Source of the DNA: a virus
Taxonomy: Duplodnaviria; Heunggongvirae; Uroviricota; Caudoviricetes
DNA length: 46,178 nucleotides
IMG/VR virus record: IMGVR_UViG_3300035492_000044
Location: 1 to 46,178 of that record
Strand: one strand, 5' to 3'
The notes under the pieces were generated by a model that saw only the letters and a program-made list of their open reading frames with translations, was not told where the DNA came from and searched no databases. This document shows, one piece after another, positions 1-46,178 of this stretch; positions within the stretch are counted from its first letter, which is position 1, and each line of letters starts with the position of its first letter. Made by a program: the position numbers and the translations under genes.

Positions 1-723
1 ATGGAAAACGTTGACTTCAATAAGATTAAAGACAAAATCCGTAAGCTACTGGCTGTAGCTAATGGCAAGGCTAATGAGAACGAGTCGCTGATTGCAGCTC
101 GTCAAGCTAACAAGCTAATGGAGAAGTACAACCTCTCGATGGCTGACGTGATTGTCAAGGATCTGGAGAAGGACGCTAACGTAATTAACGAGTTCGTGAA
201 TGAGTGGCGTTATGCTAAACAGTTTCCGAAGTACTACTCCTTCTTGGTTACTGCCGTAGCTAAGCTCTACGATTGCGAAGTCCGTTACGAGCGAGATGGT
301 AAGAAGGGTATAGGTATCAAGATCTTCGGCTTCCATGCTGACGTTGAAATCGCTAAATGGACCATCGTCTTCCTGCACTCTACTGGCTCTATCCTGAGCG
401 AAGAGTACTGGGATAGCATCAAAGACATCCCGAATTACCACAATAAAGGGCAGTTCGCCCGTAAGGAGTTCATGAATGGTTACTCCGCCCGGATGTCTGA
501 CCGACTGGCTGAGATGAAAGAGCAACGTCAAGCTGTAGTGACGTCTTCTGGTACCTCCCTAATGGTGGTTAAGAAGGATGCAATTGCTCGGGTCTACGGC
601 GACTTCTCGTACACCGAGTCGTCTACTAGTTACACCAACCATAGTGCCGCAGGCTCTCGGGCAGCTAATTCGGTGGAGATTAATACTCCGATTGAGCAGA
701 AGGCTAATACCTACATTAGCTAA
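1..723 (+). CDS. DUF2786-domain phage protein
   Basis: N-terminus KIKDKIRKLLAVA...NENESLIAARQANKLMEKYNLS matches the DUF2786 pattern from memory; the ORF starts at base 1, so the true start cannot be verified. Confidence 0.7.
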   Translation: MENVDFNKIKDKIRKLLAVANGKANENESLIAARQANKLMEKYNLSMADVIVKDLEKDANVINEFVNEWRYAKQFPKYYSFLVTAVAKLYDCEVRYERDGKKGIGIKIFGFHADVEIAKWTIVFLHSTGSILSEEYWDSIKDIPNYHNKGQFARKEFMNGYSARMSDRLAEMKEQRQAVVTSSGTSLMVVKKDAIARVYGDFSYTESSTSYTNHSAAGSRAANSVEINTPIEQKANTYIS

Positions 724-748
724 AACAGAACAGCGCTCAGATGCCTCG

Positions 749-779
749 AAACCCTGTTGGGGTGGAGGGCGGGCGTAGT
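749..779 (+). repeat. 31-bp direct repeat, copy 1 (AAACCCTGTTGGGGTGGAGGGCGGGCGTAGT)
   Basis: Identical to 40626-40656; intergenic, upstream of the ligase. Confidence 0.95.
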
Positions 780-872
780 ACTCCCGCTTACTGTACTGTC
801 TGCTACGCAGACCACTACTAGGAGAGGAAAGTAGGAGGATAGACAGTACAGTGAGAGGTAGTACAGACGTTT

Positions 873-901
873 AGATACCTCGAAAGCCTGTTAGTTCGAG
901 G
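873..901 (+). promoter_or_regulatory. Second copy of a 22-bp motif (AGATRCCTCGAAASCCTGTTRG, with 739-760), overlapping a 7-bp hairpin
   Basis: 873-894 vs 739-760 match at 19/22; stem CCTCGAA 878-884 pairs with TTCGAGG 895-901; regulatory role inferred. Confidence 0.55.
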
Positions 902-925
902 GGAATTATTTTAACTGGAGAATAT

Positions 926-2737
926 ATGGAAGACCTGATCAAGCGTATTACCGAGGCAGCTACCGCCTACTATGAAGGCGATCCCATTATGTCGGACGAT
1001 CAGTTCGATCTTCTGGTAGAAGAGCTTCGTAGCGTAGACCCGAGTAATAAGCTCTTGTCTACTCCAGGATGGGGATATACTCCTAAGTCTGAACATCTTC
1101 AGAAGTTCAAGCATACTTTCGAAGTAGGTGGTCTGGATAAGGCTATTTACTCGGAAGATAAGGCAGTATCCCTCTACCCTCAATCCATTGCATCGTTCAA
1201 GCTGGATGGAGGATCGGCGGTAGCTTATTACGCCGATGGTAAGCTAGTTAGAGTTCTCTCTCGTGGAGATGGATTCGAGGGTCTTGACATCACCAGCAAC
1301 ATCAACCCCATGTATCTTCCGAAGGAAGTAGACCCAAGTATTCTTGAGGTCCGTGGTGAAGTGGTTATGTCCAAGAAGGACTTCAGTAAGTTCGAGGGAT
1401 ACTCGCATCCTCGTAATGCTGCCATAGGTATTTCCCAGTCTAAGTATTCCACACCTGAGCAGAAGGAAGCAGTTCACTTCGTAGCGTACGAGCTACGACG
1501 CTACCTAACTTCCAATACGCCAATGTCATTCCAGAATGGCCTTGAATTCCTACGAGACCAAGGATTTAAGGTAGTTGAGTACTGGACTGTTTGGAATGGG
1601 CATCCGATGGAGTTCGAGCCGGTATTTACTCCTTCTCTTAGCTCTTACGAATACCCGATTGATGGAGCAGTTATCCAGAATAACTCCGGACCTGAAGCTT
1701 ATGCTCTCAAGTTCGCAGCAGAGTCTACGGATACCGAGGTAGTTGACGTAGTCTGGCAGAAGTCTGGGTTCGGACGACTGATTCCGGTTATCCAGATTAA
1801 GGGAGTTACTCTATCAGGTGCCTTCATTGAGTTCGTATCGGGGCATAATGCTGACACCATCGAGTCCTCTGGAATAGGACCAGGTGCTGTGATTAAGGTA
1901 ACTCGAAGCAATGAAGTAATCCCATACTGCTTAGGTGTAGTCAAGAGAGTTGATCCTGTAATTCCCACGGAATACGAGGGAATGCCTACTGAGAGAGTAG
2001 GTGTCCACCTTCAGATTAAGAACTTCAATGTCGAGCCAGAGGTAGTTAAGACAGTCCTTGGTAAGTTCTGTCCTCACGGTATGGGTGGAGCTACGATTAA
2101 CGCTATCGTGGATACCTATAAAGTGGACTCCCTCGAAAGACTGGCTTGGTTAGTAGTTAATGCCGAAGTAGACCCACACGAGACTAAGCGGGATCTTCAG
2201 AAGATAGCTAAGACAGCTATTCTGGCAGATAAGGCGTTTGAGATGCTCCGTGCGGTACTAACTACCCCGGTAACTCTAGTTGATGTCCTCTGCATGAGCT
2301 GGTCGAGAAATGTGGGCGATGTAGCAGCTTCAGTAGTAGCTGAGTACTATGAAGACTGGAAGGATCTGATGGAAGACCTGAGAAAAGGTTCTCTGCCTGA
2401 AGATCTTCAGATGCCAACGTACTTAGCACGACAGGGTCTCCTAGACAACTGGGAGGTAGTCTGTAAGCTGATTAACTTCGGATTCACTAAGCAGGAATAT
2501 AAGAAGCCTGTGAAGGTAGAGTCAACGTACAAGGTGGCAGTTACCGGTAAGCTGAGTATGCCAAGAGGTAAACTTCTGGATAGCTGGAAGCAGTTCGGAG
2601 TAGTTGAAGCTAACGTAGGTAGCGCGGACTACCTTATTGCTGACGGTCCTTCGAGTAGCTCCAAGTATACCGAAGCTGTATCTCGTGGAATTACCATCTT
2701 AACTGAACAAGAGTTTGATGCACTAGTGAGGAAATAA
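926..2737 (+). CDS. ligA: NAD+-dependent DNA ligase with C-terminal BRCT domain
   Basis: Domain Ia YYEGDPIMSDDQFD, adenylation motif KLDG, SRGDG..G.DIT, EVRGEV, HPRNAAIG, OB-fold, BRCT-like VAVTGKLSMPR; GGAG RBS. Confidence 0.95.
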   Translation: MEDLIKRITEAATAYYEGDPIMSDDQFDLLVEELRSVDPSNKLLSTPGWGYTPKSEHLQKFKHTFEVGGLDKAIYSEDKAVSLYPQSIASFKLDGGSAVAYYADGKLVRVLSRGDGFEGLDITSNINPMYLPKEVDPSILEVRGEVVMSKKDFSKFEGYSHPRNAAIGISQSKYSTPEQKEAVHFVAYELRRYLTSNTPMSFQNGLEFLRDQGFKVVEYWTVWNGHPMEFEPVFTPSLSSYEYPIDGAVIQNNSGPEAYALKFAAESTDTEVVDVVWQKSGFGRLIPVIQIKGVTLSGAFIEFVSGHNADTIESSGIGPGAVIKVTRSNEVIPYCLGVVKRVDPVIPTEYEGMPTERVGVHLQIKNFNVEPEVVKTVLGKFCPHGMGGATINAIVDTYKVDSLERLAWLVVNAEVDPHETKRDLQKIAKTAILADKAFEMLRAVLTTPVTLVDVLCMSWSRNVGDVAASVVAEYYEDWKDLMEDLRKGSLPEDLQMPTYLARQGLLDNWEVVCKLINFGFTKQEYKKPVKVESTYKVAVTGKLSMPRGKLLDSWKQFGVVEANVGSADYLIADGPSSSSKYTEAVSRGITILTEQEFDALVRK

Positions 2738-3012
2738 TGAGGCTTTTAATTGAATCGGACAGGGAGATTGCAGAGCTGCACATTGTATTCTCCGGGCCGG
2801 ATTCAGCTAAGAAGACTATTGTGACTGGAGGCTCTAAGGAGCCTCTCTCCATTCATAGTCCGCAAGCTGACTCTAGTCGAGAAGAACCTATCCCAGAATT
2901 CGGTAAGGTGGAGAGATCACTCACTTCTACTGAGTCTGGTGAGCCTATCACATACGATATTTCGGGACGTGACCAGAAGGTTGATTCCGAATTTGCTGAA
3001 TTCAAGGTATAA
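2737..3012 (+). CDS. Hypothetical acidic protein, 91 aa
   Basis: TAATG overlap with the ligase stop; ends 2 nt before the actin-like gene. Confidence 0.7.
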   Translation: MRLLIESDREIAELHIVFSGPDSAKKTIVTGGSKEPLSIHSPQADSSREEPIPEFGKVERSLTSTESGEPITYDISGRDQKVDSEFAEFKV

Positions 3013-3014
3013 TT

Positions 3015-3962
3015 ATGAAAATTCTCTGCGTTGATCTGGGGTTTGGTCACAATAAGATCGTCTTCGGCGATGAAACTGGGATTAAGAAGCTGTATAAATT
3101 CCCATCTGTAATTGCCAGTGTCGATGTTAATGACCTGGTTCGTGACGATCGTGTCATCTCTATGGAAGGTAAGTCCTTCTATGTTGGTGATGATGCTCTG
3201 GCAGTACAGAGCCGTTCGATCATCGATGTGAAGAACTACCCTCTTCTGGAATACTCTGCTCCGCTGTTCATCTCAAAGGTGATGAACGACATCAATGACG
3301 TTCCAGATGTCATTGTTCTAGGCCTATCTATCGCCCAGATTTCTAACTCAGCTCACTTCAAAGAACGTGTCGGTAAATTCCTGAAGGATGCTGGTCTTAA
3401 TATCAGAATCGTCCTACTACCTCAGGGTATGGTGGCTAAGCTGGCCATCGATAAATATGCCGACAACTTCCCTGAGGTATCTACGGAATTCGGTCTTCAT
3501 AAGAATTACATCGGTATTGATATCGGGTTCAATACCCTGGATATCTTCCAGGTAATCAATGGCCAAACCTCCAGTAACCTGGTTCGTGGTATTCCCGAGC
3601 GAGGAATTCAGGTTATCGTAGCCAACCTTATCAAGGACATCGAAGAAAATGATGGTGTCAAGCGGACTATGTCCGAAGGTAAGGCTATCCTTGATACCGG
3701 AGTTTACCGGATTCGAGGTAAAGATATAGATTGTTCGGATCGTATTGCCAAGTACACCGAAGAATACATCAAAGAACTGATGGTCATCGTAGAGAACGAG
3801 TTCGGAGAAGTCCTGGATAAGTCCGATGCTATGTTCATCTTCGGTGGTGGTAGTTATGCTCTTAAGAAACTGGTAGATGATTTCATCAAGATTCCTAAGG
3901 CATCAGCAGAGTACTACAACGCAATCGCATACTTCTTGTATGTAATTCAGAACAAAGGTTAA
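3015..3962 (+). CDS. parM: ParM/StbA-family actin-like ATPase
   Basis: Phosphate-1 DLGFGHNK, connect PQG, phosphate-2 DIGFNTLD, adenosine GGGSY; 315 aa, typical size. Confidence 0.9.
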   Translation: MKILCVDLGFGHNKIVFGDETGIKKLYKFPSVIASVDVNDLVRDDRVISMEGKSFYVGDDALAVQSRSIIDVKNYPLLEYSAPLFISKVMNDINDVPDVIVLGLSIAQISNSAHFKERVGKFLKDAGLNIRIVLLPQGMVAKLAIDKYADNFPEVSTEFGLHKNYIGIDIGFNTLDIFQVINGQTSSNLVRGIPERGIQVIVANLIKDIEENDGVKRTMSEGKAILDTGVYRIRGKDIDCSDRIAKYTEEYIKELMVIVENEFGEVLDKSDAMFIFGGGSYALKKLVDDFIKIPKASAEYYNAIAYFLYVIQNKG

Positions 3963-3964
3963 TT

Positions 3965-4561
3965 ATGACTAAGCGTCGATTTACACCATACAATGAGGCC
4001 GGTCACCTGGTTGTAGATATCGAGACTCTCGGTAAAGTCAAGGGAGCACTGGTTCTGTCTATCGGAGCAGTCTTCATGAAAGAAGACGCCGATATCAAGA
4101 CCTTCTACCGGAACATCTCGCTACAAGACAGTATACTGGCTGGGTTCAATGTGGACCCAGAGACGCAACAGTGGTGGAGTGAACAGAATCCGGAGATCTT
4201 CAAGGACACTATCAAAGATGGTGCTCCTCTGGTAGATGTTATCAAAGAATTCGCTGAGTTTATCAAGGAGTGTGATCCTCACTACTTCTGGGGTAACTCA
4301 TTCGACTTTGACTTCGGTATTCTGGAGCCCTACTTCAATAAAGCTGGGGTTGATATTCCATGGAACTACGGTCTTATGAAGTGTGTGCGCACTTATCTGG
4401 ACCCAGGTGTGGTTACTGAGAGTATTCGTGATGAGTACAAACAGAAACTTGGTAATCGTGCACATCATGCTATGTTTGACGCTCTCTACGAGGCCTCTCT
4501 TCTGGCATATGGTATCAATCAAGCCTACGACTACGATGTAGACTACAAGTTCGGGGAATAA
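3965..4561 (+). CDS. DEDDh 3'-5' exonuclease (Rv2179c/ExoVIII-N-like phage family)
   Basis: ExoI VDIETLG, ExoII WGNSFDFDFGIL, ExoIII HHAMFDALYE. Confidence 0.88.
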   Translation: MTKRRFTPYNEAGHLVVDIETLGKVKGALVLSIGAVFMKEDADIKTFYRNISLQDSILAGFNVDPETQQWWSEQNPEIFKDTIKDGAPLVDVIKEFAEFIKECDPHYFWGNSFDFDFGILEPYFNKAGVDIPWNYGLMKCVRTYLDPGVVTESIRDEYKQKLGNRAHHAMFDALYEASLLAYGINQAYDYDVDYKFGE

Positions 4562-4564
4562 TAA

Positions 4565-4798
4565 ATGCTGAAGGTGAAAGCTGATCCTACTCTCTTCGAT
4601 AAAATGAAGAAGATAGGAGATAACTATAAGTCTCTGTTCGATAATGCAGCTGCTATCGTACAGAACGATATGGAAGTATCTCCAGAAGACTGCGCCAGCT
4701 GGTATGACGAGATGATTAAGGCTCTAAATACTCAGCATCAAGAAGCCATTGCTGCTATCAATGAGATCAGCCAGAAGATCATCAAAGATAATCAGTAA
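4565..4798 (+). CDS. Hypothetical helical protein, 77 aa
   Basis: Tightly packed ORF with phage-like codon usage; last gene before the convergent hairpin. Confidence 0.7.
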   Translation: MLKVKADPTLFDKMKKIGDNYKSLFDNAAAIVQNDMEVSPEDCASWYDEMIKALNTQHQEAIAAINEISQKIIKDNQ

Positions 4799-4805
4799 TT
4801 TGGTA

Positions 4806-4845
4806 TATGTATGGGGAGTTCTCGCAAGAGTTCTCCCCATACATA
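4806..4845. terminator. Long hairpin between convergent operons (probable bidirectional terminator)
   Basis: 13-bp stem TATGTATGGGGAG/CTCCCCATACATA, TT/TT internal loop, CTC/GAG stem capped by GCAA. Confidence 0.75.
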
Positions 4846-4848
4846 CGC

Positions 4849-5124
4849 CTATTTCTTCGATCTGATTAATTCTACGTATCTCCGCATACCTTCTATCTTC
4901 TTATCACAAGCCTCAAGATGTCCTTCGAGGTCAACTAGACGATATACAAGGTCTTCAGTAGTCATAATCACAGGTTTGGCACTTGCACATGACGTCAAAT
5001 ACTCACCCGGAGGGAGAATGTACTTGACCTCGGTCTCCTTTAGGGTAACCGTTCTGGTGCAGGATGCTAAGAATAGGGTCAGGAACAGGAGTACTAAGGT
5101 ACTCCTTAGATGATGGATCATCAT
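4849..5124 (-). CDS. o-spanin (Rz1-like lipoprotein)
   Basis: Hydrophobic signal with lipobox LASC, Pro-containing periplasmic part, overlaps the 3' end of the i-spanin; GAGGA RBS. Confidence 0.85.
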   Translation of the reverse strand: MMIHHLRSTLVLLFLTLFLASCTRTVTLKETEVKYILPPGEYLTSCASAKPVIMTTEDLVYRLVDLEGHLEACDKKIEGMRRYVELIRSKK

Positions 5125-5401
5125 TTATAGTCTTCCTCAGCTGGTATTTAAGAGAAGCAATTTTCTCCTCAGACTGCTTGAGTGAAGAACGATAATCACT
5201 TAACTGCTTCTCTGTCTCCTCCAGAGTTATGGTAATGGAGGATATCTCTTTGTTAGCCTCATCAAGTTCTCCCTGAATGCGTGCAGATTCATCCTGTAGA
5301 GTCTTGTTCTCGATATTAGCTTTATCAAGTCTAGCTGTTTGTATCCCTACTGCACTAGCTAATGCTAGTAGAACCAGTGTCAGAATTAAGTATCTGGACA
5401 T
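5003..5401 (-). CDS. i-spanin (Rz-like)
   Basis: N-terminal TM (YLILTLVLLALASAVGI) then long coiled coil; ATG at 5401 has a GGAGG RBS. Confidence 0.85.
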   Translation of the reverse strand: MSRYLILTLVLLALASAVGIQTARLDKANIENKTLQDESARIQGELDEANKEISSITITLEETEKQLSDYRSSLKQSEEKIASLKYQLRKTINDDPSSKEYLSTPVPDPILSILHQNGYPKGDRGQVHSPSG

Positions 5402-5858
5402 TACCACCTCCATTATCTTCAGTATTGGCAGTGCTGATGATTATCCCCATCAGCTTATCTTTTAGCTGTACATCTGGAGTCGGAAGAGAGAGCAGATGCG
5501 TGTACGCCTCAAGAGCTTCTCTCTTCATCTTCTCACTATAGGCAGTCAGACTTGATATAGTTGATTCAAGTTCAGCTATTACTTTCCTCAACTCATCTCT
5601 ATCTTCTTCGTGACTCTTCTTAGTAAGGGCGAGTTCATCCCTGAACTCTTTTTTCAGCTTGAGAATCTCCTGATGGCTATTCTCAATCTGCTCTCTCAAA
5701 GTACTTATGAGAGAGGATTCAGCCGAATCTTTTGAAGTAGTGACCTTCTCCTCCGAGAACTGCCTCCACATCTTACGAAGAGTGTACACTAAACCTAATA
5801 GAAGAGCAGCTCCTCCACCAGACGTGGCTACAGCATTAGCCGCTTCCGTTTCCAGCAT
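5355..5858 (-). CDS. Membrane-anchored coiled-coil protein in the lysis cassette
   Basis: One TM (GGGAALLLGLVYTL), positive charges, then coiled coil. Confidence 0.7.
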   Translation of the reverse strand: MLETEAANAVATSGGGAALLLGLVYTLRKMWRQFSEEKVTTSKDSAESSLISTLREQIENSHQEILKLKKEFRDELALTKKSHEEDRDELRKVIAELESTISSLTAYSEKMKREALEAYTHLLSLPTPDVQLKDKLMGIIISTANTEDNGGGNVQILNSDTGSTSIS

Positions 5859-5859
5859 A

Positions 5860-6273
5860 TCATGCTCCAGTGCATACAGGTTGCTGTACCTTCACTACTA
5901 TCCATGCAGATACTAAGGCGATAGCTAGGTTACCGCTGCTAATAGCTGGCGGTGGGTATACTGTGGAGTATGCTAAGGCCACTACAAATCCCCAGAAGAA
6001 CAATGTCACGCAGGAGATTATTAGTGGTATCCTAGAAGTACAACTATTCACCATGATACTTACAATCTGGGACACAGAGATAATGAGGAAGAGTATCCCC
6101 CAAACTACATCTCCAAATATATCGAACATAGCAGCGTACACTGACCCATTCATACTCGAGTAGGGCCATAAGAGAGTTACTGCCCAGAGAATACTGGCAA
6201 TAAAGATCAGTATTCTAGCTGCAGTTAGAGGACTCTCAAGCATAAGACACAGTTTTCTAGCTAAGTTAGTCAT
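5860..6273 (-). CDS. Four-TM membrane protein (holin or antiholin candidate)
   Basis: Four hydrophobic segments in about 137 aa, inside the lysis cassette; start could instead be GTG at 6282. Confidence 0.65.
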   Translation of the reverse strand: MTNLARKLCLMLESPLTAARILIFIASILWAVTLLWPYSSMNGSVYAAMFDIFGDVVWGILFLIISVSQIVSIMVNSCTSRIPLIISCVTLFFWGFVVALAYSTVYPPPAISSGNLAIALVSAWIVVKVQQPVCTGA

Positions 6274-6511
6274 TGGAAGCACCGTCTCGTGTTATAGGAG
6301 GAACTGCACTATCCTTCTGGTGGAGTATCTTTAGTACCAGAGTTACAGTCAGAACGCCCGACATAACCGCACCGTAGTACTTTTCAGAGATAAACGAAGA
6401 GCCATATTCACGAAGAATAGACTCTAATCCTGTTAGGAACAGAGCGAAGTAGATAGACCAGGATGACCAGTCCTTGGCCAGTCTCTTCTTCCAGTCAGAT
6501 AAGATTTTCAT
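6266..6511 (-). CDS. Probable holin, 81 aa, two TM
   Basis: True start MKILSDWKKRL at 6511 (the track extension overlaps the endolysin); two TMs and a charged C-tail; directly downstream of the endolysin. Confidence 0.7.
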   Translation of the reverse strand: MKILSDWKKRLAKDWSSWSIYFALFLTGLESILREYGSSFISEKYYGAVMSGVLTVTLVLKILHQKDSAVPPITRDGASND

Positions 6512-6518
6512 ATGATAC

Positions 6519-7037
6519 CTACATATCATTGTCCTTAGTGGCCAATAGTAGGTTGTCTGCAATACGACGAGACCACCCCCTACCGTAAGTATCAAAGGTA
6601 CTTATATCGGTCATAAATCTCAGACGATGCGACAGAAATGACATAAGAAGATCATTAAGATCCATCTTCTTCACTGACTGAAGTGTCTGATTACCTATGA
6701 CTCCGTCATCCTTAGTGCCAACTGCTCTCTGAAGAATCCTAGTGGCATTATGTATACCATGGTTTATCGAGGCATCGAACATCTGGAAGGACATAGCTGG
6801 ATGGAACTTATCCATGCCTAACTTATCCCACCAGTCCCTCTTGTAGATAGCCTTAGCCTGTTCTACAGTGAGGTTCTTAATGTCCAAGTCTGGATAAGCC
6901 ATCGCGGAGATACCGTATTTAGTACCTTTGAGTTCACCGACACCTATTTTACCAGATGTCCAGTTGCCACGATCACGACGGTCATTCTGAAATGCCCCCT
7001 CATGACCTATGACCCTGTCAAACGACTTATCAAACAT
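6519..7037 (-). CDS. Endolysin, glycoside hydrolase family 108 with PG-binding_3 domain
   Basis: HEGAFQNDRRDRGNWT...GTKYGIS catalytic motif; LQRAVG..DDGVIG; C-terminal GRGWSRR. Confidence 0.92.
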   Translation of the reverse strand: MFDKSFDRVIGHEGAFQNDRRDRGNWTSGKIGVGELKGTKYGISAMAYPDLDIKNLTVEQAKAIYKRDWWDKLGMDKFHPAMSFQMFDASINHGIHNATRILQRAVGTKDDGVIGNQTLQSVKKMDLNDLLMSFLSHRLRFMTDISTFDTYGRGWSRRIADNLLLATKDNDM

Positions 7038-7044
7038 AGGTTAC

Positions 7045-7683
7045 CTATATCTTCTTGAATGGATGAATTATATAGGAGTGGCCCTTGAATGCCTTATATT
7101 CCCTTCCGACATAATTCTCCTTGAAGTGCTTGCCAGTAAATTCATGTCCTATTTCAACAATGAATGCTCTGGCGAGACCTGGCCACTTCCATACCCAATA
7201 GATCCTGTAATACTCTTTCCCATCTCTACGACGAGTTGCTCGCAGAAGCTGGAATCCAGTATTCTCAGGATCATCTCTTACGTATTCCTGACCCACCAGT
7301 AGCTCGTAAGTGCATTCTCGAACATCACATGCTATAACAAACCTTTTGTAGTTGCCAAGCATGTTACGAATAGCACCCCACCACCACTGACCTAGGAATG
7401 ATGTATTCTTCAAACCGAATGGGATATCTCTACTTGCCCACCTGAAGTCATCGTCACCTAGGAATCCATCCACATCATTACCCCACCACCATGCCCATTT
7501 CCATGAGAGATTACGGAACCACCATTCATGACCATCCCTAGTCTTATAAGTGGCTTCTCTCTTAGAGTCATCTGGGTAGAGTAGAGCTGCGGCTACGACA
7601 AATAAACCTAGAATAAGAAGAGGGACGTAAGTGATAAATATTAGTGTATTTATCAGAAATGCCTTACTTAGTAGCTTAAGCAT
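7045..7683 (-). CDS. Hypothetical Trp-rich membrane-anchored phage protein
   Basis: N-terminal TM; WWWGNDVDG and WWWGAIRN motifs; a type I recall next to fibre genes in Pseudomonas-type phages. Confidence 0.6.
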   Translation of the reverse strand: MLKLLSKAFLINTLIFITYVPLLILGLFVVAAALLYPDDSKREATYKTRDGHEWWFRNLSWKWAWWWGNDVDGFLGDDDFRWASRDIPFGLKNTSFLGQWWWGAIRNMLGNYKRFVIACDVRECTYELLVGQEYVRDDPENTGFQLLRATRRRDGKEYYRIYWVWKWPGLARAFIVEIGHEFTGKHFKENYVGREYKAFKGHSYIIHPFKKI

Positions 7684-7684
7684 A

Positions 7685-8353
7685 TTATCCCCTCCATCTA
7701 CCTATTGCCAGATAACCCGGAACGATTGACGCAGTATTAGAAGACCCATAAACATTAATAGAACATGTTGTAGGACCAACACCAGCAAATAGAACTCCAA
7801 TACCAGAACCCTGGTCTTTGCCATAGGGTATCATAATAGGGGCAGCTATAAACGATGCTGGGAAGGTAAGAGTAGGTGACTGGCCCCAGAACAGAGATCC
7901 AGATGGAGAGGTAGGAACGATAGCAGAGCTATGTAAATACCTACAGATCATTGTTCCATCTGCAAACTTAGTGTAAGTCCCGTTAGCATTACTACCGGTT
8001 TCTATAATAGCCCCATTGCTAACTAGATTGGCAGCATCATAGGAAACGTTACCAACTACGTTATCCTGCAGAATAACCTGAGACCACTTAGACCAAACTC
8101 CATCACGAGTATTAGTCCATCTGCGGAATATACCACCAGCTGTCATGTCTGACCCACCGCTGATGGCTAACTGAGTTAGACCAGCAGACAGAGGATTATC
8201 GTAAACGATAATAGTCATTCCATTAAAGGGTCCTGGCAGACCTGGGTCAGAAGAGGTCTCGTTTACATATGTTCCTGGAGTGTATAGGGTATTCAGGTTA
8301 TTTACAAGAATTGGGTATAATGCTTTCTTACCTAGCTTAGTTGCTTTACTCAT
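7685..8353 (-). CDS. Tail fibre tip-like protein (knob plus C-terminal tip domain)
   Basis: NNLNTLYTPGTY...WSKW knob motif and GAIIETGSNANGTYTKFADGTMIC...AIGRW tip motif. Confidence 0.75.
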   Translation of the reverse strand: MSKATKLGKKALYPILVNNLNTLYTPGTYVNETSSDPGLPGPFNGMTIIVYDNPLSAGLTQLAISGGSDMTAGGIFRRWTNTRDGVWSKWSQVILQDNVVGNVSYDAANLVSNGAIIETGSNANGTYTKFADGTMICRYLHSSAIVPTSPSGSLFWGQSPTLTFPASFIAAPIMIPYGKDQGSGIGVLFAGVGPTTCSINVYGSSNTASIVPGYLAIGRWRG

Positions 8354-8694
8354 TAGGCACCTTCCGTCCAGATTTCAGTCTGACGTAGACCAGCCTTAGT
8401 CAAAGCTTCAGTTAACTCAACTATAGTAACATCGGCAACACTATTATCAGCTAGAACCCAAGTAACTGTAGTACCTTCGGGTTGAGACTGAAGCCCCAGT
8501 ATAGCTCTAGCCATACGGCCTTGACTAATCTCATCTCCATCAAAGACCTTACCAGATTCGGTTTCAACTATAATTGAGGCTACTCTCTCGGCCCGAGAAA
8601 CTTTATATTCTTCGCGAGCCACCTTCTCTTGAATATCTAGCTTATCTCTAGCAGTTAGAAGCTGAGATAAATCTAGCTGTCCTTGTACTGGCAT
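8353..8694 (-). CDS. Tail fibre assembly protein, DUF4376-like
   Basis: FDGDEISQGRMARAI...WVLADNS...EL.EAL motif. Confidence 0.8.
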   Translation of the reverse strand: MPVQGQLDLSQLLTARDKLDIQEKVAREEYKVSRAERVASIIVETESGKVFDGDEISQGRMARAILGLQSQPEGTTVTWVLADNSVADVTIVELTEALTKAGLRQTEIWTEGA

Positions 8695-8695
8695 G

Positions 8696-9016
8696 TTATT
8701 CTCCTAGAGGCCATGGATAGATCCCAGCTTCCGTATCTATAACAGTTATGTTATTAGCTTCTACGTCTTCTGGGAACCGAAGAATATTGCATGCATCGGC
8801 CGGAATAGGGAGTAATAGAGTTAAGCTTAGTTCACCATTTACTCTATCCACATCTCCGATAACTAGTTCATGGCCGACAGCATGAGCTGGGAGAGTTGCC
8901 CCTTCTGGTATAACTGATAGATCGAATGAGACTCCGTTGATTATTAGAGTCTCACCAACCACTGACAGAACCAGATGAGTATCTTCTCTCACTTGAGGTG
9001 AGAATTTAAGTCTCAT
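8696..9016 (-). CDS. Tail fibre assembly/chaperone-like protein
   Basis: SPQ...L.LSV.GETL.ING..FDLS.IPEGATLP...V.R..GEL.LTLLLP pattern known from Pseudomonas-type phage fibre loci. Confidence 0.75.
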   Translation of the reverse strand: MRLKFSPQVREDTHLVLSVVGETLIINGVSFDLSVIPEGATLPAHAVGHELVIGDVDRVNGELSLTLLLPIPADACNILRFPEDVEANNITVIDTEAGIYPWPLGE

Positions 9017-9070
9017 ACTTTCACCTAAAATTGGTTATAGTTTGTTCTAGTTGGACTATACATAGTATAA

Positions 9071-9112
9071 TAGGTTGATTGATAGCTGATTTTCACATTA
9101 TCAATCAACCTA
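9071..9112 (-). terminator. 14-bp stem hairpin followed by TTATACT
   Basis: TAGGTTGATTGATA 9071-9084 pairs with TATCAATCAACCTA 9099-9112. Confidence 0.7.
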
Positions 9113-9236
9113 CAACGATCTTCTGTAATAGTCTGTCACTATAACGTTATCAGATCGAAGCATATCTGTAGGGCCTGGATACACAGTACAAATTTCGTCT
9201 CCAGACTGATCTCATATTGCCTCTAAATTATAAACC

Positions 9237-11159
9237 TCAGTTGATGGATCCTTTAATTACGACGAATTGTAGGGCAAGCACATCTGAGCGGCTGCCTGCA
9301 GAAACGTTAGTGATCCTGATGGCTGCTGCTCCGGATGTTACGTTTATGACCTCAATCCGATAGGACGAAGCCACAGAGCTAGCAACCAGATTTAGACCCA
9401 AGACATCGTTTGCTGTCAGGTATGAATTGTTCAGCGTGAAAGTAGCTGACGCACCGGCAGCCAAAGCAGAAACTGCTGTGGTGATACGCCCAGTTGGTTT
9501 ATTCAGAGTTACAGCAGTTGTTTTGTCTGTCGCTTGCACGACAGAGCCACCACCGCCGCTACCGTAACCAATGGAGCCAGACTCAGAAGTTACGAGATTT
9601 GCACCCTGAGAATTGAAAATCCCAGCCCACTCAGACCAGACACCATTACTTTTGTAACGCATCCAAATCCTATGATCACTCACTCGTGTAGCTATTTGTG
9701 ATCCCCATCCCGCCGAGTATTGCTGGTGAATGACGACTATAGCTACTCCAGGGGCTGGGTTATTTGCAGCACCCGAGCCATAGTAAAAACCGTTAACTGA
9801 TATATTGTTGAAGTCAGTAACTTCTGAGATAGAAAAGCCACCTAACCCAAAAGCACCAACAGTAAGCAACCGACCTGAGGTAGAGTCTGATGGTGATGCT
9901 TGTACGTTTGCTGAAGTTTGTACTTCACGCCAATCAGTCCAGACATTACTCTCTTTTACCCGTATATAAGTTGGGTAAGTCCCTGGAGTGGACGAGTATG
10001 TTTCGGTGGCCATCTGCCACGCATCTGTAGAAGACTGACCCATATGGATCATTGTGTAAGTTCTGCCGGAGACAGGGATACCTACAGCACTTCCAGAAGA
10101 GTTACGGTATATCCCGCTGACGGTTAAGGCGTTCCAGTCATTAGACAGTACGGCAGATGAGCCTAACCCAAAAGCACCAACAGTAAGCAGACGTCCTGCA
10201 GTAGCGTCTGATAGTGACGTTTGTACGTTTAATGACGTTTGTACTTCTACCCAATCACCCCAAGTGTCTGCATTATAGGATGTGCGAACCCATGTCCGAG
10301 GGAGAACAGCAGCCCCACCGTTCACGTCTGTCCAAATCTGTCTACAAATGTAGTTGTTGTATCTCTCATGTAGAACTTGCCCATTGAATCCAGATCCAGA
10401 TGGCTTAGTTCCAGTAGACACAGAGTTCTGATACGAATAAATACCAGCGGGTGTAGTTGTGGAGTCTAGGTTGGATATGGCGTTGATTGTGGATAAATTA
10501 CCCAGCCCAAAAGCACCTACCGTCAAAAGACGACCTGAAGTGGAATCCGTAGCACTAATCTGAGCCTTGCGAGTAGTGTCTGCTAAACGAGTGTAGTCAA
10601 CACATGTCCACGAGTTACCACCATTGCAATAGAACTCGGCAGTATCACCCGCTTCTGTGGTCAAATTAGATGAAGCAGGTAGTAAAAGGTTTCCAGAGTT
10701 TACTAATGGAGTAGCACCAAGAAATCTCAACTTCCTCGTCATACCAGCCTGACCAGAGCCTAGGCTAGAAATGCTGTTAGTACCACTAATAAAGATAGTG
10801 TTTGAGTTAGCAGATGCTATGTCGATAGCTGAGTTTGATGCTATAGTTACAGCAGGAGCATAATTCAATGCTCCTGTTAAAGATCCACCAGCCTTTCGAA
10901 TCATATCAGCTAAGCTGAAATATCCTAGGTCAATAATCTGATAGGTAGCGTCCTTAGAAGCAGCTTCAATCAGAGTAGCTTTTCTGGTTGATGGGTCAAT
11001 ATACCAATCCTCGCCATAGGACATGAATGCCCCATTGAAGATAAGTATAGCATCTGGACCCAGAACATCTAGAGGTAGTACTGTCTCACCACCAGTAGCA
11101 GTGTAGACATTACTAGTCCGTAGACTCTTCTGGGATGGAGTATTACCTAGATGAGGCAT
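9237..11159 (-). CDS. Tail fibre protein with three tandem knob repeats
   Basis: GRLLTVGAFGLG occurs three times, each followed by a knob ending in W..W; distinct C-terminal domain. Confidence 0.88.
   Translation of the reverse strand: MPHLGNTPSQKSLRTSNVYTATGGETVLPLDVLGPDAILIFNGAFMSYGEDWYIDPSTRKATLIEAASKDATYQIIDLGYFSLADMIRKAGGSLTGALNYAPAVTIASNSAIDIASANSNTIFISGTNSISSLGSGQAGMTRKLRFLGATPLVNSGNLLLPASSNLTTEAGDTAEFYCNGGNSWTCVDYTRLADTTRKAQISATDSTSGRLLTVGAFGLGNLSTINAISNLDSTTTPAGIYSYQNSVSTGTKPSGSGFNGQVLHERYNNYICRQIWTDVNGGAAVLPRTWVRTSYNADTWGDWVEVQTSLNVQTSLSDATAGRLLTVGAFGLGSSAVLSNDWNALTVSGIYRNSSGSAVGIPVSGRTYTMIHMGQSSTDAWQMATETYSSTPGTYPTYIRVKESNVWTDWREVQTSANVQASPSDSTSGRLLTVGAFGLGGFSISEVTDFNNISVNGFYYGSGAANNPAPGVAIVVIHQQYSAGWGSQIATRVSDHRIWMRYKSNGVWSEWAGIFNSQGANLVTSESGSIGYGSGGGGSVVQATDKTTAVTLNKPTGRITTAVSALAAGASATFTLNNSYLTANDVLGLNLVASSVASSYRIEVINVTSGAAAIRITNVSAGSRSDVLALQFVVIKGSIN
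9841..10189. repeat. Intragenic direct repeat: 28 bp identical at 9841-9868 and 10162-10189, degenerate third copy near 10501
   Basis: CCTAACCCAAAAGCACCAACAGTAAGCA twice, 321 bp apart; similarity extends about 80 bp further. Confidence 0.9.
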
Positions 11160-11185
11160 AAGTCACCTTACTTACTATTCACAAA

Positions 11186-12289
11186 TTATAGTTCTGCGCT
11201 TAGTAGCACACGCCCATTAGTTATGATTGAGTGCCCGGATGTTTGTATTAATGCAGCAGTTTCCGCAGTTACACTCCCTCCAGACCCTCCACTGTCGTAG
11301 AGGTACGTAGCCGATGGGATATCTCGCATTACCTGTTTATAATTATACCAAACACCATAATTTGATAAGGATGCAGTAGTCTGCCATGCGATCCTAATCT
11401 GTTGATAATATCTCTCGCAAAGAGTCAACTCCTGACTAACTGGACGATGCTCAAACGGAGTGGCAGCACTTCCAACTTCAAGTTGAACGCCTGTAATGGA
11501 AAAGACATTACCTACAGCGTCTAGAGCATTAACTTGATTAGGCGAGGATGTGTAGTTATTAGTATGCCATACGTTCGAAGCTGCCCTGGCTCCAGCACTG
11601 GATCCTAATTCGAACGACAGTACAACACCTATTCCGTTGTCATAATTCCAAGTTCCATCTGTTATCAACCCTCCGGGTAAAGTAAGACTGACTTTCTGCC
11701 ATACATTTGAGGCCGCAACCGTGTACTCCATGATATAGCTGCGATCCGGAATACCATTCCGAATAGATAAAGAATAAACTCCGGCCTTCGTAGCGCAGAC
11801 CCAAAACGAAATTGTAAAGGTCTCACCTACTAGATCACGGATAGCGTACCCCTCTATGCGTTGAACTATTCTGACTCCTTCTGAAGGACTAAAAGAGGCT
11901 TGAGCTGTATCTACAGAGACCCACAATACATTTCGTAATTCAGCAGAGGGCCCATATTGCTGCTGTGAAACAGTGAGGACAGCTGTACCTGATTTACCTA
12001 TAACCCATCTATCGAGGAGATACTGGCCGTTAGCAGGATTCGAGAAGGATGTTCCGCGTTGTGCTATATCCATTCTACCGTTTATAATCTTATTCTTGGC
12101 AAACTGACCGTACCCTAGATTAAAGGATCCAGGAGAAAGAACTACTCCAGGGGTTTTATCGTCGAAGGAAGTCTGCAGAGTAAGACTTAGGATATCTCGC
12201 AATTCTTCAAAAGTAGTGCAGGACTCTATCTGTCGTGCAATATCAGTTGGAAATTGTTGCTCTGGATTTAGAAATCCCATAATTATCAC
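11186..12289 (-). CDS. Second tail fibre or carbohydrate-binding virion protein
   Basis: KNKIINGRMDIAQRGTSF..DRW and GVQLEVGSAATPFEHRP...EL..C.RYYQ motifs typical of phage fibre beta-sandwich modules. Confidence 0.78.
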   Translation of the reverse strand: MIIMGFLNPEQQFPTDIARQIESCTTFEELRDILSLTLQTSFDDKTPGVVLSPGSFNLGYGQFAKNKIINGRMDIAQRGTSFSNPANGQYLLDRWVIGKSGTAVLTVSQQQYGPSAELRNVLWVSVDTAQASFSPSEGVRIVQRIEGYAIRDLVGETFTISFWVCATKAGVYSLSIRNGIPDRSYIMEYTVAASNVWQKVSLTLPGGLITDGTWNYDNGIGVVLSFELGSSAGARAASNVWHTNNYTSSPNQVNALDAVGNVFSITGVQLEVGSAATPFEHRPVSQELTLCERYYQQIRIAWQTTASLSNYGVWYNYKQVMRDIPSATYLYDSGGSGGSVTAETAALIQTSGHSIITNGRVLLSAEL

Positions 12290-12612
12290 CCGATCTCAGC
12301 ATAGCTGGCTACAACGTCGAGAGATGCAGCAATATCAGACTTGACCTTTAATGTATCTCCGGCCATAAGTATGATTTTCTGTTCATTACCAGACGGTGTG
12401 AATGCTCCACCTGGCGAAATATTAACACCCTTCAGAATATAGTGATCGACACCACCAATTACATGAATGATATCAACACTAACAACCTGACTATTGATGT
12501 TAGCTATATTTACCCCGAGAAGAACTATGGTCTTCCCAGCAGCTGCAGTTACAACTGAGGCAGCTGTAATACCAACAGCCTTAGCTGCAGCGTTTTTAAG
12601 AGTAGACGCCAT
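12286..12612 (-). CDS. Small beta-sandwich virion protein
   Basis: Resembles the approximately 110-aa structural proteins of T4-like environmental myoviruses (KIIL.AGD.LKV.S....SLDVV.SY.EI). Confidence 0.6.
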   Translation of the reverse strand: MASTLKNAAAKAVGITAASVVTAAAGKTIVLLGVNIANINSQVVSVDIIHVIGGVDHYILKGVNISPGGAFTPSGNEQKIILMAGDTLKVKSDIAASLDVVASYAEIG

Positions 12613-12622
12613 GATCTAGTCC

Positions 12623-12952
12623 TCAGAATAATAGAGAGTTGATGAAGGCTTCATTGGACGCCTCCTCTAACTGAGTTACCGTAGCTTTAGTATTAAGAGC
12701 TTGTGCCGTGGAGATAGCGTCAGCCTTAGTAGCAAGAGCTTGTTCGGTAGCTAATGCATCTGCTTTTGTAGCTAGAGCATCATTTACAGTAGAAGTATCA
12801 GCTTTCTGTCCGAGAGCTGTGGCCATTTCATCTTTATTAGCCTTGTTTGTGTTCAGGTCACGAATATCAAGAGTCTGAGCATCGTGATCTGTACCTTCGA
12901 ATCGTCTTCCGATCTCAGAATATGTCTTTGACCGTAGAGTTAAATCTGGCAT
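12623..12952 (-). CDS. Small fibrous protein with 13-aa ALxxKA repeats
   Basis: ATALGQKAD/DALATKAD/QALATKAD/QALNTKAT; ATG at 12952 has a GGAG RBS. Confidence 0.7.
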   Translation of the reverse strand: MPDLTLRSKTYSEIGRRFEGTDHDAQTLDIRDLNTNKANKDEMATALGQKADTSTVNDALATKADALATEQALATKADAISTAQALNTKATVTQLEEASNEAFINSLLF

Positions 12953-12971
12953 AGATGTCTCCAAGAGTATA

Positions 12972-12995
12972 AGGGTGAGGTATTACCCTCACCCT
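12972..12995 (-). terminator. 9-bp stem hairpin followed by TTATACT
   Basis: AGGGTGAGG 12972-12980 pairs with CCTCACCCT 12987-12995. Confidence 0.65.
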
Positions 12996-13003
12996 ACACC
13001 CAA

Positions 13004-16000
13004 TTAGCTGATTAACGTACGGATATTCTTGACTTCAGGTCTGGCAGTGTACGAGGTAGTATTCAGAACGATTCTGATAGCAGAACTATTCTGAGCTACG
13101 TTAGTAACTTCATACGTAGCTGCTTCACGACCATCACCCAGAGCTGTACCGCCAGTCTTAGACATACCAACCCAGTTGCCAGAACCATTCTTGTAGTACA
13201 CATTGATACTAGAACCAACTGGAGCGTACTCATCGATGATGACAGTAAGCTTAACTGGTGTCACAGTACCGTTAGGTATCTGGAAGGTTCTCTGAACGTA
13301 CTCAGCCGGAGTATCTACAGTACCTGCAAACAGAGCCACACCCTGCGAGATATATGGACTCAGACTTGGGTCTGAAGTGCTCATAGTAGCCCACAGTTCA
13401 ACTGGTGCGGATGCCAGAGGAATCGGAGGTAGAACCGTATTTCCACTCAGGGCTAGATCGTAGGATACCGATCCAACTTTCAGAGTGTATTTCAGGTTAG
13501 TACCTGCCGGGATGTTAGCTACGGAGCCAACATTGAACTCGGTGGCATTGTTCGGGTAGTCACTCATGGAGAGGATCTTGTAAGACCCGGACGTAGCATA
13601 GGTCTTAGCATGAAGTCTCATGGTGAGGTCTTCGTCCTGAACCGGAGTCCAGGTTCTCTCGTTAGCAGAGAGAAGCATTACACCTTCTAGTACCTGGTTA
13701 GAGATCCACTTAGCATTAGCACTATCGTACTCGCCGACTCTAGCTGTAGCTACCTTACCTTGGAAGTTGGCAGTAGATACAATAACAGCATATTCACTGC
13801 CATTATAGACTCTACGAGGAACTTTGAAGTTAATCTTGTTCCATCCAATAACACACTGATTCGGAGACAAAGACCCGATAGCCAGTCTTTGTGAAGAGTC
13901 TGGGATACCGAGAGTCACTGGAACGAGCTTAATGAACAGAGTGTTAGTTGGTAGTTCAGTCAGGAATACTGATACTGCAGACAGATCCGCGTCTTTGGTA
14001 ATCAGGAATGTCTGAGCTACAGGGTCAGCTCCCAGAGGAATCTCACCACCGTTCCAGTAGTCCTTGGAGAAGTCTCCACCAGCACCATTGTACTTAGCGT
14101 CATCACGACCACTAACAGTAAGAGCAGCCTTAGCAGTAGCCTGGGAAGTCAGACCAGTAGCGGTTACCTCATAAACTCCGTACGGAGTTCTATCTGGAAC
14201 AGTGATAGCTACACTAAGAGCTCCATTGACGTTAGCAGTTCCGCTAGCTACTACCTTACCTCTGAAGCGTACTTGAACAGTCTCACCAGATTGGAATCGG
14301 GCTAGCTGGACAGTAGTCTTCGCTGATCTAGGCAGGAAAGTACCATGCCACCACCACCACCAAGCATTGCCCTTAATCACAGAAGGAGCTAGAACAATAT
14401 CAGCTTGCAGAGATGCACCATTACCAGCATACGGGTTAATTCTCTGAGACTTAGTTCTGAACTGGTTCTGGAAGACGATGTATTCAGTAGCTTGAGGTAA
14501 GCTGAACGTCTGAGACACGTTCTCTTCAATGTCAGTCATATTCGACGCATTGTACAGAGTGGCATCAACGTTGATAGCGTTCTGAACTACACCCGCATCA
14601 CGCATTTCGTCGTTAGCCAATGAGTCAACAACGATGCCTTTCTTAGTAGTCACTGGATCGTGGCCACTAGCTACGTCTTTCAGAGACAGCTGGGCGATGT
14701 TGTATTCGATAGAGTCCAGTCGATCTCCCATGACTTTCATTTCAGCGAAAGTCATCATTCTAACAGTGGAGTCCTGGTCGATAACGGGGTCTGATCCGAA
14801 AGATACAGTCACAGTACCAATTGACAGGAAACCATCATTAGGAGTCTGGTTAGGTTGTACTTGACTCGGAGTTCCTGGGATGCCTCTTGAGATCTGAACG
14901 TTGCCATCTCTGTCTAAGAGAACTCTATCAACACGACTCAGGTAGAAATCGTAGTCAATGTACATAGTTGAGTTATGTACGAGAGCGGCAACATCTCCGG
15001 CATCTAGAGTGAGGTTATTACCAGTGAAAGTAGCCGAGAAGGTGTCGATATACTGATAAGTTACAGTATAGCTGGAACCTGGGCTAGGCTCAGCTCCTGC
15101 AAGAGACCAATCTACTGAGTCACCAGTCTGCTTGAAGTCAACGTCCTTAATGTAGGTAGTACCACCCTGAACCACAGAGGTTATCATCAGAACTGGAGTA
15201 TTGGACAGTAGATCCTGACCACCAGAAGCTGCTCCTCTAGTTACAGAGTGAGTAATAACCTTAGTACCAGTTACCTCAGTAATAGCCATTAGCGGAGTAT
15301 TACGAAGAGCGTAGCTACCAACTCCGTTCTGGAATACTATCGGTTCTGCGGATACTGAGCGGAAGTCAGTAATCGGATCCAGTGAGATGATACTCTCTAG
15401 CTGAAACTGCTTCTCAGTACCAGCAATACGACCTATGCCTGACGACATGGTCATATCTACAGTGCCAGTATCTTCGTTTACTTCCAAGAATGCCAGATCA
15501 AGGCCATTAACAACGTACGATCCATGGACACCGTTGTCATACTTGGAAATGGCTCTTCCAATAGCGTTGCTGTCAGAACTAGTAGACGCTGAACTGGAGA
15601 TTACAGTGCCTTCAGATACCGACATTACCGGGAAGAATACCTCATCGGCCGATACCTGAGTAGAGACCTTCCAAGTACCAAGTCTCTTCTCACGATATGC
15701 ACCGTCTCCACCAAAGTGAGGAGACTGAGGATCCTGCTCGAACAGGTCTATATCGTCATTACCAGTTATCAGTAGGCTCTTGACTGCGACACCGATAACA
15801 GATACACCGACCTCAGGAATAGTGATGGACCCTGCGGCACAGTTGGTCGGAATACCTTCAAGAGCTACAACTGCGTTGTTCAGAGAGATGCTAGTAGTAG
15901 AGAGGCTAGTTACCTCTCCGCCTGAAATGATAGTACCGTTAGATACTAGGTGCTTACTGACCTTAGCTAGAAGGTCAATAATCATATCTTGCATCTCGTT

Positions 16001-16102
16001 CAGTTCTGCTGACTGAAGAGGACGACCTGCTAAGAAGATCAGTCTCTGATAAGCCTTCGCAGAATCGAACTTATTGAAATAATCGTCACGAGTGATTTCC
16101 AT
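13004..16102 (-). CDS. Large baseplate/tail structural protein, DUF4815-type
   Basis: N-terminus YFNKFDSAKAYQRLIFLAGRPLQSAELNEMQ; YLSRVDRV.LD..G; DPVAQTF; typical of this family. Confidence 0.85.
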   Translation of the reverse strand: MEITRDDYFNKFDSAKAYQRLIFLAGRPLQSAELNEMQDMIIDLLAKVSKHLVSNGTIISGGEVTSLSTTSISLNNAVVALEGIPTNCAAGSITIPEVGVSVIGVAVKSLLITGNDDIDLFEQDPQSPHFGGDGAYREKRLGTWKVSTQVSADEVFFPVMSVSEGTVISSSASTSSDSNAIGRAISKYDNGVHGSYVVNGLDLAFLEVNEDTGTVDMTMSSGIGRIAGTEKQFQLESIISLDPITDFRSVSAEPIVFQNGVGSYALRNTPLMAITEVTGTKVITHSVTRGAASGGQDLLSNTPVLMITSVVQGGTTYIKDVDFKQTGDSVDWSLAGAEPSPGSSYTVTYQYIDTFSATFTGNNLTLDAGDVAALVHNSTMYIDYDFYLSRVDRVLLDRDGNVQISRGIPGTPSQVQPNQTPNDGFLSIGTVTVSFGSDPVIDQDSTVRMMTFAEMKVMGDRLDSIEYNIAQLSLKDVASGHDPVTTKKGIVVDSLANDEMRDAGVVQNAINVDATLYNASNMTDIEENVSQTFSLPQATEYIVFQNQFRTKSQRINPYAGNGASLQADIVLAPSVIKGNAWWWWWHGTFLPRSAKTTVQLARFQSGETVQVRFRGKVVASGTANVNGALSVAITVPDRTPYGVYEVTATGLTSQATAKAALTVSGRDDAKYNGAGGDFSKDYWNGGEIPLGADPVAQTFLITKDADLSAVSVFLTELPTNTLFIKLVPVTLGIPDSSQRLAIGSLSPNQCVIGWNKINFKVPRRVYNGSEYAVIVSTANFQGKVATARVGEYDSANAKWISNQVLEGVMLLSANERTWTPVQDEDLTMRLHAKTYATSGSYKILSMSDYPNNATEFNVGSVANIPAGTNLKYTLKVGSVSYDLALSGNTVLPPIPLASAPVELWATMSTSDPSLSPYISQGVALFAGTVDTPAEYVQRTFQIPNGTVTPVKLTVIIDEYAPVGSSINVYYKNGSGNWVGMSKTGGTALGDGREAATYEVTNVAQNSSAIRIVLNTTSYTARPEVKNIRTLIS

Positions 16103-16112
16103 CGCCGATTCC

Positions 16113-16946
16113 TTAGAATGTAATTACGAGTTCACGGATCTCTCTAGTAGATGAGTTCCGGTAGATAGGCGATACGTTGCTAAGAGCAAACAGAGTACCT
16201 GACTCAGCTATCTGACCCGGCAGTAGATAGTTTGAGTTCTCAAACCCAGAGGCTGGAGTAGTACCTACGAAAGCACCCATCTGATACAAGGTCTGGTCTG
16301 CAGCATCCGTAAGAGCATAACCTACCTGGAGGTAGATATGTCTGGTAGGTACCAAGGACTCGGACCATCTGCCATTAGGTGTGTCAATGTCACCATTAAC
16401 GTCAGGGGTCACATACTTCTTGGTAATGGCTCGTCTACGGCCAACCTCATTATAGAGCTTGGTGTGAGCAGGATTGGCTGCCGGTGGGGTAGTAGTCCAC
16501 GGATCGTCGCAAGTGCTATTGATCGCAGGTGGAAACACTTCAGTCAATGCAAATCCAGTGTCTGTGAATGTGAGAGTAGTCGGAGACGATACACTTCCGA
16601 TTCTCTTGAACTTGGAATCACCGGCATCCCATCTATAGATATGATAACCAGAACATCCAGCTGACTGACTCCAGGTTAGAACTACCGAAGACTCACCATC
16701 AACAACAGAGATAGTAGGAGTATTACTAATGGTAGTCTCACCAAAATCGTTGTAAGCTGTTACTGCGTACTGGTGAGTACCTAGAGGAAGAGTACCCACT
16801 CCAGATACTGCGCCATCCCCAGCAAGACCAGTAGGAGCAGCTACTTTAGGAATGAGTTTACCCCATGCCAGATACAGCTCTTGCTCTATGATCGATCTTG
16901 CGATGGCTATGTGACCAGTATCGCTTAGAACATATACGTTATTCAT
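16113..16946 (-). CDS. Baseplate wedge / fibre-attachment protein with an FN3-like insert
   Basis: YLAWG...LYNEVGRRR flanking a fibronectin-like domain; position in the baseplate cluster. Confidence 0.65.
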   Translation of the reverse strand: MNNVYVLSDTGHIAIARSIIEQELYLAWGKLIPKVAAPTGLAGDGAVSGVGTLPLGTHQYAVTAYNDFGETTISNTPTISVVDGESSVVLTWSQSAGCSGYHIYRWDAGDSKFKRIGSVSSPTTLTFTDTGFALTEVFPPAINSTCDDPWTTTPPAANPAHTKLYNEVGRRRAITKKYVTPDVNGDIDTPNGRWSESLVPTRHIYLQVGYALTDAADQTLYQMGAFVGTTPASGFENSNYLLPGQIAESGTLFALSNVSPIYRNSSTREIRELVITF

Positions 16947-17116
16947 CACTTAGCACCTTGAATTTCGACCCACTCACCATTAATTCTACGGTGACGAATC
17001 TTTGTGATGGAGTTAGTGTGGATAGAGCCTTCTGGAGCTGTCTCTGGAGGAGTGAACTCGTCCTTCAAGTGAAGAGGAGTTACTTCAGCTGCTTCTTTAG
17101 ATTTTGTCTTGGCCAT
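16946..17116 (-). CDS. 56-aa ORF not in the ORF track (MAKTKSKEAAEV...WVEIQGAK)
   Basis: Translated by hand; AAGGTG RBS; fills the gap, starting 3 nt after the upstream stop and ending in a TGATG overlap. Confidence 0.75.
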   Translation of the reverse strand: MAKTKSKEAAEVTPLHLKDEFTPPETAPEGSIHTNSITKIRHRRINGEWVEIQGAK

Positions 17117-17118
17117 GA

Positions 17119-18552
17119 TTACACCTTGTAGTCTAATTCGTCATAGAAGAACTGAGAGAATAGTCCTGGGACGTTTCTTGCCTCAGAAATCTCTAGAACG
17201 TCAATTTGAGTATTGTACGCAGAATCTGCCACATTGGTACTATAGGCAGAACCAGACATACTTATACTTGAGAAGAATGTGTCAGCTAACGTAAACAGAG
17301 TTTCAACGCTAGATGCCACAGCTGCGGATGGTCCAAATATACCATTTATGGAATAATCGGAGTTGTAGTATAGTTCAGAGTACTGCTGATCGGCAATTAT
17401 GTCTTCGGCAGTTGTCTTAGTGAGTATTTCAGTTACGTTCAGATCTTGAGTCTGAACTGGAATTAGAATATCCTCAGTCCAGTTTCTGTCAGTAACCTTA
17501 CACACTTTAAGTGAAGTAGTTATCCCTCTAGACAGAGACAGTCCACCAGACAGTCTACCTTCACCAAGACCAATATCTGTAACCCTAATCGAAGCATTAT
17601 GCGAGAGGCGATTAGCATCTCTACCCATAATACTGAATCCTGGGATGAACAGACCATAGCAGTACGAACTGGACTTAGACGAAATCTCCGATCCTGTTGA
17701 TAGGTCAAGATCATCTGAATTCAGTCTACCTGATATAGAAGTGACTCCAATTCTACTCTTAGGGTCAGATCTGCTCAGAGTGAGTGTACGGCTTAGAATT
17801 ATATCATCCCACAGGGCGTTAAGATGAGATATTGCTACAGAAGTATCTACATTAACCAGTCTTGGGAGATCATTATTCTCAGATACCACGATCTCAATTG
17901 CATCTGTAGAACACAGAAGAACAGATACATTAGATCCTGGGGGAGTTGCTCCCTGAGATCTTCCCAATATGCTTCGGTCTAGTCTTATATCAGTACTAAG
18001 ACTATGAGAGCCGACAGAACCAACCCATTTATCTCCAGTATTCAGCATCTCTTTCTTGATAGCAGAACAGTTAGTAATACCATCAAGAGTAAGGCAAACT
18101 GGAAATATCTCTTCAGCTAATCTCTCAAGAGTTTTAAGGTCATCTATAGAAGCTGTAGCTTGATCTTTCAATACGATGGTTACTTTAGTGCAACCTGTAC
18201 GAGATCTTAGATAGATTATATTCTGATAATCTAGCTTGATCAGCTTCAGAATGGTCTCGACACCTTCCTGAGTACCCTTAAGGCTATGTAGCCCTGGGAG
18301 CATGACTGATATTGACTTTTTATCCTGAAGGAGAGAGATAAGTGCAGCAAGATTCTCTCCCCCAAGAGTCTTCACCATATACTCGGAGTTGTAAGCATCA
18401 GAACCAGGATAGTAGAGGCTTGTCATAGCCTCTACATCAGGATAATAGAAGTCTCTGAGACCCTTATCCAATATAGTTGAGAAGAACTTAAATAGCTCGT
18501 CATCACGAAGGTTAGGTGAGAAGTATTCTAGGGTATTAATCTGTTCCGACAT
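17119..18552 (-). CDS. Baseplate wedge protein (P2 gpI / T4 gp7-like position)
   Basis: LPGLHSLKGTQEGVETIL motif; follows the gp6-like gene; likely start MSEQ at 18552. Confidence 0.65.
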   Translation of the reverse strand: MSEQINTLEYFSPNLRDDELFKFFSTILDKGLRDFYYPDVEAMTSLYYPGSDAYNSEYMVKTLGGENLAALISLLQDKKSISVMLPGLHSLKGTQEGVETILKLIKLDYQNIIYLRSRTGCTKVTIVLKDQATASIDDLKTLERLAEEIFPVCLTLDGITNCSAIKKEMLNTGDKWVGSVGSHSLSTDIRLDRSILGRSQGATPPGSNVSVLLCSTDAIEIVVSENNDLPRLVNVDTSVAISHLNALWDDIILSRTLTLSRSDPKSRIGVTSISGRLNSDDLDLSTGSEISSKSSSYCYGLFIPGFSIMGRDANRLSHNASIRVTDIGLGEGRLSGGLSLSRGITTSLKVCKVTDRNWTEDILIPVQTQDLNVTEILTKTTAEDIIADQQYSELYYNSDYSINGIFGPSAAVASSVETLFTLADTFFSSISMSGSAYSTNVADSAYNTQIDVLEISEARNVPGLFSQFFYDELDYKV

Positions 18553-19915
18553 AGTCTTCGTACCCCAGAGTAACGTCAGACCCACCAGATAGAACTGCCG
18601 TGTTATCGGTGGTGAAGTTGATGTTCACATCCCGCAGTACAAAATACCTATTAAACTCAGCTTGTTTATCAACTATTGGGTAGTTGAAATACATGCGAAT
18701 AAGACCAGGGATAGCCGCGGATGCTAGACTAGAGATTGAGAACAGAGCACCTGGCTTGAGACACATAGATTGAAGAGTTTCATTCACCACATTTCGTATA
18801 GCCTGAGTATCTGCAGTTCTGGTGATTACCATAGTAAGAGATACATCAACGAAGGTGAAGACTGGGTCAATAATGTAGATCTCAGTGCCGAGGATGGCAT
18901 GTTTCATCATGTAGTTGTAGAAATCAGTCTTCATTGCTTCAGTCATTAATGACCGATCATATCTGACATAAGTTACTTCTACAGCACAGCAGTCAACTTT
19001 TCTCTTCCTAGCATTAGCAGCAGAGATTCCATTATAGGATCCTGCAATAGCTTTGTAGTCGCTGAGACTAGTTAGCTGACGTCTAGCTGAGAAGTATCCA
19101 GGAGCTACAGCTACGATCTTCTCAGTAGTATCCGGAGTAGATCCAGGATCTAGAGTTATCGTGGTTATCTCAGTGGCTTCTGGGAATAGAGAAATGTCAC
19201 TGGCTTCAATTATAGTTTCAGCCAGATTAGCTGATGGAACAATGTACTCAAATCTAATTGTGTCCCCAACTGTTGCCTTACGACCTAGTATTCCATTTCC
19301 GAAGATTAGGAACACACCAGTTAAGTATGATCTAAGAAGAACTGAACTAGATGTCAAGTTCTCAGGAGCTAAGGTAGTTTCAGTTACCTCTCCATTGACC
19401 AGAAGAGAATAATAATTGTTGTCAATATCATCCTCAACCATGAGATTAAAGAAGTCTTTAGTCTCATTTATAGTTGTCTCATAACTCTTCCATGATCCAA
19501 CTGCCACTCGAATTGTATTCGAGCCAGAATTAATCTGAGTTGATTCGAGAAGACAAATATCCTGACCTTTGTAAGACCCAATAGGATCTTCTCTATCCCA
19601 GAATACCGATGAGGCACTATTGAATGTAATCTGGAGGATCGGGGCCATCTTACGATTATAATGATAGCCCAGAGCTGTTCCTATTGATACTATTGTAGAC
19701 GGCAGTTGGCCGAAGTCGAGCATAGTATCTCGACGGTTCATATAAGCAGTATAGGCAAGAAATGCCGCTATACCAGAACCTACATCTAGTACAGTTTGAC
19801 CAGCACCACCTTCATAGAAGTCTTTCCAAGTAGTTTCATATCCATCTAGAGACTGAACATACTCTTCTAACTGCTGGCGGATACTGCTATAAGAGAGGGA
19901 ATTTTCTCTAATCAT
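18536..19915 (-). CDS. Baseplate wedge subunit (T4 gp6 / baseplate-J-like)
   Basis: W.DFYEGGAGQT.LD, LGY...RK.AP, LIFGNG..G, R..T..DY..I. Confidence 0.88.
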   Translation of the reverse strand: MIRENSLSYSSIRQQLEEYVQSLDGYETTWKDFYEGGAGQTVLDVGSGIAAFLAYTAYMNRRDTMLDFGQLPSTIVSIGTALGYHYNRKMAPILQITFNSASSVFWDREDPIGSYKGQDICLLESTQINSGSNTIRVAVGSWKSYETTINETKDFFNLMVEDDIDNNYYSLLVNGEVTETTLAPENLTSSSVLLRSYLTGVFLIFGNGILGRKATVGDTIRFEYIVPSANLAETIIEASDISLFPEATEITTITLDPGSTPDTTEKIVAVAPGYFSARRQLTSLSDYKAIAGSYNGISAANARKRKVDCCAVEVTYVRYDRSLMTEAMKTDFYNYMMKHAILGTEIYIIDPVFTFVDVSLTMVITRTADTQAIRNVVNETLQSMCLKPGALFSISSLASAAIPGLIRMYFNYPIVDKQAEFNRYFVLRDVNINFTTDNTAVLSGGSDVTLGYEDYVGTD

Positions 19916-20283
19916 ATCTTAAATCCAATCTCGTGGTTGTATTCCTGGCCAGGTATGCCCACAAGAGAGAATACCAGATTTACCCAGCAAATATGATTAT
20001 CTGGTTCCATAGTAACAGTGGTCTTCACTCTATCTAGGATAGCGCGAGGTTCCCATCTAGTAACAGCTTCAATCACTTCCGCGTATACTCTGAGTTCGGT
20101 AGCTGGGTCGGCGAAATCAAATAAGATATCGTTTAGATTGGATCCGAACTCAGAGTTAAACACTCTAGTACCCTTTCGAGTCATTAGGATGTTTCGTATT
20201 GACTGGATTACTGCATCAGCATTATATACTGCGTTCTTTGTCAGGGACTGATCAACGTCTCTGTATACAGCTGCCTGGTACAT
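19912..20283 (-). CDS. Baseplate wedge subunit, gp25/GPW-like
   Basis: VIQSIRNILMTRKGTRVFNSEFGSNL..ILFD, RWEPR. Confidence 0.92.
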   Translation of the reverse strand: MYQAAVYRDVDQSLTKNAVYNADAVIQSIRNILMTRKGTRVFNSEFGSNLNDILFDFADPATELRVYAEVIEAVTRWEPRAILDRVKTTVTMEPDNHICWVNLVFSLVGIPGQEYNHEIGFKI

Positions 20284-20290
20284 AACTACC

Positions 20291-20953
20291 TCACTGTTTC
20301 TTAGTTGGTACAGATACAGGGCCAGGCGGTGCCGATGGATGACCGTGATCGTTGTAGATAAGTCTATCAGCAGACATAGATCTTATCTTATCAGTTACTT
20401 CACCAGTAGACTTAAGATCAGGAGTAGTAAACGTCGACCCAGCAGGTGCAGTAGTCTCGAATGATTGACCAAGGATAATATCTATTCCTTGTGGTCCAAC
20501 TATAGACAACTGTCCGTTGGCTGATATAGTAACAGTAAAGCCAGATGGGTGAACATACTTAGTCTCAAGAGTAGATTTATCTACGTAGAAGACGTTTCCT
20601 ACAGAGTCTTTATACCCATATCTGTTTGGATAATTTACTTTGAATTCTTCTGGCACTTCCCACTGAGCCCATCTACCTACGTAATACGGCATATGGGGAT
20701 CATCATGAGGGAAGATTACAGTTACTTGAGTTCCTACCTCTGGGATTTCTACTCTGGCGTGAGCTTCTGAGTCACCTAGGAATGAAGATGCTAGGGGAAG
20801 TGTCCACGGAAGAGATGATCCCTCAAGAATACCAGGAACTTTCACCTTGATTCTGCACTTCATAAGAGGATCATTGTTATCTACAACAATCCCCTTATGT
20901 TGAGCTCCTAGAGATTTAGATGGAGGACCTGCTAAGTCAGTTAATTTGAGCAT
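20291..20953 (-). CDS. Baseplate central spike (gp5 N-terminal OB / gpV-like)
   Basis: GIVVDNNDP...RIKVKVP..LPW, IPEVGTQV.V.F..DD...PYYVG; C-terminal metal-binding HGH. Confidence 0.88.
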   Translation of the reverse strand: MLKLTDLAGPPSKSLGAQHKGIVVDNNDPLMKCRIKVKVPGILEGSSLPWTLPLASSFLGDSEAHARVEIPEVGTQVTVIFPHDDPHMPYYVGRWAQWEVPEEFKVNYPNRYGYKDSVGNVFYVDKSTLETKYVHPSGFTVTISANGQLSIVGPQGIDIILGQSFETTAPAGSTFTTPDLKSTGEVTDKIRSMSADRLIYNDHGHPSAPPGPVSVPTKKQ

Positions 20954-20955
20954 AA

Positions 20956-22080
20956 TTAGGTCCTCACTACACTATTCATACCGTCTCTACTCAAAGTGAC
21001 GATAGTTTTGAACTCTCTATCGGTGACTATACGACAAACTTTACTAGTAACCCAAAGTCCACTTGAATCTTCAGAGGATTCCCGATTTACTGAATCAGCG
21101 TCATCCTTAAACATAGCGATGTCATGGAGTCTAATTGGGAAATATTCTCCGTCGAAGGATACTTTAGCCTTCAATGTGTTCAGTAGAAGCAGATTCCTAA
21201 CGTTATTATCATATGCCTGGTAGAATTGCTCATGTATATTAGAGTTAACTACTGAGACTTTAGATAATATTCTACCTACATCAGGGTTTCTCTCAGCCTC
21301 CTTACTAACCGCCATCAGTAGGCCATTATTCGGAGTATTGTAGGTTGTGCTTATCTTATCTACATCATGGATGATCCGGCTTCTAGCATAACCAGCAAGG
21401 TGGTTAATGAAGCCTGAGTCTGACCAGATCTTAGGAGATCCGTTGTACGTAAGACTATTCTTTTCACGACTAGCCTTAGCACTGAATTTCCAGGTAGGAT
21501 CCTGATCCAGCAGATTCTTCAATGAAGAATATCTGAAAAGACCATCAGAACAAATTCCGGTGAGAAGAGTGTCAGATTTTAGATGAGAGTGCAACCAGAG
21601 TCTATTTATGAAGGCTCTGTCAGAGATATTCTCACGCACCCATACCATACTATCATCGGTTGTCCTGATATTAGTTTGGAATCTGAAGTACTTACTCACA
21701 AGCTTCTTAATGATACTCAGAGATGTTCCATTATAAGTATCAACAGTAGCGCTTGTCATATACGGAACTGCATCGAACACACCTACTAGTCTTACCCTCT
21801 GAGTGGCGCTAGTATTACGAATTTTCTCTCGTTTAAGTATGTTCAAGCGGATATTCGTAATTGAGTTCTCGTCCTTACCTAGCATAGAGTAAATAGTATT
21901 ACCTTCTGCTAGAAGAGGAATTATCGAAGAATCACGAACATCAAAAATTAGTTCAAATGATGGGAGGACGTTTCCAGCCTCCTCGATCATTTTGAATTTG
22001 ATTAGCTCATCCTCGCGGATGAAGTCCTTCCGGCTACCTATATTGAAAGCAGCTAGGTACCCACCGCGAGCGCCAATCAT
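20956..22080 (-). CDS. Baseplate hub (gp27/gpD-like)
   Basis: Size and position next to the spike; C-terminal G.W.T..V.R...F.T.V.LSRDG. Confidence 0.7.
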   Translation of the reverse strand: MIGARGGYLAAFNIGSRKDFIREDELIKFKMIEEAGNVLPSFELIFDVRDSSIIPLLAEGNTIYSMLGKDENSITNIRLNILKREKIRNTSATQRVRLVGVFDAVPYMTSATVDTYNGTSLSIIKKLVSKYFRFQTNIRTTDDSMVWVRENISDRAFINRLWLHSHLKSDTLLTGICSDGLFRYSSLKNLLDQDPTWKFSAKASREKNSLTYNGSPKIWSDSGFINHLAGYARSRIIHDVDKISTTYNTPNNGLLMAVSKEAERNPDVGRILSKVSVVNSNIHEQFYQAYDNNVRNLLLLNTLKAKVSFDGEYFPIRLHDIAMFKDDADSVNRESSEDSSGLWVTSKVCRIVTDREFKTIVTLSRDGMNSVVRT

Positions 22081-22454
22081 ACAAGAGTCTCCACTATAGT
22101 AGTTGACTCGGGCTGGTCAAGAGACGGAACCAGAGTGAAATATATGTCCTCTAGATCACTAATAGACACATATCTGATTATCATTCCAGTTTTTATGTCA
22201 CTGGGATTTCTGAGGTTGTTGTAATACATAAGTATCCACCAGTACTGAGTTAGACCAGTACCGTAGATTCTTTCTGATAGTAAGTCAGGACGACCTGCTT
22301 CACTAACAACCCTATAAGTACCAAAGTTCTTGACTTTAGTTACCTTTAGTAGAAAGTCTGAATTTACAGAATCGAAGAATGACCCATCTATACTATCCAT
22401 GAATTTAGATAGGTCAAACCTCTCTGCTGTATTCTTGGGATCTATTTTAAACAT
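22077..22454 (-). CDS. Baseplate wedge gp53-like (LysM-fold) protein
   Basis: GRPDLLSERIYG...YWWILMYYNNL. Confidence 0.85.
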   Translation of the reverse strand: MFKIDPKNTAERFDLSKFMDSIDGSFFDSVNSDFLLKVTKVKNFGTYRVVSEAGRPDLLSERIYGTGLTQYWWILMYYNNLRNPSDIKTGMIIRYVSISDLEDIYFTLVPSLDQPESTTIVETLV

Positions 22455-22461
22455 AAGTCAC

Positions 22462-23106
22462 CTACAGCAGGAACCAAGAAGCTACCTCTTTCTGATCTGG
22501 TAGCTTAGCTGGAGTGAATGATAGGTTGAATGTGGCCCACAATGGTTGACCAGATGACCTAACAATCTCTTTCGAGAATTGAGCTTGAACATCTACTAGA
22601 ACTAGAGTAGTAGCTCTAAACCACTTACCCATTTGTATTGTCCAAGTACCAGCAAAGCTATCTGCACCGAAGTTAGAATCTAGCTTAGTTACTTTATATC
22701 CATTAGGAGCTTGAAGTATACCTCCAGCTCCATATTCAAATGCAACTCCTGAGAAGAAGTCCTTGGCCATATCCAGAGGCTTAACTGAAGTGTCATACTG
22801 AACCACAGTTAATGGAATCTGGAAGGTAGGTCTGACAGAGCCAGTCCATTGGCTTACTGTCTGACGAACGTTGGCAATAACCGACTGAGTACCTGCCCCA
22901 ATAGTGTTAGCTATTGCATTATACCCAGCAGTCAGAGGGTTAGCTCCAACTTGGTCCTCACTAGAGAAGTTAGATGACATACCAAATCCAAAGTCGCCTT
23001 CGACTAAGCCGATGGTCGTCTTTGTATTACCAGGATGAACAATTGTCACTCTGGCATTTGGGTTAGCCTGTAGTTTCGCGATATCTAGCAGTGCTGAGTT
23101 CGTCAT
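22462..23106 (-). CDS. Tail tube initiator / baseplate-tube junction protein
   Basis: Position between tape measure and gp53-like gene; beta-rich tube-like fold inferred. Confidence 0.55.
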   Translation of the reverse strand: MTNSALLDIAKLQANPNARVTIVHPGNTKTTIGLVEGDFGFGMSSNFSSEDQVGANPLTAGYNAIANTIGAGTQSVIANVRQTVSQWTGSVRPTFQIPLTVVQYDTSVKPLDMAKDFFSGVAFEYGAGGILQAPNGYKVTKLDSNFGADSFAGTWTIQMGKWFRATTLVLVDVQAQFSKEIVRSSGQPLWATFNLSFTPAKLPDQKEVASWFLL

Positions 23107-26033
23107 GACATTACCGACCTATTAAACAACAGAAGACTAATATCATCTATTCGATCATCATCATCACCAACACCGGACGCTGCAGGCGGGGAAGATGGTG
23201 CAGATGTAGGTGCTGGGATAGCAGAGCTTACGGCTCTCTGCATAACACTTTCCATCCTCTTATCTTCCATCGATCTTTGTTCAGCTAGAGTTGGAGGAGC
23301 TTTTATTGTCTCCGGAATAGGAGTCCCACTCCCAGTGGCATCCCTGCCTGTCGCCTTCTGACCTACGAGAGAACTGCTAGTACCGGTAGCAGTCATAACT
23401 CCAACATCGCCAGATACAGAAGCTTCCATGGCCTGTTCTTCTTTGGCATATTCCTCTTGCATCTCATATAGGCGTTTCTTCCTATACTCGATTTCAGATA
23501 GTTTCTCCTCCTCGGACATTGCTGCCAGATGTTCAGAACTATACGGAATCCTACCGGTCTTGGTACCTGAAGTTGCTAGCTCAAGATCAGAATTACCTTC
23601 TTTCTCTTGCCTAGCTATTTCAGCAGACCACTCAGCTGTCTTAGCCTTGCGATCCTCTAGACCATTATATCCACCATTAACTGCTTTAGTAGCAGCTTCT
23701 ACGGTAGATCCTTTCTCCTCAAGACTAGGTTGAACCCTATCTTTCCAGTATGCAACTGCTAGCTTATTACCTATCTCTGGATCAGAAGCAAGTTCTGGGT
23801 TATTAACAAGATCTACGCCAATCATCTTGCCATATTTCTCGTAATTAGCTCTACCCGTAATCTGAATAGGGCCTCTACCCTTGAATCTCTTTCCATCTCC
23901 AGCTTCAGTATTGCCTAGGTCCTTACGACCCTCATAGGCACTTCCACTAGCTAATTCTTCATAGTACTTGAAGTTGCCAGATTCGTGCGAGACCTGCCCC
24001 ATGAACAAGGAGAGTTCATCTCCAGATAGCCCTTGGGATTTAGCGTAAGCTAATAAGTCTTGCCCTCTCTTCTTCTGCTCATCATTACCAGGAAGGACGT
24101 TAGATGCTGCATGACGGAGACTGTCTACTGTAGTACCAGCGGTATCAAGAACCTTCTGACCGGCTCCAGATACAGCAGAGGATACACTAGACACGAAACC
24201 AGATACAGCTGGAAGGGATATGACTTTCTTAACTGTGCTTAGACCAGAGAAGAATGGTCCTATACCTGGCAACCCAGCTAAGTAGTCAGCCATAGACTGA
24301 AGACCATTTCCTATAGTCTCAGTTGCTGTTGTGGCAGTGTCTACTGTCTCAGTTAGGCCATCAGTATTGACTTCTGACGTGGCTGTAACAGTAGCTACGG
24401 GTGCGATCTCATTCCTATAACTGGCAAGGTCTGCTACATCGCTGGCAGATACACCACTTCCTTCAATATCAGCTTGAGCTGACAGTTGCGGCATCAAGAC
24501 CTTGTCAATATACTCAGCTTCAGCTTCCTTACCTAGAGCTTTGACATTATCTGGGATTAGGTCTTCTGGGTCAGAGAACCAACTAGCAACTTCTTGACCA
24601 GCCTCAGTACCAAGGAAGGCACCTCCAGCGGCTCCAACTATACCACCAACTATGGCCCCACCTGCTGTCCCTACGATAGGGACAACTGATCCTATAGCGG
24701 CACCTGCCATAGCCCCCAGCTTACCTCCAGCTAGAGCACCACCTACACCACCCACACCAGTTCCGATAGCATTCTCTCTACTTGCTTCGTCTTCTGATGT
24801 AGCGTAGTCATAAACAGCAGTACCTCCTACTGCTAGAGCAGTCAAGGGACCTGCTGCCTTAGGGGCAAATCTGGCTAATCCGCTTAGCTTACTACCAATC
24901 TTACTGAGAGATCCTTTCTTACCACCAAATAGATCATTTAGATCATCTAGAGTATCGAGGAGACCACCTCCCCCTCCTCCTGAATTCTCTCCCTTATTAT
25001 TCTCTGATTTAGAGTAAGGAGAATCCGTAACATCGGATAGATTTCTAATCTCAGCTAACTGACGTTCCTCTATCTTTGACTGCTCTCTGATAGTTGCGTC
25101 AGTTATATCTTGGTTATCAGCAATCTCGTCAAATCCTCTAGTCTGGCCTTTGATAAGGGTATCTAGAGAATCATTTATCTTATCTAGCTTATCAAGAGAA
25201 GACTTAGAAGCAGAATCAGTGGCGTCAACAATCTTCTCTGCATCTTCTTCAGACTTATGAGTGATGTCTTTCCACAGGTTTCCGAGAGCACTGTCTATCT
25301 TTTCAGATGCACCAAATAAACTATCTAGTCCACCTAATCCGAAAGACTCAAGAGTAGCACTGATAGCACTCTTACGTACCTCACCAGCACTATACTGTCC
25401 TGGGTTGGATAAGAATGCTTCTCTTATTGAGGTTTTAGCTGAATTTACGTACTCATTGTCAAGAAGATTTACTTCTGACTTAGTACGAACAGCCATGTCT
25501 GCTTTTTCATTAAGCTCAGAATATTTTATCTTCCTTCCAGATGACCCTAGTTTTGCTCTGGCGTCATCGATAAGGCGATTTGTTCTCCGGAGATTAATAT
25601 AGCTTAGAGAGCCTCCTTCATCAAGACTCATCTCTTTCATAAGGCTATCTAGTTCTGAGATAGCCTTATTTCTAGTCCCTCGAGATATTCTTGAGTCGTT
25701 GATAACAGACTGATAAGTCTCAACGATGTGAGATAAATCGATCATCTGCTGCGCCTCTGCCTCTATCATAGAGTGAGACGCATCAGCCATTTTCTCGCGA
25801 ATCTCAAATAGTTCTTTGGCCTCGATTTCTGTAAGCTGAGCTCTATTAAAGAACTTCTCAGAAATATCCCGGAACAGGGAGATCTCATCAGGACTTATTG
25901 GGAGCTCAGCCCCAGACTTAGAAAGAAGAGCTAGGTTAGCTCTGAGACTGGAGATATCAGCCTCTAGCTTAGACCTGACCATCTCTATATCTTTAGCTGG
26001 AGTTCCAGACTTAGGCCCTGATATGAATGACAT
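23103..26033 (-). CDS. Tape measure protein with an embedded GH19 lysozyme domain
   Basis: Long helical N-terminal region and glycine-zipper TM region; GH19 motifs FMGQVSHESG, GDGKRFKGRGPIQITGRANY, VNGGYNGLEDR (about 23620-24060). Confidence 0.85.
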   Translation of the reverse strand: MSFISGPKSGTPAKDIEMVRSKLEADISSLRANLALLSKSGAELPISPDEISLFRDISEKFFNRAQLTEIEAKELFEIREKMADASHSMIEAEAQQMIDLSHIVETYQSVINDSRISRGTRNKAISELDSLMKEMSLDEGGSLSYINLRRTNRLIDDARAKLGSSGRKIKYSELNEKADMAVRTKSEVNLLDNEYVNSAKTSIREAFLSNPGQYSAGEVRKSAISATLESFGLGGLDSLFGASEKIDSALGNLWKDITHKSEEDAEKIVDATDSASKSSLDKLDKINDSLDTLIKGQTRGFDEIADNQDITDATIREQSKIEERQLAEIRNLSDVTDSPYSKSENNKGENSGGGGGGLLDTLDDLNDLFGGKKGSLSKIGSKLSGLARFAPKAAGPLTALAVGGTAVYDYATSEDEASRENAIGTGVGGVGGALAGGKLGAMAGAAIGSVVPIVGTAGGAIVGGIVGAAGGAFLGTEAGQEVASWFSDPEDLIPDNVKALGKEAEAEYIDKVLMPQLSAQADIEGSGVSASDVADLASYRNEIAPVATVTATSEVNTDGLTETVDTATTATETIGNGLQSMADYLAGLPGIGPFFSGLSTVKKVISLPAVSGFVSSVSSAVSGAGQKVLDTAGTTVDSLRHAASNVLPGNDEQKKRGQDLLAYAKSQGLSGDELSLFMGQVSHESGNFKYYEELASGSAYEGRKDLGNTEAGDGKRFKGRGPIQITGRANYEKYGKMIGVDLVNNPELASDPEIGNKLAVAYWKDRVQPSLEEKGSTVEAATKAVNGGYNGLEDRKAKTAEWSAEIARQEKEGNSDLELATSGTKTGRIPYSSEHLAAMSEEEKLSEIEYRKKRLYEMQEEYAKEEQAMEASVSGDVGVMTATGTSSSLVGQKATGRDATGSGTPIPETIKAPPTLAEQRSMEDKRMESVMQRAVSSAIPAPTSAPSSPPAASGVGDDDDRIDDISLLLFNRSVMS

Positions 26034-26167
26034 TACTTATCACCTGCTAGAAGGTAGTTGTAATGATGCATCACTTCAGCAAAGTCAAGAGACTTTATGT
26101 GATAAACATCAACTATTCCGTTCTTTGCCAAAAACGATGCGATTCCGTATAAGCTCTTCAGAGACAC
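26033..26167 (-). CDS. gp51-like 44-aa frame (tail/baseplate assembly chaperone extension), not in the ORF track
   Basis: +1 frame VSLKSLYGIASFLAKNGIVDVYHIKSLDFAEVMHHYNYLLAGDK; its TAA overlaps the tape-measure ATG. Confidence 0.7.
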   Translation of the reverse strand: MSLKSLYGIASFLAKNGIVDVYHIKSLDFAEVMHHYNYLLAGDK

Positions 26168-26903
26168 GAAAAGGCTCGGCTATCTTAGCCACACCTCTTA
26201 ATGTAATCTTAGCATCCTTACCACACGAGGTGCATTTGCATACTGTAGTAGACCCACCAAAGTTCAGAAGTGAGTTAACCACATCTAGAGTTTGAATAGT
26301 CTCACCGTCTGTGCAATTAGAGATAAGCTCATAGGCATCTTCAACTGCCATATTAGCCATATAGGCTAATCTTGTAACAGTTGACTTATCGTGATTAGTA
26401 ATACCTTTGCTCAGCATTTCAACTACTGAGCCAACGGATAAGGTGTAGAATTCTACATCAGTTCCATCGATATTAACCACACATGGAAGACTAGGAACAT
26501 CCTTAATCTCGGTGAATTCAATATTAGAGATCTTCTGTGTGATCACATTATGATGATCACACTCAATGCAGTTAAATCTAAAGATAAACTGAGAACTTGA
26601 GAAACTGGAGAGCTTACGAAGAACCATAATAAATATGAAATCTTGATAGTCAAGATCTCTCTTCATAAATCCATTAGTCTCTATACCCTCAAGAACTAGA
26701 TTAATCTTTTCTATTGGGTCAGCAGTGCTGGAGATCTGTTCAAGTTCGCCATATGAATACGGCTTGTATCGTATCTTAGAATTTTCTGGATACGGGAGAA
26801 ACTTGGATGGTAGATCAGACACAGTTACGAAGGGAGAAGTGGTGGACACTTCAACTTTATCGACAACATCTTGTCTAGAGTTTTGTCTGCTAACAGTTTT
26901 CAT
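26109..26903 (-). CDS. Tail/baseplate assembly chaperone, T4 gp26-like
   Basis: LP..FLPYP...I.YKPY..GE motif; two CxxC pairs; between tube and tape measure genes. Confidence 0.78.
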   Translation of the reverse strand: MKTVSRQNSRQDVVDKVEVSTTSPFVTVSDLPSKFLPYPENSKIRYKPYSYGELEQISSTADPIEKINLVLEGIETNGFMKRDLDYQDFIFIMVLRKLSSFSSSQFIFRFNCIECDHHNVITQKISNIEFTEIKDVPSLPCVVNIDGTDVEFYTLSVGSVVEMLSKGITNHDKSTVTRLAYMANMAVEDAYELISNCTDGETIQTLDVVNSLLNFGGSTTVCKCTSCGKDAKITLRGVAKIAEPFRVSEELIRNRIVFGKERNS

Positions 26904-26911
26904 TTAAACCT

Positions 26912-27409
26912 CTACTTCACAGTACCTTTCTGTCGTCCGGCAACGCAGAATGTCTGTGATATTATGCTAATGTCAGAAGTAGATGTACCAGAACTAGGTA
27001 GAGCTCCGTCTGGATAGACGTAAAGAGTCTCTATCTTAAGGATTTCTCTCTGACCATTGAGAGTAGCTAGGATCAGGGGTCTCACAGCCTCTGCTAGAGT
27101 GAGCACTCCGTCGGATTCAGAATATATATCATCATACCAAGCGGATAGCCAAGTATGAAGAGTCTTATTCTCATCGTCAAAAGCCTGTATCTGAATATTA
27201 GCAGCCGACGTCCCTTGAGGTAACTTATAGTTACTCAGGAAAAACGTCTGATCTCTAGATATCCCCATTTTGCCATCATCAGTGAACTCAGTAGCTGGGA
27301 ACCATTCACTGAATGGAGCTGGAGCATCTGGGAACTTAATGTCCCACAGATGCTTCATGCCCCACTGAACGGACCTAACCTGATCCAAGGATTTCAGAAA
27401 ACTAGGCAC
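26912..27409 (-). CDS. Second tail tube-fold protein (gp19/gp54-like)
   Basis: Similar architecture to the adjacent tube gene (W.I.F, AFDDE..TL..WL..W, VYP); GTG start. Confidence 0.65.
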   Translation of the reverse strand: MPSFLKSLDQVRSVQWGMKHLWDIKFPDAPAPFSEWFPATEFTDDGKMGISRDQTFFLSNYKLPQGTSAANIQIQAFDDENKTLHTWLSAWYDDIYSESDGVLTLAEAVRPLILATLNGQREILKIETLYVYPDGALPSSGTSTSDISIISQTFCVAGRQKGTVK

Positions 27410-27425
27410 GGTTAGGTCCTCTCAG

Positions 27426-27947
27426 TTATAGTGCTTTTTCTTCGAAGTAGTCGTAAGACAGAGTCAGAGAAGGCTTGACTACATCTGCAGACGCAGCACC
27501 CAGCTGACCACCAGTATCGTAGTCTTCCAGGAAAGCGCCATATAGCATGTATTCGTAGATCTCTTTATCCTGACGGTCCATACGAACCAGACGGATTTGA
27601 GCTTCTACTTCAGACTTCTTCTTCTGCTTACCAGTCTTCATCTCGTAGCACATTTCACGCCACTGAGTAATCAGACGAGAAACAGTGTTATCCACAGTCT
27701 CGTTGAAAACTAGGGCGATAGTGCCGGATGGGATGTACAGTCCAGGTTGCTTGATAGGCGGAAGACCGCGAATCTGAATCTGGGTCGACTGACCGGTCGA
27801 TTTAGGAACATCGGTAGATTCACATCTCAGGTTAAGATCCTGAGATCCTGCAGATATGCCGCTGGGTAGAACGACAAATTGCAGGTCCCAGTTAACCAGA
27901 GTAGCGAAATCCCCGAGACCTCTTACTTGATCAATAGTTGGTCTCAT
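27426..27947 (-). CDS. Tail tube protein (gp19-like)
   Basis: LRCESTDVP, F.ETVD, I..W.E, Y...GAF, L.LSYDYF; highly biased codons; follows the sheath gene. Confidence 0.88.
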   Translation of the reverse strand: MRPTIDQVRGLGDFATLVNWDLQFVVLPSGISAGSQDLNLRCESTDVPKSTGQSTQIQIRGLPPIKQPGLYIPSGTIALVFNETVDNTVSRLITQWREMCYEMKTGKQKKKSEVEAQIRLVRMDRQDKEIYEYMLYGAFLEDYDTGGQLGAASADVVKPSLTLSYDYFEEKAL

Positions 27948-27955
27948 GATTCACC

Positions 27956-29764
27956 TTATAGCTGCTGCTGAGCCAGCTCGAAGCTGACCGAGTTATTAAC
28001 GATGCCAACAGTGAACGGAATATCTTCCACGCTGTTGTTCGGAGTTACCAGCAGGTCCAGAACCAACCGATGATTATCGATGTCATCCGGAGTGTTGTTG
28101 GTAGTATCGCAGATAGTCAGGAATCGGGTAACACCACGACGAGCAAGGACATTACTCATGTAGGCGTCAACCTTAGCCTTAGCTACCGCACGAGTGGCTT
28201 CGTCGTTGAATTCGAACAGGAAGCTCTTCAGAAGACGTTTGATAGCTGGGCCGATAGTAACCAACAGCAATCTAACGTTCAGACGGTCCAGCATCGACGG
28301 AGTTGACAGCAGAGTCTTCTGACCCCAGATCTTGATACCCTGACCGGCTTCGAAGATAATCGGGTTGATACCGTTATCGTACAGAAGATCAGACTCAGCT
28401 TCACCGAAGTGAACGTAGGTATCAAGAGTATTGACCACACCGCGAGTATCACCACCCACTGGGTACCAGATTTCGAAGTTAGCTGCAGTTTGGATGATGG
28501 CCTTAGCTACTACACCGTCCGGAGATACCCACAGTTCTCTACCATTAAATTCATCAAGAATCTTCTGGTGAGGAGCATACAGGCTACCAAACGAAGTATT
28601 GAAGTTGGCATCATACTTACGGTAGTTAACCACACTCTGAGCTGGATTATCACCGCTCTGAGCAGTCAGAGGAGCAGACAGGATGGGAACACAGTCCATT
28701 CTATCTTCACATAGCGAAATCATCGCATTATGGAAGGCCGGGGTGGTTCTACCACCGTCCACGATCAGCTTGACTGGGTACTCATTGGAGTTTCTCAGAA
28801 CATTGAGAGCTCGTACCATATCAGCATCAGTTACGGTAGCCCCGTTAGAACCACCAGTAAGAGCCAGAGGAACAACTACGTCTTTGATGTACGAACTGGT
28901 TACCAGAACGTTGTCATAGGCGTTGATGTAAGTAGATCCCTTGAGAACATCTTCGATGTACAGAGGATATCCATCATTATCCTTGGAGCCTGGAGTTTTC
29001 GAGACAACGTAGGTCTGAAGCGGAGTATTCAGGTTATCTTTATGATAAACCGAAATCAGCATAGTCCCAGGAAGCTTGGTGTACTGAACTGCTGGTACCA
29101 TCTTGCAGTTTACAGTGGCGTCTTCAGCTAAGGAGACAGTAACCGGGATCCCAGCTACGGCATTAGCTAGAGTTTCAGCAATATTTACCTTATCAATTCC
29201 AGGTACCACATAGTAAACGGTATCTGCCGAGAGTTCTGCAGGCAGTTTAGCTCCTACAAACTTAACTGGATAGCCCTTGCCCCATACTTGACTGGATGCT
29301 ATAGACCCATCGGCGCCAATAGTAACTTGCTCATCAGTCTTATAACCGTGAACGGTTACTCTCAGATCGTTGCCCCATGCACCCTGGTTCGCACTAGCGA
29401 GCATGAAGGACTTACTAGTAAGATCTACAGTATCCGGATCGAGAGTTCCACCTACCAACGACTCAGAGGTGTCTCCAAAAGTAGCTGCGGAATACTTAGC
29501 ATCTTCTGCAGCCGCTCGAATAACAAGGAGATTTCCGGTAGCTTCAAGAATGGTAAGAGCAGAGAAGTACGAAGTTGGGTAACCTACTTCTACTTTACCA
29601 TTAGCCGTGAAGTTAGCCAGGAACTGCTTACGACTTCCACCCAGTACTGGGACACCGACTTTACCCCTCAGTGCTGGGATGACGATGGCTACTGTAATGC
29701 CGTCATCTGACGGAACGTAAGCAGATAGATTCTGCTCACGATATTTCACCTTCGGGCTAGACAT
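27956..29764 (-). CDS. Tail sheath protein (gp18-like)
   Basis: LYDNGINPI, IWGQKTL, DRLNVRLLL, FLFEFNDEATR. Confidence 0.96.
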   Translation of the reverse strand: MSSPKVKYREQNLSAYVPSDDGITVAIVIPALRGKVGVPVLGGSRKQFLANFTANGKVEVGYPTSYFSALTILEATGNLLVIRAAAEDAKYSAATFGDTSESLVGGTLDPDTVDLTSKSFMLASANQGAWGNDLRVTVHGYKTDEQVTIGADGSIASSQVWGKGYPVKFVGAKLPAELSADTVYYVVPGIDKVNIAETLANAVAGIPVTVSLAEDATVNCKMVPAVQYTKLPGTMLISVYHKDNLNTPLQTYVVSKTPGSKDNDGYPLYIEDVLKGSTYINAYDNVLVTSSYIKDVVVPLALTGGSNGATVTDADMVRALNVLRNSNEYPVKLIVDGGRTTPAFHNAMISLCEDRMDCVPILSAPLTAQSGDNPAQSVVNYRKYDANFNTSFGSLYAPHQKILDEFNGRELWVSPDGVVAKAIIQTAANFEIWYPVGGDTRGVVNTLDTYVHFGEAESDLLYDNGINPIIFEAGQGIKIWGQKTLLSTPSMLDRLNVRLLLVTIGPAIKRLLKSFLFEFNDEATRAVAKAKVDAYMSNVLARRGVTRFLTICDTTNNTPDDIDNHRLVLDLLVTPNNSVEDIPFTVGIVNNSVSFELAQQQL

Positions 29765-29958
29765 TATTGCACCTCACTCTTCTCAATGATGCCTTTAGGC
29801 AAGGTTTCTGGCAGCAGAGATCTGTCTAGGTCTCTCGCTACTCCACGTGGAGCTACGACAATGTGGGTATCGCCATAACTTAGCGAGGTGTCCATGTCTA
29901 GCTTCGAATAGAGAGTCACAATCTTCTTAGTGCTCTCAGGCTTTTTAGTACTCATCAT
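29764..29958 (-). CDS. Hypothetical protein, 64 aa
   Basis: Coupled overlaps on both sides. Confidence 0.65.
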   Translation of the reverse strand: MMSTKKPESTKKIVTLYSKLDMDTSLSYGDTHIVVAPRGVARDLDRSLLPETLPKGIIEKSEVQ

Positions 29959-30614
29959 ACCTCCGGGGTAATTTTGAAGTAGTCTCGTATTACTGCTCCC
30001 TCATGAGTCTTGATAGATACATCAATTTCCTCAATGAGAGTACGTAGCTTGGCTGGGTCTGTAGCAATAGCAGATAGGAAGGTTCCGCTTACTAATGCAG
30101 ATCCTGATAGAGCCTTGTAATAGTTGTTCTCAAGATTGAAAACAATATCATCAAGATTAGGCTCCCAGATAATGGAGAAGACAAAATCTCCTAGTCCTGG
30201 GATGCTAACTACAGCATCAGTGATCTTATTTATCCCAGTCCTGGCATTGTAGTCTAGCTCAAACTTCTCAATGTCAACCATATTGGATGCCATGAGAATA
30301 AACTGATATCTGAAACTAGCCACAGATGCCGATACATCCACCCAGGAATCATTTGAATCCTTGATAGACGTTTTTATAGGTCTCCCTGACCCTGACTTGG
30401 TCAAGACAGATCTATTCCACGAAAGCAGAGGGAGACTATCTCTTTTTAACTTGTCAGCTCCACTCATAGACTGAGTAACTCTGAGCTGTCCTATAGTTGT
30501 TTCATATCCCGCCTGAGGATCAAACGTGATATTTTTGATAAAAGGATACCTAGCCTTTATGAAACGATTCATGCTATCTATAACATGAGTAGGCATTAGA
30601 GCTAATTCGCCCAT
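29955..30614 (-). CDS. Tail terminator / sheath stabiliser (gp15-like position)
   Basis: LP.LSWNRS motif and position upstream of the sheath gene. Confidence 0.6.
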   Translation of the reverse strand: MGELALMPTHVIDSMNRFIKARYPFIKNITFDPQAGYETTIGQLRVTQSMSGADKLKRDSLPLLSWNRSVLTKSGSGRPIKTSIKDSNDSWVDVSASVASFRYQFILMASNMVDIEKFELDYNARTGINKITDAVVSIPGLGDFVFSIIWEPNLDDIVFNLENNYYKALSGSALVSGTFLSAIATDPAKLRTLIEEIDVSIKTHEGAVIRDYFKITPEV

Positions 30615-30615
30615 A

Positions 30616-31152
30616 TTAGCCTCCTAGGTTACTTAGTTTGAACCGATAAAGGATATTCTTCTCTTTACCAAACACTTCTGGAGAGATGACAATCATCCTA
30701 AACGTAGACCCGTCTTCGGTCTCTACCTCAAGAACATCTCCAGCTCCTATTTCAATATCAGAGGTGGCATAGACATAACCACTGTCTTCATAGAAACCTG
30801 AGTCAGAATCGTTGATTATTCTCCACTGATATGGAGTTAACAATACTCTTACGGGAGTTGGCGGGGAGTAGTCTGCACTTATGTCAATCACAGTTGTTGA
30901 GACAACTGCTAGATCAGGAAGTTCAACTACTCCAGTGCTTGGTTCAGTAGGAATTGAGGAATAGCTGCCATATACATCCGGTAGAGTACCAGTTGTCACT
31001 TCAACAACTGGTTCAGATCCTCCGTATATTCCGTAGACCTCGTCCTGCTCTGATTCAAGCTTTTTGTATAGCATGCAATCTGTGCCATACACCTTTAGAG
31101 CAGCTGGTAGCTGTGCTGCTACTAATTTTCGGAGAGGCGCTACGTAGTGCAT
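30616..31152 (-). CDS. Neck / head-closure protein (gp14-like)
   Basis: KVYG.DC.LY, IGAGDVLEV; position. Confidence 0.65.
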   Translation of the reverse strand: MHYVAPLRKLVAAQLPAALKVYGTDCMLYKKLESEQDEVYGIYGGSEPVVEVTTGTLPDVYGSYSSIPTEPSTGVVELPDLAVVSTTVIDISADYSPPTPVRVLLTPYQWRIINDSDSGFYEDSGYVYATSDIEIGAGDVLEVETEDGSTFRMIVISPEVFGKEKNILYRFKLSNLGG

Positions 31153-31161
31153 AGACTATCC

Positions 31162-31782
31162 TCAGTTAATCAGAGATAGCCAGAAATCGCTACCAGAGGT
31201 ACATGATTCCTTAGCCTTCTCATACATCTCAGTCCCTTCACTTACAAGCTCGGATCCATCTGTCATTATCGGGAATTCTTGAGTAGTGAAAGACCTTCTA
31301 GATCTTCCCAACATAATCATGAACTTCGCTATGCAGAGATTTAGGAATTTCGAGTCTTCTAGATTCAGAGTTGGGAAGACCTTAGCAGCTTCGTCATACT
31401 TATGAGTAACGGAATACGTTATTTCATATAGATCTTCTGCAGTATTGAAGAACAGTCTAGGAGAATCATATCTCCAGAAGTAACTGGCTACAATACCAAA
31501 TCTTCTGCTACCTCCAAACAGATAATTAGACACTTCTCTGCGCTTTATCTCCAAGACCTGATCTGGGACGAACCCATCATTATCAAGTGAGAAGACTTTA
31601 TTATTGTAAAGTCTAGCAGAAGTGGTTATTACCTGCGGGAAATACTTCGAGTACCATGCTAGTTCTTTCTTAAAAATCAGTGCGAGCTGGGTCTCATTAA
31701 GGAGAGTTGACTCTAGCTCTCCTACATACTGGCCAGCTTCTAATATGCACAGATTAATAAGATCAGATAAAGACAAACTCAT
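31162..31782 (-). CDS. Neck / head-tail adaptor protein (gp13-like)
   Basis: Helical adaptor signature K....LGRSR......DG.EL..EG.E..E. Confidence 0.7.
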   Translation of the reverse strand: MSLSLSDLINLCILEAGQYVGELESTLLNETQLALIFKKELAWYSKYFPQVITTSARLYNNKVFSLDNDGFVPDQVLEIKRREVSNYLFGGSRRFGIVASYFWRYDSPRLFFNTAEDLYEITYSVTHKYDEAAKVFPTLNLEDSKFLNLCIAKFMIMLGRSRRSFTTQEFPIMTDGSELVSEGTEMYEKAKESCTSGSDFWLSLIN

Positions 31783-31792
31783 ATCCCTGCTC

Positions 31793-32065
31793 CTATTTTA
31801 TTAGCGCCTTTCTTCTCCTGCTAGAGTTCTTCTTAGCAGTCTTTGTAGAAGACTTGGCACTAGCCTTCCGAGCAGAGATACTCCGGTTCCGTCTCTCTTC
31901 TTGTGACATACGAACACACTTACCGTTTGAGTCTCTCTTATATCCTTCTGGACATTCCTGAGAATACTCCTTCTTCTTAACGGCAGTTCTCTTGCCATTT
32001 CTGATGGCAACAAGTCGCTTTATAGTAAAAGCTGACTCTGATAATTCAAGTAATTCCTTGTCCAT
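31793..32065 (-). CDS. Basic protein resembling T4 prohead core gp68
   Basis: CPEGYKRDSNGKCVRMSQEERRNRSISARKA; resemblance recalled, not searched. Confidence 0.55.
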   Translation of the reverse strand: MDKELLELSESAFTIKRLVAIRNGKRTAVKKKEYSQECPEGYKRDSNGKCVRMSQEERRNRSISARKASAKSSTKTAKKNSSRRRKALIK

Positions 32066-32607
32066 TATGTTCTCACCGGTCTGGTTAGATAATCATATGA
32101 TTTAACATTCTTCTTAATGATGTTATTATCCATTAAGAATTTGATCATCTGAATCTGATGCTTACAGAGACCTGGCATATGATCTGGATTTCTTGGAGGA
32201 CGTGTAGTTGTCTTGCGAATATATGGAATATGTCTTCCGATAAGAGCCTTATTTGACTTATCGTAGTATTCCCACATAAAGTAGAAGTCTGGGCACTGAC
32301 ATCTTACGCGGCATGTATGGTTAACTGTCGGCTGCTCGAGAAATCTCTCTAGAGTGCCGGTACCAGGATTAGCATACTTAAGAAGATGCTTACTATCCGC
32401 AGTGTCAGAAGACCCAATAGCATTGAATGCTATCGATAGTTTGTACGGCGAACGTCTGCTTGACGGATCAAGAGGAAATGCCGTACAAGAAATAAACAAC
32501 TGACGAGACTGAGGCACGTACTTGAAGTCAAATGCTCCAATCTTTCTCGTAGGGTATTGACGTCTACGAACTTGTCTTGTGCTGTCAATTAGTGCGCTCA
32601 GTTTCAT
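32065..32607 (-). CDS. SWIM-type zinc-finger protein
   Basis: RVRCQCPDF...PGLCKH (CxC...CxH). Confidence 0.75.
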   Translation of the reverse strand: MKLSALIDSTRQVRRRQYPTRKIGAFDFKYVPQSRQLFISCTAFPLDPSSRRSPYKLSIAFNAIGSSDTADSKHLLKYANPGTGTLERFLEQPTVNHTCRVRCQCPDFYFMWEYYDKSNKALIGRHIPYIRKTTTRPPRNPDHMPGLCKHQIQMIKFLMDNNIIKKNVKSYDYLTRPVRT

Positions 32608-32618
32608 CAGTTTTCACC

Positions 32619-33260
32619 TTAGCTAAGGGTAGTGATACCGGCTTTAACTAGTCTTTCGGCCAGTTCTTCCTTAGTACCATAGGTATCTAGGCCTTGCTTA
32701 GTACAGGCTTCGACTAGGTCCGGTTTCTTGTTGCTCTCAGCCAGGATCTTAACTACTTCTGGATCGAAAGCGGTAGTCTCCACCTTCTTCTCTTCTTCAG
32801 ATTCTTCGGAAGACTCCGATTTATCTTCAGAGCTAGAAGATGTATTTTCAGACTCAGAAGACTTATTGACATCTTCAGCCGAATCTTCTGAACTGGTTTC
32901 AGCAGTTTCAGTAGACTCATCTTTAGACTTGTCTTCTGAATTCTGTTGATTATCTGAAAGATCATTGAGCTGCTCATCTTTCTTACCTCCAGCATTGTCC
33001 GAGAGGTCTGCCAGAGGATCAACAAGGCCGGTACCTTGATCATCATGGCCTTCTAGAGCCAGCTCTGCTTCTTCATCAGAAATCTTGGAGTAAGATAGCT
33101 TCTCATCAAATACTTTGAGAACTTTCTCATAATTCGAGGCTAGTTCTACAGGAGCGAATGCTCTCTTGGCCTCTGCACGAAGTACGACTTGGTCTGGAGT
33201 GACTAGCAATCCAGATATGGTTACGCACTTCGATGTCAAATTCGTAACTAGGACTTTCAT
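32619..33260 (-). CDS. Acidic low-complexity protein with a C-terminal SAP-like motif
   Basis: S/E/D-rich linker; KKPDLVEACTKQGLDTYGTKEELAERL. Confidence 0.65.
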   Translation of the reverse strand: MKVLVTNLTSKCVTISGLLVTPDQVVLRAEAKRAFAPVELASNYEKVLKVFDEKLSYSKISDEEAELALEGHDDQGTGLVDPLADLSDNAGGKKDEQLNDLSDNQQNSEDKSKDESTETAETSSEDSAEDVNKSSESENTSSSSEDKSESSEESEEEKKVETTAFDPEVVKILAESNKKPDLVEACTKQGLDTYGTKEELAERLVKAGITTLS

Positions 33261-33278
33261 CAGAAAATACCTCTAGTA

Positions 33279-33310
33279 TAATGGAGGGTGGGATATCCCA
33301 CCCTCCATTA
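33279..33310 (-). terminator. Perfect 32-bp palindrome after the major capsid gene
   Basis: TAATGGAGGGTGGGAT|ATCCCACCCTCCATTA. Confidence 0.8.
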
Positions 33311-33322
33311 GTTAGCTAGCTA

Positions 33323-34723
33323 TTAAGCACCGATGGTGAGCTTAGTAGCCAGAGCGCCGTTCAGCGAAGTCATACCAGCCCATACACCAGCGGCCTGAGT
33401 CTGACGGAACGGGTTGTTCACGGACTGAACGGTATTGGTAACCATCAGCGGCATGAACGGAGAGTACGCCAGCGGAGCGTTGAAGTAGTTCTGCGGATTG
33501 GAGATCAGGATCAGCTCGTTATCCGGGATCACGTTGGTAGCACGAACAACAGGGATGTTGTCATAGGTACCGAACAGAGCGACGGAAGTCGAAGCACCAG
33601 CATCACCACCCTGGAACTCTGGCATACCACGCAGAGTGGCAGCAGCAGTACGACCAGCGATGATGCGGTTAACTGTACCCATACCAGTATTGGCATGCAG
33701 AACCGATTCAGCCATAGCCAGCTGATCAACGAAGGTCAGCTTGTGTTCAGCGTAGGATACACCAGCATCCGGAGTCTTGCTCCAGTCAGTGTTACCAACC
33801 AGGTTAGCGTAGATACGCTTGATAGCCTGGGTGTTCAGAACGTTGGTGATCTCGTTGCTCAGGTCAGCAGCTACCTCATCAACAGCCGAGCGACCGAAGC
33901 GCTGACCGAATGCGAAGTTAGCGAAAGCACCAACATCAGCAGCCAGTGCCCAGATTTCAGCACGGATGTCTTTGGTGATCAGACGACCTTCGATCTTCTC
34001 CAGAGACTCAGCAGCATCGACGTCTACGTCGTAGATAGCCTGAGCTACCTTGCCAGTGCCTGGATCAGCAGTGAAGGTGATGTCGAAGGCACCAGTCTGG
34101 TAGTTGATAGTACCAGAGAAGCCGAAGCCTAGGATCTGACCCTTACCGTTGTCCTTACCATTACCAACGCCAGGGACGTTGATTTCAAACATGTACGGAC
34201 GTACCGGTACAGAGGTCAGGTTACCCGAGTACTGTGTGTCAGCAGCTACAGTGGTGAACAGAGCAGCAGACTTACGCTGGCTACCCAGAGAACCATCGCC
34301 CAGAGAATCCAGAGTCAGAGCATCACGAATTACTTGACCCTTCGAGTAACCGCCAGAAGCCTGAGAAGCCAGGATCTGCTTGTAGTACACGATGCCATGT
34401 TCTTCAGCCATCGGCTGAATCGAGCACAGCAGAGGCAGAATCGAGCTACCTACGGAAGCAGCAATTACGTCCAGAGCAATCTGGGGAATAGCACCCAGAG
34501 AGCCCAGCTGACCTTGCGATTCGCAGAAGTCACGGTAGTTGCTGAACTGGTCCAGCTGCTGGCCCATAGCCAGAATTTCGTACGGAGATACGGATTCCTG
34601 GACACGAGTCAGGATGGAAGCGCCCTGGTAGGCATCGATCTGGTCAGTGTACTTTTCCAGATACATGTTAGCCATGCTATCAACAGCAGCTTCGTTGATA
34701 TCAGCCATAGTGCGAAGTTTCAT
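33323..34723 (-). CDS. Major capsid protein (T4 gp23-type HK97 fold)
   Basis: IQPM....G.VYY, I.AE...L.A, EI...LN...I, YSPFMPL; strongest codon bias in the window. Confidence 0.93.
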   Translation of the reverse strand: MKLRTMADINEAAVDSMANMYLEKYTDQIDAYQGASILTRVQESVSPYEILAMGQQLDQFSNYRDFCESQGQLGSLGAIPQIALDVIAASVGSSILPLLCSIQPMAEEHGIVYYKQILASQASGGYSKGQVIRDALTLDSLGDGSLGSQRKSAALFTTVAADTQYSGNLTSVPVRPYMFEINVPGVGNGKDNGKGQILGFGFSGTINYQTGAFDITFTADPGTGKVAQAIYDVDVDAAESLEKIEGRLITKDIRAEIWALAADVGAFANFAFGQRFGRSAVDEVAADLSNEITNVLNTQAIKRIYANLVGNTDWSKTPDAGVSYAEHKLTFVDQLAMAESVLHANTGMGTVNRIIAGRTAAATLRGMPEFQGGDAGASTSVALFGTYDNIPVVRATNVIPDNELILISNPQNYFNAPLAYSPFMPLMVTNTVQSVNNPFRQTQAAGVWAGMTSLNGALATKLTIGA

Positions 34724-34749
34724 ACGATTTATTCCTCTGAAGAATCGAA

Positions 34750-36066
34750 TTAACCGCGATTTCCGCGGCTATTTAGGGTCATTAGCTTAAGGGACAGACT
34801 GGAAGCTCGGGTCCCAATAGTTACGGACTCGTTGATCTGAGTAGCTCCAGAGAAATCTTTAGTACTCATCTCGTGTGGACGCTTGGAGCGTGCCGGCTTA
34901 GCTGGTTTGGCCTTAGGTTTAGCGGTGAGAGTCAGGGACTCCTCGATATCCTTCAGATCCAATCCTTTACTAAACAGGTGTTTAACAGCAGACTCTTGGA
35001 CATCAAACTTGCTGGCCAGAGACTTGAGCTGCTCCTGAATGAACCGATCAGCCAGAGCTTCCGAATGCTCAACCAGTTCTTCCAGATCTTTGATACTACC
35101 GAATGCTTTATAGGCATTCAGCTCTTCCTGGACCTCATCAAGAATCAGAGATTCAGAAACACTGTGAAGAGCGGTATTCAGACGATTCTGAAGAGCCGTT
35201 ACAGTCTCAGTGCATTTATCCAGTGCTTCGGAGACTTCTTCCGGAGTACCGAGTTCTTCGTACTCTTTGATAGTCTCTTGAGCTTTAGCCAGCTCGGCTG
35301 CAATCTCAGTGTTCTCTTGAGCAAGAGTAACAACTGTAGCAGCTACTTCACCGACTTTTGCAGTAAGTTCTTGAATGCTTTCAGCAGTGACAGCGTCACC
35401 TGCTTTCAGCTCCTCAACCGCACTCTCTACGATCTTAAGTAGAGTGACGGCATCGTCTTGGGTCTTATCCACAGGGATATCCTCGTTTACAGGGTCAGTA
35501 GTTTCATCGTCTAGTGACTCAATCAGATCTGGCAGAGCCTCATCATATCCTGGCTCTAGCACGAAATCGATACGCTCAAAGAAGAACATATCTGGATTGA
35601 CGGTGCGCTGGTTACCAGAGGATCCATTCAAGAATAGACCCTTGGCCTTAGTAGATACCCTGATCTTAGAACCCACTCTCAGAATGGTATTTAAGATCCG
35701 GCCAGTTGGGGTATTAAGTACAAGATATTCAGCTTCACCAACACCTTCTTCATTAATGAAGATATCTGTGATTAGGTGAGAGAATTTCCCGTCCTTAATA
35801 GCATCGTCATCTAGAACCTGATTGTGACCAATAGTACCGTACATCAGCCTATCGCGGAGTCTCTTCTGAACTCTAGGTTCAGATAGAGCTTTCTCCCATG
35901 CTTCAAGGGGATAGAATGTACGGTTACCACTGGTAGTATCTGGGAAGAAGGCTGGACCACGGACTTTAGCAAGTACGTGAATGCCATCTACCTCAGACGC
36001 ATCTTCACAGATTTTATGAAGTACTTCCCCTTCCCAGATATTCTCTAGTTTAGGGGCCTCGTTCAT
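34750..36066 (-). CDS. Prohead protease (gp21-like) fused to an acidic helical scaffold (gp22-like)
   Basis: N.TFYP..AWE, GTIGH, LNTPTGRIL, VSTKAKG, IDFVLEPGY, then a long Glu-rich coiled coil. Confidence 0.88.
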   Translation of the reverse strand: MNEAPKLENIWEGEVLHKICEDASEVDGIHVLAKVRGPAFFPDTTSGNRTFYPLEAWEKALSEPRVQKRLRDRLMYGTIGHNQVLDDDAIKDGKFSHLITDIFINEEGVGEAEYLVLNTPTGRILNTILRVGSKIRVSTKAKGLFLNGSSGNQRTVNPDMFFFERIDFVLEPGYDEALPDLIESLDDETTDPVNEDIPVDKTQDDAVTLLKIVESAVEELKAGDAVTAESIQELTAKVGEVAATVVTLAQENTEIAAELAKAQETIKEYEELGTPEEVSEALDKCTETVTALQNRLNTALHSVSESLILDEVQEELNAYKAFGSIKDLEELVEHSEALADRFIQEQLKSLASKFDVQESAVKHLFSKGLDLKDIEESLTLTAKPKAKPAKPARSKRPHEMSTKDFSGATQINESVTIGTRASSLSLKLMTLNSRGNRG

Positions 36067-36067
36067 A

Positions 36068-36589
36068 TTATTTCACCTGACGAAGACGATTCGACGGATT
36101 CATCAGACGGCGGGATAGGGATTCTTGGACATCTTTCTTATCGTCCTCTTCCTCCTCTTCTTCCTCATCATCTGACTCTTTATCCTTATCGTCCTCTTCT
36201 TCAGAATCGGACTCCTGGATATCTTCCTTATCTTTGTCTTCTTCCTCTTCGTCACAATTTTCACCGGACTCTTCCATCTCTTCTTCTTCTTCTTCTTCGC
36301 TCTCTTCCTTCTCCTCTTCCTCTTCTTCAGATTCAGAGACATTGGATTGGAGGACGAAGCCAAGAGAGCCTAGCTCTTTCTCAGCCAGCTCGAGACTTGT
36401 TCCGGTATAAGTAACATTATCACCTGAGATGGTGATATCTCCGCCTAGTTTAGCAGCTACCAGATCAAGCTGGGCTGGGTCGAATGCTTTCGATGCAACG
36501 AAGAGGGCATTAGTAGCTGCTGCACTTTCATTGATCTGGCGCATCTTCGCTAGTAGCGGGGACAAACTCTTTGACTTCTGGTTTTTCAT
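36068..36589 (-). CDS. Highly acidic prohead core protein (gp67-like)
   Basis: Poly-Glu/Asp tracts; located between portal and protease; AGGAG RBS. Confidence 0.65.
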   Translation of the reverse strand: MKNQKSKSLSPLLAKMRQINESAAATNALFVASKAFDPAQLDLVAAKLGGDITISGDNVTYTGTSLELAEKELGSLGFVLQSNVSESEEEEEEKEESEEEEEEEMEESGENCDEEEEDKDKEDIQESDSEEEDDKDKESDDEEEEEEEDDKKDVQESLSRRLMNPSNRLRQVK

Positions 36590-38090
36590 CTGAATCTCCT
36601 GAGACTTTCACGATAGAGTTACTATACTGCGAACCAATAGATGCGAGCGAGTTCTTCACGTTCTCTGCGAAGCTATTAACATCTATCTTATAAGCAGCAT
36701 CTGGACCTAAGAATGAAGCAAGATTATCAAAAAGCTCTTTGATAGCATTAGTAGACGAGATTATCAAATCCTGAGATTCAAGATTTTCTAGTTCGTCAGT
36801 GTTAATGTTATTCTTGAGCTGGATTTTGATATCAGAGAAAGCCACTTCCTTTTCAGGATATCTCTTGCTAATATGGAGCAAGCAGAGATTGACTAAAGTC
36901 TTGGCTATATTCTTCTGAATTCTCTTAATCTTCTTGGCATACCTGATGTTACTCTTCAGGTTATCCTTGGAGGACTTCTCCCCGAGGAATACATCAGTTG
37001 GCACACTAAGAGTATTTAGAGTCTTTTCTAGGCTTCGATCCAGAGCCTCTGTATCTACTGTTCTATCCTCCGATCCTGTATCAATCGGAGAAGGAACTGC
37101 TCTATCACCTGCAATAGGAATAACTTTTACGTTAGCTATATCCTGAAGAGTGAATTCGGGGTTGTCCAAACTATTGAGCTTGGCTGTACCACCATTGATC
37201 AGTTCATCGTATTTCTTGACAATCGCGATAAGATTATTCGGATCATAGATATCCGGGACAGGAACACCTACAATCTTCGGAGACAATACCGAGGCCATAT
37301 TCTTGTATAGCCCGACCTTCTCCATGAGAAGAGTCTCTTTAATCTTATCTACAGCCCCCCATACGAAAGACTTAGATTGCTTGACTTTAAATCCACTAGT
37401 TATGATAGTCTTGAGATCTTCTGGAAGCTTAGACTTAAACTGAGTAAGGACTTTAGTCGGTAACTCTAGCTTGATATGCTCAAGGTCAAGAGAGAAGTAC
37501 ACGATTTCAGTGATCGATGCATAGTTGAACTTGACTCTCTTAGAGTAGTCAACCCATCCGTAGTTATCTGGAGCCGACCCATGTCTGCCTTCTGAAATGA
37601 AGTAGAACAGAGGGAAGTTATCCAGAGAAGTTACAGCGATAACCTCGGACGGATGATATTCATCAACTAATCCAACTAAACCTTCCTCATCATCAAGAAT
37701 AGGCTTAAGTGGATATGACCCATGGTGAAGCAGTTCTGGGAAGATAGAAGCAATCATATCGGCGATGTTAAGATCGTCGAATAGATCAATCAACTCTTGC
37801 TGCAGATCTGGATCATTGGGAACTTCGATCTTGATGTAATCGTTGTAGCCAGACGATACGAAAACGTCATTAGAGACGACATCATAGATGCCATTAACAA
37901 TGTAGTTGTTGCGGATCTTCTGAAGTTCATTGTAGTACTTCGCTCTATCAGCGACCTTTGACTCAAGCGTACTTGACACTTGTTCAACTATTGAGAGCAA
38001 TAGGTTCTGGTGTCTGAACTCGGAAGTCTTATTCAGAGCATCGACCAGAGCCTTTGATGATTGCTCTTGTGATGTTTGATTCTCAGACAT
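36528..38090 (-). CDS. Portal protein (gp20-like)
   Basis: 520 aa between terminase and prohead genes; L.VP.D.F.G...., IRYAKKIKRIQ. Confidence 0.85.
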   Translation of the reverse strand: MSENQTSQEQSSKALVDALNKTSEFRHQNLLLSIVEQVSSTLESKVADRAKYYNELQKIRNNYIVNGIYDVVSNDVFVSSGYNDYIKIEVPNDPDLQQELIDLFDDLNIADMIASIFPELLHHGSYPLKPILDDEEGLVGLVDEYHPSEVIAVTSLDNFPLFYFISEGRHGSAPDNYGWVDYSKRVKFNYASITEIVYFSLDLEHIKLELPTKVLTQFKSKLPEDLKTIITSGFKVKQSKSFVWGAVDKIKETLLMEKVGLYKNMASVLSPKIVGVPVPDIYDPNNLIAIVKKYDELINGGTAKLNSLDNPEFTLQDIANVKVIPIAGDRAVPSPIDTGSEDRTVDTEALDRSLEKTLNTLSVPTDVFLGEKSSKDNLKSNIRYAKKIKRIQKNIAKTLVNLCLLHISKRYPEKEVAFSDIKIQLKNNINTDELENLESQDLIISSTNAIKELFDNLASFLGPDAAYKIDVNSFAENVKNSLASIGSQYSNSIVKVSGDSDEKPEVKEFVPATSEDAPDQ

Positions 38091-38098
38091 GACTACCC

Positions 38099-39910
38099 CT
38101 AATTCTTAAATAGGAGGGCTTTGAATTTATCTTCGCCTCCCCTAGTATCTAACTGGAGGAGAGCATCCAGCGATGACTTAAGGTTATTGCTATCCACCAT
38201 AGTGGAAACCTTATGAAGATTCTGGGAACATGCCCAAATACTACCAGTAACGGCGTCGGATAAGTCCTTACTTCCATCACATGGGTGATCATACTTGGGT
38301 CCAATATCTTCTAGCTCGCGGAATTCTCGGGCCAGTTTATCTATATTGGGTAATGACAGACGTCCTTCAAACAGAGCATTTCGAACTGTATCATACGGAT
38401 CTTTAGTTCGATCCACAGATATAAGTGCAGTCTCAACCTTACGAAGCAGGAGATCCTGACGTAGGTTGCTCGACTGATATCCGTCAGTGGAGACCATCTT
38501 GATATTATAACCAAGCTGTCTAGCTTCTAGGATAAAGTTCTTGATCTTGTAGATCGCCACTTCGTGACCAGGAACAGATGTGATTTCCATTACCCACTCA
38601 GTTACGAACCGAGGCTCACGGTTTACAATAACACTCCCCGATATAGGATCATACATGGGAATGTCACTATAGCCGTCTAGGTAGGAACTAGCTATACCAG
38701 TTGAGTCATGCTTTAGACCCAAGTCAATGTGGATGAATCTAGGTTTGTTAGATAGGAAAGCCAATCTCTTAATATCGATGTAATTCAGAAGTTTCTGATT
38801 CTCATCGAAGAAGTCAAGAACAATGACATTCTTAGTAACCGGGTTGATATGATCAAATGCCCTCATCAGGACTTCGTTCGAACTAATGAACGAAGATGTA
38901 CTGAAGGTAGACACACCGGCCAGGTCTCGGAGAGACTTGACTATGTTAAACCTGAATTCTTGCTCATGTTCTACAGGAACATCGATTATACGTTCTGGCT
39001 TGAGGTTATTAGTAACCGCTTCGTCAGTATCTTCTTCGAAGATGAAAGGATCTCGGTCCTGGTCACCAGCATAGACTTTGAACATCTTGCCGGAGTAGGC
39101 ACCCATATGCCACTTAGCTTGCCAGTGAGCATATCTGAAGAGAAGATAATCGTTGATTCCCTTGTTTCTCTTGGTTTCAAGTCGAACATCAATGAACGAC
39201 TTAACACCTTTGTTGGAAGAGTCGAGTATAAGATGACCAATTAGGTCTCTACCCTTACCTCCAAAACGAGAGTTCATACGAGTGTAGATCGTGTCAAAGT
39301 TATCTTCAGCCTGACCACCGACAATTGTCATGTCGTTGATTTCAGAGAAGATAGCCCCAACAGTAGCTTGACCTAGAGCATCCTTACCACGAGAACCGAA
39401 TCCTATATCTAGGTTCTTGATAAACAGAGTTCGTTTATCCTTAGCGATCTTCTCCTTGAAGAAGGGAGAGTTCTCGAACCATTCAATAAGTTCAGTATAG
39501 AGTACGTCGAATGACAGACCCTTAGTGGCGTTCATAAGCATATAGCGAATGACGGTAGTTTCCATCAAGCTATAGTACTTACGAGGATTTTCAAGACAAA
39601 GTAGCTTACACATGTCGTAGGCTACAATTATCTTGGCAAATGTCGATTTACCTAGACCGATACCACCTGTCAGGTAGACTTCGGTAGCTGCGGTATGATA
39701 AGGAGTTGGATACAGCTTTCTAGCTGCCTCTCTCCAAATAGGGTAAACTGTATCACCGAGAATCTTTCCTAGATAGTACGGATCCTCGATGAATGTATCG
39801 ATATCTGGAACACGCTCCTCATACCCTGATAATCTGGCCAGGTTATGCATGAGCTCTGTCTTGTCATGATTCTGGGTCAGATTGTCGAGAATAGCAGAAA
39901 CATTATCCAT
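38099..39910 (-). CDS. terL: Terminase large subunit
   Basis: Walker A GGIGLGKS; coupling region LDSS; RNase H-like HIDLG, STDGYQS, DHP..GSKDLSDA. Confidence 0.95.
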   Translation of the reverse strand: MDNVSAILDNLTQNHDKTELMHNLARLSGYEERVPDIDTFIEDPYYLGKILGDTVYPIWREAARKLYPTPYHTAATEVYLTGGIGLGKSTFAKIIVAYDMCKLLCLENPRKYYSLMETTVIRYMLMNATKGLSFDVLYTELIEWFENSPFFKEKIAKDKRTLFIKNLDIGFGSRGKDALGQATVGAIFSEINDMTIVGGQAEDNFDTIYTRMNSRFGGKGRDLIGHLILDSSNKGVKSFIDVRLETKRNKGINDYLLFRYAHWQAKWHMGAYSGKMFKVYAGDQDRDPFIFEEDTDEAVTNNLKPERIIDVPVEHEQEFRFNIVKSLRDLAGVSTFSTSSFISSNEVLMRAFDHINPVTKNVIVLDFFDENQKLLNYIDIKRLAFLSNKPRFIHIDLGLKHDSTGIASSYLDGYSDIPMYDPISGSVIVNREPRFVTEWVMEITSVPGHEVAIYKIKNFILEARQLGYNIKMVSTDGYQSSNLRQDLLLRKVETALISVDRTKDPYDTVRNALFEGRLSLPNIDKLAREFRELEDIGPKYDHPCDGSKDLSDAVTGSIWACSQNLHKVSTMVDSNNLKSSLDALLQLDTRGGEDKFKALLFKN

Positions 39911-40370
39911 TTAATCTCCCACCCAGCTCTTTGAGTAGATGGCTAGCCATATCACGAAGATCCCGGCTATTCTGAGAGGATTCACCATCAGCACCACCAG
40001 CAAGTGTCTCTTGAAGACGAGGCAGAATAGACTGCATCTTAATCTCAACACCGGTCCAGTCAGTGCTATTGACAGTACCTTTAATGAAGTTAGTGCAAGT
40101 CCCGATTGTACTAAGAGCGAGTTGGTACGTCTCTATCTTATCTCTCGGCGACAAGTGTGCAATAATTTCAGGGTCGAAGATATCTTCTTCGAGCTTCTCT
40201 AGGATGGCAGTAAGTCTTTTGACTCTACTACCCTGAATCTCGGCCAGGCCTAGCAGGAGAACACTCAAGCCTACTTCTTTGATTTGAAGTGCTGCTATAT
40301 TGAGTTCAGCTGCTGCATCCTTCTTAGATTCAGCTAGAGCTAATCCCTTATCTAAAGTATCTTGGGACAT
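39903..40370 (-). CDS. terS: Probable terminase small subunit, 155 aa
   Basis: Helical protein directly upstream of terL; ATG at 40370 with an AAGGAGG RBS. Confidence 0.6.
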   Translation of the reverse strand: MSQDTLDKGLALAESKKDAAAELNIAALQIKEVGLSVLLLGLAEIQGSRVKRLTAILEKLEEDIFDPEIIAHLSPRDKIETYQLALSTIGTCTNFIKGTVNSTDWTGVEIKMQSILPRLQETLAGGADGESSQNSRDLRDMASHLLKELGGRLNG

Positions 40371-40765
40371 CAATATGTCCTCCTTGGGGAACGTGCGCAC
40401 CGCTTTGCACCTGCGCCTTACAAGGTAATAAAAACCACATCTAAAACACCCCTGCAAGCTTCTGCAAGGCGTCTGGAGACGCTCTGGAGTTATTTTCAAA
40501 GTAACTACCCCAATTTCTAATTTACAGAGGTGCCACAAGGCTCGCAGGACCTCTAACACGCCCGTTTTTGAAAATGCAAACTATTTTTCTGTTTCTGAGT
40601 GGAATCCCGACGTTTTCATGTCTCCAAACCCTGTTGGGGTGGAGGGCGGGCGTAGTGCTCCAAGTTACTTAATACTACTACTAACACTACTAGGAAGAGA
40701 GGAAAGAAGAGGATAGAAGAGTAGGTGAAGAGTAGATACAGTACACTAATCAATGAGGAATAGAT
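40371..40765. promoter_or_regulatory. Divergent control region between the late and replication operons
   Basis: Largest non-coding gap; A/T tracts, phased repeats, a near-palindrome and the 31-bp repeat. Confidence 0.7.
40626..40656 (+). repeat. 31-bp direct repeat, copy 2
   Basis: Identical to 749-779. Confidence 0.95.
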
Positions 40766-41086
40766 ATGAAGACTGCACTTATTACTGAACATCTCCGTGA
40801 ACTATCGAAACTGTATGGTCGCGTAGATGAGACACATCGTTGTAGCTCCTTTCATAATGCTGCTCATAACATAGATGAGTCTGGCATAGAAGAGGTAGAG
40901 TCCTCCAAGGACTATGCCGGGATTCGTGGTGTAGGGCCAAGTACATGCTCCGTGATCGACGAATTCATCAAGACTGGCAGCAGTACTAGATTCAAGGAGC
41001 TCAATGAAAGACTGACGGATGTTGAGACATCCGAGCAGAAATTGTCAGCTGCGCTCGATGTACTGAAGAAGTTCAAGAAGCCATGA
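40766..41086 (+). CDS. Stand-alone DNA polymerase X N-terminal 8-kDa / HhH domain protein
   Basis: R..SF.NAA..I...GIRGVGPSTCSVIDEFIKTG aligns by eye with Pol beta PGVGTKIAEKIDEFLATG. Confidence 0.78.
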   Translation: MKTALITEHLRELSKLYGRVDETHRCSSFHNAAHNIDESGIEEVESSKDYAGIRGVGPSTCSVIDEFIKTGSSTRFKELNERLTDVETSEQKLSAALDVLKKFKKP

Positions 41087-41619
41087 TAGATAAAACATTC
41101 TTCGTAAATGTTACTGATCCTCTGGCTAAGTATATGCCAAAGTCATCTGAACCTGCTAGTCAGACTCAGACCGTATTCAACATATGGAAGCTGAAGCTGA
41201 TTAATGAGTTCAAGATAAACTTCTATCAGTTTCAGCATTCTCTATATATCCTGGCAATCGCTGGAGATGATGTAGTATATGGGGTCTGGGATGTAAAGGA
41301 TAATATTGGATACTTGTTCTACAAGCCGTTCAAGATATCTCCGAGTATCAACATCCCAGACGACATAACTAAGCACATTCCAGAACACCACATGTCTCTC
41401 GGTAACCAGGACATATTCGATGTAAATACAAGATCAGAACATCTTAAGAGCATCGAGTATGAAGCCAGGCAAATTCTTCAGAAGATGTCAATATCCCCCG
41501 AACACCGTGGCAAGACTCCTACTGAGATGGTAGTTAGATCTATCCAGCTGGCATCTGAGTTTGATAAGCAGTTCAAGGATTTCTCTGATCTGCATAACTC
41601 AAATAGAGCCGACGGTTAG
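41083..41619 (+). CDS. Hypothetical protein, 178 aa
   Basis: ATGA overlap with the upstream gene; no motif recognised. Confidence 0.7.
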   Translation: MIDKTFFVNVTDPLAKYMPKSSEPASQTQTVFNIWKLKLINEFKINFYQFQHSLYILAIAGDDVVYGVWDVKDNIGYLFYKPFKISPSINIPDDITKHIPEHHMSLGNQDIFDVNTRSEHLKSIEYEARQILQKMSISPEHRGKTPTEMVVRSIQLASEFDKQFKDFSDLHNSNRADG

Positions 41620-41663
41620 TTACGTCCAGACCCTGTTAGGGTAAGGCCGAATTGGAGATTCTC

Positions 41664-43229
41664 ATGATTAGTATTGAGTTTAGAGCTCTACCGGGATTTG
41701 AAGTGGGGATAGTTTGTCAAGATCCCGTCACCATTTCCTTACTAGATTCGTATTGCACATCGATCCGGACGGATATGGTGTATGATTGGAAGTCTAAGAA
41801 GAGACTTCCGAAGCAGGTTACTACTAAGTACCTGAAGCTGGGAGGTGGTAATACTCTGGCTATCGCTAAGCGAGGTCTGGCATTCCATCTCTACACTAAG
41901 CTTATGCATGAAGAGATTCCACTTACACATAAGGTAAGTATTTCTCTTGATGAGAAGCTGACTCGACTCTGGATAAACCCAGTAAAGATCCCTCTCATAG
42001 ATAAATGGCGTGAGATATTCACTAATCACCCCAAGGGTCCTGAGAGAGGAGCGATGCAGATCGAGGATTTTGATACGATTACCTCTTCTAGTAGTGGAAT
42101 CGTATCCCTCTTTACTGGCTATGGTAAGACGGAACTTAATCTAGCTATCGCCGAGTCCTTCATGGAAATGGATGAGGAATCCAATATCCTCATCTTCGTA
42201 TTTGCTAATAAAGTAGCAGAAGAGATTGTACTGCGAGCTCAGAAGTATGGGGTTAATATTCCCAAGAACTTCAGTACTGACTCGAGAGTTAACGTAATTA
42301 ATCCAAGTGGGTTCAGTCGTACGGTAGCCTACCGTGATAAAGACCCTAAATTGATGGCCTGGCTGAAGAAAGTCAACATCATCCTTCCAGATGAAGGTCA
42401 TCATCTTTCTGCATCAACATGGCAAGATATTATTGCTACGTGTGACCCTGATTATGTATATCCGTTTACTGCATCTGGTGATGTTGAGAATGGTGACAGC
42501 ATAAATAAGGACACGATCGACTTCGTCAATAACCCAGACCAGATGATTTCTGTAGTTTCCATCGCAGGATATGATCTAGTCTGCCGAGAACTTCCTGTTC
42601 CAATTGACCTTGTTATTGTTGACAGCAACATTATGACTGAAGCTCAAGCTCAGCATATAGTTAATAAGTACCCCAACAGTCTCGGGAAAATGGTGAATGA
42701 TTTCATCACCTATCCAGAGGTAGGGTACATGTTAGCCGAGATATATAAGAAGGTGATTGAAAAAGACATCTGTTATATATCTGTGTTTACTGTTGAATCT
42801 GGGTGGAAGCTATGTGAGGCTCTCAACTCTAAGGGAGTACGTACCGTATTCTGGAGTGCAGAGCTAGCACTAATCCCAGGCGGCAATAATACTACAGCAG
42901 AAGCTAATGAGATGCTTACTCTGGAGGAGCTTAAGGCTCTAGCTAGAGAAGGTGCATTCGACGTACTTATTACAACATCAGTCGGAGTTGAGGGTATTGA
43001 TATTCCCAATCTCTCAAGCGTATGTCCTCTTACTGGGAAGTCATTCAGAATGACTGTTCAGCCAGTAGGTCGAGCCGCACGATCTGATGCTGTTATTTGT
43101 ATTCTTATCTTCGACCGGAATAACCGAGTCCTCATGAGTCAAATGAAGATGAAGATGAAAAGGATCAAGGATAAGCTGCAGGTAGTTAGGACCAGGAAAT
43201 TCAAATGGGATGGTTCTAGATTAACATGA
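41664..43229 (+). CDS. SF2 DNA helicase (UvsW-like)
   Basis: Motif I TGYGKT, II DEGHH, III FTAS, V GVEGIDIP, VI QPVGRAAR; ATG at 41664 with a GGAG RBS. Confidence 0.88.
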   Translation: MISIEFRALPGFEVGIVCQDPVTISLLDSYCTSIRTDMVYDWKSKKRLPKQVTTKYLKLGGGNTLAIAKRGLAFHLYTKLMHEEIPLTHKVSISLDEKLTRLWINPVKIPLIDKWREIFTNHPKGPERGAMQIEDFDTITSSSSGIVSLFTGYGKTELNLAIAESFMEMDEESNILIFVFANKVAEEIVLRAQKYGVNIPKNFSTDSRVNVINPSGFSRTVAYRDKDPKLMAWLKKVNIILPDEGHHLSASTWQDIIATCDPDYVYPFTASGDVENGDSINKDTIDFVNNPDQMISVVSIAGYDLVCRELPVPIDLVIVDSNIMTEAQAQHIVNKYPNSLGKMVNDFITYPEVGYMLAEIYKKVIEKDICYISVFTVESGWKLCEALNSKGVRTVFWSAELALIPGGNNTTAEANEMLTLEELKALAREGAFDVLITTSVGVEGIDIPNLSSVCPLTGKSFRMTVQPVGRAARSDAVICILIFDRNNRVLMSQMKMKMKRIKDKLQVVRTRKFKWDGSRLT

Positions 43230-43239
43230 GGAATATACT

Positions 43240-44475
43240 GTGTCAGAGTTAACACACATAGCGTCTCTATTCAACAAGACAGTTCATGAGAATCTGGCAT
43301 CAGTTCTCGCAGATTATCCGTGGGAATCTGACGTAGCTAAGGCTCTATCAAATGAGTTCAGGAATCAGTTTCCTAGCTTATCTGAGCCTCTGCTTCGATC
43401 CTATTTAGCTGACAAGCTAATCTCTCAGGAGATTCAGGTCTTCGTTGACCAAGTAGAAGCATTCCGTAATGTAGAAGACCCGAGTGAGATAAGTCAAATC
43501 ACCAAGAGTGTCTTTCACTATTACATGGTACGTAGGGCTCATGCTATTATTAGTAACACAATGGAAGATGTTCCGTTGATGCTAAGAAAGCTTCGTGAGA
43601 TTCCTGAAGTTCTATCTGGAACTATCAAGCCACAAGCTCTGGGTGACATGGACCCAGCTAAAGTACGTGAAGAAGATATTGGTGGTGAAGACGGAGTTAT
43701 CCCAACTAACTTCAAGATCATCAAGCAATCAACTCCGTACAATGGGTACCTACCGGGTCAAGTAGTGCAATGGGTAGCACCTCCAGGTGTAGGTAAGTCT
43801 GCAGCAATGCTCTATGAAGTCTGTGGAATGACTGTAGCTGGATTCAGCGTTCTATGGGTAGCCCTAGGTGACCTAGTACGTTATGACTTCATCTCTCGTT
43901 ATACTGCAGTCGTAACCCAGGTTCCATTCTTCGATGTTGCAGTCAAGCCAGAGAAGTACTTCAATGAAGAAGTAAAGACAGTAGCCAAGAATCTGGATAT
44001 TGTCACCGTTCCATCCAAGACTATCTCCGCTCAAGAGGTACTAGAGTACCTCGAGAACTGTGGCAAGAGATATGATGTTGTGGTGCTGGACTATGACTCC
44101 AACTTCAAGGTCCAGTCCGACAATATGTACGAAGCTGGTGGTGAAGTATATGACGTTGCCACTCAGATGGCACGTCCTCAGTCCCAGAAAGCTCGACTAG
44201 TGTTTATTGCATCTCAGCCTAAGATTCATTTCTGGGATAAGGAAGAGCTCCCTGAAGAGTCAGCTGGTGAATCAGCTCGTAAGCAGCACATCATTGACAT
44301 GATGATCACCCTAGGCCGTAGTCAAAGCCAGCATCAATGCGGTATTATGGCTATACCGAAAGTTCGTCGTGGTACTCCTAATAAGAAGACTCCATATCAA
44401 GTTACCAACTACGGTCACTTCAAGGAGATCACCATTCAGGAGCATGCTATGTTGAAGACATTTGGCGGTAAGTGA
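43240..44475 (+). CDS. DnaB-like replicative helicase (gp41-like)
   Basis: Walker A APPGVGKS, Walker B VVVLDY, ASQ, ESARKQHIIDMMITL, K.R.G. Confidence 0.85.
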   Translation: MSELTHIASLFNKTVHENLASVLADYPWESDVAKALSNEFRNQFPSLSEPLLRSYLADKLISQEIQVFVDQVEAFRNVEDPSEISQITKSVFHYYMVRRAHAIISNTMEDVPLMLRKLREIPEVLSGTIKPQALGDMDPAKVREEDIGGEDGVIPTNFKIIKQSTPYNGYLPGQVVQWVAPPGVGKSAAMLYEVCGMTVAGFSVLWVALGDLVRYDFISRYTAVVTQVPFFDVAVKPEKYFNEEVKTVAKNLDIVTVPSKTISAQEVLEYLENCGKRYDVVVLDYDSNFKVQSDNMYEAGGEVYDVATQMARPQSQKARLVFIASQPKIHFWDKEELPEESAGESARKQHIIDMMITLGRSQSQHQCGIMAIPKVRRGTPNKKTPYQVTNYGHFKEITIQEHAMLKTFGGK

Positions 44476-44918
44476 TGGATATTCATAAGTATATAATTAC
44501 TTATCCTGGGGTTATACCTAGCCTCAATGATATGTACAAGATAGGCCGAGGTAGAGGAGGGAGGACTTGGCTCTTCCTCAATCCTGAGGTTGATGACTAT
44601 AAGTCTAAAGTCAAGGCCGACATGATTAAGCAGGGTGTCAGTGACGCCTTTGCAAAGTACAAGGATATGGATGTAGCTCTCGAGCTGGAGGTCCTCTGTG
44701 TATTCAAGCAGAACTTCTGGAGACGTGACGTTACGAATACAGTGAAAGCCACTGAAGATGCCGTATCTGAAGTCATTCAAATAAATGATAACAGGAACAT
44801 TCGTCTATCGTCCCAGAAGATCCTTAATGATCGGGATGATAAGGAGTACCTGATTATCGTTATCAAGGTTATACCTAACCCTCCAGAATCGCTATATCTC
44901 TGGAGCAAACTGGCATGA
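44472..44918 (+). CDS. rusA: RusA-like Holliday junction resolvase
   Basis: PSLN.MY, RRDVTNTVKATED, IND. Confidence 0.8.
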   Translation: MMDIHKYIITYPGVIPSLNDMYKIGRGRGGRTWLFLNPEVDDYKSKVKADMIKQGVSDAFAKYKDMDVALELEVLCVFKQNFWRRDVTNTVKATEDAVSEVIQINDNRNIRLSSQKILNDRDDKEYLIIVIKVIPNPPESLYLWSKLA

Positions 44919-45160
44919 AGATACCGGAGAGTAGGCTTGAGGCTCTCCTTGGAAACTCAGATCTGGTTCTGATGACTTACATGACATTATCCTCTCTTCC
45001 TATAGGGGGAGAGGTAAATGCAAGATACGGTAAGATAAGACGTATCTCAGATACAGATTTCAAGATTGAGATAAATGCCTCTATCCTGAGTAAGAATCTG
45101 GATTCAGTTATCAAGTCAGAGTCTCCAAAGGAGTCAATCTCCAAGCTATTTGAGACATGA
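44915..45160 (+). CDS. Hypothetical protein, 81 aa
   Basis: ATGA overlaps on both sides. Confidence 0.65.
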   Translation: MKIPESRLEALLGNSDLVLMTYMTLSSLPIGGEVNARYGKIRRISDTDFKIEINASILSKNLDSVIKSESPKESISKLFET

Positions 45161-46178
45161 TAAAAGAGTACTTAACCGTAATCCGAAATCTGTCTTATCA
45201 AGACTTAGAGAACAATATAAATCGGGAACTTCTCCTTGATCCTCTAAGTATTCCTCGTCTGCTAGTTCTATCAACGGTACTAGTAGACCGGGTATCCCGG
45301 ACATTCAAGAATCTGGGTGATGACAAAGAGTACCTAAAGCTGGATTCAGTTATGGCATGCCTTGCTTATCTGATCCGGAATAGAGGTAACACTCTTAGTC
45401 TTGATAAGATAAATCAGATAATTAGGAAGGAGTTGAACATAGCATGCAATTACATGCCAACTCCGAACATCGACTACTGCGAGGATCCATTCTTCTCATT
45501 TGGAGAGGACTCATCTATGGATCCTGCTCGGCAGTTCTTGAAGAACAAGATCCTCGACTTTGTCCTAGGTCCAGTTCCACTAAGGCTTAAGCCTATCATC
45601 TATTTTTACATGGACACTGGCCTTCTATTTGACGATCTCTTGTCTGATGTCGATAAGGCAATAGTTAGGAAGTCGCTTCATTCAATAGGAAACTGGGATA
45701 TGATTGATACCGATGAACTATTGAAAGATATGCCTAGTACGGTTAAGGGTAAGTCAACCTTCCTAGCTATGCTAGCGCAGAATCATCCCGAGGTGTTTAT
45801 CATAATGACACTTCTCGGTGATGTAAATAAGCTTTCGATAATCACTGAGATTCTCGGTGGTAAGTCAATTAAGATACCCTCTACTGAATCTCTGGTCCAG
45901 ATAATTTCAGATGTTACAAGAGCAGCTAGTGACTCTGAGTCTGGTAATAAGACCACTGTCAGTGATAAGTACCTTAAATCTCTGGCCGATGAACTGAACA
46001 CTAAGCCAGAGACAATTCCTAATACTCTCCTGGAGTATGTGGATAAGTTCATGAATCTTGAATATGCGAACTACATATCTTCCCTTGATACCATAAGTAA
46101 GAAGATATCGCTTAATTCAAATGAGGCTGGCAGGTATTTCGGGCACATGAATAATGAGTTCAAAGCATCTGTCAATCT
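45157..46178 (+). CDS. Partial ORF (at least 340 aa) running off the window, not in the ORF track
   Basis: Hand translation MIKEYLTVIRNLSYQDL... is open to base 46178; ATGA overlap with the previous gene. Confidence 0.8.
   Translation, partial: MIKEYLTVIRNLSYQDLENNINRELLLDPLSIPRLLVLSTVLVDRVSRTFKNLGDDKEYLKLDSVMACLAYLIRNRGNTLSLDKINQIIRKELNIACNYMPTPNIDYCEDPFFSFGEDSSMDPARQFLKNKILDFVLGPVPLRLKPIIYFYMDTGLLFDDLLSDVDKAIVRKSLHSIGNWDMIDTDELLKDMPSTVKGKSTFLAMLAQNHPEVFIIMTLLGDVNKLSIITEILGGKSIKIPSTESLVQIISDVTRAASDSESGNKTTVSDKYLKSLADELNTKPETIPNTLLEYVDKFMNLEYANYISSLDTISKKISLNSNEAGRYFGHMNNEFKASVN

Follow-up and report, generated by a model that had tools for sequence, protein, structure and literature searches.

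A 31-nucleotide repeat as part of a probable promoter-plus-leader cassette carried four times by a 110-kb phage genome

Genome Layout and the Repeated Element

The window analyzed here, a stretch of 46,178 nucleotides, comprises bases 1-46178 of a 110,178-bp phage contig of IMG/VR. Near its left end, in the gap between a stop codon at 721-723 and the ATG of a ligase gene at 926, lies a block of 31 nt (749-779) that recurs without a single difference at 40626-40656, both copies being on the + strand. Simple arithmetic gives about 2e-10 exact pairs of this length expected by chance in 46 kb. The first-pass annotation had described the block as an exact duplication within a longer, degenerate element made up of several smaller shared blocks, and both parts of this description are borne out: a global alignment of 730-866 with 40607-40743 (~137 nt) yields 108 identities, or 84% of the ungapped columns, and further exact blocks occur at 813/40685 (11 nt), 822/40697 (10 nt) and 835/40709 (9 nt).

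The end of the contig (110004-110178) repeats positions 1-175 of the window over 175 nt with one mismatch, and this terminal repeat indicates a genome closed into a circle of about 110,003 bp; the completeness estimate of 68% and the "linear" label that the record carries look wrong. A circle of this length is the size of cultured relatives (110-116 kb). Read as a circle, the genome has a single + strand gene block of 74.6 kb, which begins at 40.6 kb, crosses the contig end, stops at 5.1 kb and holds replication, nucleotide metabolism, DNA modification, tRNA, RNA polymerase, ligase and ParM genes. The two + strand operons that the repeat was at first thought to head are thus an appearance created by the point at which the contig was opened. 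The virion genes form a - strand block of 35 kb (5.1-40.6 kb). The + strand block is headed by the right-hand copy of the repeat, which sits in the divergent gap adjoining the virion block, and the left-hand copy lies about 4.4 kb upstream of the end of the + strand block. For two genes in the neighborhood of the right-hand copy, the likely start codon is not the one called from the longest ORF: the first - strand gene probably begins at the ATG whose complement is found at 40372-40374, behind an AAGGAGG box, a choice that would leave a divergent gap of 391 bp, and the helicase gene probably begins at ATG 41664, behind a GGAG, rather than at TTG 41652.

A Motif Family on the + Strand

When short pieces of the repeat were searched against the entire contig, many partial copies came up, every one of them on the + strand, and the alignment of these copies led to a two-part motif of 38 nt. 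The 31-nt block consists of the last 19 nt of this motif (positions 20-38, its 3' half) together with the next 12 nt. In a PWM scan, the 110-kb genome contains 29 copies of the motif scoring 35-50 bits, against at most 13 bits (13.1) in 20 shuffled genomes. All 29 are on the + strand, with none in the - strand virion block (5.1-40.6 kb). By crude gene calls at least 26 of the 29 fall in gaps, though the noncoding share of the + strand block is only 11%, and the 3' end of the motif is usually 6-62 nt away from a start codon.

The window holds four members of this family, at 730, 864, 40607 and 41609. The two that overlap the 31-nt repeat occupy 730-767 and 40607-40644, score 47.4 and 45.1 bits against the family profile, and lie in gaps, pointing at + strand genes; the latter is the first motif of the + strand block. 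A second, canonical motif of the A type (864-901, 41.7 bits) is placed directly before the ligase gene, and an ordinary class A motif (41609-41646, 37.9 bits) precedes the helicase gene. This last copy lacks the leader that follows the repeat (its leader scores -19 against that of the copy at 40607), which shows that the family extends beyond the duplicated element.

Two classes can be told apart by their upstream box and by a T or an A before GTT. Class A, with 20 members, reads TG-T-TAGGGT and has a weak upstream box, whereas the nine members of class B have no TG and a better -35-like box, CTTACA, 16-17 bp upstream; the phage polymerase genes are preceded by class B motifs. At position 30 of the motif (GTT-A-GGG) an A is found in 26 of the 29 copies. 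The exceptions carry a G and include both copies of the repeat, at 759 (where the G replaces the family A in a class A downstream half) and at 40636, as well as a third copy outside the window, at 55160. A GC hairpin trails the motif at 730 and is found in the same place in many other family members. A different hairpin was considered for the motif core, of the N4 promoter type or a boxB-like RNA hairpin (ACCC-loop-GGGT), and rejected, since just 11 of the 29 copies allow full pairing and the hairpin is mostly broken in class B.

The gaps of the - strand virion block (9017-9240, 12960-13010 and 33258-33326) look different, with a GC hairpin and then a TTATACT-type box a short way upstream of the following gene. 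This arrangement, distinct from the + strand motif, is a candidate late-promoter or terminator-promoter signal.

Organization of the Four Cassettes

The repeat had been reported as a pair. Both copies in the window are confirmed, and two more lie beyond it, which brings the total to four; they begin at 730 (c1), 40607 (c2), 55131 (c3) and 79209 (c4) and are each ~135 nt long. Every copy consists of a family motif and a leader of ~100 nt that, among the 29 family members, is common to these four only: aligned to the leader of c2, those of c1, c4 and c3 score +85, +72 and +39, and the other 25 copies -33 to +3. Similarly, on the + strand GAGAGGAAA and the G-tract pattern are confined to the four cassettes. 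Three of them, c1, c2 and c3, are the G variants at motif position 30, and c4 keeps the A; c4 is also intergenic once its ORFs are properly read.

The leader has a constant order of parts, in which a G-rich hairpin arm is followed by a G-poor, ACT-rich spacer and then by a polypurine, Shine-Dalgarno-like tract that holds GAGAGGAAA and GGAG/GAGG. The last five bases of the G tract pair with a C-rich arm 9-13 nt downstream. In c1, whose leader spans 768-863 as judged from alignment, inverted repeat, fold and purine ranking, the G-rich tract is at 759-773, the arms of the hairpin are at 769-773 and 783-787, the spacer is at 788-819 and the polypurine tract is at 820-843. In c2 (leader 40645-40765) the G-rich tract reaches to 40650, the spacer is at 40657-40690, and the purine-rich part continues to about 40742, including a pure polypurine run of 22 nt from 40692 that is the longest purine run on the + strand of the genome.

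What stands behind the leader differs among the copies. Ordinary genes of this genome have GGAG(A) 6-9 nt before the ATG. In c3 and c4 the purine tract ends 3-7 nt before a start codon, at Shine-Dalgarno distance. In c2, 45 extra bases and a second Shine-Dalgarno sequence (40755-40758) separate the tract from the gene, which starts at ATG 40766 and encodes an HhH_8-domain protein. In c1 the tract contains two Shine-Dalgarno-like GGAG motifs with no start codon behind them; instead, the canonical promoter motif at 864-901 follows and adjoins the ligase gene, which has its own Shine-Dalgarno GGAG at 917-920 and its ATG at 926. A second promoter motif likewise stands behind c3, at 55289. The motif at 864-901 has an altered 3' end, so that 878-884 pairs with 894-900 ahead of a T-rich stretch, and a promoter motif and a terminator-like hairpin thereby overlap.

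History of the Copies

Pairwise comparison of the cassettes gives exact blocks of 31 nt between c1 and c2, 29 nt between c1 and c3, 25 nt between c2 and c3, and 21 nt each between c1 and c4 (777/79256) and between c2 and c4 (40691/79292). The pattern is reticulate, with no single tree that would account for it, and is of the kind that patchy gene conversion among paralogous copies would produce. In c3, the ATG and the 14 nt behind it match the start of the gene behind c2 (40766) at 16 of 17 positions, and the relic frame that begins there has 30 codons (contig 55259-55351) and runs through the next promoter motif. Judged by its sequence, c3 looks like a copy of a c2-like unit, including the start of its gene, from which deletion across two short direct repeats has removed a piece. 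Together, the reticulate exact blocks and the relic gene start point to recombination between copies and suggest that the cassettes spread by duplication and still exchange segments. A change peculiar to c1 is an inverted repeat of 24 nt (778-801 and 841-864, 88% complementary) around a loop of 39 nt that holds the Shine-Dalgarno-like tract; 841-864 is an inverted copy of 778-801, which explains why a strong fold is found in c1 alone.

Relatives and Known Systems

The first-pass annotation proposed a search for the element in relatives, and no near relative was present in the collections searched. Neither copy in the window had a blastn match among GenBank phages, exact-motif scans of IMG/VR gave 0 and 1 match, as expected from chance only, and neither the helicase nor the ligase led to a relative in a related-locus search, the best match of the helicase in a large protein collection having 43% identity. 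A metagenome scan with an 18-mer of the motif returned 30 loci, none of which has the full motif or more than one copy, and these are read as chance. Among them is a set of unrelated metagenome contigs of 57-58% GC in which the 18-mer has G runs behind it and, in front, a 10-mer that is also found at 55289; with one copy per 12-kb locus, this too is read as chance. Acinetobacter phage Ab1-TPeters, whose helicase shares 38% amino-acid identity, has a related core that keeps the CTTA-N12 spacing and has a G-rich arm and its C-rich partner behind it.

Within the genome, the nearest comparison is the phage's own 38-nt family, whose profile, strand, placement before genes and trailing GC hairpin c1 and c2 share; the cassettes differ from it by the G at the otherwise invariant A in three of the four and by the ~100-nt leader missing from the other 25 copies. 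The motif also bears some likeness to the sigma-70 extended -10 element (TGnTATAAT), through the TG-T-TAGGGT of class A and the -35-like CTTACA of class B. It departs from this element in having GGG in the middle of the hexamer and ~38 conserved nt, far beyond what host promoters conserve; moreover, c1-c3 have a G at the would-be -11 position, and several copies in Ab1-TPeters have a T there.

The closest described system is the PeSL (promoter-early stem-loop) cassettes of the T4-type phages RB49 and phi1, which are present in many copies per genome and recombine with one another (Arbiol et al., 2010; PMC2839356). In a PeSL, an intergenic promoter that matches the Escherichia coli sigma-70 consensus and has an AT-rich upstream region is combined with a G-then-C stem-loop close to where transcription starts, and the unit ends with the Shine-Dalgarno sequence and start codon that serve the gene behind it. 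PeSLs are found on either side of ORFan genes, in hyperplastic regions, and both terminator activity and the formation of mini-circles have been demonstrated (PMC2839356). The cassettes described here are similarly repeated, intergenic units of promoter type with a G-then-C stem-loop near the motif (769-773 and 783-787 in c1), and a Shine-Dalgarno sequence with the start codon of the gene behind it forms the 3' end of c3 and c4, follows a 45-nt insert in c2 and is absent in c1. The occurrence of many copies per genome is a further shared feature, and in this phage the reticulate blocks and the relic gene start point to exchange between copies. Unlike PeSLs, the cassettes have a motif that does not match the sigma-70 consensus, a much longer leader, and a position ahead of replication, ligase and DNA-modification blocks rather than beside ORFans.

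Promoter Function and Proposed Mechanism

Taken together, the 31-bp repeat is probably the best-preserved piece of a ~135-nt promoter-plus-leader cassette that the genome carries four times, ahead of blocks of early genes. It is the position of the 38-nt motif, its strand and its copy number that suggest a promoter function, and the cassettes would then be mainly a sub-type of the 29-copy promoter-type motif of this phage and no new kind of element. Among the options raised at first, that of a phage-specific promoter fits a repeat that overlaps a 29-copy + strand motif standing before + strand genes.

In the mechanism that we propose, an RNA polymerase would bind the 38-nt motif and start transcription at, or a few bases after, GTT(A/G)GGGTGG. 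This polymerase could be a phage-directed enzyme or, given that a CTTA-type box lies ~17 bp upstream of TGnTAnnnT in a sigma-70-like geometry, the host holoenzyme. The G-rich start of the transcript and the C-rich arm 9-13 nt downstream would form a promoter-proximal hairpin, which might stabilize the 5' end or, as PeSL cassettes do, attenuate read-through. Ribosomes for the first gene would then be loaded by the G-poor, ACU-rich stretch together with the polypurine tract and its GGAG/GAGG motifs. This gene is directly behind c3 and c4 and behind a 45-nt insert in c2, and c1 would have lost it; in c1 the resident second promoter would serve the ligase gene. The proposed order of the unit is thus promoter, 5' hairpin, unstructured spacer and strong ribosome-loading tract. 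The copies would have arisen by duplication of a c2-like unit, with patches still being swapped by recombination, and such exchange would explain why the 31-nt block is identical.

Two models may be considered for the way in which the motif is read. The first is a promoter of sigma-70 type, in which class A would combine the TG with a weak upstream box and class B would do without the TG by means of CTTACA. A trade-off between the extended -10 TG and the strength of the -35 box is typical of sigma-70 promoters. The occurrence of class B motifs before the phage polymerase genes and the different, candidate late signal of the - strand point to the host RNA polymerase, perhaps with a phage factor. 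The genome encodes a beta' domain, and no beta, sigma-70 region 2 or T7-type polymerase is recognizable in it. No sigma-70 consensus promoter of the TTGACA-N17-TATAAT type was found near either copy in the window, the scan at c2 covering 40200-40765 on the + strand. In this first model the hairpins would straddle the start site and would stop only read-through transcripts, as in PeSL cassettes. In the second model the A or G at motif position 30 would be the start nucleotide. This position is always a purine in this phage, and several hairpins begin exactly there; Ab1-TPeters does not keep the A, having a T at this place in several copies.

The G variant also speaks against the promoter reading. 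At the -11 base of a sigma-70-type promoter a G should cripple activity, and three of the four cassettes carry a G at the would-be -11; yet no motif other than c2, with this G, lies ahead of its two genes, which would be odd if the G abolished activity and counts for the second model. In a test against the sigma-70 extended -10 element the family consensus fits and c1 and c2 do not (TG-T-TGGGGT, with the G at the -11 place). In addition, c1 and c3 are each trailed by a second canonical promoter and attached to no real gene, and they could be inactive relics. Finally, the very long polypurine tract and the G clusters exceed the needs of a ribosome-binding site.

Alternative Explanations

The excess of purines and of G clusters leads to a different reading, in which the four cassettes are promoter-primed R-loop replication origins of the T4 oriF/oriG type and a purine-rich RNA held on the template primes the leading strand. 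Phage T4 has several origins, each with a promoter and a downstream unwinding element; oriF (uvsY) and oriG (gene 34) are reportedly built, according to work of the Kreuzer laboratory, from a middle promoter and such an element, with an R-loop as the primer. G clusters are known to initiate R-loops, and purine-rich RNA on a pyrimidine-rich DNA template makes the most stable hybrids. The cassettes have this R-loop-favouring composition, with G clusters and purine tracts on the non-template strand right after the promoter. They also stand out in the genome as a whole, since c3, c2 and c1 are its top three G4Hunter windows (1.72, 1.60 and 1.56), c2, c4, c1 and c3 hold its most purine-rich 50-nt windows on the + strand except for one coding stretch, and c2 (22 nt) and c4 (20 nt) hold its two longest pure purine runs on that strand. 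That c1 and c3 drive no gene of their own would suit an origin as well.

With T4 oriF/oriG the cassettes share a promoter followed by a strand-asymmetric segment and several copies per genome, but the segment is G- and purine-rich rather than AT-rich and the likeness rests on composition; no AT-rich unwinding element was identified. The option of an origin or priming site had already been named in the first-pass annotation, and the minimum of the cumulative GC skew, at 40631, falls inside c2. This minimum is, however, the point at which gene orientation switches, and it therefore has no independent weight as evidence for an origin; the slope of the skew shows no further break within the + strand block, and an element present at four places is not one unique origin signal. 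Furthermore, the purine tract of c3 and c4 ends 3-7 nt before a start codon, like a ribosome-binding site, and a C-rich arm pairs with the G run, an arrangement that other family members and Ab1-TPeters also have. We consider replication origins of this type unlikely, and just as unlikely the more particular version that joins a lineage-specific promoter to a purine primer resembling a retroviral PPT in a phage with hypermodified thymine. Four copies also rule out a pac site for c2.

A G-quadruplex, formed by the DNA or by the 5' end of the RNA and tuning the transcription or translation of the four units, is quite improbable. The three G-variant copies do give the three highest G4Hunter scores in 110 kb, and closely spaced sets of three G3 tracts are found on the + strand in the cassettes alone. 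The canonical motif of four G3+ tracts 1-7 nt apart is nonetheless absent from the whole genome, the cassettes holding only three G3 tracts and one G2 tract. The G run consists largely of the GGGTGG of the motif and a hairpin arm whose C-rich partner is retained, and the promoter motif at 46208 ranks seventh in G4Hunter for the same cause. A promoter-proximal hairpin, with the run as its 5' arm, accounts for it better than a G-quadruplex does.

Very unlikely, too, is a structured RNA in the leader, whether a small RNA or an RNase III processing site. It draws on the long hairpin of c1 (778-801 with 841-864; -41.7 kcal/mol, z -3.4), which has the length of an RNase III substrate; c1 is the only copy that beats its shuffles, with c2 (z -0.6) and c4 (z 0.07) folding no better than theirs. 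The consensus fold of the four copies reaches only -3.65 kcal/mol, and the check for covariation that had been proposed for them returned essentially none. Rfam 15 has no match at the gathering score, and none on the elements at E up to 1, no terminator follows, and the hairpin considered for the motif core can pair fully in just 11 of the 29 copies. The earlier suggestion of an ncRNA is supported by neither a family match nor a common fold.

That the duplication is an artefact, a repeated k-mer having joined unrelated pieces of a metagenome assembly or having been copied, is highly improbable, even though 31 nt is a common k-mer size. The flanks of the repeat are similar yet diverged (84% over 137 nt), two additional diverged copies exist, and the contig closes on itself through the 175-nt overlap at a length that matches its cultured relatives; an exchange at the repeats would split it into two circles, neither of them a whole phage. 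Translation of a leader peptide has next to no probability: the open frames at 741-821 and 40618-40716 are present as first described, each with an in-frame ATG, and 16 of their first 17 codons are similar, but a ribosome-binding site is lacking in all four copies, the ATG is replaced by ATC in c3, where a TAG stop comes after 11 codons, and c4 has its ATG in a different frame. The ATG, moreover, falls in the variable spacer of the motif, and an ATG happens to occur there in several further members of the family. A LexA-box reading of the TACTGTAC pieces was rejected as well, there being no CTGT-N8-ACAG.

Implications for a Little-Studied Phage Lineage

The lineage of RP13-, IME392-, EP_H11- and Ab1-TPeters-like phages, with its thymine-modified DNA and split beta' gene, has barely been studied, and no paper on its promoters was found in the literature. 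For the promoter-plus-leader cassette, the natural G variant at the most conserved purine of the motif offers a direct way to tell a -11-type melting base from a start nucleotide. If promoter units duplicate and exchange segments in this phage as the copies suggest, module shuffling of the PeSL type would extend to a phage outside the T4 group, and the cassettes mark, in addition, four candidate R-loop or origin sites. Should they prove to be only a promoter with a strong leader, they would still be useful for annotation and as a candidate expression part, if unsurprising. Elsewhere in the genome, tandem promoter motifs are common, as at 50974/51376 and 108156/108513, and the tRNA island has four class A motifs (contig 82073, 82332, 82496 and 87680), three of them within 450 nt.

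Follow-up and report, generated by a model that had tools for sequence, protein, structure and literature searches.

The window, by which we mean the whole stretch of 46,178 nt that was analysed, belongs to a viral record (IMG/VR IMGVR_UViG_3300035492_000044) from a tar-pit metagenome, and its genes for a tail sheath, a tape measure/lysin, and a head protease identify it as part of a myovirus. The whole record spans 110 kb and is 68% complete. The operon under study lies on the + strand and opens with an NAD-dependent DNA ligase gene (926..2737; PF01653 and PF03120, and phrog_3869 at 2e-86). It is followed on the same strand by an ORF encoding an acidic protein of 91 aa (2737..3012), a gene encoding a 315-aa actin-like ATPase of the ParM/Alp fold (3015..3962), a gene encoding a 198-aa Rv2179c-like 3'-5' exonuclease of the DEDD type (3965..4561; Rv2179c-like domain at 8e-37), and, as the last member of the tight cluster, a 77-aa ORF (4565..4798) that has no significant family and whose linkage to the actin gene was not found elsewhere. 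In Acinetobacter phage Ab1-TPeters, too, the actin gene is followed by the exonuclease gene.

As read from the sequence, the ligase gene and the 91-aa ORF meet at TAATG with a 1-nt overlap, and the junctions between the 91-aa ORF and the actin gene (AAGGTATAATTATGA) and between the actin and exonuclease genes (AAGGTTAATTATGA) each consist of a 2-nt gap accompanied by a Shine-Dalgarno-like AAGG. The overlap, the short gaps, and the AAGG elements make translational coupling plausible, and the tight packing of the actin gene between the ligase, the 91-aa ORF, and the exonuclease, as described in the original prediction, agrees with the ORFs and their junctions. Parts of the operon, among them the 91-aa ORF, are covered by contigs of 95-99% identity from a soil RNA library; since DNA carry-over is possible, these contigs are no proof of transcription.

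Leader repeats upstream of the ligase gene

Upstream of the operon (739..892, + strand), two copies of a motif at 739-758 and 873-892 flank an inverted repeat (778-801/841-864). The ligase ATG follows 45 nt after the second copy. Genome-wide, the motif CGAAASCCTGT was present in 13 copies on the + strand and in none on the - strand, against 0.03 expected by shuffling. All 13 copies were outside long + strand ORFs, and 11 of them were situated 28-64 nt before a gene start. As the motif is intergenic, restricted to the + strand, and usually found at this distance from a gene start, it is more likely a promoter element; the segment 739..892 is probably the promoter or leader of the operon and not a centromere, and the presence of the motif before other + strand genes suggests co-regulation. 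The repeats at 739-901 had been put forward as possible binding targets of the 91-aa or 77-aa proteins; a centromere role does not fit two copies of a 13-copy promoter-like motif. The RNA fold of the leader (724-925) gave a z of -2.7, suggestive of structure. No iteron array was found in the window, and none was conserved in 42 upstream and 58 downstream distinct loci of relatives, where the median intergenic gaps were 36.5 and 49 nt, respectively. Further repeats were read at 40451-40506.

The actin-like ATPase and its distribution

The 315-aa protein passed the Pfam cut-offs for ALP_N (38.8 bits vs. 26.3) and MreB-like_C (43.5 vs. 27.8) and matched phrog_691, labelled 'partition protein', at 9.5e-28. 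Among 29 homologues, the phosphate 1 residues (D7, G9, K14), Q137, the phosphate 2 residues (D169, G171, T174, D176), and the adenosine motif G277-G279 were invariant. The AF2 model displayed a two-domain actin fold (pLDDT 91.5); in Foldseek it matched best with ParM, Ta0583, MreB, and other actin-like structures, headed by pCBH ParM, Bacillus thuringiensis ParM, Alp12, and Ta0583 (TM 0.70-0.75, E ~1e-16). Alp12 was the sole sequence-level PDB match (E 3e-4), and 4a62, the solved complex of ParM with a ParR peptide, was at rank 17 in the Foldseek list. Its fold and motifs mark the protein as an ATP-binding homologue of actin that would be expected to polymerise. The agreement of Pfam, invariant motifs, AF2, and Foldseek confirms that a complete ParM/Alp-type actin ATPase, a member of the ALP/ParM branch of the ASKHA superfamily, is encoded in a DNA-metabolism operon of a myovirus.

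The gene had been described as an orphan, but it belongs to a widespread phage family corresponding to PHROG 691, with 36 phage records and 68 IMG/VR loci, whose GenBank annotations read partition protein, ParM/StbA, or MreB-like ATPase. The GenBank carriers are large myoviruses; the hosts of the carrier phages include Vibrio, Rhizobium, Ralstonia, and Acinetobacter, and many relatives are uncultured marine phages. Among 72,556 plasmid records there were six weak matches with identities of at most 28%, and a profile from a closer alignment recovered the family on two MAG contigs among 185,579 species genomes. The actin family is phage-specific, with plasmids and bacterial genomes virtually free of it. 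Literature searches gave nothing specific on this phage actin clade.

In relatives, the actin gene is found in replication gene clusters, with neighbours encoding ligase, exonuclease, sliding clamp, gp32, RNase H-like, and PhoH proteins. In 56 of 76 loci, the sliding clamp gene came after the actin gene, at a median of ~0.25 kb past the actin end. A DUF2786/DUF7168 protein was considered as a third conserved component and rejected, as it was found near the RP13 actin (39% identity) and was absent beside the small gene of Ab1. No lysogeny genes were detected in the ~8-11 kb surrounding the actin gene in seven GenBank records. In our myovirus, the reported absence of an integrase from the window was reproduced and extends to the whole 110-kb record, in which no integrase or resolvase family was matched; as this record is only 68% complete, a lysogeny module could lie beyond its present extent.

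A small-protein family linked to the actin gene

The 91-aa ORF had no match in Pfam, PHROG, or NCBIfam, and a word-based homologue search returned the ORF itself as its sole match; profile and synteny methods were needed to find its relatives. The profile search recovered 260 representatives of 77-151 aa, 178 of them at E <=1e-10, and the ORF founds a family without prior annotation, which is a new result. Of 59 loci, 49 had a family member on the strand of the actin gene (48 by the full HMM, plus locus L006 by the N-motif HMM), and none was detected in the other 10, including all Campylobacter phages. Among the 48 HMM-positive loci, 46 had the small gene upstream of the actin gene on the same strand, in most cases directly upstream; 34 loci, many from marine phages, carried two tandem paralogues. 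In the reverse direction, three small-protein profile matches with sufficient flanking sequence were each followed by an ALP_N gene no more than 0.6 kb downstream. Neither the small gene nor the actin gene is present in two E. coli phages with a 66% identical terminase, IME392 and EP_H11, while Ab1 and RP13 carry both. The two genes are linked and are lost together in two related phages, in line with the co-occurrence across relatives that the original prediction had named as a check.

Regarding protein architecture, the 91-aa product has a pI of 4.74 (family medians 4.9 and 4.5), and the AF2 model showed an N-terminal part without helices and a disordered middle. The conserved N-terminal beta motif, 'M+LxIESDxxIxxLxIxF' (aa 1-28; 2737..2820, + strand), which is matched by the N-motif HMM, was modelled at pLDDT 82-87 without an intramolecular partner and is presumed to be the end for self-association or cargo binding. 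A disordered linker joins it to the C-terminal peptide 'R..KVD.EF..F.V' (aa 71-91; 2947..3009, + strand), which stands out by its conservation and by its predicted docking on actin. The family also has an acidic mid motif, 'LDxDxxFG'; its likeness to the C-terminal tail of the Va1 DNA polymerase ('...ETESLDDW', possibly a clamp-binding motif) was too weak to be retained. Neither family searches nor AF2 revealed a DNA-binding fold, ribbon-helix-helix (RHH) or other, and the absence of family matches, the pI, and the lack of N-terminal helices uphold the earlier view that the ORF does not resemble an RHH protein. The ESM Atlas model of the ORF had a pLDDT of 0.40, and its structural neighbours were meaningless.

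The structure of the pair, proposed earlier as a check on the adaptor candidate, was also predicted. The complex of the 91-aa protein with the actin reached an ipSAE of 0.69 in three runs, the best of three controls reaching 0.00; among solved complexes, 58 of 80 reached this mark, and among mismatched pairs, 2 of 110, a scale that is rough here because our own alignments were used, and the value may partly reflect likeness to 4a62. The runs shared at least 57% of their contacts with a partner pLDDT of at least 48, the partner's own fold being uncertain in the complex model (pLDDT <50). On the partner side, the interface comprised residues 71-91, with the lowest-error pairs at K81-D83, F86, and A87. 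On the actin side, it comprised residues 104, 109-117, 133-136, 139-143, 184-187, and 309, which correspond by model topology to the helix of IA, the hinge and C-terminal helices, and the IIA hairpin, and the predicted interface residues were only slightly above average in conservation (0.63 vs. 0.56, p ~0.07). The cleft between subdomains IA and IIA is where eukaryotic barbed-end binders act, and actin-like proteins use it for longitudinal contacts too. The C-terminal peptide is predicted to dock in this cleft in the manner of ParR on ParM, whose equivalent hydrophobic pocket is occupied by the ParR tail (PMC5016525). Linkage, co-loss, and the predicted binding of the C-terminal tail support the 91-aa protein, which had been singled out as the adaptor, as a partner candidate.

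Possible function and comparison with known systems

We consider it fairly probable that the 91-aa gene and the actin gene constitute a phage-specific cytoskeletal module, in which a lytic-cycle filament is combined with an adaptor or regulator. The two genes are presumably co-transcribed, and the module would be expressed together with the genes for DNA replication and repair in a virulent-type myovirus. The conserved C-terminal ~20 residues of the mostly disordered small protein would enter the IA/IIA cleft of the actin, and the N-terminal beta motif of this protein would probably serve self-association or the attachment of a protein cargo. Such a module would work at the filament end as ParM and ParR do, by nucleating, capping, or tethering, and would be active during lytic infection without a sequence-specific centromere. 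Its most likely role would be organising replicating phage DNA or the replication machinery; timing and cargo of the filament are what we infer. A bolder version, to which we give little credence, is a centromere-free actin cytoskeleton in virulent T4-like and related myoviruses, many of them marine, in which the C-terminal tails of small disordered adaptors, either a single one or two tandem paralogues, clamp the filament ends and the N-terminal beta motif or the acidic mid motif holds a component of the replisome, for instance the sliding clamp. If true, this hold would tether replicating phage DNA to actin filaments irrespective of sequence.

Other explanations were weighed against the same data. 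The small protein might act purely on the filament and carry no cargo, through monomer sequestration, capping, or nucleation by a two-tailed dimer, like thymosin, WH2 proteins, or formins. We regard this as rather unlikely, although an acidic, disordered protein without a recognisable binding domain would suit it, its peptide is predicted to lie in the cleft used for longitudinal contacts, and the tandem paralogues of the 34 loci could form a bivalent heterodimer; the N-terminal motif, however, is conserved as well as the C-terminal one, which argues for a second interaction. That the 91-aa ORF arose by chance or merely adjoins the actin gene without a relation to it is extremely improbable. 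The lack of any database family and a word-based search that finds only the query would be expected of such an ORF, but the 260 profile representatives, the conservation of both end motifs, the consistent linkage and co-loss, and the metatranscriptome contigs that cover the ORF speak against it.

The original prediction had also considered partition of the phage genome in a plasmid-like state, which would be a type II ParMRC-like system serving a pseudolysogenic or carrier phage. A ParM-like fold next to a partner with a ParR-like tail, the GenBank label 'partition protein', and the incomplete record are in keeping with this, but we judge it very unlikely in view of a partner with a pI of 4.74 and without RHH or other DNA-binding fold, the absence of iteron arrays upstream and downstream in relatives, candidate repeats that belong to a genome-wide promoter-like motif, the near absence of the family from plasmids and species genomes, the lack of an integrase or resolvase in the 68% complete record, and GenBank carriers that are large myoviruses, with no lysogeny gene near the actin gene in the seven records covered. 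About as doubtful is an actin directed at the host, replacing or perturbing MreB or FtsA (cell shape, division block, or nucleoid displacement) under modulation by the small protein. The fold resembles MreB too, the gene is located among early/middle-type genes, and no cargo link was found; nevertheless, the best structural matches are of ParM type and not MreB, and no membrane-targeting element is evident. Overall, the sequence observation of the original prediction and its choice of partner candidate have held, whereas the orphan status, a centromere role of the repeats at 739-901, and the plasmid-like partition are not supported. The spindle for genomes or capsids that the original prediction had envisaged stays conjectural.

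The cytoskeletal module favoured here would join a small set of viral polymers. The phage tubulins PhuZ and TubZ are well studied; these phage-encoded polymers are responsible during infection for the position of phage DNA or of the phage nucleus, PhuZ being found in nucleus-forming jumbo phages. They resemble our system as phage-encoded cytoskeletal polymers but have a tubulin fold and not an actin fold. To our knowledge, one prophage (AlpC) and plasmid-like elements are the only sources of phage actins described so far, whereas the actin described here, with a partner family of its own, is common in large myoviruses without detected lysogeny genes and is placed inside replication gene clusters. 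This raises the questions of what the load of the filament is and how such an actin works without a centromere. Several carriers are cultured, among them Acinetobacter phage Ab1-TPeters, Ralstonia phage RP13, Vibrio phage Va1, and the Rhizobium RHph phages, which makes direct testing feasible.

The closest structural matches of the phage actin, pCBH ParM, Bacillus thuringiensis ParM, Alp12, and Ta0583, are of plasmid or archaeal origin and only 16-20% identical, and their known partners bind DNA. By gene arrangement, the locus resembles AlpA-AlpC of the Corynebacterium prophage CGP3, in which a virus-encoded actin is co-transcribed with a small adaptor encoded upstream, is produced early, and is linked to viral DNA replication (PMC4446434). 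AlpA's own promoter region contains 24 repeats (alpS) to which the protein binds (PMC4446434); in contrast, neither an alpS-like repeat array nor a DNA-binding character was seen at the phage locus, and CGP3 is a temperate prophage. When compared to ParMRC of plasmids R1 and pSK41, the phage system shares a ParM-type actin ATPase and a partner tail predicted at the IA/IIA pocket, as in ParR. It differs in its carrier, a virulent-type myovirus and not a plasmid, in an actin 14-20% identical to solved ParMs, in the absence of parC iterons, and in a partner that is encoded upstream (ParR being encoded downstream) and is acidic and disordered, without a ribbon-helix-helix DNA-binding dimer. Judging from the modelled complex, the phage partner seems to keep a ParR-like grip on the filament but to have lost, or never had, the DNA-binding half.

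Gene organization and distribution of the actin-like protein

The IMG/VR record, obtained from a tar-pit metagenome, comprises 110,178 bp and is rated 68% complete, with the window representing its first 46 kb. The window opens with a close-packed row of plus-strand genes, which by ORF calling and family assignment encode a DUF2786/DUF7168 protein (1-723), an NAD-dependent DNA ligase (926-2737), a 91-aa protein (2737-3012), a 315-aa actin-like protein (3015-3962), an Rv2179c-like exonuclease of 198 aa (3965-4561), and a 77-aa protein (4565-4798). Junctions in this row include one 1-nt overlap (TAATG) and two near-identical 2-nt gaps ('AAGGTnTAATTATGA'). A myovirus virion module (sheath, tape measure/lysin, head protease) is situated on the minus strand over the remaining window. 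Contigs from a soil metatranscriptome library of 2024, at 95-99% identity, covered positions 2608-3040 (the ligase end, the entire 91-aa ORF and the actin start); therefore, a close relative lives in soil, and, possible DNA carry-over being compatible with these contigs, they are no proof of transcription.

ALP_N and MreB-like_C both matched the 315-aa protein above their Pfam cut-offs, and its PHROG was phrog_691. The nucleotide-binding residues D7, G9, K14, Q137, D169, G171, T174, D176, and G277-279 were invariant in 29 homologues. Its AF2 model was confident (pLDDT 91.5) and lay closest to pCBH ParM, Ta0583, B. thuringiensis ParM, and BeeR, followed by R1 ParM and MreB, with TM-scores of 0.6-0.75 at 14-20% identity; a sequence search of the PDB detected Alp12 alone (E 3e-4). 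The protein is therefore a true actin-like protein in a family of its own, as expected from the ParM/StbA-type ATPase with actin-fold motifs of the original prediction, and we infer that it polymerises.

According to tblastn, homologues occur in 36 phage records, every one a large myovirus, including Acinetobacter phage Ab1-TPeters (57.6% identity), Ralstonia phage RP13 (50.8%), Vibrio phages Va1, Va2, phiKT1024, and 150E35-1, Rhizobium Cuauhnahuacvirus, and Campylobacter Firehammervirus-type phages; the gene was also found in 68 IMG/VR loci. Since the phage copies are already annotated as a partition protein or a ParM/StbA or MreB-like ATPase, the term "orphan" no longer applies. In the loci read, DNA-metabolism genes always surrounded the actin gene. 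They are ligase and exonuclease in the window's lineage; the marine and Vibrio clade has PhoH, sliding clamp, gp32, and an RNase H-like exonuclease in this place. In Vibrio phage Va1 (L087:328-1056, 1462-2478), a family-B DNA polymerase was seemingly split into two frames, 543 and 338 aa long, with a 242-aa ORF ahead of the second piece that may be a homing-endonuclease-type insertion. By large terminase, the nearest cultured relatives were Escherichia phages vB_EcoM_IME392 (MH719082.1) and EP_H11 (OP688485.1), with 66% identity. Among four complete terminase relatives (57-66% identity), Ab1 and RP13 carried both the actin and the small gene, and both genes were absent from the complete genomes of IME392 and EP_H11; in this lineage, therefore, the module is an accessory one.

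The small partner family and its predicted contact with actin

Genes upstream of actin in the relatives shared one recurring architecture with the 91-aa ORF, composed of the N-terminal motif 'M-F/K-x-L-x-I-E-C/S-x-x-x-I-x-x-L-x-I-x-F', a variable low-complexity linker, the mid motif 'LDxDxxFG', and the C-terminal motif 'R-x-x-K-V-A/D-x-E-L/F-x-N-L/F-x-F'. HMMs of the motif regions detected a member in 48 of the 59 loci that extend 1 kb or more upstream, and the N-motif model added L006 beyond these. The small and actin genes lay on the same strand in all positive loci and were direct neighbours in most, with one or two genes inserted between them in several; the linkage survives rearrangement. 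This co-occurrence, together with the co-absence from the two E. coli phages, strengthens the earlier proposal of the 91-aa ORF as adaptor candidate, and it is a putative conserved partner of phage actin.

A second, paralogous small gene was situated directly upstream of the first in 34 loci, starting with 'MIIEIKDLP...' and ending with '...KPIPxEMTDLEF'; the N-terminal motifs of the tandem copies differ while their C-terminal motifs are related, and a heteromeric adaptor is possible. Such tandems were observed in many marine and Vibrio-type relatives (L012:1738-2082 and L012:2084-2404, likewise L005, L010, L016, L021-L027, L030-L038, and others). Insertions of 1.1-1.5 kb lie between actin and its partner gene(s) in L010, L019, L052, and L071, small genes were located ~4.5 kb downstream of actin in L054 and L072, and the small gene of Ab1-TPeters (L001 2294-2563) was 2.4 kb upstream.

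When 1.84 billion representatives were searched with a profile, 260 small-protein matches emerged, all of 77-151 aa and none with a domain fusion, and no Pfam, PHROG, or NCBIfam model matched the family. Conversely, each of the three matches with enough flanking DNA was followed by an ALP_N gene at no more than 0.6 kb, two further contigs too short to judge being left out. No family member was detected in Campylobacter phages and a few metagenomic loci. In Campylobacter phage CP220, the upstream neighbour of actin is gp065 (L007:2927-3427), a 166-aa phrog_19505 protein with a lysine-rich tail, and phrog_19505-type neighbours were also present in L064, L065, and L067; this protein may be an alternative actin partner in Campylobacter phages.

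Structure prediction of the pair, using alignments of both proteins as input, gave a score of 0.69 (three runs: 0.71, 0.69, 0.69) against 0.00 for the best control, a pass that may partly reflect likeness to the solved ParM-ParR-peptide complex 4a62. Of 80 solved complexes, 58 attain this mark, as do 2 of 110 mismatched pairs, a rough calibration here given the custom alignments. At least 57% of contacts agreed between runs, with a partner pLDDT of at least 48. The confident interface involved only partner residues 71-91, with a core of K81-V82-D83 and F86-A87, and actin residues 104, 109-117, 133-136, 139-143, 184-187, and 309; interface residues were only marginally more conserved than average. 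AF2 placed the actin side on the IA helix 106-125, strand 131-137, hinge helix 141-148, the IIA hairpin, and the C-terminal helix, which in the model jointly make up the cleft that separates subdomains IA and IIA. This cleft is the ParR tail site on ParM and the barbed-end binder site on actin (PMC5016525), and the pair probably fits through the partner's C-terminal tail. Modelled on its own, the small protein shows predicted order solely at its two ends (pLDDT 82-87 for residues 1-20, ~75 for 71-90, and below 50 for 31-62); the confident yet unpaired N-terminal stretch suggests folding on a partner or on itself.

Promoter-like repeats and partition-system features

The original prediction named the repeats at 739-901 as possible binding sites of the 91-aa or 77-aa proteins; their record-wide distribution speaks against a centromere. 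Of the 13 CGAAASCCTGT copies in the record (0.03 in shuffles), two form the direct repeats at 739-758 and 873-892; every copy is on the plus strand, none on the minus strand, and all lie outside long plus-strand ORFs. The next plus-strand ORF starts 28-64 nt downstream in 11 of the 13, and for one copy the ligase ATG follows after 45 nt. Motif regions are located at 739-892 and 40616-40760 of the window, with further plus-strand copies at record positions 51393, 55148, 55306, 58357, 72411, 80672, 82349, 82513, 87697, 89832, and 98660. The motif is often extended to tCGAAACCCTGTTAGGGTGGA, and a ~120-bp element with a G-rich core is duplicated ahead of two plus-strand operons, its second copy at 40.6 kb. 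This placement and duplication resemble a promoter/leader rather than a centromere; CGAAASCCTGT is a probable phage-specific promoter.

The small protein is acidic (pI 4.74; family medians 4.9 and 4.5) and contains no RHH fold, as had been anticipated, nor any other DNA-binding fold. No iteron array was found near the module within the window; in the relatives, the median gaps were 36.5 nt before the first small gene and 49 nt after the actin gene, and iterated 8-mers were rare. Neither an integrase, already reported missing from the window, nor a resolvase was found in the record. Therefore, apart from the NTPase and the predicted tail contact, the defining features of ParMRC are lacking. The marine locus L012, alone among 58 loci, carried the 11-mer AATCTTAACGA five times in the 300 nt that follow the actin gene, which may be a coding tandem repeat. 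Far from the module, outside the window (L079, record 72112-72333), a 129-aa open frame was ParB_N-like below threshold (E 4e-4, 17.3 bits vs. a cut-off of 26.3).

Proposed role and comparison with known systems

We lean towards a lytic-cycle actin filament with an end-binding partner. The filament would polymerise with ATP, the partner tail would fill the barbed-end-type cleft, and the N-terminal motif would dimerise or bind a protein cargo, the cargo most likely belonging to the replication apparatus; this cargo is favoured because of the gene context and by analogy to AlpAC of prophage CGP3. That the partner instead acts as a regulator or nucleator carrying no cargo is a less probable but serious alternative. 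Partition of a plasmid-like carrier state, as earlier envisaged, would be in keeping with the actin-type NTPase and the predicted tail contact, but it is improbable given the acidic partner and the missing DNA-binding fold, iterons, and integrase or resolvase; moreover, 72,556 plasmids gave just six weak actin matches (at most 28% identity), and 185,579 species, one genome each, gave two loci, both on MAG contigs. An action of the phage actin on the host cytoskeleton appears similarly improbable, and a spurious 91-aa ORF would be very surprising.

The actin gene, already annotated and in a PHROG, is a known part. Judged by the literature and family libraries searched, the partner family with its tandem paralogues, the ParR-like grip predicted for it, and the lack of the DNA-binding and centromere half are new. 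In CGP3, AlpA and AlpC are both needed for efficient viral DNA replication (PMC4446434), the analogy drawn on for the proposed cargo. With ParMRC, the phage module shares the actin-type NTPase and, by prediction, may share the tail contact, whereas it differs in comprising neither the DNA-binding nor the centromere half.
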